Positions 1 through 51,552 of a stretch of 51,552 bases of DNA are shown in pieces. A program made the position numbers and the translations under genes. The first letter of the stretch is position 1, and each line of letters starts with the position of its first letter. This DNA is from an uncultured Clostridia bacterium (GTDB taxonomy: Bacteria; Bacillota; Clostridia; Christensenellales; UBA1242), in the NCBI GenBank assembly GCA_944381235.1, contig CALWKI010000042.1, positions 1 through 51,552 of the forward strand. Direction: 5' to 3'. The notes beneath the pieces were generated by a model. It worked only from the letters and a program-made list of their open reading frames with translations, was not told where the DNA came from and did not search any database.

Positions 1-51
1 TTAAAATTAAGTAAAAGTTTCCTTTATCGGAAATAATATAGTTATAAATTG

Positions 52-80
52 TTGACAAACTTCCGATATAAGAATAAAAT
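52..80 (+). promoter_or_regulatory. sigma70/SigA-type promoter of the fic gene
   Basis: TTGACA (52-57), 17 nt, TAAAAT (75-80), then AGGAG RBS before the ATG at 101. Confidence 0.75.
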
Positions 81-100
81 ATACATAATAAGGAGTTAAA

Positions 101-991
101 ATGAAATATCTATCCGTAAACGAAATAGCAAAAAAATGGAACATATCAAGTAGAATGGTAAGAAATTACTGCAAAGAAGGAAGAATTTTTGGCGCTTTTT
201 TAACCGGAAAAACGTGGAATATTCCAATAGACGCAGTTAAACCTAGTCGCAAAGTAACAAAGATATTTAGTAGTAACAAATTATTAAATGCTTTAAAAGA
301 AGAAAAAGACATTAAATTAAGCGGTGGAATTTATCATAAAACACAAATTGAATTAACCTATAATTCAAATCATATTGAAGGTAGCACTTTAACACATGCA
401 CAAACAAGATATATTTTTGAAACAAATACTATACTTAGTGATGGCAAACAAATAAATGTAAATGACATAATTGAAACGACAAACCATTTTAATTGCGTAG
501 ATTATATTATAGATAATGCAACAAAACCACTTTCAGAAACTATGATAAAAGAAATTCATAAAATTTTAAAAACTAACACAGTGGATAGTAAGAAAGACTG
601 GTTTAAAGTAGGAGAATATAAGTCCCTACCAAATGAGGTCGGAGACGAAGAAACTTGCGAGCCTAAAAATGTTAAATATGAAATGAAAAGTCTTTTAGAT
701 GATTATCACTTAATCCAATGTAAAACAATAAAAGACATAATTGATTTTCATGTTAAGTTTGAAAAAATCCATCCTTTTCAAGACGGAAACGGTAGAGTCG
801 GTAGACTTATTATGTTTAAGGAATGTCTAGCAAATAATATTGTTCCCTTTATTATTGATGAAGAGCATAAATTATTTTACTATAGAGGACTTAAGGAGTG
901 GAAAAACGAAAAAGGCTACCTTATTGACACTTGCTTATCTTGTCAAGATAAATACAAAACTTGGCTAGACTATTTTAAGATAGAATATTAA
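101..991 (+). CDS. Fic-domain protein (AMPylase) with N-terminal HTH
   Basis: Canonical Fic motif HPFQDGNGRVGR; internal inhibitory-type motif SNHIEG; N-terminal HTH-like YLSVNEIAKKWNISSRMVRNYC. Confidence 0.92.
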   Translation: MKYLSVNEIAKKWNISSRMVRNYCKEGRIFGAFLTGKTWNIPIDAVKPSRKVTKIFSSNKLLNALKEEKDIKLSGGIYHKTQIELTYNSNHIEGSTLTHAQTRYIFETNTILSDGKQINVNDIIETTNHFNCVDYIIDNATKPLSETMIKEIHKILKTNTVDSKKDWFKVGEYKSLPNEVGDEETCEPKNVKYEMKSLLDDYHLIQCKTIKDIIDFHVKFEKIHPFQDGNGRVGRLIMFKECLANNIVPFIIDEEHKLFYYRGLKEWKNEKGYLIDTCLSCQDKYKTWLDYFKIEY

Positions 992-1040
992 AATAATTTA
1001 AAATGTTATATAAAAATAGGTTTAAATTAAAAAAATTAAG

Positions 1041-1064
1041 TCGCAACTTGTAAGCAAGTTGCGA
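1041..1064. terminator. Probable bidirectional intrinsic terminator between convergent fic and trxA
   Basis: Perfect 10-bp stem TCGCAACTTG/CAAGTTGCGA with 4-nt loop, flanked by A/T tracts. Confidence 0.7.
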
Positions 1065-1166
1065 TTTTAAAAAAAGGTCTTTTTGAGCCTATGGTTTTTC
1101 CTTAATTTTAATTTTTGTAAAACACAAAAAAATATTTATTTAAAAAGTTTACATTATTTTATTTTT

Positions 1167-1472
1167 TTACTTTAAAGCCTCAAGAATTTGACCTTTTTGT
1201 CTTAGCCCTATAAGTTTTTCACTTTCTTTGCCGTCTTTAAAAATAATCATTGTTGGCACACTCATAATTCCAAAACGCTTAGCAATATCAATGCACTCGT
1301 CTATGTCTACTTTATAAATTTTTGCCTTATCACCTATTTCATCACTTACTTGTTCAAGAACAGGTCCTAGCATCCTACAAGGTCCGCACCAAGTTGCAAA
1401 AAAGTCAACAAGCACTGTTCCCTCTTTAATTTTTTCGTCAAAATTGTCACTATTTAAATGTTCTAGTTCCAT
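1167..1472 (-). CDS. trxA: Thioredoxin
   Basis: WCGPC active site, 101 aa. Confidence 0.97.
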   Translation of the reverse strand: MELEHLNSDNFDEKIKEGTVLVDFFATWCGPCRMLGPVLEQVSDEIGDKAKIYKVDIDECIDIAKRFGIMSVPTMIIFKDGKESEKLIGLRQKGQILEALK

Positions 1473-1553
1473 TTATTTTACCCCTTTTAAAATTTATTTA
1501 CAATATACCACAAATATATGTTAATGTGAAACAAACTATATATATTTTTCTTT

Positions 1554-2873
1554 TTACAAGACATATTTCCTTAAATCATGATCTTTGTCAAAGTTTTTAA
1601 ACGCGTCTGTCACATACTTTTTATCAATTACAACGTCCACCATTGGATGATCTCCACCTGCATTATAGCTTATATCTTCAAGTAACAATTCAATCACTGT
1701 ATGAAGTCTACGCGCGCCCAAATTTTCACTTGTTTCATTTTCTTCTTCAGCGTACCTTGCAATTTCTTTTAGTGCATCTTCTTTAAATATTATATTAACG
1801 TTATCAACTTTTAGTAGTTCCTGATACTGCAATGTAATTGCGTTTTTAGGTTCGGTTAAAATCTTATAAAACTCCTTCGCGGTCAAATTGTCAAGGTCGA
1901 CTCTAATTGGAAATCTACCTTGAAGTTCTGGAATTAGGTCTTCAACCTTTGAGACGTGGAAAGCGCCTGCCGCAATAAACAAAATATAGTCAGTTTTTAC
2001 AATTCCGTATTTTGTATTGACGGTACAACCCTCAACTATAGGCAAAATATCCCTTTGCACACCTTCACGACTAACCTCTGGACCGCTTGAACGAGAATTA
2101 GAACCCGCAATTTTATCAATTTCGTCAATAAAAATTATGCCTTCTTGCTCAGCGCGTCTCACTGCCTCAGACTTTGTCGCGTCCATATCAATAACTTTGT
2201 CACATTCCTCTTGATTAAGTATTTCACGTGCCTCACGAATGGTTAATTTTCTTTTTTTGCGTCTCGCTGGGAAAATACCTCCCATAATGTCCCCAATATT
2301 AATTTCAGCACCCATACCCGGCATCATTTCAAACGCGCGTGGTGCCTCTTTAACTTCCATTTCAACAAACTCTTCGTCATACTTGCCACTAGTTAAATTT
2401 TGTCTAATATGTTCCTTAAATTCCTCTCCGCCGACGTCCACTCCGTCAACAGTTTGTTTTTTAAGCGGATAAATAAGGTCAAAGAGCCTTTTATCAACAT
2501 TTGGCTTTACCTTTTCAATAACATCATTTACCTTTTCATCTTTAACCAGTCTAAATGAGGCTTCAACAAGGTCACGAACCATACTTTCAACATCTCTGCC
2601 AACATACCCTACCTCAGTATATTTTGTTGCCTCTACCTTAATAAATGGCGCGCCAACTAGCTTTGCAAGTCTTCTTGCAATTTCAGTTTTTCCAACTCCA
2701 GTTGGTCCCTTCATAATAATGTTTTTTGGAGTAATTTCCTCTTGCATTTGTTTGTCGAGTCTACTTCTTCTATACCTATTTCTAAGTGCAATTGCAACCG
2801 CCTTTTTTGCCTTATCTTGCCCAATAATGTATTTATCAAGTTCCTCGACAATTTGTTTTGGTGTATAATTCAT
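1554..2873 (-). CDS. hslU: ATP-dependent protease ATPase subunit HslU (ClpY)
   Basis: Walker A GPTGVGKTE, GYVG pore loop, IDEIDK, ELQGRFPIRV; adjacent to hslV. Confidence 0.97.
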   Translation of the reverse strand: MNYTPKQIVEELDKYIIGQDKAKKAVAIALRNRYRRSRLDKQMQEEITPKNIIMKGPTGVGKTEIARRLAKLVGAPFIKVEATKYTEVGYVGRDVESMVRDLVEASFRLVKDEKVNDVIEKVKPNVDKRLFDLIYPLKKQTVDGVDVGGEEFKEHIRQNLTSGKYDEEFVEMEVKEAPRAFEMMPGMGAEINIGDIMGGIFPARRKKRKLTIREAREILNQEECDKVIDMDATKSEAVRRAEQEGIIFIDEIDKIAGSNSRSSGPEVSREGVQRDILPIVEGCTVNTKYGIVKTDYILFIAAGAFHVSKVEDLIPELQGRFPIRVDLDNLTAKEFYKILTEPKNAITLQYQELLKVDNVNIIFKEDALKEIARYAEEENETSENLGARRLHTVIELLLEDISYNAGGDHPMVDVVIDKKYVTDAFKNFDKDHDLRKYVL

Positions 2874-2876
2874 TTT

Positions 2877-3413
2877 TTAAACCTCCTCAACTGTCACATG
2901 ACCATTTGTAAAAACACAAATATCACTTGTTATTTTCATAGCCTTTAGGGCAATTTCCTTTGCGGACAAATCAGTGTTTTCAATAAGTGCGCGAGATGCG
3001 GCAAGTGCATAAAACTCACCACTTCCAATCGCCGCCACCCCGTACTCAGGTTCAAATACATCACCATTACCAGATACATATAAAAGGTTATCCTTATCAG
3101 CAACTAGCATAAGTGCGTCAAGTTTTCTCGTATACTTATCTTCCCTAAAACCGATTGCAAGTTCAACCGCACTTCTCATAAGGTTCCCGCTAAATTTTTG
3201 AAGTAGTTCCTCAAACTTTTGAGACAAACTAAACGCATCCGCGGCAGAACCCGCAAAACCTATTATAACTTTATCATTGTAAATTCTTCTTACCTTAGTT
3301 GCATTGTTTTTTATAATAAACTTCTCACCAACCGTCACCTGTCCATCTCCTGCAATCGCCGTTTTGCCATTACGTTTTACTGCAACTATTGTTGTACTTC
3401 TAATTCCTTCCAT
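2877..3413 (-). CDS. hslV: ATP-dependent protease peptidase subunit HslV (ClpQ)
   Basis: STTIVAV N-terminus, AGDGQVT, GFAGSAADA, AIGSG. Confidence 0.96.
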   Translation of the reverse strand: MEGIRSTTIVAVKRNGKTAIAGDGQVTVGEKFIIKNNATKVRRIYNDKVIIGFAGSAADAFSLSQKFEELLQKFSGNLMRSAVELAIGFREDKYTRKLDALMLVADKDNLLYVSGNGDVFEPEYGVAAIGSGEFYALAASRALIENTDLSAKEIALKAMKITSDICVFTNGHVTVEEV

Positions 3414-3492
3414 AATTTCTCCCTCTAATTAATTTTTTATGTTTTTGGCTCATTTGTCAATCAAATTTTTTGGTAAAATCCTTAAAAAAAGT

Positions 3493-5631
3493 CTAACTTT
3501 CAGGGTTCACCTCGTTTTTAGTTCTATTTTTTTTGCTGTCTTTATCTATTTCTTCTTTTCTTTCAAAATCGCAATCTTTATTTGAACATTTGAAAAGCGA
3601 ATAATCTTTGTATTCTTTTACAACTAAATAATTTTTACACTTTGGGCATTTTAAATTTGTTGGTTTATCCCAACTTGCAAACGAACAACTTGGATACCCC
3701 GAGCAACCATAAAAAATCTTACCAGTTTTTGTTCTTCTTTCAATCACATCTTTTCCACACTTTGGACATTTGCATACTGGTTCCTTTGGAGGAGTAAGAC
3801 TTTTTATGTTTTGACACCTTGGATAGTTCGGACAAGCAAGAAACTTTGCGTATTTCCCTTGTCTAATTACCATTTTTGCCCCACATTTTTCACATATGAC
3901 GTCACTTTCCTCAAGTTTTACACTCATACTTTTTGTGCCCGTATACGCACTCTTTAACTCTCTTTCAAAGCCAGTATAGAATTTTTTAATAACCTCTTGC
4001 CACTTTACCTCGCCTTCCTCAATTTTATCTAGGTCATCTTCCATTTCGGCAGTAAAAGACACGTTCATAATGTCACTAAAATACTTTTCTAAGAACTCAG
4101 TTACTGTGTTACCTAGTTCAGTTGGATGAAGGTACTTACCCTGTCTTTCCATATATTTTCTATTAAGAAGAGTCATAATTGTTGGTGCATAAGTCGCTGG
4201 ACGCCCAATACCCTTTTCCTCCATAGTCTTAATAAGACTTGCCTCAGAATACCTTGATGGTGGCTTTGTAAATTTTTGTTCTTTTGTGATACTATCTAAA
4301 TTTAACTTGTCAGATTCATTTAATTTTGGAAGTTTACTTTCAGTAGTATTGTCGCTTTCCGTCTCCTCATACATTTTGTACGCTTTGGTAAAACACACAA
4401 AAATAGGGGTTCTACCGCTTGCACGAAAACCGTAGTCTCCAACATTTATAAGTACTTGTTGCGTGTCATAAGTTGCTTGAGTCATTTGGCTTGCAACAAA
4501 TCTTTCGTAAATCAATTTGTACAATTTGTAATTGTCGTTTGACATATATTGTTTTACCGACTCGGGAGTTTTTTCAAGACTAATTGGTCGTATTGCTTCG
4601 TGGGCATCTTGCGCGTTTTTCTTTGTCTTATAAATATTATAACTACTTGGCGCGTACTCGTTTCCGTAAGTCTTTATAATGTATTCCTTTGCACTTGCCA
4701 TTGCTTCAGGAGACACTCTTGTTGAGTCTGTTCTAATATAGGTTATAAGAGCCGTTTTACCTTCACTACCTAGTTCCACACCTTCATATAATTCTTGTGC
4801 ACTACGAGTTGTTTGAGAAATTGACATCCCAATTTTATTAAGTGCATCTTGTTGCATTGTACTAGTAATAAAAGGTGGTGGAGGGTTGGATTTCGTAACG
4901 GTCCTTTTAATTTCACCTACAATGTAATCTTTGCCTTTTATATCCTCGAGTACTTGACTTGCGTCCTTTTCATTATCTGGCACAAATTTTTTATTGTTTT
5001 TATAGTAAAGACTTGATTTAAACTTTATTCCATCTTTTTCTAAAATCGCATTTATTACCCAGTATTCTTTTGGTTTAAAAGCATTTATTTCCTTTTCCCT
5101 ATCAACTATGAGTTTAAGCGCTACAGATTGAACGCGACCAGCACTCAAATTTGGTCTTATTTTTTTACAAATAATAGGTGACACCTTGTATCCAACAAGC
5201 CTATCAAGCACTCTTCTACCTTGCTGAGCGTGTACCAAATCCATATCTATTTTTCTTGGATTTTCAATGGCACGCGTTACAACAGATTTTGAAATTTCGT
5301 TAAATTCAATCCGGCATTTTTCATTTTCATCAATATTTAAAATATGTTCTATGTGCCAAGAAATAGACTCACCCTCTCTATCAGGGTCGGTTGCAAGAAG
5401 AACTTTTTCCGCTTTACTAGCCTTTTGTTTTAACTCCTTTATAATACTTTCCTTTCCCGGCATTATTTCATATTGTGGTTCAAAATTATTAGAAACATCA
5501 ACCCCTAAAGACTTAGCAGGCAAATCTCTAATATGTCCTTTTGTTGCCACAACATCGTAATCTTTTCCTAAATATTTTTTTAAAGTTTCCCTTTTTCCAG
5601 GACCTTCTATAATTACTAATTTCATTTTCAC
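3493..5631 (-). CDS. topA: DNA topoisomerase I (type IA)
   Basis: TOPRIM ATDPDREGE, SAGRVQS, catalytic ITYIRTDS, C-terminal C4 zinc ribbons. Confidence 0.97.
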   Translation of the reverse strand: MKMKLVIIEGPGKRETLKKYLGKDYDVVATKGHIRDLPAKSLGVDVSNNFEPQYEIMPGKESIIKELKQKASKAEKVLLATDPDREGESISWHIEHILNIDENEKCRIEFNEISKSVVTRAIENPRKIDMDLVHAQQGRRVLDRLVGYKVSPIICKKIRPNLSAGRVQSVALKLIVDREKEINAFKPKEYWVINAILEKDGIKFKSSLYYKNNKKFVPDNEKDASQVLEDIKGKDYIVGEIKRTVTKSNPPPPFITSTMQQDALNKIGMSISQTTRSAQELYEGVELGSEGKTALITYIRTDSTRVSPEAMASAKEYIIKTYGNEYAPSSYNIYKTKKNAQDAHEAIRPISLEKTPESVKQYMSNDNYKLYKLIYERFVASQMTQATYDTQQVLINVGDYGFRASGRTPIFVCFTKAYKMYEETESDNTTESKLPKLNESDKLNLDSITKEQKFTKPPSRYSEASLIKTMEEKGIGRPATYAPTIMTLLNRKYMERQGKYLHPTELGNTVTEFLEKYFSDIMNVSFTAEMEDDLDKIEEGEVKWQEVIKKFYTGFERELKSAYTGTKSMSVKLEESDVICEKCGAKMVIRQGKYAKFLACPNYPRCQNIKSLTPPKEPVCKCPKCGKDVIERRTKTGKIFYGCSGYPSCSFASWDKPTNLKCPKCKNYLVVKEYKDYSLFKCSNKDCDFERKEEIDKDSKKNRTKNEVNPES

Positions 5632-5636
5632 ACTCT

Positions 5637-6731
5637 CTATTTTATTAAAAAGTAAACATTACCAGCATGCTTTTTTATTATTCCACGTATGGATAACTTT
5701 GTCAACAAAGTGTTAAGCTTACTTGTTTCAAGTTTTACTTTTTCGACAATTTCCTGAAAAGTTTTTTCGCCTGTCTTAAGTAAACTTATCACCTCTTCCT
5801 CATCTTTGTTTAAATCACTTTCTGGCTCTTTTTCCTTAAATTCAATATAACTAAATTCCTCAAGTATTTCACTTACGTCACAGACAAGTTTTGCATTTGA
5901 CTCAGTAATCATCTTATTTGTCCCTCTACTTGCCTCGCTAAAAATACTACCGGGAACGGCAAAAACCTCTCTTTGATAGTCAAGCGCATAATTTTTAGTA
6001 TGCATTGTACCAGAATTTAAAGACGCCTCAACAACCAAAACTCCTCTTGAAAGACCAGCAATAATTCTATTCCTTATTGGAAACATATATGCTTCAGGCT
6101 TTATTTTTAATCTATGCTCACTAATGACTAAACCGCCGTGTTCGACTATCTTCTTTGCTAAATTCACATTTGACTGAGGATAAATATTGTCAAGCCCGCC
6201 AGAAATTACAGCGATTGTCTTTCCACCTGCGTCAAGCGTTGTGTTATGCGCGACACTATCTATTCCATACGCAAGACCACTTATAATTGTTACATTATAT
6301 TTAACTAGATCCCGTGTAAATTTTTCTGCTGCACTTACGCCATATTGAGTAGGCTTTCTAGTCCCAACTATTGCAATACCAAATGTATTTATTAGGTTTA
6401 TGTCTCCCATATAATACAAAACAAATGGTGGCGAGTCAATGTTTATTAGATATTCGGAATAATCTTTTGACATCCTCGTTATCATCTTTACGCCTCTACT
6501 TTCAGTATACGCTATTATCCTATCAGCACATTCAACGGACAAATACTTTAAAATGTTTACATATTCCTTCTCACTAATAAATTTTAAGATATCTTGCTTT
6601 CTTTTTGTAAATTTTTCTTTATCTAAAATGTCTCCTAAGTTATCAAATAATCTACAAATATAATCTTTCTTTTGATATGTTAAAAAATCGAAACTATCTA
6701 AGAATATTAACGCTTTTTCATCTAAATTCAT
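5637..6731 (-). CDS. dprA: DNA-processing protein DprA
   Basis: IAIVGTR, SGLAYGID, FPIRNRIIAGLS, VFAVPG; dprA-topA synteny. Confidence 0.96.
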   Translation of the reverse strand: MNLDEKALIFLDSFDFLTYQKKDYICRLFDNLGDILDKEKFTKRKQDILKFISEKEYVNILKYLSVECADRIIAYTESRGVKMITRMSKDYSEYLINIDSPPFVLYYMGDINLINTFGIAIVGTRKPTQYGVSAAEKFTRDLVKYNVTIISGLAYGIDSVAHNTTLDAGGKTIAVISGGLDNIYPQSNVNLAKKIVEHGGLVISEHRLKIKPEAYMFPIRNRIIAGLSRGVLVVEASLNSGTMHTKNYALDYQREVFAVPGSIFSEASRGTNKMITESNAKLVCDVSEILEEFSYIEFKEKEPESDLNKDEEEVISLLKTGEKTFQEIVEKVKLETSKLNTLLTKLSIRGIIKKHAGNVYFLIK

Positions 6732-6739
6732 TTTTCACC

Positions 6740-8275
6740 TCACAACCAGTACTTGTCATCTAAACTTCTATAATTAATTGCCTCCATTAGATGATCGAGT
6801 TTAACATCCACACTTCCCTCAAGGTCTGCGATTGTGCGAGCCACCTTTAAAACCCTGTTATATGCACGCGCAGTAAGTTTAAGTTTTGAAAAAGACATTT
6901 CAAGAATATCACTAGACTCCTTGTCAAGTTTACAATATTTTTTTATCATTTCATTTGTCATCTTGCTATTACTATGTATATTTGTACTCTTATATCTTTC
7001 AGATTGAATTTGGCGTGCTTTGTCTACCCTCTTTTTTATCTCACTTGAAGGCTCTTCATTTATTTCACTACTTAGTTCCCTGTATTTTACACTATCAACC
7101 TCTATTAGCATATCAATTCTATCCATTAATGGCCCACTAAGTTTACTAAGATATTTGTGTATTTGGCTTGGGCTACATTTACAAGGCTTGTCCGAACCGT
7201 AATTTCCGCATGGACAAGGATTCATGCTCACAATTAAAATAAAGTTGGCTGGATACTCTATACTTTGGGAGTTTCTTGATACAGTAATAACACCGTCTTC
7301 TAGTGGTTGCCTTAAAGCCTCCAAGGTATGCCTATTATACTCCGGCATTTCGTCTAGAAACAAAACCCCGTTGTGAGCAAGACTTATTTCTCCTGGCTTT
7401 GCCTTATTTCCACCACCTGTAAGAGCCACGATAGTTGCTGTATGGTGAGGAGACCTGAAAGGTCTTTCAGTAATAATTCCAACATTATTATCCAGCGTCC
7501 CCGCAATACTATGAATTTTTGTCGTTTCAAGTGCCTCATCAAAAATCATATCAGGAAGGATGCTAGAAAAAGCCTTTGCAAGCATTGTTTTTCCGCTTCC
7601 TGGTGGGCCAATAAGTAAAACGTTATGTCCGCCAGCCGCTGAAATTTCAAGCGCACGCTTTGCACTCGCCTGCCCTTTTATCCATGCAAAATCACCGCTT
7701 GGTCTTCTTGTTGACTTAATATATTCATAACTTAAAATTTGAACAGGCACAATCTTTTTTTCACCATTTAAAAAATCTACGACTTCTTTAAGTTCGCGCA
7801 CTGGATAAACGCTAAGCCCTTCAATAAAGCCTGCCTCACTTGCGTTGTCAAAAGGCACAAAAACCTTTTTTATACCAAGATTACGCGCAGTAATTAGAAT
7901 TGGCAAAACTCCCTTTATTCTTCTTAAGCTTCCATCTAGTGATAACTCACCTATAAAAGAATACTCGGATAATTCTTCTTTTGTTGACTTTATTTGTTCG
8001 TTTGCAACCAGTATCCCAACAGAAATTGGAAGATCGTAAATAGAGCCCTCCTTTTTTGTGTCTGCAGGAGCGAGATTTACTGTTATTTTACCCATTGGAT
8101 AATTATATCCTTGATTTTTTATAGCCGAGACCACCCTTTGTTTTGATTCTCTAATTGAAGTGTCAGCAAGTCCAACCACATCATAACTAGGAAGTCCTCT
8201 ATTAATATCTATTTCTACATTAACTAAATACCCGTCAAGTCCTATAAGACCAAAAGAATTAACTTTCGCCAACAT
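6740..8275 (-). CDS. comM: ComM/YifB family Mg-chelatase-like AAA+ ATPase
   Basis: ITVNLAPAD, GPPGSGKT, PFRSPHH, GEISLAHNGVLFLDE, MNPCPCG. Confidence 0.93.
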   Translation of the reverse strand: MLAKVNSFGLIGLDGYLVNVEIDINRGLPSYDVVGLADTSIRESKQRVVSAIKNQGYNYPMGKITVNLAPADTKKEGSIYDLPISVGILVANEQIKSTKEELSEYSFIGELSLDGSLRRIKGVLPILITARNLGIKKVFVPFDNASEAGFIEGLSVYPVRELKEVVDFLNGEKKIVPVQILSYEYIKSTRRPSGDFAWIKGQASAKRALEISAAGGHNVLLIGPPGSGKTMLAKAFSSILPDMIFDEALETTKIHSIAGTLDNNVGIITERPFRSPHHTATIVALTGGGNKAKPGEISLAHNGVLFLDEMPEYNRHTLEALRQPLEDGVITVSRNSQSIEYPANFILIVSMNPCPCGNYGSDKPCKCSPSQIHKYLSKLSGPLMDRIDMLIEVDSVKYRELSSEINEEPSSEIKKRVDKARQIQSERYKSTNIHSNSKMTNEMIKKYCKLDKESSDILEMSFSKLKLTARAYNRVLKVARTIADLEGSVDVKLDHLMEAINYRSLDDKYWL

Positions 8276-8547
8276 TTTATTTATACCTCAAAAACATAAT
8301 CTACACGACATTATATACTAAAACCTCAAATTTCGACAAATAGTTTTTTCTAATTTTCGGCAAGATGGAATTTAACAGAATATTACTAAATATTATATCC
8401 TTTCAATTTCACAAAAAACGGATTTAATTTAAAATTTATCTTTAACAACATTAAAAAATTGATTTAGTCATAAACTAAACCAATTTTAAAGAAAAACTAG
8501 CCATATTATTTTTCAACTTTTGTTGTGCTCATTTCTAAAACTAAAAA

Positions 8548-8574
8548 ACCTAGACTCAGTTATGTAGTCTAGGT
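8548..8574 (-). terminator. Intrinsic terminator after the small 49-aa ORF
   Basis: 9-bp stem ACCTAGACT/AGTCTAGGT followed on the minus strand by a T run. Confidence 0.65.
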
Positions 8575-8580
8575 CTCTTT

Positions 8581-8730
8581 TTACATTTCTCTTTCAAAAT
8601 CCTTTAAGGCTTCTTTTCTTACAACCTTGTTATAATACTCTATTGATGCCTCTCCAAGAGTCTTTTCATTCTTATTTTCTATGTTTTTAATTTCTTCCTT
8701 TTTAATTTCATTTTCTTTTTTGTTTTCCAT
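8581..8730 (-). CDS. Small hypothetical protein (49 aa), below the ORF-track cutoff
   Basis: Hand translation MENKKENEIKKEEIKNIENKNEKTLGEASIEYYNKVVRKEALKDFEREM*; GGGAGAG RBS; terminator immediately downstream. Confidence 0.65.
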   Translation of the reverse strand: MENKKENEIKKEEIKNIENKNEKTLGEASIEYYNKVVRKEALKDFEREM

Positions 8731-8775
8731 TTTTTCTCTCCCTTATGTTTTTTTATTTCTAATTTTACGCAAATT

Positions 8776-9336
8776 TTAGACTTTTTCTAGATCATCAAAA
8801 TCTTCTCGGCTTGAAAAACTAGCATTTAATTTTTCATATTTTTTCTTTGCCTCAAGCGCCCTTAATTCAAGTTTTTTTGCCTTCTCATTTGCTTTTTCTG
8901 CTTCTTCCCGTGCCTTTTTACTTGCGTTAAGTGCTCTTGTTAATTTCCTTTCTGCGATTTTTGCATTTAAGTCTTCTTTTGCAATTTTTGTCGCAACAAC
9001 ATTTGCTTTTTCAACGTTTCTAATCGTTTCTTTATTTTCTTTTATTAAACCGCCCTTTTGATCTTCAAGATACTTAACAAGTTCTTTTAAAACTTTTAAT
9101 GTCGCTTTATCCTTAACCTTATCTTCTTCAAACTCTTTAAATAAATATCTTTCCTTGATTTTAACTTGGGTCTCTTCTTTTCTTTGCTCTAAGTAATTCT
9201 TTATTTTTTCAACACATTTTAGTTCGCCTACAATTTCAGTCTTTCTTGTCCTACCATTCTCAATTACTTTTCTTGCACTTCTATAGACTTCGTCTTTATC
9301 AAAACATTTCTCTATTTCTGTTTCGATCTCTTTCAT
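8776..9336 (-). CDS. Hypothetical highly charged, coiled-coil-like protein
   Basis: GGGAGG RBS; K/E-rich helical composition; no recognisable motif. Confidence 0.75.
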   Translation of the reverse strand: MKEIETEIEKCFDKDEVYRSARKVIENGRTRKTEIVGELKCVEKIKNYLEQRKEETQVKIKERYLFKEFEEDKVKDKATLKVLKELVKYLEDQKGGLIKENKETIRNVEKANVVATKIAKEDLNAKIAERKLTRALNASKKAREEAEKANEKAKKLELRALEAKKKYEKLNASFSSREDFDDLEKV

Positions 9337-9511
9337 CTTTCGCCTCCCTTTTTATGCCATAACAAGTATACACTAGAACAAAACAAATTTCAATACCTAG
9401 TTTTTAATTTTTGTTCAATTTGGTTAAAAACCAAAAATAAGGCGACTATTTAGCCACAAAAATCAAATATTTTGTGCCAATAGCTATAAGTATTCCTACT
9501 TACTAAAAGAA

Positions 9512-10663
9512 TTAAATTAGTTTCATTATAATACTATTTAGAACATAATAAGCATTTTCGCTTACCTTTATATATCCATTTCTAAGAGAAATAAAGCCTT
9601 TTGATGATAAAAATTCAATCTCCTTCTTTTTATCTCTTAAAATATGTCCACCAAATTTATCATCAAACTCTTCAATGTTTAACCCTTCTCTAGTTCTCAG
9701 TTCAAGCATTATTGCTTCTTCACGTCGCATAGTTAAACTAAGTTTTTCAACCATTACTATAGGAAAAGTGTTTTCCTCTATGCTCTTTATGTATTTATCA
9801 AAATCATCAGTGTTTGCAAACCTCGTGTCATTCATATATGAATGTCCGCCAATACCAAATGCCAGATATTCGCCTAATTTCCAATAATTTTGATTGTGCT
9901 TACTCTCATAATCAAGCATTGCAAAATTTGACACCTCATATCTTTTAAGCCCTGCCTTTGACAGTAAATCATAAACTAGGTTATACATTTCAACAGTGTC
10001 ATCTTCACTTGGAACGCTTAAGGCACCCACTTTTACCTTATCATATAAAACAGTCCCCTTCTCTAAAATTAAAGAATACGCTGACACGTGATTAACACCT
10101 GACTTAATTAAAAACTTTGTCATTTTTTTGACATCTCCAAGGGTTTGTTTTGGAAGGCCTAGCATCATATCAACAGAAATATTTTTAAACCCAACTTTTT
10201 TAGCAAGCATAATAGCCTCTTTTGCCTGTTTGCTATTATGTCTTCTACCTATTAAATTCAAAATTTTGTCGTTTATGGTCTGTACACCAAAACTTATCCT
10301 ATTTATACCCGCAATAAGATACTCCCTAAGTTTGTCTTCAGTCGCCGTTTCAGGATTACATTCTATTGTAATTTCAACATTTTGTAATAGTTTAAAGTTT
10401 TGCTTAATTGCTATCATAATGTTTGTAATCATACCCGGTTTAAGCACGCTTGGTGTTCCGCCACCAAAATACACAGAAGAAATTTTATATTCCTTCCCTT
10501 CTTTTTCACCTCTTAATTTAATTTCTTTGATAAGTGCGTCAACGTATTTTTCCATTTGCGCATCTTTGTCCACATAAGACACAAAATTACAATAATCACA
10601 TTTTTTACCATTACAAAATGGGATATGAAAATATAATGCTAATGTTTTCATTTTTTTAGTCAA
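9512..10663 (-). CDS. hemW: Radical SAM heme chaperone HemW (HemN-like)
   Basis: HIPFC...[27 protein letters not shown]; lepA-hemW synteny. Confidence 0.92.
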
Positions 10664-12455
10664 GTTTTAGAATGCTCATAAATGCCTCGCTTGGAATCTC
10701 AACAGAACCTATTTGACGCATTCTTTTCTTGCCCTCCTTTTGTTTTTCAAGAAGTTTTCTTTTTCTAGAAATGTCTCCGCCGTAGCACTTTGCTAAAACG
10801 TCCTTTCTCATTGCCTTGACAGTTTCTCTTGCAATGACTTTACCTCCAATACACGCTTGTATTGGGAGTTCAAAAAGTTGGCGTGGAATAACCTCTTTTA
10901 ATTTTTCCGCTAGCCTTTTCCCTCTAGCGTATGCAAAATCCCTATGAACAATAATACTAAGCGCGTCGCACTTTTCCCCGTTTAGTAAAATATCAAGTTT
11001 TACGAGGTCACTTTTTCTAAACTCACTTATCTCATAATCTAAACTCGCGTATCCTCTCGACCTAGATTTTAGCCCATCAAAAAAATCGTACACTATCTCA
11101 TTTAATGGTATGTCATATTTTAACATTACTCTTGACTTATCAAGATACTGCATGTCAAGATACTCTCCTCTTTTTGTTTGACATAACTCCATAATATTTC
11201 CAACATATTCGGGAGGCGTATAAATTGTAACATTTGCAATAGGCTCCTGTATCTCTTTTATTTCTTGCGTAGCGGGTAAAAGTGAAGGGTTTGATATCTC
11301 AATCATACTCCCGTCAGTTTTATACACCCTATAACTGACACTTGGCGCGGTCGTTATAACATCTAAATCAAATTCTCTTTCAAGTCTCTCGGTTATAATT
11401 TCAAGATGAAGAAGACCTAAAAATCCACACCTAAAACCATAACCAAGTGCTGTTGAAACCTCTGGCATAAAGTGAAGTGAGTCGTCATTGAGTTTCAACT
11501 TTTCAAGCGCATCTTTTAAATCGTTGTACCTTGAGCCATCAACCAAAAACACTCCACAATAAACCATAGGTTTTACATCTTTATATCCTTCAAAAGGCTC
11601 AATAGTCGGATTTAGGGTATTTGTTATTGTGTCGCCGACCTTTGTTTCTGACACATTTTTAATGCTTGCACACACATAACCTACCATTCCCGTCTCAAGC
11701 ACGCTTATCTCTTTTGGACTTGGACAAAAAACACCGACTTCTGTCACGTCATAAGTCATGTTTGTCCTCATCATTTTTATCTTGTCGCCAACCTTGACAC
11801 TCCCGTCAAAAACTCTAACAAGACTCACCGCTCCCTTAAAGTTGTCGTAATAACTATCAAAAATAAGTGCTTTAAGAGGCTTATCATAGTCTCCTTTTGG
11901 ACAAGGTATTTTTTTTATAATACTTTCAAGTACCTTATCAATATTTATACCTTCTTTTGCGGATATTAGTGGTGCATCTTCGCATGATAAGCCTATTATG
12001 TCTTCAATTTCCTTTTTTACCTCTTCAACCCTTGCGCTTGGCAAATCAATTTTGTTAATTACAGGCACAATGGTAAGGTCATTTTCAAGTGCAAGATAAA
12101 CATTGGCTAAAGTCTGCGCCTCGACACCTTGTGTCGCGTCTACAACTAGTATTGCCCCTTCGCACGCCTTAAGCGACCTTGACACTTCATACGTAAAGTC
12201 AACGTGTCCCGGAGTATCAATTAGATTTAATGTGTATTCTTCTCCCTCAAACTCGTAAAACATACGGGTAGGAGTAAGCTTTATTGTTATACCCCTTTCT
12301 CTTTCAATATCCATACTATCAAGCACTTGCTCGGTGAGTTCTCTACTTGATAATGTCCCAGTTTTTTCTATGAGTCTATCTGCAAGGGTACTTTTACCAT
12401 GGTCAATATGTGCTATAATACAAAAATTTCTTGTGTTTTTGAGTTCATTGTTCAT
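10656..12455 (-). CDS. lepA: Elongation factor 4 (LepA)
   Basis: [43 protein letters not shown]. Confidence 0.99.
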
Positions 12456-12807
12456 AAGTTACATTATATTAAAATTCTGTCAATAATTCAACTGATTTAA
12501 CCAAAATTAAAATCTTCTTTTCTTTACCGTTTTTTTATACCACTTTATAGGTAATAAAATAACAAAAAAGTTATATAAATATAATAAAAAGGAGCGAAAA
12601 AGTGTAAAAAAGGTTTGTATTTGTAAAAAAAATTGATATAATTTACTTATAAATTGAAAGATAAAAATATATAGAAATTTAATTTAAACATCAATTTATC
12701 TAAAGTTAATAAAATTATTAAGTAATGACACCTAAATTTTTGTCTTTAATTTAATAAATTATATATCTTTAAATTATAACCTTAGAAATTATTAGGGAGA
12801 AATAAAT

Positions 12808-13539
12808 ATGGACTTATTTAATACATGGCTAGTTAATAAATATATTGCACATAGGGGACTTCATAATGCAAAGTACCCTGAAAATAGTATGTCAGCGTTT
12901 AATAATGCAAAAGAAATGGGATATGCAGTTGAACTTGATGTGAGGGCCATTAGCGATGGCACTCCTATCGTTTTCCATGATGAGACTCTTAAAAGAATGA
13001 CTGGCGAAGACGGATATGTTATTAATGTCGAAAGCGTTGAAAAACTTAAAACTTATCACCTAAATAATACAACTGAAACTATACCAACTTTTGAAGAGGT
13101 ACTTCAAACTTTTGCGGGCAAAGTTCCAATTTTAATTGAAATAAAAGATTACAATATAAATAGTTTACTTGAAAAAAGAATTTATGACCTAATTACAAAG
13201 TATAAGGGCGACTATGCTGTTATGAGTTTTAACCCTTATTCTATGAGATGGTTTAGACGTTACGCCCCAGAAGTAGTTAGAGGTCAATTATCTTCGTCTT
13301 TCAAGGGCGAAAAACTAAATTTTTTTAAAAGGTTTATGTTAAGACGTGCAACTTTTGTTAAAAAGGTTGCCGATCCCCATTTCATTGCTTACAAATGGGA
13401 CGAAGTGCCTAATAGGTTTGTTAAAAAATTTGACGACCTCCCCCTTCTTGTTTGGTCAGTAAACACCCAAGCGGACTATATGAAGGTTGCACAACACTGC
13501 GATAACATCATTTTTGAGAATTTTAAACCAAGAATTTGA
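12808..13539 (+). CDS. Glycerophosphodiester phosphodiesterase family protein
   Basis: IAHRG, PENS, VELDV, FHD, IEIK motifs. Confidence 0.92.
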   Translation: MDLFNTWLVNKYIAHRGLHNAKYPENSMSAFNNAKEMGYAVELDVRAISDGTPIVFHDETLKRMTGEDGYVINVESVEKLKTYHLNNTTETIPTFEEVLQTFAGKVPILIEIKDYNINSLLEKRIYDLITKYKGDYAVMSFNPYSMRWFRRYAPEVVRGQLSSSFKGEKLNFFKRFMLRRATFVKKVADPHFIAYKWDEVPNRFVKKFDDLPLLVWSVNTQADYMKVAQHCDNIIFENFKPRI

Positions 13540-13566
13540 TTTGTTAATTACTAACTTTTTTATAAA

Positions 13567-13634
13567 AAAAAGAATGATACAAAATGTCATTCTTTTTGCA
13601 TTAAAAAATACAAGTTAAAAAACTTGTATTTTTT
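13567..13634. terminator. Two adjacent hairpin terminators between convergent GDPD gene and tsf
   Basis: AAAAAGAATGA/TCATTCTTTTT (13567-13597) and AAAAAATACAAGTT/AACTTGTATTTTTT (13603-13634). Confidence 0.6.
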
Positions 13635-13655
13635 TGTAGATTTTATTTTTTATCT

Positions 13656-14303
13656 TTAACCATTCATTTGGTTCATAACTTCCTCAGCAAAGTTATCTTT
13701 TCTTTTTTCTAGTCCCTCACCCATTTCGTATCTAACAAATCGTCTAATTGTTATCTTTTCACCAATTTTTAAAGTTGCCTCAGTGATTAAATCAGAGATT
13801 GTCTTTGATGGATCTTTAACAAAATCTTGTTCCATTAAGCAAACATCTTTGTAATATTTTTTTATTCTTCCTTCCACCATTTTTTCAGCAATATTTTGTG
13901 GTTTACCCTCATTTTTAGCCTGCGCGATTAAGATTTCCTTTTCTTTTTCAACATTTTCTTGTGGGACATCTTCAATTCTCACAAACTCAGGTCTTGCTGC
14001 TGCAATCTGCATAGCAACATCTTTAACAAGTTGATTAAACTCAGCACTCTTTGCAACGAAGTCAGTTTCACAGTTGATCTCAACCAAAACCCCAATTTTT
14101 CCGCCCATATGAATATAACTACCAACAAGCCCTTCGCCTGCAATCCTACCTGCTTTTTTTGCAACTGAGGCAATACCCTTTTCTCTAAGGTAGGCGACAG
14201 CCTTTTCCATATCTCCGTCGCTTGCTTGAAGAGCCTTTTGACAATCTTGAATTCCTGCACCAGTTTTTGCCCTTAATTCCTTAATATCACTTGCGTTTAT
14301 CAT
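13656..14303 (-). CDS. tsf: Elongation factor Ts (short 215-aa form)
   Basis: [21 protein letters not shown]; follows rpsB. Confidence 0.98.
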
Positions 14304-14333
14304 ATTTTTCTCCTTAATTTAAAATAAAAATAA

Positions 14334-15110
14334 TTACTTTTCTTCAGCTTTATCAAGCATTTCAGCCATATTTGAAGCATCTTCTTTATTTTCAGTCATC
14401 TCTTCCTCAGTAATAGTCCTTGGAGAAACGCCTTCCTTTGCCTCAATAACAGCATCAGCCATCGCGCTAACAATAAGTTTTACGCTTCTTATTGCGTCGT
14501 CATTTGCTGGGATTGGATAATCGACATCATCTGGGTCGCAGTTTGTGTCAACTATACCAACAACAGGTATTCCAAGAGTCCTCGCTTCCTTTACTGCAAT
14601 GTGTTCCTTCTTTGGATCGACAACAAAAAGTAAACCTGGAAGTTCTGGCATATCCTTTATTCCACCAAGAGCCTTTTCAAGTTTATCCCTTTCGGCTTTT
14701 AGTTTTGCAACTTCCTTTTTAGGTAAAAACTCAAACTCGCCTACTTGTTCCATTTGATTAAGTTTATTAAGTCTTGCTATTCTAAGTTTAATTGTTTTAA
14801 AGTTTGTAAGTGTTCCACCAAGCCAACGATTGACAATGTAGAACATTCCGCATCTCTTTGCCTCTTCCATTATTGCCTCTTGCGCTTGTTTTTTTGTTCC
14901 TACAAACAAAACATTTTTTCCGCTTGCGACCATATCTCTTATAAAATAGTATGCGCTGTCGCAAAGGGACGAAGTATCCTCAAGATTAATGATATGAATG
15001 TCATTCCTTGTAGTAAAGATGTACTTCTTCATCTTTGGGTTCCACTTATTTGATTGATGACCAAAGTGTACCCCTGCCTCTAGTAGTTGTTTCATTGAAA
15101 TAACTGGCAT
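14334..15110 (-). CDS. rpsB: 30S ribosomal protein S2
   Basis: [29 protein letters not shown]. Confidence 0.99.
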
Positions 15111-15124
15111 AATAAAAAACCTCC

Positions 15125-15225
15125 TATTCTTGTTAATCCTCCCAAGAGAACTATGTGGTTAGAGTTCCGCCCCACATATAGACTTTTTAAAAAAGCACAA
15201 GAACTTCTCTTGGTGCGAATTTTAA
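15125..15225 (-). ncRNA. Structured rpsB 5' leader (probable S2 autoregulatory element)
   Basis: Long-range stem CCAAGAGAA (15142-15150)/TTCTCTTGG (15205-15213) enclosing an inner TATGTGG/CCACATA hairpin, directly upstream of the rpsB RBS. Confidence 0.6.
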
Positions 15226-15339
15226 ACGCCTAATAGTTTATCATAATAAAAAAAATTATGCAATATTTTTTTGCATAATTTTTTTTAAAAAAGGCTACAA
15301 AAAATCCCAAAAATTAAGGCATTTTCTTTTATAAAAAAT

Positions 15340-15765
15340 TTACTTATTAAACTTAAATAAATTTAAACCTATATTTTCGTCAAATTTTCTATCAACAATG
15401 CCATCTATAATATTAATCACCATTTCGCACGTGGCACTAACTATCGCTCTATTTAAATGTCCGCCGAATACTTGTCCCTTGCCGTCCCCAGCACTAAAAT
15501 GAATGTGAGAGTAATATTCACCGTTCATAGTATTAATTGTGCCGGTCAAAGACACTATTTCAAAGTCTCCCTTGAAATTATTTGAATAATACTTCTTTTC
15601 TTTTGTTTTAAAAACTCCGACCGTAAAATCACCTACCGCCCCAAGCGCAGAAACACTTGCAAGTTTAATTTTTTCCTTTAAAGCAATTTCTTTAAGTTTT
15701 TCTAAAATCTCTTCGTTTTTATCAATTCTTGCAATAATTGTATTACCAAATCGTCTATATTCCAT
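15340..15765 (-). CDS. PPC/DUF296 domain protein
   Basis: FEIVSLTG, HIHFS, VFGGHL motifs. Confidence 0.88.
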   Translation of the reverse strand: MEYRRFGNTIIARIDKNEEILEKLKEIALKEKIKLASVSALGAVGDFTVGVFKTKEKKYYSNNFKGDFEIVSLTGTINTMNGEYYSHIHFSAGDGKGQVFGGHLNRAIVSATCEMVINIIDGIVDRKFDENIGLNLFKFNK

Positions 15766-15774
15766 AATAACCTC

Positions 15775-16206
15775 TTAGTTATCCTTATTTGCACTTTCTC
15801 TTGCTTGCTCTTTTATTTTTTTAAGTTCTAATCTTTTTTGTCTTTTTTCGTAATCTTTTATTGCGTCCGCCAAGGTATCCTTTAGAAGTTTAAAAACATA
15901 TAACCTTTCAGCCTCTATAAACCCAAGATGACTCACAATTTCCTCTTCATTTATGCTAGCATTTATAGCCTCTTGTCCTTTAAGCATATCCATTGCCTCA
16001 TCAAACACTGCAATGGTAGTAATTCCGCCAAAAACCTTGAACTTTGCCTCTTCTATAATACCTTCATTAACCCTTAAATATATCCTTGCAGTCTCGCCGT
16101 TACGCAAATTGCTTGCACTCCCCGTGCCGTCTGCACCTATCATTCGCCCAGAATTTTTAGGACTTAGAAATCTATCCATAATTTGTTTAGTATACATTTT
16201 ACTCAC
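15775..16206 (-). CDS. IscU/NifU-like scaffold homologue lacking all cysteines
   Basis: MYTKQIMDRFLSPKNSG...ADGTG...AKFKVFG aligns by eye to NifU_N; directly downstream of iscS; contains no Cys. Confidence 0.8.
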   Translation of the reverse strand: MSKMYTKQIMDRFLSPKNSGRMIGADGTGSASNLRNGETARIYLRVNEGIIEEAKFKVFGGITTIAVFDEAMDMLKGQEAINASINEEEIVSHLGFIEAERLYVFKLLKDTLADAIKDYEKRQKRLELKKIKEQARESANKDN

Positions 16207-16218
16207 TTCCTTTTTATA

Positions 16219-17382
16219 TTACTTCTTTGCCTTAAGTGGCGAAATGCTTCTTAGACGTTCTACGTCCTTTTTTAACTCTGCTACAACGTAGTCTATTTCT
16301 TCTTTAGTGTTATTTGTTCCAAATGAAAATCTAATTGTACTTTGTGCCTCTTCTATACTTTTTCCCATTGCAAGAAGAACATGGCTTGGCTCAACACTTC
16401 CCGCATCACACGCAGCCCCAGTTGAAACAGCAATACCTGCTAGGTCAAGTAAGCAAAGCAAAGCCTCTGCGTCAATATTATTAAACGACACGCTCGCAAT
16501 TTGAGGAGTCTTTTGGTGAAGGTGCCCATTAATAGTGATATTTGGAATTTCCTTTTCTAGTGTGTTTACAAAATAATCTCTTAAATACTTTGTTTTTTTG
16601 CAATCAATTATATAATTTTCTTGCAAAATTTCGCAAGCCTTGCCAAAACCTACGATTTGAGGAACGTTTAACGTCCCGCCTCTTTTTCCCTTTTCTTGTT
16701 CTCCACCAACAATAAGATTATCAATCTTAACACCCTTTTTAACATATAACGCACCAACGCCCTTTGGTCCATTGAACTTGTGAGCGCTAATACTAAGTGC
16801 GTCAACCTCAAGGTCTTTTACGTCAATTTTAAAATTACCAACAGCACTTATTGCGTCAGTATGAAATATTACACCTTTTTCGTGAGCAATTTTAGAAATT
16901 GCCTTAAGATTTTGAATTGTGCCAACCTCATTGTTCGCCGCCATTATGCTAACTAGAATTGTTTTATGTGTAATAAAGTGAAGAAGTTTTGCAATATCAA
17001 CTAGCCCCGTCTTATCAACTGGTAAATAAGTGACCTCAAAACCTAATCTTTCAAGCCTTTTACATGCCTCAAGTACGCTTTTATGCTCAATAGCTGAGGT
17101 AATTATGTGATTACCTTTTGCTCTGTTTGCAAGCGCAAGCCCAACAATAGCCCAGTTATTACTCTCTGTCCCGCCTGATGTAAAATAAATCTCGCCTCTC
17201 TCGGCGTTAATTAAACTCGCGACTCTGTCTCTCGCTTTATCTACAAGCGCACTAGCCTCTCTTCCAAACGAATGTATACTACTTGGATTGCCAAATGTAT
17301 CACCATAGCACTCTAACATCTCTGTCAAAACCTCATTTGAAACTTTTGTAGTCGCGGCATTATCAAGATAAATCTTTTGCAT
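16219..17382 (-). CDS. iscS: Cysteine desulfurase (IscS/NifS type)
   Basis: YLDNAATT, FTSGGTESNN, PLP lysine SAHKF, catalytic Cys in STGAAC. Confidence 0.95.
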   Translation of the reverse strand: MQKIYLDNAATTKVSNEVLTEMLECYGDTFGNPSSIHSFGREASALVDKARDRVASLINAERGEIYFTSGGTESNNWAIVGLALANRAKGNHIITSAIEHKSVLEACKRLERLGFEVTYLPVDKTGLVDIAKLLHFITHKTILVSIMAANNEVGTIQNLKAISKIAHEKGVIFHTDAISAVGNFKIDVKDLEVDALSISAHKFNGPKGVGALYVKKGVKIDNLIVGGEQEKGKRGGTLNVPQIVGFGKACEILQENYIIDCKKTKYLRDYFVNTLEKEIPNITINGHLHQKTPQIASVSFNNIDAEALLCLLDLAGIAVSTGAACDAGSVEPSHVLLAMGKSIEEAQSTIRFSFGTNNTKEEIDYVVAELKKDVERLRSISPLKAKK

Positions 17383-17559
17383 TTTCCTACCCTCTTTTCT
17401 CTAATTGTATTTTACTAGAAAATAGAAATTTGTCAATACCTATTGTTTAGTTAGTTTTAACAAAAAAATAAATTTAAAAATTTTCTAGACTAAGTCAATA
17501 AGAATAAATTTGGCACAAAAATTCAATTTTTTAACACTAAAAACATATGATATAGACTT

Positions 17560-18795
17560 TTATGTTACACTTTTACCAATATGAAAGTCATCTTGTTTTA
17601 TTTTCTTTATAAGGTGAAAAAAGATCATACCAGTGGCTAAATCTATTTTTTCTTGCGTACTTCCACTCACTTTTTCATTAAACACATGAATCCCTTCAGA
17701 ATTGCCAACCGCAAATGTGACAATTCCTTTTTTCACATCTCCGCAACTGGATACAACAATATCCGCCCCAGAATTTTCTAAAATTCCAAGCGCCATTTGA
17801 TAAGCAAGTTCAGAATAATCAATAACGCTTTTCTTAAAAATACTCTTTTCAACGCCAAGAAGTTTTATTTTTGAATTGTCATCAGTTGCAACTATGCTTT
17901 CACTAATAATTTCAGATGCATTTTCGAGATTGTTGTATAATGAACTTGTTAGTGCCCCAGCAGTAAAATCTTCAGCAAAAGAAAGTTTCAATTTTCTAAT
18001 TGACAAAAGAGTATATATAAACTCTTCCAAACTCTCGTCTCTTTCAGAATAAAAGTAAGGTAATAACTTTGTGTAGACTTTACTCACAATGTTTTTTTGA
18101 GCGTCGCTTCTTGTTCCACCTTTAATTTTTATTATAATTTCACCTCTAAGCATTCTTTCACTACAAATAATTTCAATAGAATATTTGTTTCTTATCTCAT
18201 CTCTAAGCAAATGTCTTAAATCACTTAATTTTATACCAAAGGTCCTTAAAATATAGGTTTTATCTTTCAAATCTTCCTTGTTATTTGAAATTATAAACGG
18301 CATAACTGAAGAAAAAAACATATGATACAATTCGTTTTCTTCAAGTGGTAATAAAAAGACTAATTTCTCTTCTTTTTCGCACAAGCATCCTTGATAAGCA
18401 CTAAATGGATTTTTTATAGTCCGGGCGACTTCTGGCATTTGGGAAAGACTCCCGTCTTCTTTTTGTAACGGAACATTCATTTCTTTTGCATACTCATCAA
18501 TGTTTTTCTTTGCATATTCATTATTTTCCATTTTAGAGTTAAATAAGTCACAAAGAAGTTTTTTGCACATATAAAACTTATCCCATTCGTTTTCACATAT
18601 GAGTATTGTTGCGTCACAAGTTGAATAAGCAAGTTTCAAGTTTTCACTTACTACACTTGCTTCACTTTTAAGCACATTTGACAATAAAACATCTTGTTTG
18701 TTCTTATAAAGCGTTGAACAAATTTGTGACAAGATATTTTGTTTATTGCTTGACATAAGTTCGCTATTTGAAACTGTAATTAATCCTATCTTCAT
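17560..18795 (-). CDS. CinA-like protein (MoCF-like + PncC-like domains), degenerate active sites
   Basis: Position after pgsA; length 411 aa; residual LRTFGI, LSFAEDFTAG, KIKLLGV, MALGILENSGADI features. Confidence 0.75.
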   Translation of the reverse strand: MKIGLITVSNSELMSSNKQNILSQICSTLYKNKQDVLLSNVLKSEASVVSENLKLAYSTCDATILICENEWDKFYMCKKLLCDLFNSKMENNEYAKKNIDEYAKEMNVPLQKEDGSLSQMPEVARTIKNPFSAYQGCLCEKEEKLVFLLPLEENELYHMFFSSVMPFIISNNKEDLKDKTYILRTFGIKLSDLRHLLRDEIRNKYSIEIICSERMLRGEIIIKIKGGTRSDAQKNIVSKVYTKLLPYFYSERDESLEEFIYTLLSIRKLKLSFAEDFTAGALTSSLYNNLENASEIISESIVATDDNSKIKLLGVEKSIFKKSVIDYSELAYQMALGILENSGADIVVSSCGDVKKGIVTFAVGNSEGIHVFNEKVSGSTQEKIDLATGMIFFHLIKKIKQDDFHIGKSVT

Positions 18796-18822
18796 TTGTT
18801 TTCCCCTTGCGACTTTTAATTT

Positions 18823-19413
18823 TTATTGAGGTTCTTTTTCTTCTTTAAATACATCCCTATTTTTGATAATGTAATGAAGTCCAGAAATTAGAGTAATAAG
18901 AGTGGTTAAAACGAGTAGCCCAAAGCAAATATAATAGCAAACGTTTAACCCTATGCCCGTAATTGTCGTCATTAAAAAACTATAAATCATAAAAAAGAGC
19001 AATGAAAAGAACTGCAAAACTGCCTTAAATTTACCAAAATAATCTGCAGAAATTATTTTATTTTTGCTTGCCGCAAGTTGACGCAAAGCGCTGACCATAA
19101 ATTCTCTTAAAATGATAATTATAGCACAAATAGCCCCATATGGAGAAGCGACCGTCCCATCGGTTATAACTAGAAGCAATGCCGTAGTTACAAACATTTT
19201 ATCTGCAATGGTGTCTAGAAAAGTCCCAAGCACTGTCACTTGTCCATTTTTCCTAGCAATATGACCATCAAGATAATCGGTTAAGATACCAATTAAAAAA
19301 AGAACAGACGCAATTAATTTTCCGCCGTATAGGAATGGCTCTGCCAAATAAAAAAAGATTATAAAAGGTATTAAAATCAGTCTACAGATTGTAATTTTGT
19401 TTGGTAAATTCAT
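18823..19413 (-). CDS. pgsA: CDP-diacylglycerol--glycerol-3-phosphate 3-phosphatidyltransferase
   Basis: MNLPNKIT, TDYLDGHIARK...GTFLDTIADK. Confidence 0.96.
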   Translation of the reverse strand: MNLPNKITICRLILIPFIIFFYLAEPFLYGGKLIASVLFLIGILTDYLDGHIARKNGQVTVLGTFLDTIADKMFVTTALLLVITDGTVASPYGAICAIIIILREFMVSALRQLAASKNKIISADYFGKFKAVLQFFSLLFFMIYSFLMTTITGIGLNVCYYICFGLLVLTTLITLISGLHYIIKNRDVFKEEKEPQ

Positions 19414-19425
19414 TTTCTCGTCCTT

Positions 19426-20742
19426 TTAATATGTACTATTTTTGTCATTTATGCCTATAAAATAATCGTCCTTAAACCCAGTTATTTTTACATCGACAAA
19501 AGAACCCGGCACAAGTTTATTATATGACTTAAAATATATTTTATAATCAACGTCAGGCGCACAAAAGTAAGGTCTTCCAACATAATATTCATCTTGCACG
19601 CCGTCAACTATAACCTTAAAAACTTGCTTTTTAAGTTTTCTATTCTTCTTTGTAATAACTTTTTGCTGTAACTTTTCAACTATTTCTAGACGCTTGTCCT
19701 TTATTTTTTCGTCTATTTGATAGTCCATATTATATGCCTCTGTCCCCTCTTCCCTAGAAAACTTAAAAAACCCTACATTATCTAATTTAAAAACCTTCAA
19801 AAATGAGCAAAGTTCTTTAAAATCTCTTTTAGTTTCATTTGGAAAGCCAACCATAAATGTAGACCTAATTTTTATATCAGGAATTTCATGTCTAAGTTTG
19901 TTTATAAGTTCAATTATATCTCTTTTTCTACTTCTTCGTCTCATATGGCTTAACATATGATTACTAATATGTTGTAAAGGTAGGTCAAGATAGTGTACTA
20001 CCTTTGGGTTATTACTCATTTCACTTATTAATTCATTTGTTATATAGTCAGGATATGCATACAAAAGTCTTATCCAAACTAATTTCTTAATTTTACCTAG
20101 CTTTCTTAAAAGATCAACTAAACTTTCCTTTCTGTCAAATCCAAACCTTGTCACATCTTGGGCAACAAGTATAATTTCCTTTACGCCATTTTGGACTAAC
20201 CCTTCAACTTCACTTACAATATCAGAAATAGATCTTGACTTATACGTCCCACGAATAAATGGAATTTTACAAAACGCACATCTATTATTACACCCATCTG
20301 CAATTTTAACATAGGCATAGTGAGTAGGCGTCGTAAGTAGGCGAGTTCTTTTACCTTTTATTTTACTATACTTTTGGTCATATAACTTAAAAATTATTTC
20401 GTCAATTTTCTCATAATCTTCTGGAGTAACAACCTTATCGATTCCACTAAATTCCTTAGTTAATCCTTCTTTCTCTAAAATTGCTAAACAACCCACAACA
20501 ATTAATTTTTCAAGTTTTGCAGTTTTCTTAAGTGCTAAAATTTCTTTTATTGTCTCTTTTGCCTCACTCCTTGCCATTTCAATAAACGCACAGGTATTAA
20601 TTATTATAATATTTGCCTGAGTCTCATCCCCTACGATTTCAAATTCTGGTCTAGAAAGTTTGGTAACCATATTTTCAGTGTCAACTCTATTCTTATCGCA
20701 ACCTAAAGAAATAAAGCCAATCGTCTTTTTAAATTCACTCAT
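19426..20742 (-). CDS. rimO: Ribosomal protein S12 methylthiotransferase
   Basis: SLGCDKNRVDTE, INTCAFI, radical SAM CNNRCAFC; rimO-pgsA synteny. Confidence 0.94.
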   Translation of the reverse strand: MSEFKKTIGFISLGCDKNRVDTENMVTKLSRPEFEIVGDETQANIIIINTCAFIEMARSEAKETIKEILALKKTAKLEKLIVVGCLAILEKEGLTKEFSGIDKVVTPEDYEKIDEIIFKLYDQKYSKIKGKRTRLLTTPTHYAYVKIADGCNNRCAFCKIPFIRGTYKSRSISDIVSEVEGLVQNGVKEIILVAQDVTRFGFDRKESLVDLLRKLGKIKKLVWIRLLYAYPDYITNELISEMSNNPKVVHYLDLPLQHISNHMLSHMRRRSRKRDIIELINKLRHEIPDIKIRSTFMVGFPNETKRDFKELCSFLKVFKLDNVGFFKFSREEGTEAYNMDYQIDEKIKDKRLEIVEKLQQKVITKKNRKLKKQVFKVIVDGVQDEYYVGRPYFCAPDVDYKIYFKSYNKLVPGSFVDVKITGFKDDYFIGINDKNSTY

Positions 20743-20824
20743 ATAATAATATCCTCATTAGTCTTTTTTCTCACAAAATAGAAATAAAAATACTTATAAT
20801 AAGTACTTTTATCTCTTTATTTTT

Positions 20825-23764
20825 TTATGATGAGCCATAAATTTTATTGTAATCTTCCATTGTCATGTAAACCGACCTTGGCTTACTGCCGTCAGAGGAA
20901 GAAATAAACCCAGCCATCTCCATTTGGTCAATAATTTTTGCAGCCCTCTGATAACCTATTGCAAATCGTCTTTGAAGAAGTGAAATTGACGCCTGCCCAT
21001 TTTCTATAACAAGTTTTAACGCGTCTGGCATTAACGAGTCAATGCTTGGCATATTACCAGTGCCACCTCCACTATAACCTCCTTCACCACCATTTCCGCC
21101 GTCACTATTAATTGCTTTTTCAATATTTTCGTCATAGTAGCATGGATTATTTGCTTTTACAAAATCAACAACCGCCTTAACTTCTGGAGTATCAACAAAC
21201 GCACCTTGTACCCTTATTGGTTCACCATCCCTTGGCGAATACAACATATCACCTTTACCAAGTAGTTTTTCAGCACCACCTTGATCAAGGATAGTCTTAG
21301 AATCAACATAGTTAGTCACTGCAAAAGCAATTCTTGTAGGAAGGTTAATTTTAATACTACCAGTAATAATATCAACAGAAGGTCTTTGGGTTGCAAGAAT
21401 AAGGTGAATACCAGCAGCCCTTGCCTTTTGGGTAAGTCTTATAATCCTTTCCTCGAGTTCCTTTTTATTTGTTGTTACAACAAGGTCAGCAAGTTCATCT
21501 ACAATCAAAACAAGATATGGTAATTTTGGTAATTTCTTTGAAAGAACTTCCGGTTGTGCGTTATACTCTTGAAGATTTTTTACAAAACATTCTTGGAAAA
21601 TTGTAAATCTTCTTTCCATTTCGTCAATCAACCAGTCAAAAGCTTGAAGTGCTTTTTTAGGTTCAGTCACAGCCTTTGGCATAAGAAGATGTGGAATATC
21701 GTTATATATTCCAAATTCCACCCTTTTTGGATCAACAAGAATAATTCTTAAGTCTTCTGGACTAGTTCTAAATAAGAAACTCAAAATTAATGCGTTAAGG
21801 CACACACTCTTACCAGATCCTGTCGACCCTGCAACAAGTAAGTGTGGCATCTTGTCAAGATTACAACAATAAACATTACCGTCCACATCTTCACCTAACG
21901 CAAACGTAAGCGGCGCTTTTGACTCAGTGAATCTAGGTGACGACACAATTTCTTTTAAGCCGACCGTCGAAATTTTGTCATTTGGGACCTCAATTCCAAC
22001 AGCACTCTTTCCACGAATTGGGGTCTCAATTCTAATATCACTTTTTGCCGCAAGCGCAAGCGCAATATCTGACGAGTGCGCGTGAATTTTCTTTACAGGA
22101 ATACCAGTTGGCATATGAAGTTCATACCTAGTAACCGCCGCCCCACGCCTTACAGCCTCAACCTTTGCCGGAACTTTAAATTCATTTAAAACATTCTCCA
22201 GCACGTTTATCTTTTCTGCATTATTTGACTCCTCGTCTTCGTCTTTAGGATAAGTCCTAAGAAGGTCAATAGGTGGTCTAACATAACGGCTAGGATAATC
22301 AAAATTTGGCTCTTTTTTCTTATTGTGAGAATTATCCCCTCCACCTAAAACCTCAAAGTTAAAGTTTCTATTAAGGTTTACCGTTTGACCAAGACTACTT
22401 TCAACACTTTCATTTGTGTTATGGTCAGCATACGTTTCGTCAACAAACTTTTGACTTTTTATACTGTTATCACTTTCAATAACAGGCTCTCTTTTTTCAA
22501 ATTCTACAGTTTTACTATTATTATCCGTTTGATTAAATGAATTTGGGTTCAAAGGACTAAATTTTTTTTCAAGAGTTTCTGGCTTAATAAAATCTTCTTC
22601 AAGGTCAACCAAATTTGATATATCATCAACCTCTTCCTCGTCTTCATCATAAAAATTAAACTTTTTCTCAGGCTCAATTTCGTAATTATTAATTTTCTTT
22701 ATCTCTTGTCTCTGTGCAGTATCCTCTAAAACCTCACTAACCTCTTCTCTCTTTAATCTTTCAGTCTGTCTTTCATTGTAAAGTCGCATTTTTTCTTTGT
22801 AATCTTCATAATCTTCAGCGTTAATTATTGGATTGTCATTCTGATTATGCATATCGTGAATTTTAGACAAATACTCGATGTTTTCTTTGAACAATGGATT
22901 TTCCTTTTTTACAACTTTTTCGTCCTCATAAATAAACTTTTGAGGCTTTTCCTCTCTCATTGCCCTATTTTGCCAAGTTGACGACAAAGAATTTGAATAC
23001 AACCTAGGTCTACTTTGCTCTTCAGTTCTTATTTCGCTAACATCCTCTTCTCGTTTCTTTAAGCCTAAAAGTTCTTTAGCCCTTTCTTGTTTGTACTCTT
23101 CTTCAGACATCGGCTCTTCAGTTTCAATTTCTTCTTCTACTGTTTCTTGAGGCTCTATTTTGCTTTTTTCTTCTTTATAATACTCAATATCATCGCTATC
23201 AAAATGGAAAGTTTGATAACTTGGCTTTTCATTTGCCACCCTTATTTTTTGTTTATATTCGTCAAGATATGATATGATAAAATAGATTGAAATAATGAGT
23301 GCTATTCCATAAATTACAATACCTGCAATGTCGTGGAGTAAACTTGTAATTGGGAAAGTGAGCACGCCAATTACAACTCCACCTGGAGTATAAAGCGAAT
23401 AAAAACAAGCCCTAAGGTACTCTCCGTAAGTTAAACTTTCCTCTCTAAACCCAGTAAAAATAATTTGCAAAACACACATAAGGAAGAAAAAGGCAAGACA
23501 CAAATATAAAATGTATTTTGGAGAATAGACAAATCGCTTATTCATAATAAACGCAACACCACAAAGAAGCATAAATAACAAAATAGGATAAAGCATAATA
23601 CCAAAAACACCAAGCAAAAACGCTTTAACCCCATATAAAAATTCAAATGTAGAAAAGACAAAAAGGACGAGAGACAAAACAACCATAATAATTCCAATGG
23701 TCTTTTTCTTCTTAGCAACACTAAAATTGTTCAAGCTCTCGCTATCCAAAACTTTTCCCTCCAC
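20825..23764 (-). CDS. ftsK: DNA translocase FtsK/SpoIIIE
   Basis: N-terminal TM segments, acidic linker, PHLLVAGSTGSGKS, VDELADL, ATQRPS, C-terminal gamma domain SISLLQRRF. Confidence 0.96.
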   Translation of the reverse strand: MEGKVLDSESLNNFSVAKKKKTIGIIMVVLSLVLFVFSTFEFLYGVKAFLLGVFGIMLYPILLFMLLCGVAFIMNKRFVYSPKYILYLCLAFFFLMCVLQIIFTGFREESLTYGEYLRACFYSLYTPGGVVIGVLTFPITSLLHDIAGIVIYGIALIISIYFIISYLDEYKQKIRVANEKPSYQTFHFDSDDIEYYKEEKSKIEPQETVEEEIETEEPMSEEEYKQERAKELLGLKKREEDVSEIRTEEQSRPRLYSNSLSSTWQNRAMREEKPQKFIYEDEKVVKKENPLFKENIEYLSKIHDMHNQNDNPIINAEDYEDYKEKMRLYNERQTERLKREEVSEVLEDTAQRQEIKKINNYEIEPEKKFNFYDEDEEEVDDISNLVDLEEDFIKPETLEKKFSPLNPNSFNQTDNNSKTVEFEKREPVIESDNSIKSQKFVDETYADHNTNESVESSLGQTVNLNRNFNFEVLGGGDNSHNKKKEPNFDYPSRYVRPPIDLLRTYPKDEDEESNNAEKINVLENVLNEFKVPAKVEAVRRGAAVTRYELHMPTGIPVKKIHAHSSDIALALAAKSDIRIETPIRGKSAVGIEVPNDKISTVGLKEIVSSPRFTESKAPLTFALGEDVDGNVYCCNLDKMPHLLVAGSTGSGKSVCLNALILSFLFRTSPEDLRIILVDPKRVEFGIYNDIPHLLMPKAVTEPKKALQAFDWLIDEMERRFTIFQECFVKNLQEYNAQPEVLSKKLPKLPYLVLIVDELADLVVTTNKKELEERIIRLTQKARAAGIHLILATQRPSVDIITGSIKINLPTRIAFAVTNYVDSKTILDQGGAEKLLGKGDMLYSPRDGEPIRVQGAFVDTPEVKAVVDFVKANNPCYYDENIEKAINSDGGNGGEGGYSGGGTGNMPSIDSLMPDALKLVIENGQASISLLQRRFAIGYQRAAKIIDQMEMAGFISSSDGSKPRSVYMTMEDYNKIYGSS

Positions 23765-23818
23765 TACGAAAATTTTAGCACATTTTTTTATACTTTCAAA
23801 AGATTTTTAATAAGTTTT

Positions 23819-25090
23819 TTACTCTAGGCTCTCAAAAATTTCTTCCCGGACACCTTTACTTACAACGCAACCACAAATGTTTGAAAAATTAAACACCTTC
23901 CTCGCAACTCTCATAAGGTCGTCTAAACTCACTGCGTCTATCTCTTGTAATTTTTCTTCCATTGTTAAAACTTTTCCAAAAAGCAAGGTGTTTACCATAT
24001 TTTTTCTTGCAATTCTTGAAGATTTTTCATTACTATATAAAAGTGAACTTTTTAGATATATTTTTGCCCGCTCAAGTTCTTTAGCATCAATTCCTTTTTT
24101 AAGGAGGTCGTTTATCTCGCGCTTTATTATATCAACCGCTTTTTTTGCACTTTTATCATTTGTTCCAAAACATATACTAAAATCACCGCCAAACTCATAC
24201 ATTGTCGCAAAACTTGAAATTGAATACACAAGCCCCTCGTCATCTCGCACATGTCTAAAAAGTCGAGATCCCATAGAACCACCTAAAATATATGATAATA
24301 CTTGATTTGTCATATAATCAGTACTATAAACATTATCTGTTGGAAAGCCAAAAATGACTTGTGCTTGATTAACATCCTTTTTTACGCTGATAAACTTTTT
24401 ATCAGGGACTATAGTTCTCGACTTGTTTTTTTCTTCAACCTTTCCCTTTATTCCTTTAAAAAATTTATCATTAATATAAGTTGTTACATACTCTTTTACT
24501 TTATTAAACTTAACACTTGTTGTTACAGAAACTATAATTTTGTTTGGAACATAATATTCCTTTACAAAACTTATTATCTCTTTTCTACCAATATTTTTTA
24601 ACGTTTCCTTAGTCCCTAACGCGTCAAGAGACAAAATTGAACCCGAATAAAAGATTTTATTATAATTTTGAAACGCGACTCCTTGTGGATCATCTGCGTC
24701 TCTATCAATTTCCTCAAAAATAACTTTTCTTTCAGTCTCAATGTCCTCTTCGTTATAAGTAGAACAAAAGACGATTTCGCTAAGAAGGTCAAACATTTCT
24801 TCAAATTTTTCACTGAGCCCTGTCGCATAATAACAAGTCCTATTAATTGTCGTGTAAGCATTGACACTTGCACCAATCTCTTCAAAATTTTGTGCAATGT
24901 CCTTCCCTTCTCTTTTTTTAGTCCCCTTAAACGACATATGTTCTATAAAATGCGATATACCAAGATTATTTTCGTTTTCATCAATCGCCCCTACATTAAT
25001 ACAAATATTTATGCTCGCAGGACGCGTGTCTTCAATTTCTTGATATACAAGTCTAAGTCCACTAGGAAATGTATGTGTGTGCACCTTCAT
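23819..25090 (-). CDS. M16 family zinc metallopeptidase
   Basis: Inverted zincin motif HFIEH, NAYT, SRLFRHVR. Confidence 0.92.
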   Translation of the reverse strand: MKVHTHTFPSGLRLVYQEIEDTRPASINICINVGAIDENENNLGISHFIEHMSFKGTKKREGKDIAQNFEEIGASVNAYTTINRTCYYATGLSEKFEEMFDLLSEIVFCSTYNEEDIETERKVIFEEIDRDADDPQGVAFQNYNKIFYSGSILSLDALGTKETLKNIGRKEIISFVKEYYVPNKIIVSVTTSVKFNKVKEYVTTYINDKFFKGIKGKVEEKNKSRTIVPDKKFISVKKDVNQAQVIFGFPTDNVYSTDYMTNQVLSYILGGSMGSRLFRHVRDDEGLVYSISSFATMYEFGGDFSICFGTNDKSAKKAVDIIKREINDLLKKGIDAKELERAKIYLKSSLLYSNEKSSRIARKNMVNTLLFGKVLTMEEKLQEIDAVSLDDLMRVARKVFNFSNICGCVVSKGVREEIFESLE

Positions 25091-25309
25091 ATTGTAAATA
25101 ACTCCTTTGAGAGTAATTATAACCTTTAATTCAAAAATTCAAAAATGATTTTATTATTTTTTTCTTTTTATTTAGTCATTTTGCATATGTCCATTTTTAA
25201 CAATTTTTTTGCTCAAGAATTTTGTTTTTTAATGAAATTTTATAAAAACCATATAAAAACTAGCAAAAAAATAAATAAAATACCTTGTTTTTTTAAATTT
25301 TACACTTAT

Positions 25310-26044
25310 TTAGGTTATACCAAGTGTGTTACTTACTGTCGTCACGTTGAGCCCTTTTTCTTGAAGTGTCGATATGATTTTACCTAAAACCTTTGCCGTT
25401 TTTTCGGTTGGGTGCATAAGTATTAAATCTCCACCGACAGTCTTTTCAGTCGCACGCTTAAAAATCAAATCTTCGTCTTTGTCTCGCCAGTCAATAGTGT
25501 CTCTGCTCCACATTATAGTTTTATAGCCCATACTTTCGGCGACATTCAATACTTTTTCATTAAGACTACCCGATGGCGGCGCAAAGAGTGTGGTTTTTTT
25601 ACCTATTATTCCTTCAATAAGCTCCTCGGTCATATAAATTTCACTCTTATTTGCCTCAGTTGAAATCTTTGCATGGTCTTTGTGAAAATATCCATGGTTA
25701 CCAATCTCATGCCCAGCGTTACTAATTTTTTGCAACATTTCATTGTTTTTACCTGCCCAGTATCCACCTATAAAAAAGGTCGTTTTGACATTGTACTCGC
25801 TAAGGGTTGCAAGCATGTCATCTAAATATTCAGTCCCCCAATAAACATTAATCATAAGACTAACATTGTTTGACGACTTGTCTCCCGTGTAATACGCCGG
25901 CGCACTTGCTTCATAAACAGTGCTTGAAATCGGTAAAAACACCGACACCCCAAGTACAAGCACAACAAGTAGCCCCAAAATTATGTTGCACGTAACATTA
26001 ACAAACTTCTTTTCATTATTTACATTAAAACCAATTATCTTCAT
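25310..26044 (-). CDS. Polysaccharide deacetylase (YlxY/PdaB-like), N-terminal TM anchor
   Basis: SLMINVYWG, TFFIGG, EIGNHGYFH, LFAPPSG, LILMHP. Confidence 0.88.
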   Translation of the reverse strand: MKIIGFNVNNEKKFVNVTCNIILGLLVVLVLGVSVFLPISSTVYEASAPAYYTGDKSSNNVSLMINVYWGTEYLDDMLATLSEYNVKTTFFIGGYWAGKNNEMLQKISNAGHEIGNHGYFHKDHAKISTEANKSEIYMTEELIEGIIGKKTTLFAPPSGSLNEKVLNVAESMGYKTIMWSRDTIDWRDKDEDLIFKRATEKTVGGDLILMHPTEKTAKVLGKIISTLQEKGLNVTTVSNTLGIT

Positions 26045-26477
26045 ACTAAAACTATATGAAAATAATTTGATATATTATGCAAAAAATAAATGTTAGGCTA
26101 AAAGTAATAAGATATAATATAATCATAAACGTAAAAAATCAGCAAAAGGATAAGAAGAATATTTATATAATAAGTATTGTACGAAAGGTAATATACATAT
26201 TTACTTTCGTTTCCTATTAATCTTTGGTATGGTATAACTACATTTTTAAGTTACAATAAAAAACTCTCTTTGTTAAGAAATTATCTTTAGATTTTTAAAA
26301 TAATTTTACATTAAGTAAGTAATAACTTATACTAAACAATTAATTAGATATTCTTAATTAATTATGGCGACTTTTCTGATGCAAAGAAAACTGCTACTTA
26401 TAACAAAAAAAAAGATATGAGTAAATTATCATACCTTTTTAACCAAAAACTAAAAAAGATAACTTATAAATAATAAC

Positions 26478-26819
26478 TTATCTTTGTTCCTTAATATTTG
26501 TAGCCTTACCTGAAAGACCTCTTAAGTAAAATAATTTTGCCCTTCTTACTTTACCTTTTTTCAAAACATCTATTCTGTCTATTCTTGGACTATGAAGAGG
26601 GAAAGTTCTTTCAACACCGACACCAAAAGAGATACGTCTCACCGTAAAGTTTTCTCTTATCCCACCATTTTTGCGTGCAATAACAGTGCCTTCATAACCC
26701 TGAATTCTCTCCTTATTACCTTCTTTAATCTTATAATAAACCTTGACAGTGTCGCCAATGCCAAAATCTGGAACAGAATCTTTTACGCTTTCTTTTTCAA
26801 TAACATCTATAAGGTTCAT
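26478..26819 (-). CDS. rplS: 50S ribosomal protein L19
   Basis: [25 protein letters not shown]; start moved to the ATG at 26819 behind GGAGG. Confidence 0.97.
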
Positions 26820-26906
26820 TTTCTTGCCTCCATTTTCAAATGCAAAATATATTAACATAACACGATAAAAATTGCAAGCATTTTTTTGCAACTAATATTA
26901 TTTTAA

Positions 26907-27272
26907 CTAAAAAATATTTTCAATATGTTCAATTCTAAAGGTATCATCGTAGCCAAGTATTGACACACAATCAAATCTTACGAAAACTTTATCATAAAGC
27001 CCCTTGTCTTTTAGGTACAAAATTGCCGTATTTTTTATCTTTTTTTGCTTTTTAAAATTAATCGCCTCAAAAGGCAACCCATATGACACGCTATCTCTTG
27101 TTTTAACCTCTACAAAGACAATAACGTCGTCAATACTCGCTATTACATCAATCTCGCCAATAGAATTTTTCATATTTCTTTGTAAAATTGTATAACCCTT
27201 CCTAATCAAATAGTGACAAGCTATATCTTCACCAAGACCACCGAGTTCTTTGTTTTTATTTTTTTTAAACAT
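26907..27272 (-). CDS. YraN/UPF0102 family nuclease-like protein
   Basis: GEDIA, GEIDVIA, VFVEVKTR, RFD. Confidence 0.92.
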   Translation of the reverse strand: MFKKNKNKELGGLGEDIACHYLIRKGYTILQRNMKNSIGEIDVIASIDDVIVFVEVKTRDSVSYGLPFEAINFKKQKKIKNTAILYLKDKGLYDKVFVRFDCVSILGYDDTFRIEHIENIF

Positions 27273-27300
27273 ATAATCCCTTTTTTATTAAAACCCAATT

Positions 27301-27888
27301 TTATACAAAATGTTTAATAAAACTATCCCTATGTATCTCACATTTACCATATTTCTTTAGAAGTTCAATATGCTCTTTTGTTCCATACCCCTTGTGCTTT
27401 TCAAAATGATACTCCGGATAATTGCGAGATAATTCTACCATTTTTCTATCCCTATAAACCTTTGCTAAAATTGACGCTGCGGCAATGTTATAACTCAAAC
27501 TATCGCCATGAATAATTCCTACCTCGCGAATACCACTATTTAGCGTCAAAGCATCAATCAAAACGGTGCTTGGTTTTACACTCATATTATCAAGCGCACG
27601 CCTTAATCCAAGTTTTGTCGCTTCAAGAATGTTTATTTTATCAATGGTTTTTTCGTCTACCTCAATAATTGAATAACTAATTGCGGTATTAATAATTTTG
27701 TCAAATAGTGCTTCTCTTTTTTTAGGCGTCAACTTCTTACTATCATTTACTCCGTCAATTCGCTTGTCCTCGTCAAGTGGCATAATAACGCAAGCACATA
27801 CGACAGGTCCCGCAAGAGGTCCGCGCCCCGCCTCGTCCATGCCAGCAACCAAACCAAACTCAGAATATTTTTCTTCGTACTCAAACAT
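27301..27888 (-). CDS. rnhB: Ribonuclease HII
   Basis: GMDEAGRGPLAGPV, NDSKKL, IAAASILAKV. Confidence 0.97.
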   Translation of the reverse strand: MFEYEEKYSEFGLVAGMDEAGRGPLAGPVVCACVIMPLDEDKRIDGVNDSKKLTPKKREALFDKIINTAISYSIIEVDEKTIDKINILEATKLGLRRALDNMSVKPSTVLIDALTLNSGIREVGIIHGDSLSYNIAAASILAKVYRDRKMVELSRNYPEYHFEKHKGYGTKEHIELLKKYGKCEIHRDSFIKHFV

Positions 27889-27894
27889 ACTGTT

Positions 27895-28752
27895 CTAATC
27901 TAGGAAAATTTTACCCAGCCTCCCTTTCCTAAAATCGTCTAAAATAAGTTTTGCACACCTATCATAATCTAATTCGTCTTTTTTTAAGATTGCTCCACGA
28001 GAAATACAAATTTTTTCAAAAGTTGTTAAAGTGTCTTCATCTTCCTCAATTTTAATATTGTATCTACCCTCAATTAAACTTTTATATTTTACCGAAATGT
28101 CTTTAATAAAACTAAACGCAATGTCATTAAGGTCTAAAACTTCGTCTTTTATACTTCCAATATACGCTAAATTCCTTGCAACCTTATCATCTTGAAAAGA
28201 AGGCCAAAGTGTACCGGGCGTATCTAAAAGTATAAGTCCCTCCTTTGTCACAACCCATTGTTTACCTTTTGTTACTCCAGGTTTGTTTCCAGTAATAGTC
28301 TTCGCACTGCTGCATAAGTTGTTAATTAAAGTACTTTTCCCGACATTCGGAACGCCTACCACCATTGCCTTTAAAGAATAATTTATCCCCTTGTCGCTTT
28401 TAAGTTTCAATTTTTCTTTCATTAAATTTTTTGCGACTGAAAAAATCATTTTGGCTGAATTTGACTGAGTTGCATTAAGCATAACTACAAGAGAATTTTC
28501 ACTCATTAATTTCTTTTCAACAAACTTTAAGTCACTAGAATTTACTAGGTCACTTTTTGTTATGACATATATTATTTTTTTGTTCTTTGCAATCTCTGTT
28601 AATTTTGGATTAAGACATGAAAGCGGAGCACGTGCATCAAGACAGTATAAAATTAGGTCAACATTGCTTAATTCTTTTTCCATTTGTCGAATTGCCTTAG
28701 TCATATGCCCGGGAAACCAGTTTATACTAGATTTAGTTTTACTTACTTCCAT
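27895..28752 (-). CDS. rbgA: Ribosome biogenesis GTPase RbgA/YlqF
   Basis: WFPGHM, DARAP, GVPNVGKS, DTPG; start placed at the ATG 28752 behind GAGG. Confidence 0.95.
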   Translation of the reverse strand: MEVSKTKSSINWFPGHMTKAIRQMEKELSNVDLILYCLDARAPLSCLNPKLTEIAKNKKIIYVITKSDLVNSSDLKFVEKKLMSENSLVVMLNATQSNSAKMIFSVAKNLMKEKLKLKSDKGINYSLKAMVVGVPNVGKSTLINNLCSSAKTITGNKPGVTKGKQWVVTKEGLILLDTPGTLWPSFQDDKVARNLAYIGSIKDEVLDLNDIAFSFIKDISVKYKSLIEGRYNIKIEEDEDTLTTFEKICISRGAILKKDELDYDRCAKLILDDFRKGRLGKIFLD

Positions 28753-28765
28753 TTTTTCCTCTTTT

Positions 28766-29209
28766 TTAATTTTCATATTTCATATAATACCTAGTCTCAG
28801 TCTCATCTACAATTTTAAATTTTAGTTTAAGATATAGTGAAATCGCCTTTTTATTTGATTTGTAAACCCACAGATATACTATTTTGTATTTGTTTAAAAT
28901 GTTTTTTAAAATATCTGTTCCAATACCCTTATTCCTATGTTCTGACACTAAATAAATTTTATCAATTAGCACTCTATCTTCTTCAAACTTAACCTTTACA
29001 CATCCAATCCTAATGTTATCAATATAAACAACTTTATAATTTTCTAAATTAGCATTGATGTCGTTTTTTATATAAGAAATAATCTTTAACTTTTCCTCTT
29101 TTGAGATAGATTCTGGTTGTTCTAAAAATATGTTCAAAACAAATTCATTTAGTTTTTCAATGTCTTCCTTAGTTGCCTTTACAACTTTATATCCTTCACT
29201 GTTACTCAC
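28766..29209 (-). CDS. GNAT family acetyltransferase
   Basis: Motif A HRNKGIG and NKKAISLYLKLKF. Confidence 0.85.
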   Translation of the reverse strand: MSNSEGYKVVKATKEDIEKLNEFVLNIFLEQPESISKEEKLKIISYIKNDINANLENYKVVYIDNIRIGCVKVKFEEDRVLIDKIYLVSEHRNKGIGTDILKNILNKYKIVYLWVYKSNKKAISLYLKLKFKIVDETETRYYMKYEN

Positions 29210-29229
29210 AACTAGCCCTCCTATAGAAT

Positions 29230-29925
29230 CTATTCTTTATCTAATTTGCGAATATAATTTCTATAAAGATCAGGTCGTCTAAGCCTCGTAATTTCGATAG
29301 ATTTTTCAAGTCTCCAATCTTTTATCTTACCATGATTGCCACTAGTTAAAACATCTGGGACTTCAAGTCCCATAAAAACTTGTGGCCTAGTGTACTGCGG
29401 ATATTCTAAGAGACCATTTGAAAAAGATTCTTCCTCAGTCGTCATAGTATTTCCTAGCACATTTGGGACATATCTAGAAATGCTATCTACAAAAACCATG
29501 GCTGGTATTTCCCCACCTGTTAAAACGTAATCTCCGATAGAAATCTCTTCGTCAACGCAAAGTTCAATTATCCTTTCATCAATTCCTTCATAGTGTCCAC
29601 AAATTAAAATAAGATCATCATAAGTTTTAGATATCTCTTTAACCTTATCTTGACTTAATAATTCTCCTCTCGGCGAAAAATATATAATGTGACTTTTATC
29701 AGTTTTAACGCTTTTTATTGCATCAAAAAGTGGCTGAGGCGTCATAATCATACCTGCACCCCCACCGTAAGAATAGTCATCACATCTTTTGTTGTTGTCA
29801 AGCGAAAAATCTCTTATATTTACAATATTAATGTCAATTAAATTTTTTTCTTGAGCCCGACCTAAAATGCTATAATTTAAACTATCAAACATCTCCGGGA
29901 AAAGAGTCAAAATAGTTATTTTCAT
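29230..29925 (-). CDS. trmD: tRNA (guanine-N1)-methyltransferase
   Basis: YGGGAGM, CGHYEGIDER, SIGDYVLTGGE. Confidence 0.98.
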   Translation of the reverse strand: MKITILTLFPEMFDSLNYSILGRAQEKNLIDINIVNIRDFSLDNNKRCDDYSYGGGAGMIMTPQPLFDAIKSVKTDKSHIIYFSPRGELLSQDKVKEISKTYDDLILICGHYEGIDERIIELCVDEEISIGDYVLTGGEIPAMVFVDSISRYVPNVLGNTMTTEEESFSNGLLEYPQYTRPQVFMGLEVPDVLTSGNHGKIKDWRLEKSIEITRLRRPDLYRNYIRKLDKE

Positions 29926-30404
29926 ATCAAAACCTCATCTAATTTTGATTTTTTTACAACAACTCTTTTTTGGTCAATATCGACATTAAGAATTAGATCT
30001 TTTAAAAAAGGAAAACTGCTTACTGCTCCCATTTTAACTACGTTAACAATATCTGCACTACCATATTTTTCAATACTATCAACTACGCCTACAAAGTTAC
30101 CAAGATCATCGTAAACACTACAATTTTCAAGGTCACTAATAAGGTAATCTCCACGTCTAACATCTTCTTCCCTAGCCATTAGAGTCTTATTTCTTAATTT
30201 TTCTGCCTCTTCAACACTAGAAACACCACTTAAGAATAAATACAAAAATCCTTTATAAAATCGGAAACCTATTATATTATAAATGTTTTTATCTATATAA
30301 ACATTTTTAACCTCACGCCAAAAAGAGGTGTCTTTGTTAAACATTTCAAGTTTGACTTCCCCTTTTAAACCATGAGGTTTTAAAATTTTTGCAACACTTA
30401 TCAT
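29922..30404 (-). CDS. rimM: Ribosome maturation factor RimM
   Basis: PHGLKGEVK; rpsP-khpA-rimM-trmD synteny. Confidence 0.93.
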   Translation of the reverse strand: MISVAKILKPHGLKGEVKLEMFNKDTSFWREVKNVYIDKNIYNIIGFRFYKGFLYLFLSGVSSVEEAEKLRNKTLMAREEDVRRGDYLISDLENCSVYDDLGNFVGVVDSIEKYGSADIVNVVKMGAVSSFPFLKDLILNVDIDQKRVVVKKSKLDEVLI

Positions 30405-30410
30405 AACTTT

Positions 30411-30641
30411 TTACTTTTTAATTTTAAAAATAATTTTTTTACTACCTTCTCGCCCAGCAGAATGTAAAATTGCCCTAATTGCCTGTGCAACTTTACCATT
30501 TTTCCCAATAATCTTACCTATGTCAGAGTCTGCAACGCTTACTTCAAAAACTACAGCGTTTTCTTCCTCTTGTTTTTGTATATCAATCTTGTCCTTTTCG
30601 TCCACAAGGCTTTCAACTATAAATTTAAGTAATTCTTCCAT
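30411..30641 (-). CDS. khpA: KH-domain RNA-binding protein KhpA
   Basis: DIGKIIGKNG, 76 aa, after rpsP. Confidence 0.92.
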   Translation of the reverse strand: MEELLKFIVESLVDEKDKIDIQKQEEENAVVFEVSVADSDIGKIIGKNGKVAQAIRAILHSAGREGSKKIIFKIKK

Positions 30642-30664
30642 TTTTTCTCCTTTTTACTTATATT

Positions 30665-30970
30665 TTAAGCCTTTTTTGCATCTTTTTTCTTAGGAACAAT
30701 TCTTTTACTAGCATAAGGTTTTGGGTTTTCAACAATACCTGCTTTAACAAGCAAAGTCCTTGCAGTTTCAGTTGGTTGTGCACCATTTTTTAGCCAAGTT
30801 AAAGTCTTTTCTTTGTCAAGTTTCAAGTTGTCATTTTCTATAAGTGGATTAAAATATCCAAGACTATCAATAACTTTTCCATCTCTACTTGTCCTTGCGT
30901 CTGCCACAACTACTCTATAAAATGGACTTTTCTTGTCCCCCATTCTCGTTAGTCTAATCTTAACTGCCAT
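30665..30970 (-). CDS. rpsP: 30S ribosomal protein S16
   Basis: [11 protein letters not shown]...[14 protein letters not shown]. Confidence 0.98.
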
Positions 30971-31037
30971 TTTCTCTCTCCTTTGTTAAATTTTTATATA
31001 TACACAAATTTTTTGCTAAAAATTTGTAAAAACCAAA

Positions 31038-32351
31038 TTAAAATTTAAGCCCTCGCAAATTTCCGCCTTTGACACGCTTCATCATAGTTTTACTTTGCTC
31101 AAAACTCTTTAAAAGCCTATTAACATCTTGAATTTGTGTTCCACTTCCATTTGCTATTCTTTTTTTCTGCCCCGCTTTTATAAGGTCAGGATTTCTCCTT
31201 TCGCGAACAGTCATACTTTGAATAATTGCCTTGTTTCTTTGAAGTTCCTTCTCGTCGACTTGCATACCTTTCATTTTGTTACTCATGCCTGGGATCATAT
31301 TAATAATGTCATTTATGTTTCCCATTTTGCTTATCTTCTCCATTTGCGACAAGTAGTCTTCAAAAGTAAAACTGCTTTCTCTAAACTTTTTTTCAAGTTT
31401 TTTAGCCTCTTCCTCGCTAACTGCACTTTGTGCCTTCTCAATTAATGTCAAAACATCTCCCATACCAAGAATACGAGAAGCCATTCTATCCGGATAAAAA
31501 GGTTCAATGTCACCGAGTTTTTCCCCTGTACCGCAAAACTTAATTGGCTTTTTAACAACCTCACTTATGCTAAGTGCCGCACCACCTCTTGTATCACCAT
31601 CAAGTTTTGTGAGAATTACACCAGTAAGGTCTAAATTCTCGTCAAAAGTTTTTGCAACATTAACTGATTCTTGCCCATTCATTGAATCGACAACGAGAAG
31701 TATCTCAATAGGTTTAACCGCATTTTTTATTCTAACAAGTTCGTCCATCAATTCCTTATCAATACTTAGCCTTCCCGCAGTATCAATTATAACCGTGTCG
31801 TAAAGTTTCTTATTAGCCTCGTCTATTGCCTGTTTGCAAGTTTTAACTACGTCTTGCTTTCCCTTTTCAAAAACCTCAACATTTGCATTTTTCCCCACAA
31901 CTTTAAGCTGCTCAATAGCCGCCGGTCTATATATATCACACCCGACTAGCATTGGGCGTTTGCCTTGACTTTTAAGAGTCATTGCAAGTTTTCCACACAT
32001 AGTCGTCTTACCACTTCCTTGAAGTCCGCAAAGCATAATTACTGTTGGAGGCGCGCTTGACACCGCCAGTTTGCTATTTTGCCCGCCCATAAGGGATACA
32101 AGTTCGTCATTGACTATCTTAATTACTTGCTGCCCAGGAGTAAGACTGTTTAAAACCTCTTGTCCAACTGCCTTTTCACTAACTCTTTTTATGAAATCCT
32201 TTGCAACAATATAATTTACGTCTGCCTCAAGAAGTGCCACACGAATTTCACGCATTGCGTCCCTTATTTCAAGTTCAGTAAGCCTTCCACGCTTAGTTAA
32301 ATGTGAAAAAATATGATTTAGTCTAAGAGACAAATTAGAAAACATTCCCAT
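31038..32351 (-). CDS. ffh: Signal recognition particle protein Ffh
   Basis: GLQGSGKTT, DTAGR, TKLDGDTRGG, M-domain IIQSMT. Confidence 0.98.
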   Translation of the reverse strand: MGMFSNLSLRLNHIFSHLTKRGRLTELEIRDAMREIRVALLEADVNYIVAKDFIKRVSEKAVGQEVLNSLTPGQQVIKIVNDELVSLMGGQNSKLAVSSAPPTVIMLCGLQGSGKTTMCGKLAMTLKSQGKRPMLVGCDIYRPAAIEQLKVVGKNANVEVFEKGKQDVVKTCKQAIDEANKKLYDTVIIDTAGRLSIDKELMDELVRIKNAVKPIEILLVVDSMNGQESVNVAKTFDENLDLTGVILTKLDGDTRGGAALSISEVVKKPIKFCGTGEKLGDIEPFYPDRMASRILGMGDVLTLIEKAQSAVSEEEAKKLEKKFRESSFTFEDYLSQMEKISKMGNINDIINMIPGMSNKMKGMQVDEKELQRNKAIIQSMTVRERRNPDLIKAGQKKRIANGSGTQIQDVNRLLKSFEQSKTMMKRVKGGNLRGLKF

Positions 32352-32352
32352 A

Positions 32353-32685
32353 CTACATTACCTCCAGTACCTCATTTAATTCTCGCTTGATTTGACTTTT
32401 TTGAGCATCTATTTCAAGTAAAGATATACTTTTTTCTACCTTTTCCCTAATTTTCTCGAATTTCTTAAGTAGTCCAAGTTTTTTTTCATACTCCTCTAAG
32501 ATACCCGTCGTCCTTTTAATAAGGTCATTAATCGCCTGACGAGAAGTTTTGTAAAGAGAGCCCAGTTCACTAATTGATATATTCCTATAAACAAAATCAC
32601 TCATAACGCTCTTTTGCTTTTCTGTCAAAAGAGGTGAATAAAAATCAAATAGTAAACTTAATCTTAAACTTTCTTCTAGTTTCAT
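32353..32685 (-). CDS. ylxM: YlxM/UPF0122 HTH protein
   Basis: LFDFYSPLLTEKQ, SRQAINDLIKR; directly upstream of ffh. Confidence 0.92.
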   Translation of the reverse strand: MKLEESLRLSLLFDFYSPLLTEKQKSVMSDFVYRNISISELGSLYKTSRQAINDLIKRTTGILEEYEKKLGLLKKFEKIREKVEKSISLLEIDAQKSQIKRELNEVLEVM

Positions 32686-32701
32686 ATCCTCTCACAAAAA
32701 A

Positions 32702-32759
32702 ATATGTAAAGTAAATTTACTTTACATATAAAGTATATCTATTTTCTCCCTCTTGTCAA
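32702..32759 (-). promoter_or_regulatory. ylxM-ffh promoter with perfect 28-bp palindrome (candidate operator)
   Basis: Minus-strand TTGACA (32759-32754), 16 nt, TATACT (32737-32732), then ATATGTAAAGTAAATTTACTTTACATAT (32702-32729). Confidence 0.6.
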
Positions 32760-32962
32760 GGGTTTTTATAAAATTTTTTAAATTGCCACAACCTACTTTT
32801 TAAACTAAAAAAATTAAAATATTTTTATAAATATTTTTCAATTTTTTAGAAAAAACTATCTAAAATCTTTTGACTTAGCATATATAGCGTAAAAAGTAAA
32901 TGGTTTTCTATAAATAATAAGCCAGCATAATTAAATTATAAATGTCTTATTAATTTCCTATA

Positions 32963-33859
32963 TTACAAAATCCCGTCGACGAATTTCTTAGCGTCGAATT
33001 CTTCGAGATCGTCCATTTGTTCACCAACACCAATAAAATAGACTGGAGTATTAAGTTCTTTAATAATAGGAAAAACAATTCCGCCCTTACTTGTCCCGTC
33101 AAGTTTAGTTAAAATTATACCATCAATACCAATCGCGTCTTTAAACGCGTTAATTTGAACAAGCGAGTTTTGCCCAATGGTCGCATCAAGCACTATAAAA
33201 TTAAATTTTTTTGCATCAGCCCATTCTCTATCTTCTATTCTATTTATTTTTCTTAGTTCTTCCATAAGGTTAACTTTTGTGTGCAGTCTACCCGCAGTAT
33301 CTACAATTAAAACGTCAGTTTTCTTTGCTTTCGCGCTTTGTATGCCATCATATACAACTGCACCTGGGTCAGCCCCTTCTGCATGCTTAATAATTTTAAC
33401 ATCTGCTCTTTTACCCCATTCAGAAAGTTGTTCGGTAGCAGCCGCCCTAAACGTATCCCCTGCAACCAAAGACACGCTTTTCTTTTTGGTTTTAAAAAAA
33501 TGCGCAAGTTTACCTATAGTTGTCGTCTTTCCAACCCCGTTTACACCTACTATTGTAATAATCATAGGATACTCAAACTCTTCTTTATTTGAACTTTCTA
33601 ATTCCTCGACTAAAATATCTTTTAATTCTTCCCTCGCGCGTTCTTGCTTAACAATATGTTTTTCTCTAAGTCTATCTCTTAGTTTTGCAATAATATCTTC
33701 GGAAGTCTCAACTCCCATATCACTACTAACAAGAGCGAACTCCAAATCTTCATAAAATTCCGCGTCAATATCTCCACCACGAAAAACCGCATTAAGTTTT
33801 GTAATAAGCGCGTCTTTTGTCTTTTTTAATCCATTTTTTATCTTTGAAAAAAATCCCAT
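32963..33859 (-). CDS. ftsY: SRP receptor FtsY
   Basis: GVNGVGKTTTIGKLA, DTFRAAA, DTAGRL, TKLDGTSKGG. Confidence 0.98.
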   Translation of the reverse strand: MGFFSKIKNGLKKTKDALITKLNAVFRGGDIDAEFYEDLEFALVSSDMGVETSEDIIAKLRDRLREKHIVKQERAREELKDILVEELESSNKEEFEYPMIITIVGVNGVGKTTTIGKLAHFFKTKKKSVSLVAGDTFRAAATEQLSEWGKRADVKIIKHAEGADPGAVVYDGIQSAKAKKTDVLIVDTAGRLHTKVNLMEELRKINRIEDREWADAKKFNFIVLDATIGQNSLVQINAFKDAIGIDGIILTKLDGTSKGGIVFPIIKELNTPVYFIGVGEQMDDLEEFDAKKFVDGIL

Positions 33860-33956
33860 TTTTGTTTTCCTTAAATATTCATAACTAGATTATGTTCAAT
33901 TATTATAATCATAATTTAAGGTTATTCTTAACTAAATATTTAAAAATTAACCTTTT

Positions 33957-36900
33957 TTAACTTATTTTTTTATCCTTATCTTTTTTGTCTTCTGAAATTT
34001 TTATAGCATCTTCAAGTTTAACTGAGACAATCTTGCTAACGCCTGGCTCTTCCATTGTAACACCATAGAGTGAATCGGTTAACATCATAGTTGGCTTACG
34101 GTGAGTAATAACAATAAACTGAGTGTCTTTTGAGAAATTTTTTAAATACTGCGCAAACCTTGAAACGTTTGTGTCATCAAGTGCCGCCTCAATTTCGTCA
34201 AGCAAGCAGAAAGGCATTGGTCTTAGTCTAAGAATAGCAAATAAAATTGCAATCGCAGTAAGAGCCTTTTCCCCACCACTAAGTAAAGTTATACTTTGAA
34301 GTTTCTTCCCAGGTGGTTCGGCAATGATCTCAACACCCGCTTGAAGAGGGTCCTCACTTTCAGTAAGAAGCAGTTTTGCATTACCCCCACCAAAAAGTTC
34401 CCTAAAGGTCTTTGAAAAGTTTTCTTGAATTTTTTCAAATGCCTCATCAAAACGAGTTATCATTTCAGTTGCTAAATCTTTAATGATTTTCTCTAAGTCT
34501 TCTTTTGCGACTGTTAGATCGTGTGCCTGCGCACTTAACGCCTCATATCTTTCCATAAGTTCCTTACAATCTTCAATCGCATTAACATTAATATTCCCTA
34601 GTTTTGAAATTTCTTTTTTCAGCCTACTTATCTCAATAAGCCCCTCTTTTACGTCGAAATTCTCTATTTTTAGTGGCAAGCACGACGCATAAGTAAGTTC
34701 ATAATCTTCAAAAATTTTCTCTTGCATCGCCTCAATATCCGTGTCAACTTTGCTCAGTGCCGCTGTTTGTTGATACTTCTTTTCTTGTATAAGACTAAGT
34801 TCATTCATACTCTTTGCTTTTTCATCGTCAAGCCTATGAATTTCTTGTTGCAAAATTTGTTTTGACGCGTCGAGTTCTTTAAGTTTTCTTCTCTCGTTTT
34901 CAATTTTTGTTCTAAGTTCAGTATCGTCAACGCTGTCTAGTTTTTCCTCAACTAAATCACGTGCAAGTTTTAAATTTTCATTTACTTTACTCAGATTATT
35001 CTCTAATTCTATTAAAGTAAAGTTACTCTTTTTAATATACTCGTCAAGACGCGCTATCTCACTACTTATATTTGAAAGTTCTCCCTCAAGCGCGGTCTTT
35101 TTAACCTTTAATTCTGTCATTTCATTTTGAAGTGAATCTCTTTCGCCTCTCAAACTTGAAAATAGTTTTTGAGTGCTTTCTAATCTTTCTGAGCCTTCAA
35201 TTTCAACATCTTTATTCTCACCACTTTTTAAAAGTGCTTTATTAATAACTTCAATCTTTGTACTAAAATCAATTTTTTCTTGACTTAAAGTTATTCTTTC
35301 CTTATTAAGTTCATCAACATAAATGCTAAGTTGCTCGTAATTTTGAGTTTGTTTTGCACTTTCAACTTGTGCAACAACAAGTTTTTGTTGTAAATCTTCA
35401 TTTTCCGCTGTCAAGATTTTTAAATTATTATCAAGAGTTTCTTTCTTTTTCTTTAACTCTTTTGCCAAACCTTCGTACTTTAGTATTTGCGTACCCAAAT
35501 TTTCAATTTCATTGTCTCTCATAAGAAGATTTGACGTGACCGCCTTCTTACTACCACCGCTAATTGAACCTTGTGGGTTGATAACTTCACCCTCAAGCGT
35601 GACAATTCTAAAAGAATACCCTGCTTGTCTAGCAAGACTTATCGCGTCATCGGTTGTATTTACTACAACAGTTCTACCAAGTAAACTTTCAAAAACACTC
35701 CTTAATTTAACATCATAACTAACAACACTTGAGGCAACTCCATAAGTTTTATTTCGTCTTACAATACTTTGCTCTGCTTCACTAAGAAGTCTTACTTTCA
35801 TTGACGTTATAGGAAGGAAAGTTGCTCTTCCAAAATTGTTTCTTTTCAAGTAGTTGATTAAATACTTTGCGTCCTCTTCGTTCTTTGTAATAATATCCTG
35901 TACTGCGCCACCAAGAGCCACCTCAATCGCTGTTTCAAAACCCTTAGGGATAGTCATAACAGACGCCACAATACCAACAATCTTTGATCTAAGTTCACTA
36001 TTATTTTTTGCGTCTCCCATAAGACGTTTTACCGAATAGTTAAACCCGTCATAGTCCCTTTGCATATCTTCCAAAACTTTCTTTCTGTTTTGCAAAATTT
36101 GGATGCTCGAAGAGCACTGCGTAAGTTTATCATTATTTTGTCTTTGCTCAAGTTCAATTAAGTTTATCCTTTCTTGAGACTTCTTAACCTCAGTTTGAAG
36201 TTTTATATAATTGTTTTCTGCCTCATTTGCAGTTCTTTTTGCAAGTTCTAAACCATTTTCTTTTTCTTTTATTCTTTCTTGGAGCCCATATATCTTTTCG
36301 TCAAGGTCAGTAATATTATTAAGATAAGCGTCACGTTCCGCTTTAAGTGCTGACAAGTTGGACTTAATGTCAGTCATTTTACTAAGTTCGCTTATCATTT
36401 CTTTTTGTCTACGAGTAGCCTCATCTTCAGCACCAGTTAGTTCGTCAACAATTTTTAGATATTTTTCAGTACAATTTGAAAGATTAAAATTTACTTCGTT
36501 TAATTCTTTTTCTTTCTCCTCACGCAAAATTTCTGCGTCTTTTATTAACTTTAAGGAATTTTCCTTATTTAAAAGTTCTTTTTGATAGTCTGCCTCAATA
36601 GTTTCCTTATCATCATTTAAAAACTTAAGTCTTTCTTTTACAACATTTGTTTCCCCAGTTCGCTTTTCAAGTTCAACAGTTGTAGACAAGATATTATCAT
36701 TAACGTCTTGAATTTTTTTATCAATTTGAGAAACCTCAAGCATTTTTGAGTCATAAGACGAGTTTAGCGTGTCAAGGTCTTTTTGCTTAATTTCAATTTC
36801 TTCATTATACCCGTCAATTTTAGTCTGAATTTCATTTTTAACAGTACTTGCATTGTCATATTGATTAACATAAACATTAACCTCGAGACTTTTAAGTTGC

Positions 36901-37559
36901 TCTTTATATCCTAAATACAATTTTGCATTTTCAGATTGTCTTTTTAAAGGACCAAGTTGCCTTTCTTGTTCAGCCAGGACGTCGAGTGCGCGATTTAAAT
37001 TTTCTTGCGTTCTATCAAGTTTCCTTTCTGCTTCGGTTTTTCTTTGCTTAAACTTTGCAATTCCTGCCGCCTCTTCAAAAATTGCACGTCTATTCTCTGG
37101 TTTTGCGCTAATAATTTCCTCGACCTTACCTTGTCCAATTATTGAGTACCCCTCTTTACCAATACCAGAGTCGTGAAGTGCGTTTGTTATGTCTTTTAAT
37201 CTACAAGGAGTTCCATTTATTAAATACTCACTTTCACCCGACCTATAAAGTTTTCTTGTAAAAGCAACTTCGTCAAAATTAAGATCAAACATACGGCTTG
37301 TATTATCAAAAAAGAGAGACACCTCACAATAAGACATACTCTTTCGTCTTTCAGTCCCATTAAAAATAACATCTTGCATATTACTGCTACGTAAAAGTTT
37401 AGTGCTCTGTTCACCAAGCACCCAACGAATAGCATCAGATACATTAGACTTTCCGCAACCATTAGGTCCAACTATACCTGTAATACCAGAATCAAATTTA
37501 ATTTCTAGTTTGTCCGCAAACGACTTAAAACCAACAAGTTCTATCTTTTTAAAATTCAA
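33957..37559 (-). CDS. smc: Chromosome partition protein Smc
   Basis: GPNGCGKSN, hinge GRATFLP, LSGGE, LLDEIEAALD; long coiled coils. Confidence 0.98.
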   Translation of the reverse strand: MNFKKIELVGFKSFADKLEIKFDSGITGIVGPNGCGKSNVSDAIRWVLGEQSTKLLRSSNMQDVIFNGTERRKSMSYCEVSLFFDNTSRMFDLNFDEVAFTRKLYRSGESEYLINGTPCRLKDITNALHDSGIGKEGYSIIGQGKVEEIISAKPENRRAIFEEAAGIAKFKQRKTEAERKLDRTQENLNRALDVLAEQERQLGPLKRQSENAKLYLGYKEQLKSLEVNVYVNQYDNASTVKNEIQTKIDGYNEEIEIKQKDLDTLNSSYDSKMLEVSQIDKKIQDVNDNILSTTVELEKRTGETNVVKERLKFLNDDKETIEADYQKELLNKENSLKLIKDAEILREEKEKELNEVNFNLSNCTEKYLKIVDELTGAEDEATRRQKEMISELSKMTDIKSNLSALKAERDAYLNNITDLDEKIYGLQERIKEKENGLELAKRTANEAENNYIKLQTEVKKSQERINLIELEQRQNNDKLTQCSSSIQILQNRKKVLEDMQRDYDGFNYSVKRLMGDAKNNSELRSKIVGIVASVMTIPKGFETAIEVALGGAVQDIITKNEEDAKYLINYLKRNNFGRATFLPITSMKVRLLSEAEQSIVRRNKTYGVASSVVSYDVKLRSVFESLLGRTVVVNTTDDAISLARQAGYSFRIVTLEGEVINPQGSISGGSKKAVTSNLLMRDNEIENLGTQILKYEGLAKELKKKKETLDNNLKILTAENEDLQQKLVVAQVESAKQTQNYEQLSIYVDELNKERITLSQEKIDFSTKIEVINKALLKSGENKDVEIEGSERLESTQKLFSSLRGERDSLQNEMTELKVKKTALEGELSNISSEIARLDEYIKKSNFTLIELENNLSKVNENLKLARDLVEEKLDSVDDTELRTKIENERRKLKELDASKQILQQEIHRLDDEKAKSMNELSLIQEKKYQQTAALSKVDTDIEAMQEKIFEDYELTYASCLPLKIENFDVKEGLIEISRLKKEISKLGNINVNAIEDCKELMERYEALSAQAHDLTVAKEDLEKIIKDLATEMITRFDEAFEKIQENFSKTFRELFGGGNAKLLLTESEDPLQAGVEIIAEPPGKKLQSITLLSGGEKALTAIAILFAILRLRPMPFCLLDEIEAALDDTNVSRFAQYLKNFSKDTQFIVITHRKPTMMLTDSLYGVTMEEPGVSKIVSVKLEDAIKISEDKKDKDKKIS

Positions 37560-37573
37560 CTTTCTCTTTTCCT

Positions 37574-38254
37574 TTAACCTAAAATTTTATCAAGTACCTT
37601 ACTATCACTAAGGGCTAATTTTGCACATTCTATTTGAGCGACCTTTTTACTTTTAGCGTACGCCCTTGCAACAAAAACATCGTTTATGTAAACCTCTGCA
37701 CAAAACCTTCCCTTTTCAAGTGGGTCCTCATAAGTAAAGTAAACTAAATTTGAGCCTTTTTTCGACTGAATTTTCTCCTGTAAGAGAGTTTTATAGTCAA
37801 CGTCATTTTTCTTAAAGACGCTTGCCACATCAATAAACCTAGTAACAAAGCGCCTTGCCTTATCAATACTACTGTCAATATAAATTGCCCCAGTTATACT
37901 TTCAAATAAGTCTTCCTTAACAGATTTAAGGTCGCCTATATTTTTGATCGAATCACCAACTAAAATATATTTTGCTAAGCCAAGGTTATCTATAATATAA
38001 GATAAGTTTTCGCTATTTACTAGTCTCGCACGCCACTTAGTTAACTTTCCCTCTTCGTCCTGGCTAAGTTTAAATAACTCGTCTGCTACAATAAAGTTTA
38101 GTATTGAATCTCCTAAAAACTCTAACCTTTCGTAACTTTCAATCGAGTGTTGATTAGCATAGGACGAATGTGTAAAAGCAGTTTTTAATTTTTCTTTATC
38201 CTTAAAAGAATAGTGGATAATCTTTTCTATTCTTTTATAATCAAACTGGTTCAT
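37574..38254 (-). CDS. rnc: Ribonuclease III
   Basis: ERLEFLGDS, DLFESITGAIYID, dsRBD DYKTLLQE. Confidence 0.97.
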   Translation of the reverse strand: MNQFDYKRIEKIIHYSFKDKEKLKTAFTHSSYANQHSIESYERLEFLGDSILNFIVADELFKLSQDEEGKLTKWRARLVNSENLSYIIDNLGLAKYILVGDSIKNIGDLKSVKEDLFESITGAIYIDSSIDKARRFVTRFIDVASVFKKNDVDYKTLLQEKIQSKKGSNLVYFTYEDPLEKGRFCAEVYINDVFVARAYAKSKKVAQIECAKLALSDSKVLDKILG

Positions 38255-39263
38255 CTAAACTATCCCCCAATTTCTTTACCTCTTCTTCAATCTTTTTACA
38301 TAAATCATGTTTTGCAAGAGTCATTACTTGTAAAATTGCCTTTTCAAAAGCAAGCGCATCGGACGCACCATGCCCTTTAACAACTAATTTTTTAACTCCT
38401 AAAAATGCCGCCCCACCATAGTTACTTATGTTAAATGTCTCTTTCATCTTATTAAAAGTACCTTTCATAAATAAAGCGCCAATTTTACTTATGAAAGACT
38501 CTTTTATATTTTTCTTAAGTTCCGACATAACAAATTTAACTGCACCTTCAACACTCTTAAGTAATATATTCCCATCAAAACCATCGGCAACAACAATATC
38601 ATAATTCCCACTCAAAAAGTCTTTTGCCTCCATATTCCCAACAAAATTTATAGGAAGTTTTTTAAGAAGTTCAAAACACTGATGTGAAAATTCATTTCCT
38701 TTTTTATCTTCCGTCCCGATATTAAGTAGCCCCACCCTTGGATCCTCAATATTTAAAAACTCCTTTGCATAAATAGACGCCATAATGGCAAAATGACAAA
38801 GGTTTATAGGTTTACAATCAGTATTTGCACCTGAATCAATTAGTAAAACCTTGCCACCAGTTTTTGTTGGCAACATCGGACAAAGCGCAGGACGAGATAT
38901 TCCCCTTATCCTACCTATTTTCATAAATGCACCAGTAAGAACTGCCCCAGTACTTCCGCAAGACACAAGACCTACAACATCTTTATCTTCCTTAAGTTTT
39001 TCAAACGCACGCACAAGACTAGAGTCTTTTTTCTTTCTCACCGCTTCAGTTGGAGATTCTTCGTTAGTTATAATTTGACTCGCAGGTAAAATTTCAATCC
39101 TCTTTTCATCATAGTCAAGCAGTGACAATATATGCTTTATCTCCTCCTCGACCCCTACAAGTACTATGCTTATATCTTCATGTTCGTTAACGACTTTGAC
39201 ACTAGCCTCAACTGCAATTTTAGCCCCTTTATCGTTACCATGACAATCAACTACTATTTTCAT
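38241..39263 (-). CDS. plsX: Phosphate acyltransferase PlsX
   Basis: VRKKKDSS, GSTGA, IDSGAN, LLNIGTE, KGHG. Confidence 0.96.
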   Translation of the reverse strand: MKIVVDCHGNDKGAKIAVEASVKVVNEHEDISIVLVGVEEEIKHILSLLDYDEKRIEILPASQIITNEESPTEAVRKKKDSSLVRAFEKLKEDKDVVGLVSCGSTGAVLTGAFMKIGRIRGISRPALCPMLPTKTGGKVLLIDSGANTDCKPINLCHFAIMASIYAKEFLNIEDPRVGLLNIGTEDKKGNEFSHQCFELLKKLPINFVGNMEAKDFLSGNYDIVVADGFDGNILLKSVEGAVKFVMSELKKNIKESFISKIGALFMKGTFNKMKETFNISNYGGAAFLGVKKLVVKGHGASDALAFEKAILQVMTLAKHDLCKKIEEEVKKLGDSLDEPV

Positions 39264-39566
39264 AAATCACCTCAAAAAATTATAATAATATTTAGTTTTT
39301 ACTAGAGGTCTAGCCTTAACTAAATTTTTAACTAATAATAAACAAAATTATTTGTAAATTAAAACACAACTAAAATTATAAAAAATAATTTAAAAAAAGT
39401 ATTTAATCAACTTTCAGTTAAATTATTTATCTTTAAATTACTTTTTATAATTTGCACTGCAAGTTTATTATACATATTTTTTAAGATAATTTCAAATAAA
39501 AAAAGCAATATATTCAAATTTTATACTGCTTTTTAAATTCAATTTAGTATTATTTTATTAAAAATT

Positions 39567-40853
39567 TCACTTGTCAAACAAATTTAAATAAAGTTGTTCA
39601 ATAGATAAGTCAAAATCTTCTTCTTTAATCCCAATTATCACACTTATATCGCTAGTACTTTTTGTTATAAATAAAATCTCAAAATTAATTTTAGAAAGAG
39701 CATCAAAAACTTTATCTTGCCAAATTTTATACTCGTTAAAACAACTATCAAATATTGTCACTAACGCCACTTTTTGAGTACTTACTTTAACACCTATATT
39801 ACAATTAATCTTATCTATTTTATCTTCTAGATTGTCACCAAGATTTACCACAAAAGAAATGCTATCAATCCCTTCAATTATCTTTTGAATTTTACAAGGA
39901 ATACTTTCTATAAAATTTTTCAAATCTTCTATTTTGCCTCTACTTTGAGCTATTAAATCACCTTCAAAATTTATAAGTAAATAGCCTTTTTTGCCTGTAA
40001 TCGAACGCGCATAAGGTTTTGGCTCATTTGACACCATCGTACCGGGGTCTAACAAGTTGAAAGTATTTCTTATATTTAAAACTATATTATTTGATTCAAG
40101 AAAATCACTGCAATCAGGATGCAAAACCCCTGCTCCAAGGCTTGACATTTTTCGCATCTCACTAAAACTAAGACGCCTTAAAAGTTTTGCTTTCTTACAT
40201 TTATTTGGATCGACATCATAAACACCGTCCACGTCAGTAAAATTCTCGTAGACACTACTATCTGATAAAACTGCAATAATTGCTCCAGTTAAGTCTGACC
40301 CTCCACGTGAAAATGTTTTTATATTTCCAGTTGTGTCTATACCGTAAAACCCGGGAATTACATATCTTACATCCTCGTCTATTATCTTGTTAAACATCTT
40401 TTTTGACAAAGACAGGTCAACTTTTCCGTCTTTATCAAAAAAAATAATGTCTTTTGCGTCTAAAAACTTAAAACCAAGATAACACGACGCAATTTTGGCG
40501 TTTAAAAATTCACCTCTAGATAAAACGTAATCATAACTCGTATGTAATTTTATTTCTCTGTTTATTTCATCTAAATATGGTTTTAAGTCAAGATTTATAT
40601 TTAGATCTTTTACTAGTCCCACAAACCTATCCACTATCAAACCAAATTCTTTTTCATAGTTTTCATTTTTACTTGATAAACTAAAACAATCAATCAAAAG
40701 ATCAGTTATTTTTTTGTCCTCTTTATACCTTTTCCCCGGAGCTGACACAACGACAAAACGCCTATTTTTATCCTTTAATATATCCGCCACCGTTTGAAAC
40801 GCACTTGCATCGGCTAGTGAAGAGCCACCAAATTTACATACAATACTATTCAT
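39567..40853 (-). CDS. Aspartate kinase
   Basis: KFGGSSLAD, VVVSAPGKR, TFSRGGSDLTG, TDVDG; start placed at the ATG 40853. Confidence 0.93.
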   Translation of the reverse strand: MNSIVCKFGGSSLADASAFQTVADILKDKNRRFVVVSAPGKRYKEDKKITDLLIDCFSLSSKNENYEKEFGLIVDRFVGLVKDLNINLDLKPYLDEINREIKLHTSYDYVLSRGEFLNAKIASCYLGFKFLDAKDIIFFDKDGKVDLSLSKKMFNKIIDEDVRYVIPGFYGIDTTGNIKTFSRGGSDLTGAIIAVLSDSSVYENFTDVDGVYDVDPNKCKKAKLLRRLSFSEMRKMSSLGAGVLHPDCSDFLESNNIVLNIRNTFNLLDPGTMVSNEPKPYARSITGKKGYLLINFEGDLIAQSRGKIEDLKNFIESIPCKIQKIIEGIDSISFVVNLGDNLEDKIDKINCNIGVKVSTQKVALVTIFDSCFNEYKIWQDKVFDALSKINFEILFITKSTSDISVIIGIKEEDFDLSIEQLYLNLFDK

Positions 40854-40893
40854 CCTTACCTCTTTTTTTTGTCTAAAAGTACTATATGCGCTG

Positions 40894-41649
40894 TTACTCA
40901 AAAAGGTTTTTCATAGAATAAAGCCCCGGTTTTTTATTTACTAAAAATTTTAATACCTTTAGTGCCCCCTCTCCAAAGACCTCACGGGACAAAGCCGTAT
41001 GAGTTATAGTTAAAATTTCATTATTTCCTAAAAACTGTACAGTATGTTCACCTCTCACCCCGCCACCTCGAATAGAATGTACACCAATTTCTCTTGAGTC
41101 TCTTACCCCTTCTCGCCCCCTACCAAGATTAATAATCGCATTTGGTCTTGTTTTCTTTAGTTCTTTTAGTATCATTGAAGCACTACCACTTGGCACATCA
41201 ATTTTTTTGTTGTGATGAGTTTCAACCACCTCTATGTCATAATTATCTAATCTTTTTGACGCAAAATGCGTGAGTTCTAACATTGTTTGCATACCCAAAC
41301 TAAAATTACCAGACTTAAAAATTGGAATAACTAAACTTGCACGCTCTATTTCTTTTTCTTGAATAAGGTTATGTCCAGTTGAAGCAATAACTAGTGGTTT
41401 ATGATTTTTAACGCAATAGTTTAGTATCGGAATTAATGCGTCTGCTCGCGAAAAATCAAGCACAATGTCACAGTCTTTTATACTAAAAATGTTGTCTGTC
41501 AACTTGACTCCCTCTACTTCATTTTGTACTCTAGCAATTTTAGAACTTTTATCCACCCCATATTTTATATCTATATCACTATCATTTTTTGCTAAATTAT
41601 AGACAACTTGTCCCATTTTTCCACAGAACCCATTTAACGCTACCTTCAA
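40894..41649 (-). CDS. dapB: 4-hydroxy-tetrahydrodipicolinate reductase
   Basis: GFCGKMG, ETHHNKKIDVPSG, HSIRGG. Confidence 0.96.
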   Translation of the reverse strand: MKVALNGFCGKMGQVVYNLAKNDSDIDIKYGVDKSSKIARVQNEVEGVKLTDNIFSIKDCDIVLDFSRADALIPILNYCVKNHKPLVIASTGHNLIQEKEIERASLVIPIFKSGNFSLGMQTMLELTHFASKRLDNYDIEVVETHHNKKIDVPSGSASMILKELKKTRPNAIINLGRGREGVRDSREIGVHSIRGGGVRGEHTVQFLGNNEILTITHTALSREVFGEGALKVLKFLVNKKPGLYSMKNLFE

Positions 41650-41785
41650 CTTTTCCTCCTTTATGCTTGTCTAAAAAATACCACTAAGTAAACTCTTCTT
41701 AAAAGTTTACAGAAGAGTTTACCTTTTTCAATTAAAAGATTTAAATTGCTTAGTCACCAATAGTTTGTTCTGACTACTTAATCTT

Positions 41786-42664
41786 TTAATTATAAAATTC
41801 AAACATCGCTTTCTTTAGTATTTCCTCGTTTTCTTTTTCTAGTTTTGTTAATGGTAGACGTACAGAGTTTTCACAAAGATTCATAACTTCGCAGGCATAT
41901 TTAACAGGAATAGGATTTACCTCAATAAACATATCTTTATTGATTTCATCCAATTTTTCTTGCAGTCTCCTTGCCTCGTCATACTCTTTTTTAAGACTTT
42001 TATGAACAACTTCGTTTACTTCTCTTGGAAAAACATTTGCCGTTACACTTATACATCCAGATGCACCCAGTGTCATAAAAACATAATTTAAACTATCTTC
42101 GCCTGAGTAGACGGCCATTTTACCACGAAGCAAACTACACGTCCTCATTATTTGATTTATGCTACCATTTGCCTCTTTTATTCCACAAATATTTGGAATC
42201 TCACTTAGTTTTTGGGCAGTTTCTGGCAAAACATTAACTCCAGTTCTACTTGGAACGTTATAGACAATAACAGGAATACTTACGCTTTCACAAATTTTTG
42301 TGTAATGTTCTATAAGTCCAATCTGCGTACATTTGTTATAATATGGAGTAACAATAAGCAGCGCGTCTGCACCCAAACTTTCAGCCCTTTTACTGTCAAG
42401 TATAGTTTTTTTAGTACTATTGCTACCTGTTCCAACAATTAAAGGAACTTTGCCGTTTATTTTACTTTTAGCAAATGTTATTATGCTTTCTTTTTCTTCT
42501 TCACTTAAAGTTGATGGCTCACCCGTCGTACCAAGAACGACAATAGCATCCGTTCTATTTGCAAGTTGAAAATCAATTAAGCGTCCAAGGCTTTCATAAT
42601 CTACCTTATCATTTTTAAAAGGAGTAACAAGCGCAACGCAACTACCTATAAAAACAGTTTTCAT
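41786..42664 (-). CDS. dapA: 4-hydroxy-tetrahydrodipicolinate synthase
   Basis: GTTGE, PYYNK, YNVPSRTG, GIKEA. Confidence 0.97.
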   Translation of the reverse strand: MKTVFIGSCVALVTPFKNDKVDYESLGRLIDFQLANRTDAIVVLGTTGEPSTLSEEEKESIITFAKSKINGKVPLIVGTGSNSTKKTILDSKRAESLGADALLIVTPYYNKCTQIGLIEHYTKICESVSIPVIVYNVPSRTGVNVLPETAQKLSEIPNICGIKEANGSINQIMRTCSLLRGKMAVYSGEDSLNYVFMTLGASGCISVTANVFPREVNEVVHKSLKKEYDEARRLQEKLDEINKDMFIEVNPIPVKYACEVMNLCENSVRLPLTKLEKENEEILKKAMFEFYN

Positions 42665-42668
42665 TCCG

Positions 42669-43667
42669 TCATCTTCCCTCCTTCTTATACTCTAAGAGAC
42701 ACTCAAGAATTTGTACGGCATTTGTCGCGGCTCCCTTTCTAATGTTATCAGCAACAACCCAAATATTAAGCCCATTTTTAACAGTCTCATCTCTTCTTAT
42801 TCTACCTACAAAAACCTTATCTTGCCCGTCTACATTACAAGGCATAGGATAAAGGTTGTTTCTTATGTCATCTAACACAACCAAATTATCCATTTCTTCA
42901 AAATCACGTCTAATTTGGTCAATATCAAACTCTTTTTCAAGTTCAACATTTACACTTTCACTATGAACATTAAAAACAGGGACTCTAACCGTTGTCGCAG
43001 TTACAAGTATACTTTCATCATGCAAAATCTTTTTTGTCTCAAAACTCATTTTTTCTTCTTCACGCGTATACCCATTTTCCAAAAAATCATCAATGTGAGG
43101 TATTACATTTGAAAAAATTTGATGCACGAATTTTTTTGGTGGAATAGATTTCATGCCTTCATTTAAATCGTCACACCCTTTTTGCCCTGCACCAGATACA
43201 GCCTGATAAGTTGACACAACAACTCGTTTAACTTTATATTTATCATTTAGTACCTTAAGTGGCAAAACCATTTGAATTGTCGAACAGTTTGGGTTTGAAA
43301 TAATACCATGATGATTTAAAATATCTTCTTTATTTACTTCAGGCACAACAAGAGGAACCTCTGTGTCTCGCCTAAAAGCACTAGAGTTATCAATTACTAC
43401 CGCCCCATAACGAGCAAAAATAGGTGCAAATTCTTTAGAAATTGTGCCACCAGCCGAAAATAGAGCGTAGTCTATTCTTTTGTCTTTTATATTTTTCTCG
43501 TTTAGTTCAAGTATAGAATATTCTTTATCAAAAACTTTTATTTGTCGCCCAGCGCTTTTTTTACTCGCATACAAATAAAAGTTATCTGCTTTGATACCTC
43601 TTTCTTCTAAAACCTCAATAAACTTATTTCCTACCTTTCCAGTAGCGCCAACAATAGCAATATTCAT
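42669..43667 (-). CDS. asd: Aspartate-semialdehyde dehydrogenase
   Basis: VGATG, IDNSSAFR, NPNCST, DNIRKGAATN. Confidence 0.97.
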   Translation of the reverse strand: MNIAIVGATGKVGNKFIEVLEERGIKADNFYLYASKKSAGRQIKVFDKEYSILELNEKNIKDKRIDYALFSAGGTISKEFAPIFARYGAVVIDNSSAFRRDTEVPLVVPEVNKEDILNHHGIISNPNCSTIQMVLPLKVLNDKYKVKRVVVSTYQAVSGAGQKGCDDLNEGMKSIPPKKFVHQIFSNVIPHIDDFLENGYTREEEKMSFETKKILHDESILVTATTVRVPVFNVHSESVNVELEKEFDIDQIRRDFEEMDNLVVLDDIRNNLYPMPCNVDGQDKVFVGRIRRDETVKNGLNIWVVADNIRKGAATNAVQILECLLEYKKEGR

Positions 43668-43748
43668 CTTTTCTTCTCCAATTATATTTAGGTCAATAAA
43701 AGCCTACCCCACCAAAAGACTATATTCTATTTTGGCAACAACTTGTTA

Positions 43749-45089
43749 CTAGTTGTTATTAAAAAAGTTTTTTAAACCATTTGATAAATTAATAAATTTT
43801 GAATAACTTACCCTCTCATTTACAGTATTTTCTGCATAGACTGGAAGCGAAAGTAGTGAAACATCCAATTTTTTAATTTCATTTTGAAATATCCCACCTT
43901 CGCTTATTCCCTTATACATCTTATTTTTTGAGTTTAAAAAATTAAAAGTTTTTAGTAAATTATTTGTTACACCCAAGTCTTCATATGAACTAAAGTTTGG
44001 ATAAATTGACTTTACCGCACAAGAATAATTATTTTTCTTGCATGCCCCCTCAATATTGTCATATTGTCTTTTTGCCTCTTTTTCATCATCAGCCATGATT
44101 GTAAAATTTATAAGTCCCGTGTCACTATCTATACCTTTCAAGGTTTGGCAAAGAAATTCGTCTTCATAATCTCGAAGTACGCCTTGTTTAAACTCGTCAA
44201 TAAAAATTAGAACCGACGTGTTACTTAAAACCAAACTATTTGTAATTTGTCTAGAACATTTAAGAAAAATTTTTGGATAAGTCTTTTTTTGTTCAATATA
44301 AAAAAACTTTATAATTCGCTTTAATTCCCTTTCGCTTGTTAATGTTGAAAAAACAACTTCGTTTTTTAAAACAAAGTCTTTAACAATACAAAATGACATT
44401 TTATTTATGTATAAATGAGGTATTTTTCTTAGTAATAAACTTACAACATCCACATAAATATTTTTATTTGGTACATAAGGTAAATTATTTATGCTTAATT
44501 TAAATGTCTTAAGATTTATATCATTTTTTAAAAAAATTTTTTCGTTATTAAACTTTATAACCCCGTCAATGCCATAACAACTTTTATTGTAAATATTATC
44601 TGTTTCATCCGTTTCAAAACAAATCATCCGTTTTGAAGAGATTTTTTTATGTTCAATTTGTCTAGCACCTAGCATGTTATTATACTTTAAAGAGGTAAAT
44701 ATTCCTTCAATATTAATAGGAAGTCCCGAGTCCAAAAGTTCTAAAATAAGCGACATACCAATAGCACTTCCTGCACCAAAAGAACTATCTTTTGCCTGCA
44801 AGAAGTCACCTTTTTTAATTAAACAAATACTATTTTTTAAAGAAAAATCAACTCTAGATTTAGGTGTTTTTACACAAAACATATCAATATTTGTTTGAAA
44901 AGCAATACTAGGCTCGCTCGAATCATTTTTGTAAATGATAACATTATTATATTCGTCAGTATAATATTTAAGATTCCTTGAATTTGCAAATTCTATTAAA
45001 TAATCGCACGTAGCCTTTTCCGTTTGACGCGGGAGACTCACTATTTCATTTAAAAAATCCATCGCACTTTTGCTTGTGTAACTTAACAT
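43749..45089 (-). CDS. PepD (M20C dipeptidase)-like protein with substituted metal ligands
   Basis: SLPR, DYLIEFA, TDEYNNVII, FQTNIDMFCVK, SSFGAGSAIG, EGIFT resemble the PepD N-terminus; start uncertain (45089 or 45122). Confidence 0.7.
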   Translation of the reverse strand: MLSYTSKSAMDFLNEIVSLPRQTEKATCDYLIEFANSRNLKYYTDEYNNVIIYKNDSSEPSIAFQTNIDMFCVKTPKSRVDFSLKNSICLIKKGDFLQAKDSSFGAGSAIGMSLILELLDSGLPINIEGIFTSLKYNNMLGARQIEHKKISSKRMICFETDETDNIYNKSCYGIDGVIKFNNEKIFLKNDINLKTFKLSINNLPYVPNKNIYVDVVSLLLRKIPHLYINKMSFCIVKDFVLKNEVVFSTLTSERELKRIIKFFYIEQKKTYPKIFLKCSRQITNSLVLSNTSVLIFIDEFKQGVLRDYEDEFLCQTLKGIDSDTGLINFTIMADDEKEAKRQYDNIEGACKKNNYSCAVKSIYPNFSSYEDLGVTNNLLKTFNFLNSKNKMYKGISEGGIFQNEIKKLDVSLLSLPVYAENTVNERVSYSKFINLSNGLKNFFNNN

Positions 45090-45280
45090 AGACCCCTCAT
45101 AAATAAATAAATAATGATACAAAAAAAGGTAATGATCTCTATAGTATTTTATATCATTACCAGTTTTTTATCAAGTATATTAAATTATTAAATAACATTT
45201 TTTATTTAAACGAAAAAAGAAGAGAAGAAAAATTCTCCTCTTAAAATATTTTTGCAAAAAAACAAAATGAAGCAAATTAA

Positions 45281-45478
45281 TTATTTGCTTTCTTTTTCTT
45301 TTTGATGAATAGCAACAACTTCCTTACCATCATAGTATCCGCACTCACTACAAACTGTGTGTGGACGCACCATTGCCTTACAATGAGGGCACTCAACAAG
45401 CGTTGGATTAACTGCCTTCCAATTTGCTTTTCTACTATCTCTTCTTGCTTTACTAACTTTTCTTTTTGGTACTGCCAT
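45281..45478 (-). CDS. rpmF: 50S ribosomal protein L32 (zinc-ribbon form)
   Basis: MAVPKRKVSKARRD, CPHC/CSEC. Confidence 0.98.
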   Translation of the reverse strand: MAVPKRKVSKARRDSRKANWKAVNPTLVECPHCKAMVRPHTVCSECGYYDGKEVVAIHQKEKESK

Positions 45479-45482
45479 TTTT

Positions 45483-45998
45483 CTACTCTCCCCTAACTTC
45501 TTTTATTTTGCCAAATGGATTCTCTTCTTTCCTCTCTATCTCGTCTAAATTACTTTCACAATTACACTTTTGGTAATTTTTATTTTTTCCGCAAACACTA
45601 CAAAGCCCTTTGCAATCTTCACGACATAAAACCCGAGATGAAAGATTAAGTAGTAAGTTGTCTGACACAGCCTCGTCAATATTAATGCCTGCCTGATTAA
45701 TCAAATAGTCTTCCACATTATGAGAATTATAATTTTCAACAAACTCCTCGTCTATTTTAAATTTAAATTCCCTTTCAAACACCTCACCACAATTATCACA
45801 CATACATTGCAATCTACAACTAGCATCGGCTGACAAGTTTAATTTTTCATTTTGGTAAAAGAAACTGCCCTTTACTCGCACTGGAGTTAAAAGTTTAATG
45901 TTTCTTGTGTCAAGTAAATCTTGCTCAAGTCTACAATCTACTTCAAAACTTTGCTTTTCCCCAGGTTTTGCCTTTGCTCTCATTATATTTAACAACAT
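45483..45998 (-). CDS. YceD/DUF177 family protein
   Basis: CDNC, LCREDCKGLCSVCG; upstream of rpmF. Confidence 0.92.
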   Translation of the reverse strand: MLLNIMRAKAKPGEKQSFEVDCRLEQDLLDTRNIKLLTPVRVKGSFFYQNEKLNLSADASCRLQCMCDNCGEVFEREFKFKIDEEFVENYNSHNVEDYLINQAGINIDEAVSDNLLLNLSSRVLCREDCKGLCSVCGKNKNYQKCNCESNLDEIERKEENPFGKIKEVRGE

Positions 45999-46059
45999 AG
46001 CAATAATATTATATTTACTTTGACTATATTTGTCAATGCTTTTAAAATTCTTTTTTGTT

Positions 46060-46287
46060 TTATTTTTTTATAATTTCTTCGACCTCAAACCCAAGGGTAT
46101 TGATTGCGTCAATTATCACTCTGTCCTCTATTTCTTTTTTGGAAGATAGAAAGGCGTTTTTATTTTCGAGGCTAACAACCACATCTGTGACGCCCTTTAT
46201 GTCCTTTAATTTATTTGTAACTCTACTAACACACCCCATACAATGCATGCCTGAAATTTTAATTTCCTTTTTAAATTCATCTTTCAT
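46060..46287 (-). CDS. copZ: CopZ-like heavy-metal chaperone (HMA domain)
   Basis: GMHCMGC; start moved to the ATG 46287 behind AGGAG. Confidence 0.85.
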   Translation of the reverse strand: MKDEFKKEIKISGMHCMGCVSRVTNKLKDIKGVTDVVVSLENKNAFLSSKKEIEDRVIIDAINTLGFEVEEIIKK

Positions 46288-46300
46288 CTTTTTTACTCCT

Positions 46301-48496
46301 CTATTTTTTAAGTCTAAGCGCATTTAATACAACTGTCAAACTACTTAAAACCATTGCTATGCCAGCTATCATTGGATTTATTATAACCCCTATAAAACTA
46401 AACGCTCCAGTTGCAATGGGTACCATAAGCGTGTTATAGAAAAACGCCCAAAAGAGATTTTGTTTTATATTTTTTATTGTGCGTTTACCAATGTCAAGTA
46501 AATCACCAATTCTTGTCAAATTATCATTCATAAGCACAACGTCGCTTGAGGACATTGCAATATCTGTGCCATTACTAACACTAACTCCTATGTCTGCACT
46601 CGCTAGTGCTGGGCTATCATTTATCCCGTCTCCGCACATTAATACATGTTTACTTTCTTTTTTTAGTTTACCAATTATTTTGCTTTTTTCACTTGGTAAA
46701 ACCCCTGCGTAAACGGTTTTAATATTAAGTTCATGCGCAATACTTTCCGCAACCTCTTTTGAGTCGCCGGACAAAAGCACCACCTCAATATTTTTATTTT
46801 GTAACTTTTTTACAATTTCTTTGGCGTCATCTTTTATAATATCACTTACCACATAAAGCCCAACAAGTTCGTTTTCGACCGCAACATACACTATACTCCC
46901 AAGCGCACCTATTTCTTTTTCAATGTTAGGTTGTTTATTTTTTACCTTAAATTTACTAAGAATTTTATTGTTTCCACAAATTATTGTTTTGTTCTGAATC
47001 TTACCTATAATTCCCATACCGTTTATATTTTTAAAGTCATCTACTTGAAACGCCTCCACTTTTTCTTCACTTGCCCTTTGAGAAAACGCATTTTTTATTG
47101 GATGAGTAGAAAGCGCCTCAAGACTATAAACATATTTGATTATTTCTTTTTCGTTTAATCCCGCGCTAAAATTTATAAACTTTGCAATTTTTAGATTGCC
47201 GTATGTAAGCGTTCCAGTTTTATCAAAGACTACAGTATCAATTTTACTTGCTATTTCAAGCGTCTCACTATTTTTTACAAGAATTCCTTTTGAGGCGCAC
47301 TTTCCAACACTAATTACAATCGCAAGCGGAGTTGATAAACCTAAAGCACACGGACACGCAACCACAAGCACCGTTACAAAAAAATTAAGTGCTACGTTGA
47401 ATCCCATACCTAAACACAAATAAACAATAAATGTTACAAGAGCAATTCCCATAACACAAGGAACAAAAATACCACTTACTTTATCTGCTAATTTTGATAT
47501 TTTCATTTTGGTATTTGTCGCCTCAACGACTAGTCTCACAATCTCAGAAACTGTAGAGTCTCGACCAATTTTTTCAGCCTCATATTCAATGTAACCATCA
47601 AAATTAATACTTCCCGCAACAACCTTATCTCCTTGCACCTTTTTAACGGGCATACTTTCGCCAGTAATAAATGCCTCGTCAATATGAGTACTCCCATTAA
47701 TTATTATCCCGTCAACTGCAATTTTTTCTCCTGGTCTACAAATTAACGTGTCCCCTTTTTGTATTTCGTCTATACTAACCTCTTTTTCTTCTGCACCGAC
47801 CTTTAAACGCGCTATATTTGGGGTTATTTGTACAAGTTTTTTTATTGCCTCTCTTGTTTTATCTTTGTTTGTCTTATCAATAAAGCGACCCAGTTTTATA
47901 AAATAAATAATTATGGCACACGACTCAAAATAAAGATTATGTACAGAACTAGTCTTGCCTAGCATTACCATAACAAAAGAATAGATACTGTAACCAAGAC
48001 TACTCGTTACACCAAGTGCAACAAGGGTATCCATATTTGGCACACCAAGAAATAAACTTTTTATACCATTTTTTATAATATCAAATCCGTAAACTAAAAA
48101 TGGCACGACAAGAACAAGTAACACTATTGAATATGTTTTTGGATTAATATTGTAGTCTAAAAATCGTGGCAAAGGCACCCCAAACATACTAAACATAGAA
48201 ACATACAAAACAATAACAGCAAGTATAGAAAAAATGATAAAGAATATTTTTTCTTTACTTCTCCTTTTCTCTTCTTTTAGTTTGTATATGCCGGTGCTTT
48301 TAAACCCAACGTCATTTATAAATTTTTCAATTTTTGATTTATCAAGTTTTGTTTCATCATAGTCAATAGTTGCATTTGCCATAACAAGATTAACGTTAAT
48401 ATCAATTATCCCGTCTTGCTTCTTTAGGTATTTTTCAATCCCTTGTGAACATGCACTACAACTCATGCCGTCAATACCAAGAATTATTCTCTTCAT
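46301..48496 (-). CDS. copA: Cu(I)-translocating P1B-type ATPase
   Basis: GMSCSAC, TGES, CPC, DKTGT, GDGIND, FFYN and MVLSS TM motifs. Confidence 0.93.
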   Translation of the reverse strand: MKRIILGIDGMSCSACSQGIEKYLKKQDGIIDINVNLVMANATIDYDETKLDKSKIEKFINDVGFKSTGIYKLKEEKRRSKEKIFFIIFSILAVIVLYVSMFSMFGVPLPRFLDYNINPKTYSIVLLVLVVPFLVYGFDIIKNGIKSLFLGVPNMDTLVALGVTSSLGYSIYSFVMVMLGKTSSVHNLYFESCAIIIYFIKLGRFIDKTNKDKTREAIKKLVQITPNIARLKVGAEEKEVSIDEIQKGDTLICRPGEKIAVDGIIINGSTHIDEAFITGESMPVKKVQGDKVVAGSINFDGYIEYEAEKIGRDSTVSEIVRLVVEATNTKMKISKLADKVSGIFVPCVMGIALVTFIVYLCLGMGFNVALNFFVTVLVVACPCALGLSTPLAIVISVGKCASKGILVKNSETLEIASKIDTVVFDKTGTLTYGNLKIAKFINFSAGLNEKEIIKYVYSLEALSTHPIKNAFSQRASEEKVEAFQVDDFKNINGMGIIGKIQNKTIICGNNKILSKFKVKNKQPNIEKEIGALGSIVYVAVENELVGLYVVSDIIKDDAKEIVKKLQNKNIEVVLLSGDSKEVAESIAHELNIKTVYAGVLPSEKSKIIGKLKKESKHVLMCGDGINDSPALASADIGVSVSNGTDIAMSSSDVVLMNDNLTRIGDLLDIGKRTIKNIKQNLFWAFFYNTLMVPIATGAFSFIGVIINPMIAGIAMVLSSLTVVLNALRLKK

Positions 48497-48748
48497 TATA
48501 ACCTCAAGGTTTATTATATTTTATTTTACATAAAAAAGTAAAATATTTTATAAAATAATTGTGGCAAAAAATCTTTTTTACAATAATCATCTCAAAAATT
48601 TATGTGACTCCCACTGAAAAAAGTATAGTTTAAAAAAATAAAGAAAAGGAGGTTAAAGACAATGAGAGATTGTTTACACAATCTCTCGGTCGACAAATTC
48701 AATTTTCAAGCAGTCCGTAAAGTGTGTAAAATGACCAAAAAAAGATAA

Positions 48749-48773
48749 AACCCGCTTTGAATAAAAGCGGGTT
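48749..48773 (-). terminator. Intrinsic terminator downstream of the tRNA-Tyr 3' end
   Basis: Perfect 10-bp stem AACCCGCTTT/AAAGCGGGTT followed on the minus strand by TTATCTTTTTTT. Confidence 0.75.
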
Positions 48774-48797
48774 ATCTAAAAAGTCGCATTGACGCGC

Positions 48798-48850
48798 TGG
48801 TGGGCAGGGATGGATTCGAACCATCGAAGGCTCAGCCGACGGATTTACAG
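48798..48850 (-). pseudogene. 3' fragment of tRNA-Tyr(GTA); prophage attachment site
   Basis: Minus strand CTGTAAA-TCCGT-CGGCTGAGCC-TTC-GATGGTTCGAATCCATC-CCTGCCC-ACCA gives anticodon loop, long variable arm, T-arm, acceptor 3' strand and CCA; the 5' half (GGGCAGG..., D-arm) is absent. Confidence 0.9.
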
Positions 48851-48932
48851 GCTTAACCTCAAAATCGAAAAAATTAATATATACTTTTATTTTAAAGGAA
48901 ATTAAAAGATTAAAAGAATTATTTATTTTCAC

Positions 48933-48954
48933 TTGACCCAAAATTTGACCCAAA
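48933..48954. repeat. Tandem 10-bp direct repeat, candidate integrase arm-type sites
   Basis: TTGACCCAAA at 48933-48942 and 48945-48954 (12-bp period), about 80 bp inside the att junction. Confidence 0.65.
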
Positions 48955-48964
48955 TTAAAATACA

Positions 48965-48995
48965 AAAAAAATAACTGGTATTCAGTTATTTTTTT
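48965..48995 (-). terminator. Hairpin overlapping the rep stop codon
   Basis: Perfect 13-bp inverted repeat AAAAAAATAACTG/CAGTTATTTTTTT with 5-nt loop. Confidence 0.55.
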
Positions 48996-49993
48996 AATGT
49001 ATAGATATAGGCTTTGTCGGTTTCTTTAAAGTGAATATAGTTAAGTAGACTAACCGAATTTAAAAAGTTTTGTTTTTCCTCGTCAGTGTAGTATGAAACT
49101 AGTTTATTATAAAAGTCCAAATTATTTGTATGCCAATATGTTTTTTTCTTAAAAGATACTTTGACATTATCTTTTAAAAAATACTTTGAAAGATAATTTG
49201 CAAGTTTGTCAGAGTTTGCGTCTTTTATTTTAACTATTGTTAAATGACCTTCTGAGTAAATTTTAGGGTCTATGTTATATACCGGGTCGTTAAATTCATT
49301 GACTAATTGTTGCATATAATATTTATTCGGTAATTTGTTGCCCTTTTTATCTTCATAGTACTCACCGGAATTAATAGCAATGCGAAGATATTTGTCAAGG
49401 TTGCAGTTACCAATAAGTCCGTGAAAATGTAAACCGCCTTTTTTATGATGTTCCCTAACACATATTATTTTTATATTTGGGAACCTATATTGCATTTTTT
49501 GTCTAAAAAGTTTCCAAACATAATTGACTTGTTCTTCTGATAGCTTGTCCTTTTTTGCCAAAGTTAAAGTCAAAAAGTAAGACCAATCATTACAGCGAGT
49601 ATAACCATAAAAATTTTGAGTTGCTCGTTTACGGGAATCTTTTAAACAATTCAGCAATTTAAAAATATCGCCATTTAGATTTTTCTCAGTTGGGACAAGA
49701 ACGCCATGGTCGTCATACATCCAATTTTTGCCTCTATCTACATTTATATTTACGTCCATTGTACCACGTTGCCAAAAGGCATCTTTAAAGATAAGCACTT
49801 CTCGAGTATTTTTATACTCATTTATGACAACGTTTGCTTTACAATCTTTTACATATGGGCATTTAAGATAATTTGGACAACTAAATTGACGTTTTACATT
49901 CAAACAAAATTCGCAAAGTTCTTTTGTTTGATACTTTTTTATAGGAGATAAATCTATCTCTTTCATATCATTTTGATTAAATCCGTTAGACAT
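48986..49993 (-). CDS. HUH-superfamily rolling-circle replication initiator (Rep)
   Basis: Motif I YFLTLT, motif II REHHKKGGLHFHGLI, motif III LANYLSKYFLK (two Tyr); GAGGAG RBS. Confidence 0.9.
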   Translation of the reverse strand: MSNGFNQNDMKEIDLSPIKKYQTKELCEFCLNVKRQFSCPNYLKCPYVKDCKANVVINEYKNTREVLIFKDAFWQRGTMDVNINVDRGKNWMYDDHGVLVPTEKNLNGDIFKLLNCLKDSRKRATQNFYGYTRCNDWSYFLTLTLAKKDKLSEEQVNYVWKLFRQKMQYRFPNIKIICVREHHKKGGLHFHGLIGNCNLDKYLRIAINSGEYYEDKKGNKLPNKYYMQQLVNEFNDPVYNIDPKIYSEGHLTIVKIKDANSDKLANYLSKYFLKDNVKVSFKKKTYWHTNNLDFYNKLVSYYTDEEKQNFLNSVSLLNYIHFKETDKAYIYTLKK

Positions 49994-50026
49994 AGTTTAC
50001 TCCTCTTTTTAAAATTTTTCTGCTTA

Positions 50027-50057
50027 AGTGTCCCCATTATCAAGTAAAGGGGACACT
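50027..50057 (-). other. Predicted double-strand origin (nick-site hairpin)
   Basis: Minus strand AGTGTCCCC-TTTACTTGATAAT-GGGGACACT: perfect 9-bp stem with CTTGATA in the loop, 33 bp upstream of the rep ATG. Confidence 0.78.
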
Positions 50058-50067
50058 GTTTTTTTGT

Positions 50068-50339
50068 CCGTCAAGGCCCCGGGCGGGCAGAGCCTCGCCC
50101 GGTGGCCTCACTTATTTTTTTGTGCTGGGTAAGAGGCGAGACGTGATGTCGTCTTTCAGACTGATATCATTACTCGCTATTATTGTTTATCGGGCATTTA
50201 ATTTGACTAGTTCCCGTCAAGGACGCTAGCAAAATTAAAAGCCCGTCAGCGACGCTTAGCCTTTGCTCCCGGTCGTTCGCTTACGCTTCTGCGACCTAGT
50301 AGTCCCCTTTTTGTCTACTGCCCGTCTAAAAAGGGGACT
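50068..50339. other. GC-rich multi-hairpin intergenic region (candidate single-strand origin/packaging signal)
   Basis: Hairpins at 50074-50108, 50191-50245, 50271-50296 and 50301-50339. Confidence 0.6.
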
Positions 50340-50348
50340 TTAAAAAGG

Positions 50349-50588
50349 TTAGTATGCCCTTTTCTTCCCTCTTAATTTAGCAATCTTCTTTTTATATTCT
50401 GGTGAAAAAGTATAGAGCATTGCATACTCATAATTTCCATGTTCTTTGATTGCTTTTCGAATTTCTTTCTCGTCTCCAGTTCGTGTAGCCCTAACAAGAT
50501 TCCTTTCACTTTTAACATAAGCCTGTTCTAGGCTTTCCTTTGTATTATTAAGCGCAAGTTTTTTGTGTTTTCCTTTAAAGAATGACAT
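50349..50588 (-). CDS. Prophage hypothetical basic protein (79 aa)
   Basis: GGAGGTG RBS; 2-bp gap to the upstream ORF; no recognisable motif. Confidence 0.75.
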   Translation of the reverse strand: MSFFKGKHKKLALNNTKESLEQAYVKSERNLVRATRTGDEKEIRKAIKEHGNYEYAMLYTFSPEYKKKIAKLRGKKRAY

Positions 50589-50590
50589 TT

Positions 50591-50911
50591 TTATTTCACC
50601 TCCAGATTTTTATTTTCTTCTTTCTTCATTTTTTTTAATTTTTTTTGTTCTGCATTATATATTGGTCTAAGACCAGAAAAGTAAATTCTTAACTTTTGAA
50701 TCCAAGATAACTTTACTCCCATTTTTTCGAGAGTGAGTAAATAATATATATCTATTTCTTTTAATTTTTTCTTCAAGGACTTATAGATAGTCTTGTCAAG
50801 CTTGGCTAGATATACCTTATCTACATATCTTTCAGAGTCGAGTAAGTGTTGCCAAACTAAAAGATAACTATCTATTGTTTGTCCTAACAATTCATTTTTA
50901 ATGTATTCCAT
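50591..50911 (-). CDS. Prophage hypothetical protein (106 aa)
   Basis: AAGGAG RBS; ATG abuts the stop of the pI-like gene (TAAATG). Confidence 0.75.
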   Translation of the reverse strand: MEYIKNELLGQTIDSYLLVWQHLLDSERYVDKVYLAKLDKTIYKSLKKKLKEIDIYYLLTLEKMGVKLSWIQKLRIYFSGLRPIYNAEQKKLKKMKKEENKNLEVK

Positions 50912-51552
50912 TTATACTACACTCCTTTTTTGATAAAAATTTCTTGGCAATTCGTCGTCGTTATTCTCAAGATATTTAATATAACTTTCTATATTTTCTT
51001 CAAAAGGGATAGCCTCGATATAGTCAATATCTTCGTCAAAATGACCGGCGTAAAACTTAGGTTTGCAAGAAAAGGAATTATAGCAGTCAAAAACGTTATA
51101 GTCCGCTGTAATTTCTTTTTCCTCGTAACACTCTTTGTCTTTTCTGCCACTAGACATATATCTATCAAACAAATTACTATTATCAATTACCCTTACCTTC
51201 CACGTCATACCTTGTATATCACCGAATTTGTTATAGTGAATATCTAATTTTACTATTTCTATAAATTGGGCCAGTTCCCGAATATTAACGTCAATAAGCA
51301 TTGGACGTTGGGTATCAAGAAAAATCTCAAGATTATTATGTCTATGACTCTCGTACCAGCGAGACTGCCAGTCCGGAAAATATATCGACATTCGACTATT
51401 AAGATATTTTTGCGCTTCAGTTATGCCTATGACCTCATATGGCAAATTGTAATGAGTTTTCACAAACTTATTTGCAAAACCGAGTCTATACGGATTGATA
51501 ATTCTGTTATGTCTATCTCGATAACGAAAACGTCTAAAACTACAAGAATAAT
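50912..51552 (-). CDS. Zot/pI-like morphogenesis ATPase, 5'-truncated by the window edge
   Basis: Frame stays open upstream of the GTG at 51463 to the window end; VIGITEAQKYLNSR (Walker B region), HRHNNLEIFLDTQ, IDVNIRELA and CYNS match the Zot/pI pattern hhhDEAQ..fnsR / HRH....hhhhTQ / iD..iR / YdS. Confidence 0.78.
   Translation of the reverse strand, partial: YSCSFRRFRYRDRHNRIINPYRLGFANKFVKTHYNLPYEVIGITEAQKYLNSRMSIYFPDWQSRWYESHRHNNLEIFLDTQRPMLIDVNIRELAQFIEIVKLDIHYNKFGDIQGMTWKVRVIDNSNLFDRYMSSGRKDKECYEEKEITADYNVFDCYNSFSCKPKFYAGHFDEDIDYIEAIPFEENIESYIKYLENNDDELPRNFYQKRSVV

Follow-up and report, generated by a model that had tools for sequence, protein, structure and literature searches.

The systems closest to the locus studied here are described in several sources. 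Sugimoto et al. (2021; PMC8530359) report ‘Clade-1’ inoviruses of gut Firmicutes, especially Ino-06, with genomes of 5.6-9.4 kb that were chosen by a detectable Inoviridae major coat protein. Inoviruses of Clostridia that are integrated in tRNA genes and encode a stand-alone Zot protein and a tyrosine recombinase are thus already known from that work. Burckhardt et al. (2023; PMC10061712) imaged filaments from cultures of Enterocloster, whose inoviruses are mostly 6.5-8.5 kb, with one of 16 kb. The inovirus catalogue of Roux et al. (2019; PMC6813254, bioRxiv 548222) lists 60 Clostridia species and required one or two transmembrane (TM) domains in a genuine pI. As defined by the ICTV, the Inoviridae are non-enveloped filaments with 5.5-10.6 kb ssDNA genomes and a Gram-negative host.

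The window analyzed here is an entire contig of 51,552 nucleotides (G000:C42) from an uncultured Clostridia bacterium. Because the window is the whole contig, no sequence can be read to its right; about 2.75 kb, one end of the element, is present, and the other end lies on other contigs. A preliminary description interpreted this block as the end of an inovirus-like prophage in tRNA-Tyr, and the minus strand carries all five items that it reported: an ATPase gene, two small ORFs, a hairpin-rich spacer, a Rep gene and a tRNA-Tyr fragment. We conclude that the block very probably belongs to a rolling-circle element that is integrated at tRNA-Tyr and encodes a Zot/pI-fold ATPase. Its filamentous nature is less secure, as small single-TM genes were not detected in 12 of the 52 family loci. 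A plain rolling-circle plasmid is ruled out by the Zot-fold ATPase, the attachment site and the integrase.

The attR core (48797..48850, minus strand) consists of the 3′ 53 bp of tRNA-Tyr(GTA) and one flanking base. It begins exactly where the anticodon loop begins and is identical over 54/54 bp (100%) to G000:C48:3782-3835 (C48:3835-3782 in the orientation of the window). The intact tRNA-Tyr that was predicted to share this repeat is found on C48, in the same assembly (3750-3834), followed by the tyrosine integrase that was also predicted (PF00589; a fragment that retains the catalytic motifs) and the same arm-type repeat. An intact tRNA beside an integrase, together with the 54-bp 3′ duplicate in the window, is the arrangement of a tRNA-targeting tyrosine-integrase element. 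Given the sequence match, C48 and C42 would be the two ends of one element, physically joined across contigs. A tandem 10-bp repeat (TTTGGGTCAA x2; 48933..48954, minus strand) occurs in the same element orientation near the integrase end at C48:3952 and C29:860, and elsewhere in the 1.0-Mb assembly only as a degenerate copy (C64:528). The doublet probably represents arm-type integrase binding sites. Proteins encoded on C55 match the left arm of the related element G014:C10. No attP or attB junction was found in the contigs from four sequencing runs, but these contigs are so short and shallow that the result does not argue against such junctions; runs with small word shares were left out of this comparison.

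The element encodes an intact HUH rolling-circle Rep of 335 aa with a ribosome-binding site (RBS; 48986..49993, minus strand). The protein matches PF23343 (E 8.4e-14, 52.1 bits, cut-off 27.8) and phrog_3419 (E 2e-13), contains motifs I-III (FLTLT / HFHG / YLSKY) and has 60% identity to its counterparts in G014:C10 and G022:C13. The PF23343 match above the cut-off and the three motifs make it a rolling-circle initiator in the sense of Roux et al. (2019). Next to rep is a hairpin-rich non-coding spacer (49994..50348, minus strand) whose fold as ssDNA (-71.8 kcal/mol, z -7.48) was equaled by 0/100 shuffles, and which may serve as an origin, packaging or terminator region. Within it, a palindrome with apical TACTTGATA (50027..50057, minus strand) is conserved in the elements of G014 and G022 (88-98% over 43 bp) and G025 (86% over 73 bp). 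The motif TACTTGAYA occurs near rep on the sense strand in 10/21 loci of this Rep class (antisense 0) and in 0/48 loci carrying the other Rep class. The palindrome is a candidate double-strand origin nick site or, alternatively, an operator over the -35 box of the rep promoter.

The two small ORFs had been called orphans, and they do lack a Pfam family; both are nevertheless conserved. ORF79 (50349..50588, minus strand, with an RBS) encodes a small, basic, soluble protein (21 K/R versus 9 D/E) that has no significant match in Pfam, PHROG or NCBIfam. Homologues are present in 31/80 related genome loci and 18/36 metagenome loci, and we predict an accessory protein outside known families. ORF106 (50591..50911, minus strand, also with an RBS), whose start abuts the stop of the ATPase gene, encodes a basic protein without a TM segment (peak hydropathy over 19 residues, 0.77). 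It has homologues in 79/80 related genome loci and immediately follows the ATPase in 78/78 loci with enough flank. No named family was found for ORF106 in Pfam, PHROG, NCBIfam or Atlas searches, and the Atlas searches with it and with p462, a large protein of some relatives, returned nothing informative.

The ATPase gene (50912..51552, minus strand) is 5′-open, cut by the contig end after the C-terminal 212 aa. This fragment aligns at 94% identity with residues 61-271 of P0001, which suggests a full-length, soluble protein of about 272 aa with some 60 N-terminal residues, including Walker A, beyond the contig end. The predicted Walker A motif is present in full-length P0001, and GK[TS] lies inside the first 30 aa of 97/120 homologues. 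Zot is the sole Pfam match of the fragment, although it falls under the cut-off (E 0.0034; 17.3 bits versus 20.3); the fragment also matches PHROG 197 (E 8e-6), and a PHROG 197 match at E 1e-7 was also obtained for the pI-like ATPase. The best structural match of the P0001 model is Zot 2r2a (Foldseek E 8e-9; Z 11.9, rmsd 3.4, 158 aligned), ahead of STIV B204 (Z 9.1), HerA (8.5), VirB4 (8.0) and TrwB (7.2), and the named top BFVD matches are Inoviridae Zot proteins. By Pfam, PHROG 197 and 2r2a, the closest known domain is therefore Zot, the property by which Roux et al. (2019) recognize pI-like ATPases. The expected TM segment was absent: in a Kyte-Doolittle hydropathy scan, used here rather than TMHMM, 0/120 homologues reached 1.6 over 19 aa (maximum 1.37), and the family thus lacks the one or two TM segments of pI in Roux et al. 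(2019). Within the host genus, the ATPase is found in 13/28 genomes.

The state of these genes bears on whether this copy is a defective relic, with the contig break resulting from decay, which we consider very unlikely. Reading frames are open in all four genes of the arm, with RBSs for Rep, ORF79 and ORF106; a full-length protein matches the ATPase fragment at 94% identity, the integrase fragment has its catalytic motifs, and the arms and hairpin are intact. A sister element on C22 has indeed decayed, leaving a Rep remnant and an ATPase remnant with a stop, and contig depth in run X1, a weak measure, is similar over the element and its flank.

The middle of this copy, where any coat genes would lie, is missing from the assembly, and the remaining gene content is predicted from relatives. 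The closest complete relative, G014:C10 (Rep 60%, ATPase 72% and ORF106 55% identity, same hairpin), is 14.2 kb long, is bounded by a 48-bp tRNA-Asn repeat, and encodes two small single-TM proteins (66 and 52 aa) and three large N-anchored proteins. The 66-aa TM protein is basic on its N side in 23/26 sequences and acidic on its C side in 21/26, the reverse of the charge layout of Ff pVIII. Large membrane-anchored proteins are near-constant across the family, with two to three per element. Those of the main type are N-anchored and lack the C-terminal anchor of pIII; the adhesin-like ones contain coiled coils, Listeria-Bacteroides repeats, BspA-type repeats or LRR-like domains. The loci without a detected small TM gene, with L130 and L139, fall at seven places on the ATPase tree. 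L139 is inserted in the tRNA-Tyr of the same Pro-Met-Asp-Phe-Thr-Tyr cluster as the element described here, and direct repeats were found for it but not for the five other such loci checked. A gene of 100-120 aa that lies upstream of the TM genes was labelled ‘SSB-like’ for its size and position only; Pfam, NCBIfam and PDB sequences gave the label no support. No relative was found in IMG/VR, which was scanned with the Rep and with both the fragment and the alignment of the ATPase, and JGI metagenomes contained no near-identical full-length copy (best match 74% over a fragment). Rfam matches were at chance level.

Members of the family freely exchange structural modules, Rep types (PF23343, Rep_1, Viral_Rep) and recombinases (tyrosine or serine, or else an IS30-type transposase nearby). 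Such exchange, and the resemblance of the N-anchored Listeria-Bacteroides/BspA-type repeat adhesins to cell-surface proteins, would also fit a non-viral element that integrates, replicates by rolling circle and spreads through cell contact, its ATPase acting as translocase and its large proteins serving as adhesins on the cell surface, or a satellite dependent on the coat of a helper. We think such an origin unlikely. The ATPase is Zot-like and not TrwB-, VirB4- or TcpA-like, no T4SS or relaxase-accessory family was recognized among the genes scanned, and the family gene order parallels that of filamentous phages: a small soluble gene, small TM genes, large anchored genes and the ATPase.

A capsid-less, membrane-enveloped vesicle, similar to plasmaviruses or pleolipoviruses, could use the same integration and replication. 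In this case the large anchored proteins would be spikes, the ATPase and ORF106 would load DNA into a vesicle as it buds, and small TM proteins of the membrane would be optional, in keeping with near-constant large proteins and dispensable small TM genes. Acholeplasma phage L2 (Plasmaviridae, L13696) is likewise about 12 kb, with a tyrosine integrase and an ATPase (ORF3) without a predicted TM downstream of large membrane-anchored envelope genes. ORF3 ranks sixth in Foldseek for our ATPase model (E 2e-6), and proteins of the alternative p462 family carry a signal peptide and C-terminal TMs, as in L2 ORF1. However, L2 has dsDNA, no annotated HUH Rep and a wall-less host, and its structural genes show no significant homology: the best hhalign value, 21% for p462 versus ORF1 (E 0.001, 52 columns beside the TMs, only four ORF1 sequences), compares with 23% for TM-only noise, and the ATPase HMM gave E 0.64 against ORF3. 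Bajarodino virus 12 (PQ006185), deposited as an Inovirus and recovered as a circular 9.8-kb genome from rodent feces, shares the soluble ATPase (28% identity, E 5e-42), p462 (E 2e-137), a tyrosine integrase and a repressor, yet no small TM ORF was found in it; unlike our element, it has no ORF106 or PF23343 Rep-class match and no annotated Rep. The model of another large protein, p430, matched no fusogen among the folds listed and had no BFVD match at E <= 0.001, only its LRR-like C-terminus being recognizable (Z 6.6).

We judge an enveloped particle improbable for this host. The assembly encodes three Mur ligase and two transpeptidase (PBP) matches over cut-off, from which we predict that the host makes peptidoglycan, unlike the wall-less hosts of Plasmaviridae. 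These enzymes make extrusion more likely than budding and fusion, and the recurring genes scanned included no recognized lysin family. A bolder form of the enveloped reading, which we also consider improbable, extends it to the whole family: widespread and temperate, its members would replicate by rolling circle in walled gut Clostridia and travel in an envelope without a capsid, as a bacterial counterpart of pleolipoviruses and plasmavirus L2. A soluble ATPase and its partner ORF106 would form their constant core, alongside interchangeable sets of membrane-anchored spikes and with no need for a small helical coat protein, and the Zot-like ATPase would be why they have so far been classed as inoviruses.

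Our preferred reading, to which we give about even odds with filamentous extrusion included, makes the block the attR arm of a Tubulavirales-like element of about 12-14 kb that is temperate, replicates by rolling circle and leaves the cell without lysis; the odds of a filamentous virion are likewise about even. In such a cycle, the C48 integrase would have inserted the element through attP at the anticodon loop of tRNA-Tyr, so that one end keeps the intact tRNA and the other, in the window, carries the 3′ half. Derepression, through an HTH repressor probably encoded on C55, would lead to excision. Rep may then nick the conserved hairpin upstream of rep to yield single-stranded circles of the coding strand, which the soluble Zot-fold ATPase would pump through the membrane without lysis. 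ORF106 is likely a DNA- or membrane-binding partner that replaces the TM anchor of the ATPase. If the closest complete relative is a guide, small single-TM proteins would coat the DNA and large adhesin-like proteins would cap its tip. The unusual membrane-protein kit, and members without an obvious filament coat gene, leave room for a particle other than a classical filament.

A single prophage arm adds little. The family matters more, as it is common in the host genus, departs from pI in lacking the TM segment, and has no detected small single-TM coat gene in about a quarter of the relatives checked. If those members make particles, the presence of a Zot-like ATPase would not reliably indicate a filamentous phage, and walled bacteria would host a second type of virion architecture. 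The particle question is open to direct testing, because the cultured mouse-gut isolate Pumilibacter muris (L124) carries a family member.

Our literature search, in which coverage of subscription papers was thin, returned no description of this family. With complete relatives of 12.5 and 14.2 kb and named hosts that are mostly Clostridia, it falls outside the Inoviridae as the ICTV text delimits them. Entries in the catalogue of Roux et al. (PMC6813254) likewise have a pI-like FtsK-HerA ATPase, a rolling-circle Rep and att sites in tRNA, although its requirement for one or two TM domains excludes the ATPase described here. The Enterocloster inoviruses (PMC10061712), as described, also combine a Gram-positive anaerobic gut host, a pI homologue and a direct-repeat-flanked prophage, and have been imaged, whereas the present family is known from genes alone. 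Compared by description with ‘Clade-1’ (PMC8530359), the family has larger genomes (about 10-14 kb) in which profiles detect no coat, and encodes two to three large membrane-anchored proteins; the two have in common a stand-alone Zot, a Rep, a tyrosine recombinase, integration at tRNA 3′ ends and Clostridiales hosts.

We identified one arm of an integrated element at the end of the window (48798..51552), where every part of the gene block outlined in the preliminary description was found on the minus strand. The window spans contig G000:C42 in full; the assembly comprises 1.0 Mb in 76 contigs and is 92.5% complete. From the contig end inward, the arm contains a 5'-open ORF of 212 aa, which is the C-terminal part of an ATPase, then ORF106 and ORF79, a 355-bp spacer that folds much more strongly than shuffled sequences (z -7.48), a 335-aa Rep (PF23343, E 8e-14) with the motifs FLTLT, HFHG and YLSKY, and finally a 54-bp stretch that matches the 3' part of tRNA-Tyr without a mismatch. 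The GC content of the element (32.2%) equals that of the host (32.9%). Host genes (lysine pathway, rpmF and a P1B-type metal ATPase) end at 48496. The region 39567-48496 holds ordinary host genes for aspartokinase, dapB, dapA, asd, a degenerate peptidase-like ORF, rpmF, a DUF177-like ORF, a metal chaperone and the P1B-type heavy-metal ATPase (the last alone checked against Pfam). Just outside the att site, 48715-48803 is a terminator-like host repeat, 84-88% similar to sequences beside tmRNA and tRNA-Leu on contig C51.

Of 810 candidates, 784 are homologous to the window's ATPase. The best is P0001, a full-length protein of 272 aa with 94% identity, which carries the predicted Walker A motif at residues 7-14; GK[TS] occurs near the N-terminus in 97 of the 120 homologues listed. 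The membrane segment anticipated for a pI gene is predicted in none of these 120. The AlphaFold model of P0001 (pLDDT 76.7) best matches Neisseria Zot (2r2a; E 8e-9; Z 11.9), as the earlier designation Zot/pI-like implied, with weaker matches to B204 and RecA (both Z 9.1) and HerA (Z 8.5). In BFVD, the named top matches are Inoviridae Zot proteins, and ORF3 of the Acholeplasma plasmavirus L2 ranks sixth. Given Zot proteins as top structural matches and no predicted transmembrane (TM) segment, the ATPase is Zot-like and soluble. Cholera Zot has a C-terminal extension, of which the window's ATPase shows no sign, and nothing in the present data suggests that the ATPase is a toxin.

The sole tRNA-Tyr detected in the assembly (ARAGORN) lies at C48:3750-3834 and closes a Pro-Met-Asp-Phe-Thr-Tyr cluster. 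This is the expected intact copy of the shared repeat, and its match to the window begins with the first anticodon-loop base, a usual crossover position for tyrosine integrases. The expected tyrosine integrase lies downstream in convergent orientation and runs off the contig (PF00589, E 3e-16). Within each arm lies a tandem TTTGGGTCAA doublet, oriented alike with respect to the element (C48:3952 and window 48933-48954); the only others in the assembly are at C29:860 and, degenerate, at C64:528. Contigs C55 and C72 both terminate in one and the same integrase N-terminus. The relative (in genome G014) that best matches the window's Rep also has a left arm matched by C55, so the likely order of the element is C48-C55-gap-C42, the last being the window. 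Homologues of the main-type structural genes were found on no assembled contig of this genome, and we therefore conclude that roughly half of the element is missing from the assembly.

The same genome contains a second element at tRNA-Leu(TAA) (G000:C29:1-1060, L017), with its 64-bp duplicate at G000:C64:33-96 (L018). Its integrase fragment is 85% identical overall to the C48 integrase, the first 42 residues being identical and the rest diverging; this similarity is probably why the assembly breaks. The tRNA-Leu and tRNA-Tyr integrases have a common arm repeat, such that within one genome two integrases share their arm sites but differ in core site. G000:C72 (L052) is the left arm of another element, probably the one at tRNA-Leu. 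Besides an integrase N-terminus and two HTH genes, it encodes a p462-family protein of 646 aa, with a signal peptide and two C-terminal TMs, and an N-anchored protein with a coiled coil. A decayed sister element at G000:C22:552-1516 (L019) retains a large-protein repeat remnant, an ATPase N-terminal remnant with a stop, an intact ORF79 homologue and what is left of a Rep of the other class. A degenerate integrase-side arm copy downstream of the tRNA-Leu duplicate (G000:C64:434-574, L018) resembles a scar left by an earlier insertion. A third related tyrosine integrase, accompanied by an HTH repressor (G000:C32:215-2555, L054), is 54% identical to that of the G025:C3 element.

A candidate origin is the palindrome at 50027-50057 (minus strand), which has TACTTGATA in its apex and is conserved in genomes G014, G022 and G025. 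The motif occurs near rep on the sense strand in 10 of 21 loci of the window's Rep class (background, 0.017 per strand-kb) and resembles CTTGATA, the nick site of pC194 and phiX174. Since a -35 box can also read TTGACA/TTGATA and the window has seven copies of the motif, a serious alternative is that the palindrome is an operator covering the rep promoter. Four chicken-gut runs from one study contain 34-75% of the words, and the run with the largest share may come from the source sample. No att junction was found in their contigs, which are short and shallow, and depth over the element approximates that of the flank in run X1, a weak measure.

In the host genus, the ATPase was found in 13 of 28 genomes, counting the one that contains the window; in the GTDB collection, 158 of 173 candidate stretches have it. 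We kept 80 of these 158 loci for counts, which are not independent, as the loci overlap the genus set and include close kin; by title, most are gut MAGs of Clostridia or Christensenellales, and one is an isolate, Pumilibacter muris. Two relatives have both ends defined, G014:C10 (14.2 kb, with a 48-bp tRNA-Asn repeat) and G025:C3 (12.5 kb, with a 28-bp tRNA-Glu repeat), and L139 (10.3 kb) is inserted in tRNA-Tyr of the same six-tRNA cluster type. HMM counts are lower bounds, since contig ends cut many loci. ORF106 was detected in at least 79 of the 80 and lies immediately 3' of the ATPase in all 78 loci with enough flank. Also present are a large N-anchored coiled-coil/repeat protein (at least 68), the families p171 (at least 48), p430 (at least 46) and p462 (at least 16), a 52-aa TM protein (at least 39), ORF79 (at least 31), a 66-aa TM protein (at least 26), two PF23343 Rep classes (at least 22 and 48), serine recombinases (at least 26), tyrosine integrases (at least 17) and IS30-type transposases (at least 9). 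The main order is a small soluble gene, 66-aa TM, 52-aa TM, p430, p171, large protein and ATPase, followed by ORF106, (ORF79) and Rep. The large proteins bear Listeria-Bacteroides or BspA LRR repeats, and the modelled C-terminal end of p430 is an LRR-like solenoid (Z 6.6, a middling score). The G014 left arm carries a second, truncated 5' copy of rep (L020:4596-4790, 85% nucleotide identity). The ATPase-ORF106 core also occurs with a circovirus-type Viral_Rep and helicase (assigned by Pfam in L083; L068 looks alike by eye) and with a pC194-type Rep_1 (L139). The p462 family (L124:8538-10004, alignment A3) has 1769 clusters at 50% identity (E <= 0.001) and no named domain; ahead of the C-terminal TMs it has a short FETDG-like motif in common with plasmavirus L2 ORF1, at a noise-level score.

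In the 66-aa protein, the TM is preceded by a basic stretch in 23 of 26 cases and the tail is acidic in 21 of 26; the 52-aa protein consists of an N-terminal TM and an amphipathic helix. Both lack the polarity of Ff pVIII (acidic N, basic C); small TM proteins of inverted topology could wrap DNA. Among 52 loci with an upstream marker gene and enough flank, 17 showed no free small-TM ORF; in 5 of these, the HMM does find the 52-aa gene, its absence being a filter artefact, so that 12 remain. Rescanning these plus L130 and L139 within hand-set element bounds gave 0-3 small-TM candidates each, all overlapping larger ORFs, and a free candidate in 0 of 14. The 14 occupy seven places on the FastTree ATPase tree, interspersed with TM-bearing members; nor was a small TM ORF found in the circular record PQ006185 (bajarodino virus 12). 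Repeated loss would not be expected of an essential major coat; thus, in these members, either a larger protein serves as coat, or the members are defective or depend on a helper, or the particle is no classical filament. On the tree, the window's ATPase and P0001 form a deep branch, and the closest relatives with gene context differ in type, so that the structural module of the window's element can be assigned only loosely; G014, closest by Rep and left arm, has both the 66-aa and 52-aa TM genes.

The element resembles plasmaviruses in architecture and, for the ATPase only, in structure. That it is an enveloped, capsid-less virus nevertheless seems unlikely, as structural-gene profile comparisons with plasmavirus are no better than noise and the window's host, by contrast, has a cell wall. 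The element would work like a temperate filamentous phage. The proposed filamentous prophage is supported in part: it holds as an integrated Rep/Zot/tRNA-Tyr element, with a filamentous virion about as likely as not, but not as an uncharacterised kind, since Clostridia members are published. It should not be filed as Inoviridae proper. Among the results of Roux et al. (PMC6813254) are 60 Clostridia inovirus species, with 1-2 TMDs required in pI. Sugimoto et al. (PMC8530359) describe Firmicutes-targeted inoviruses with a stand-alone Zot, one of them with a tyrosine recombinase and sited at a tRNA 3' end, and Burckhardt et al. (PMC10061712) imaged 6-10 nm filaments from Enterocloster. Temperate filamentous phages are thus already known in Clostridia, and the element would be a member of that kind.
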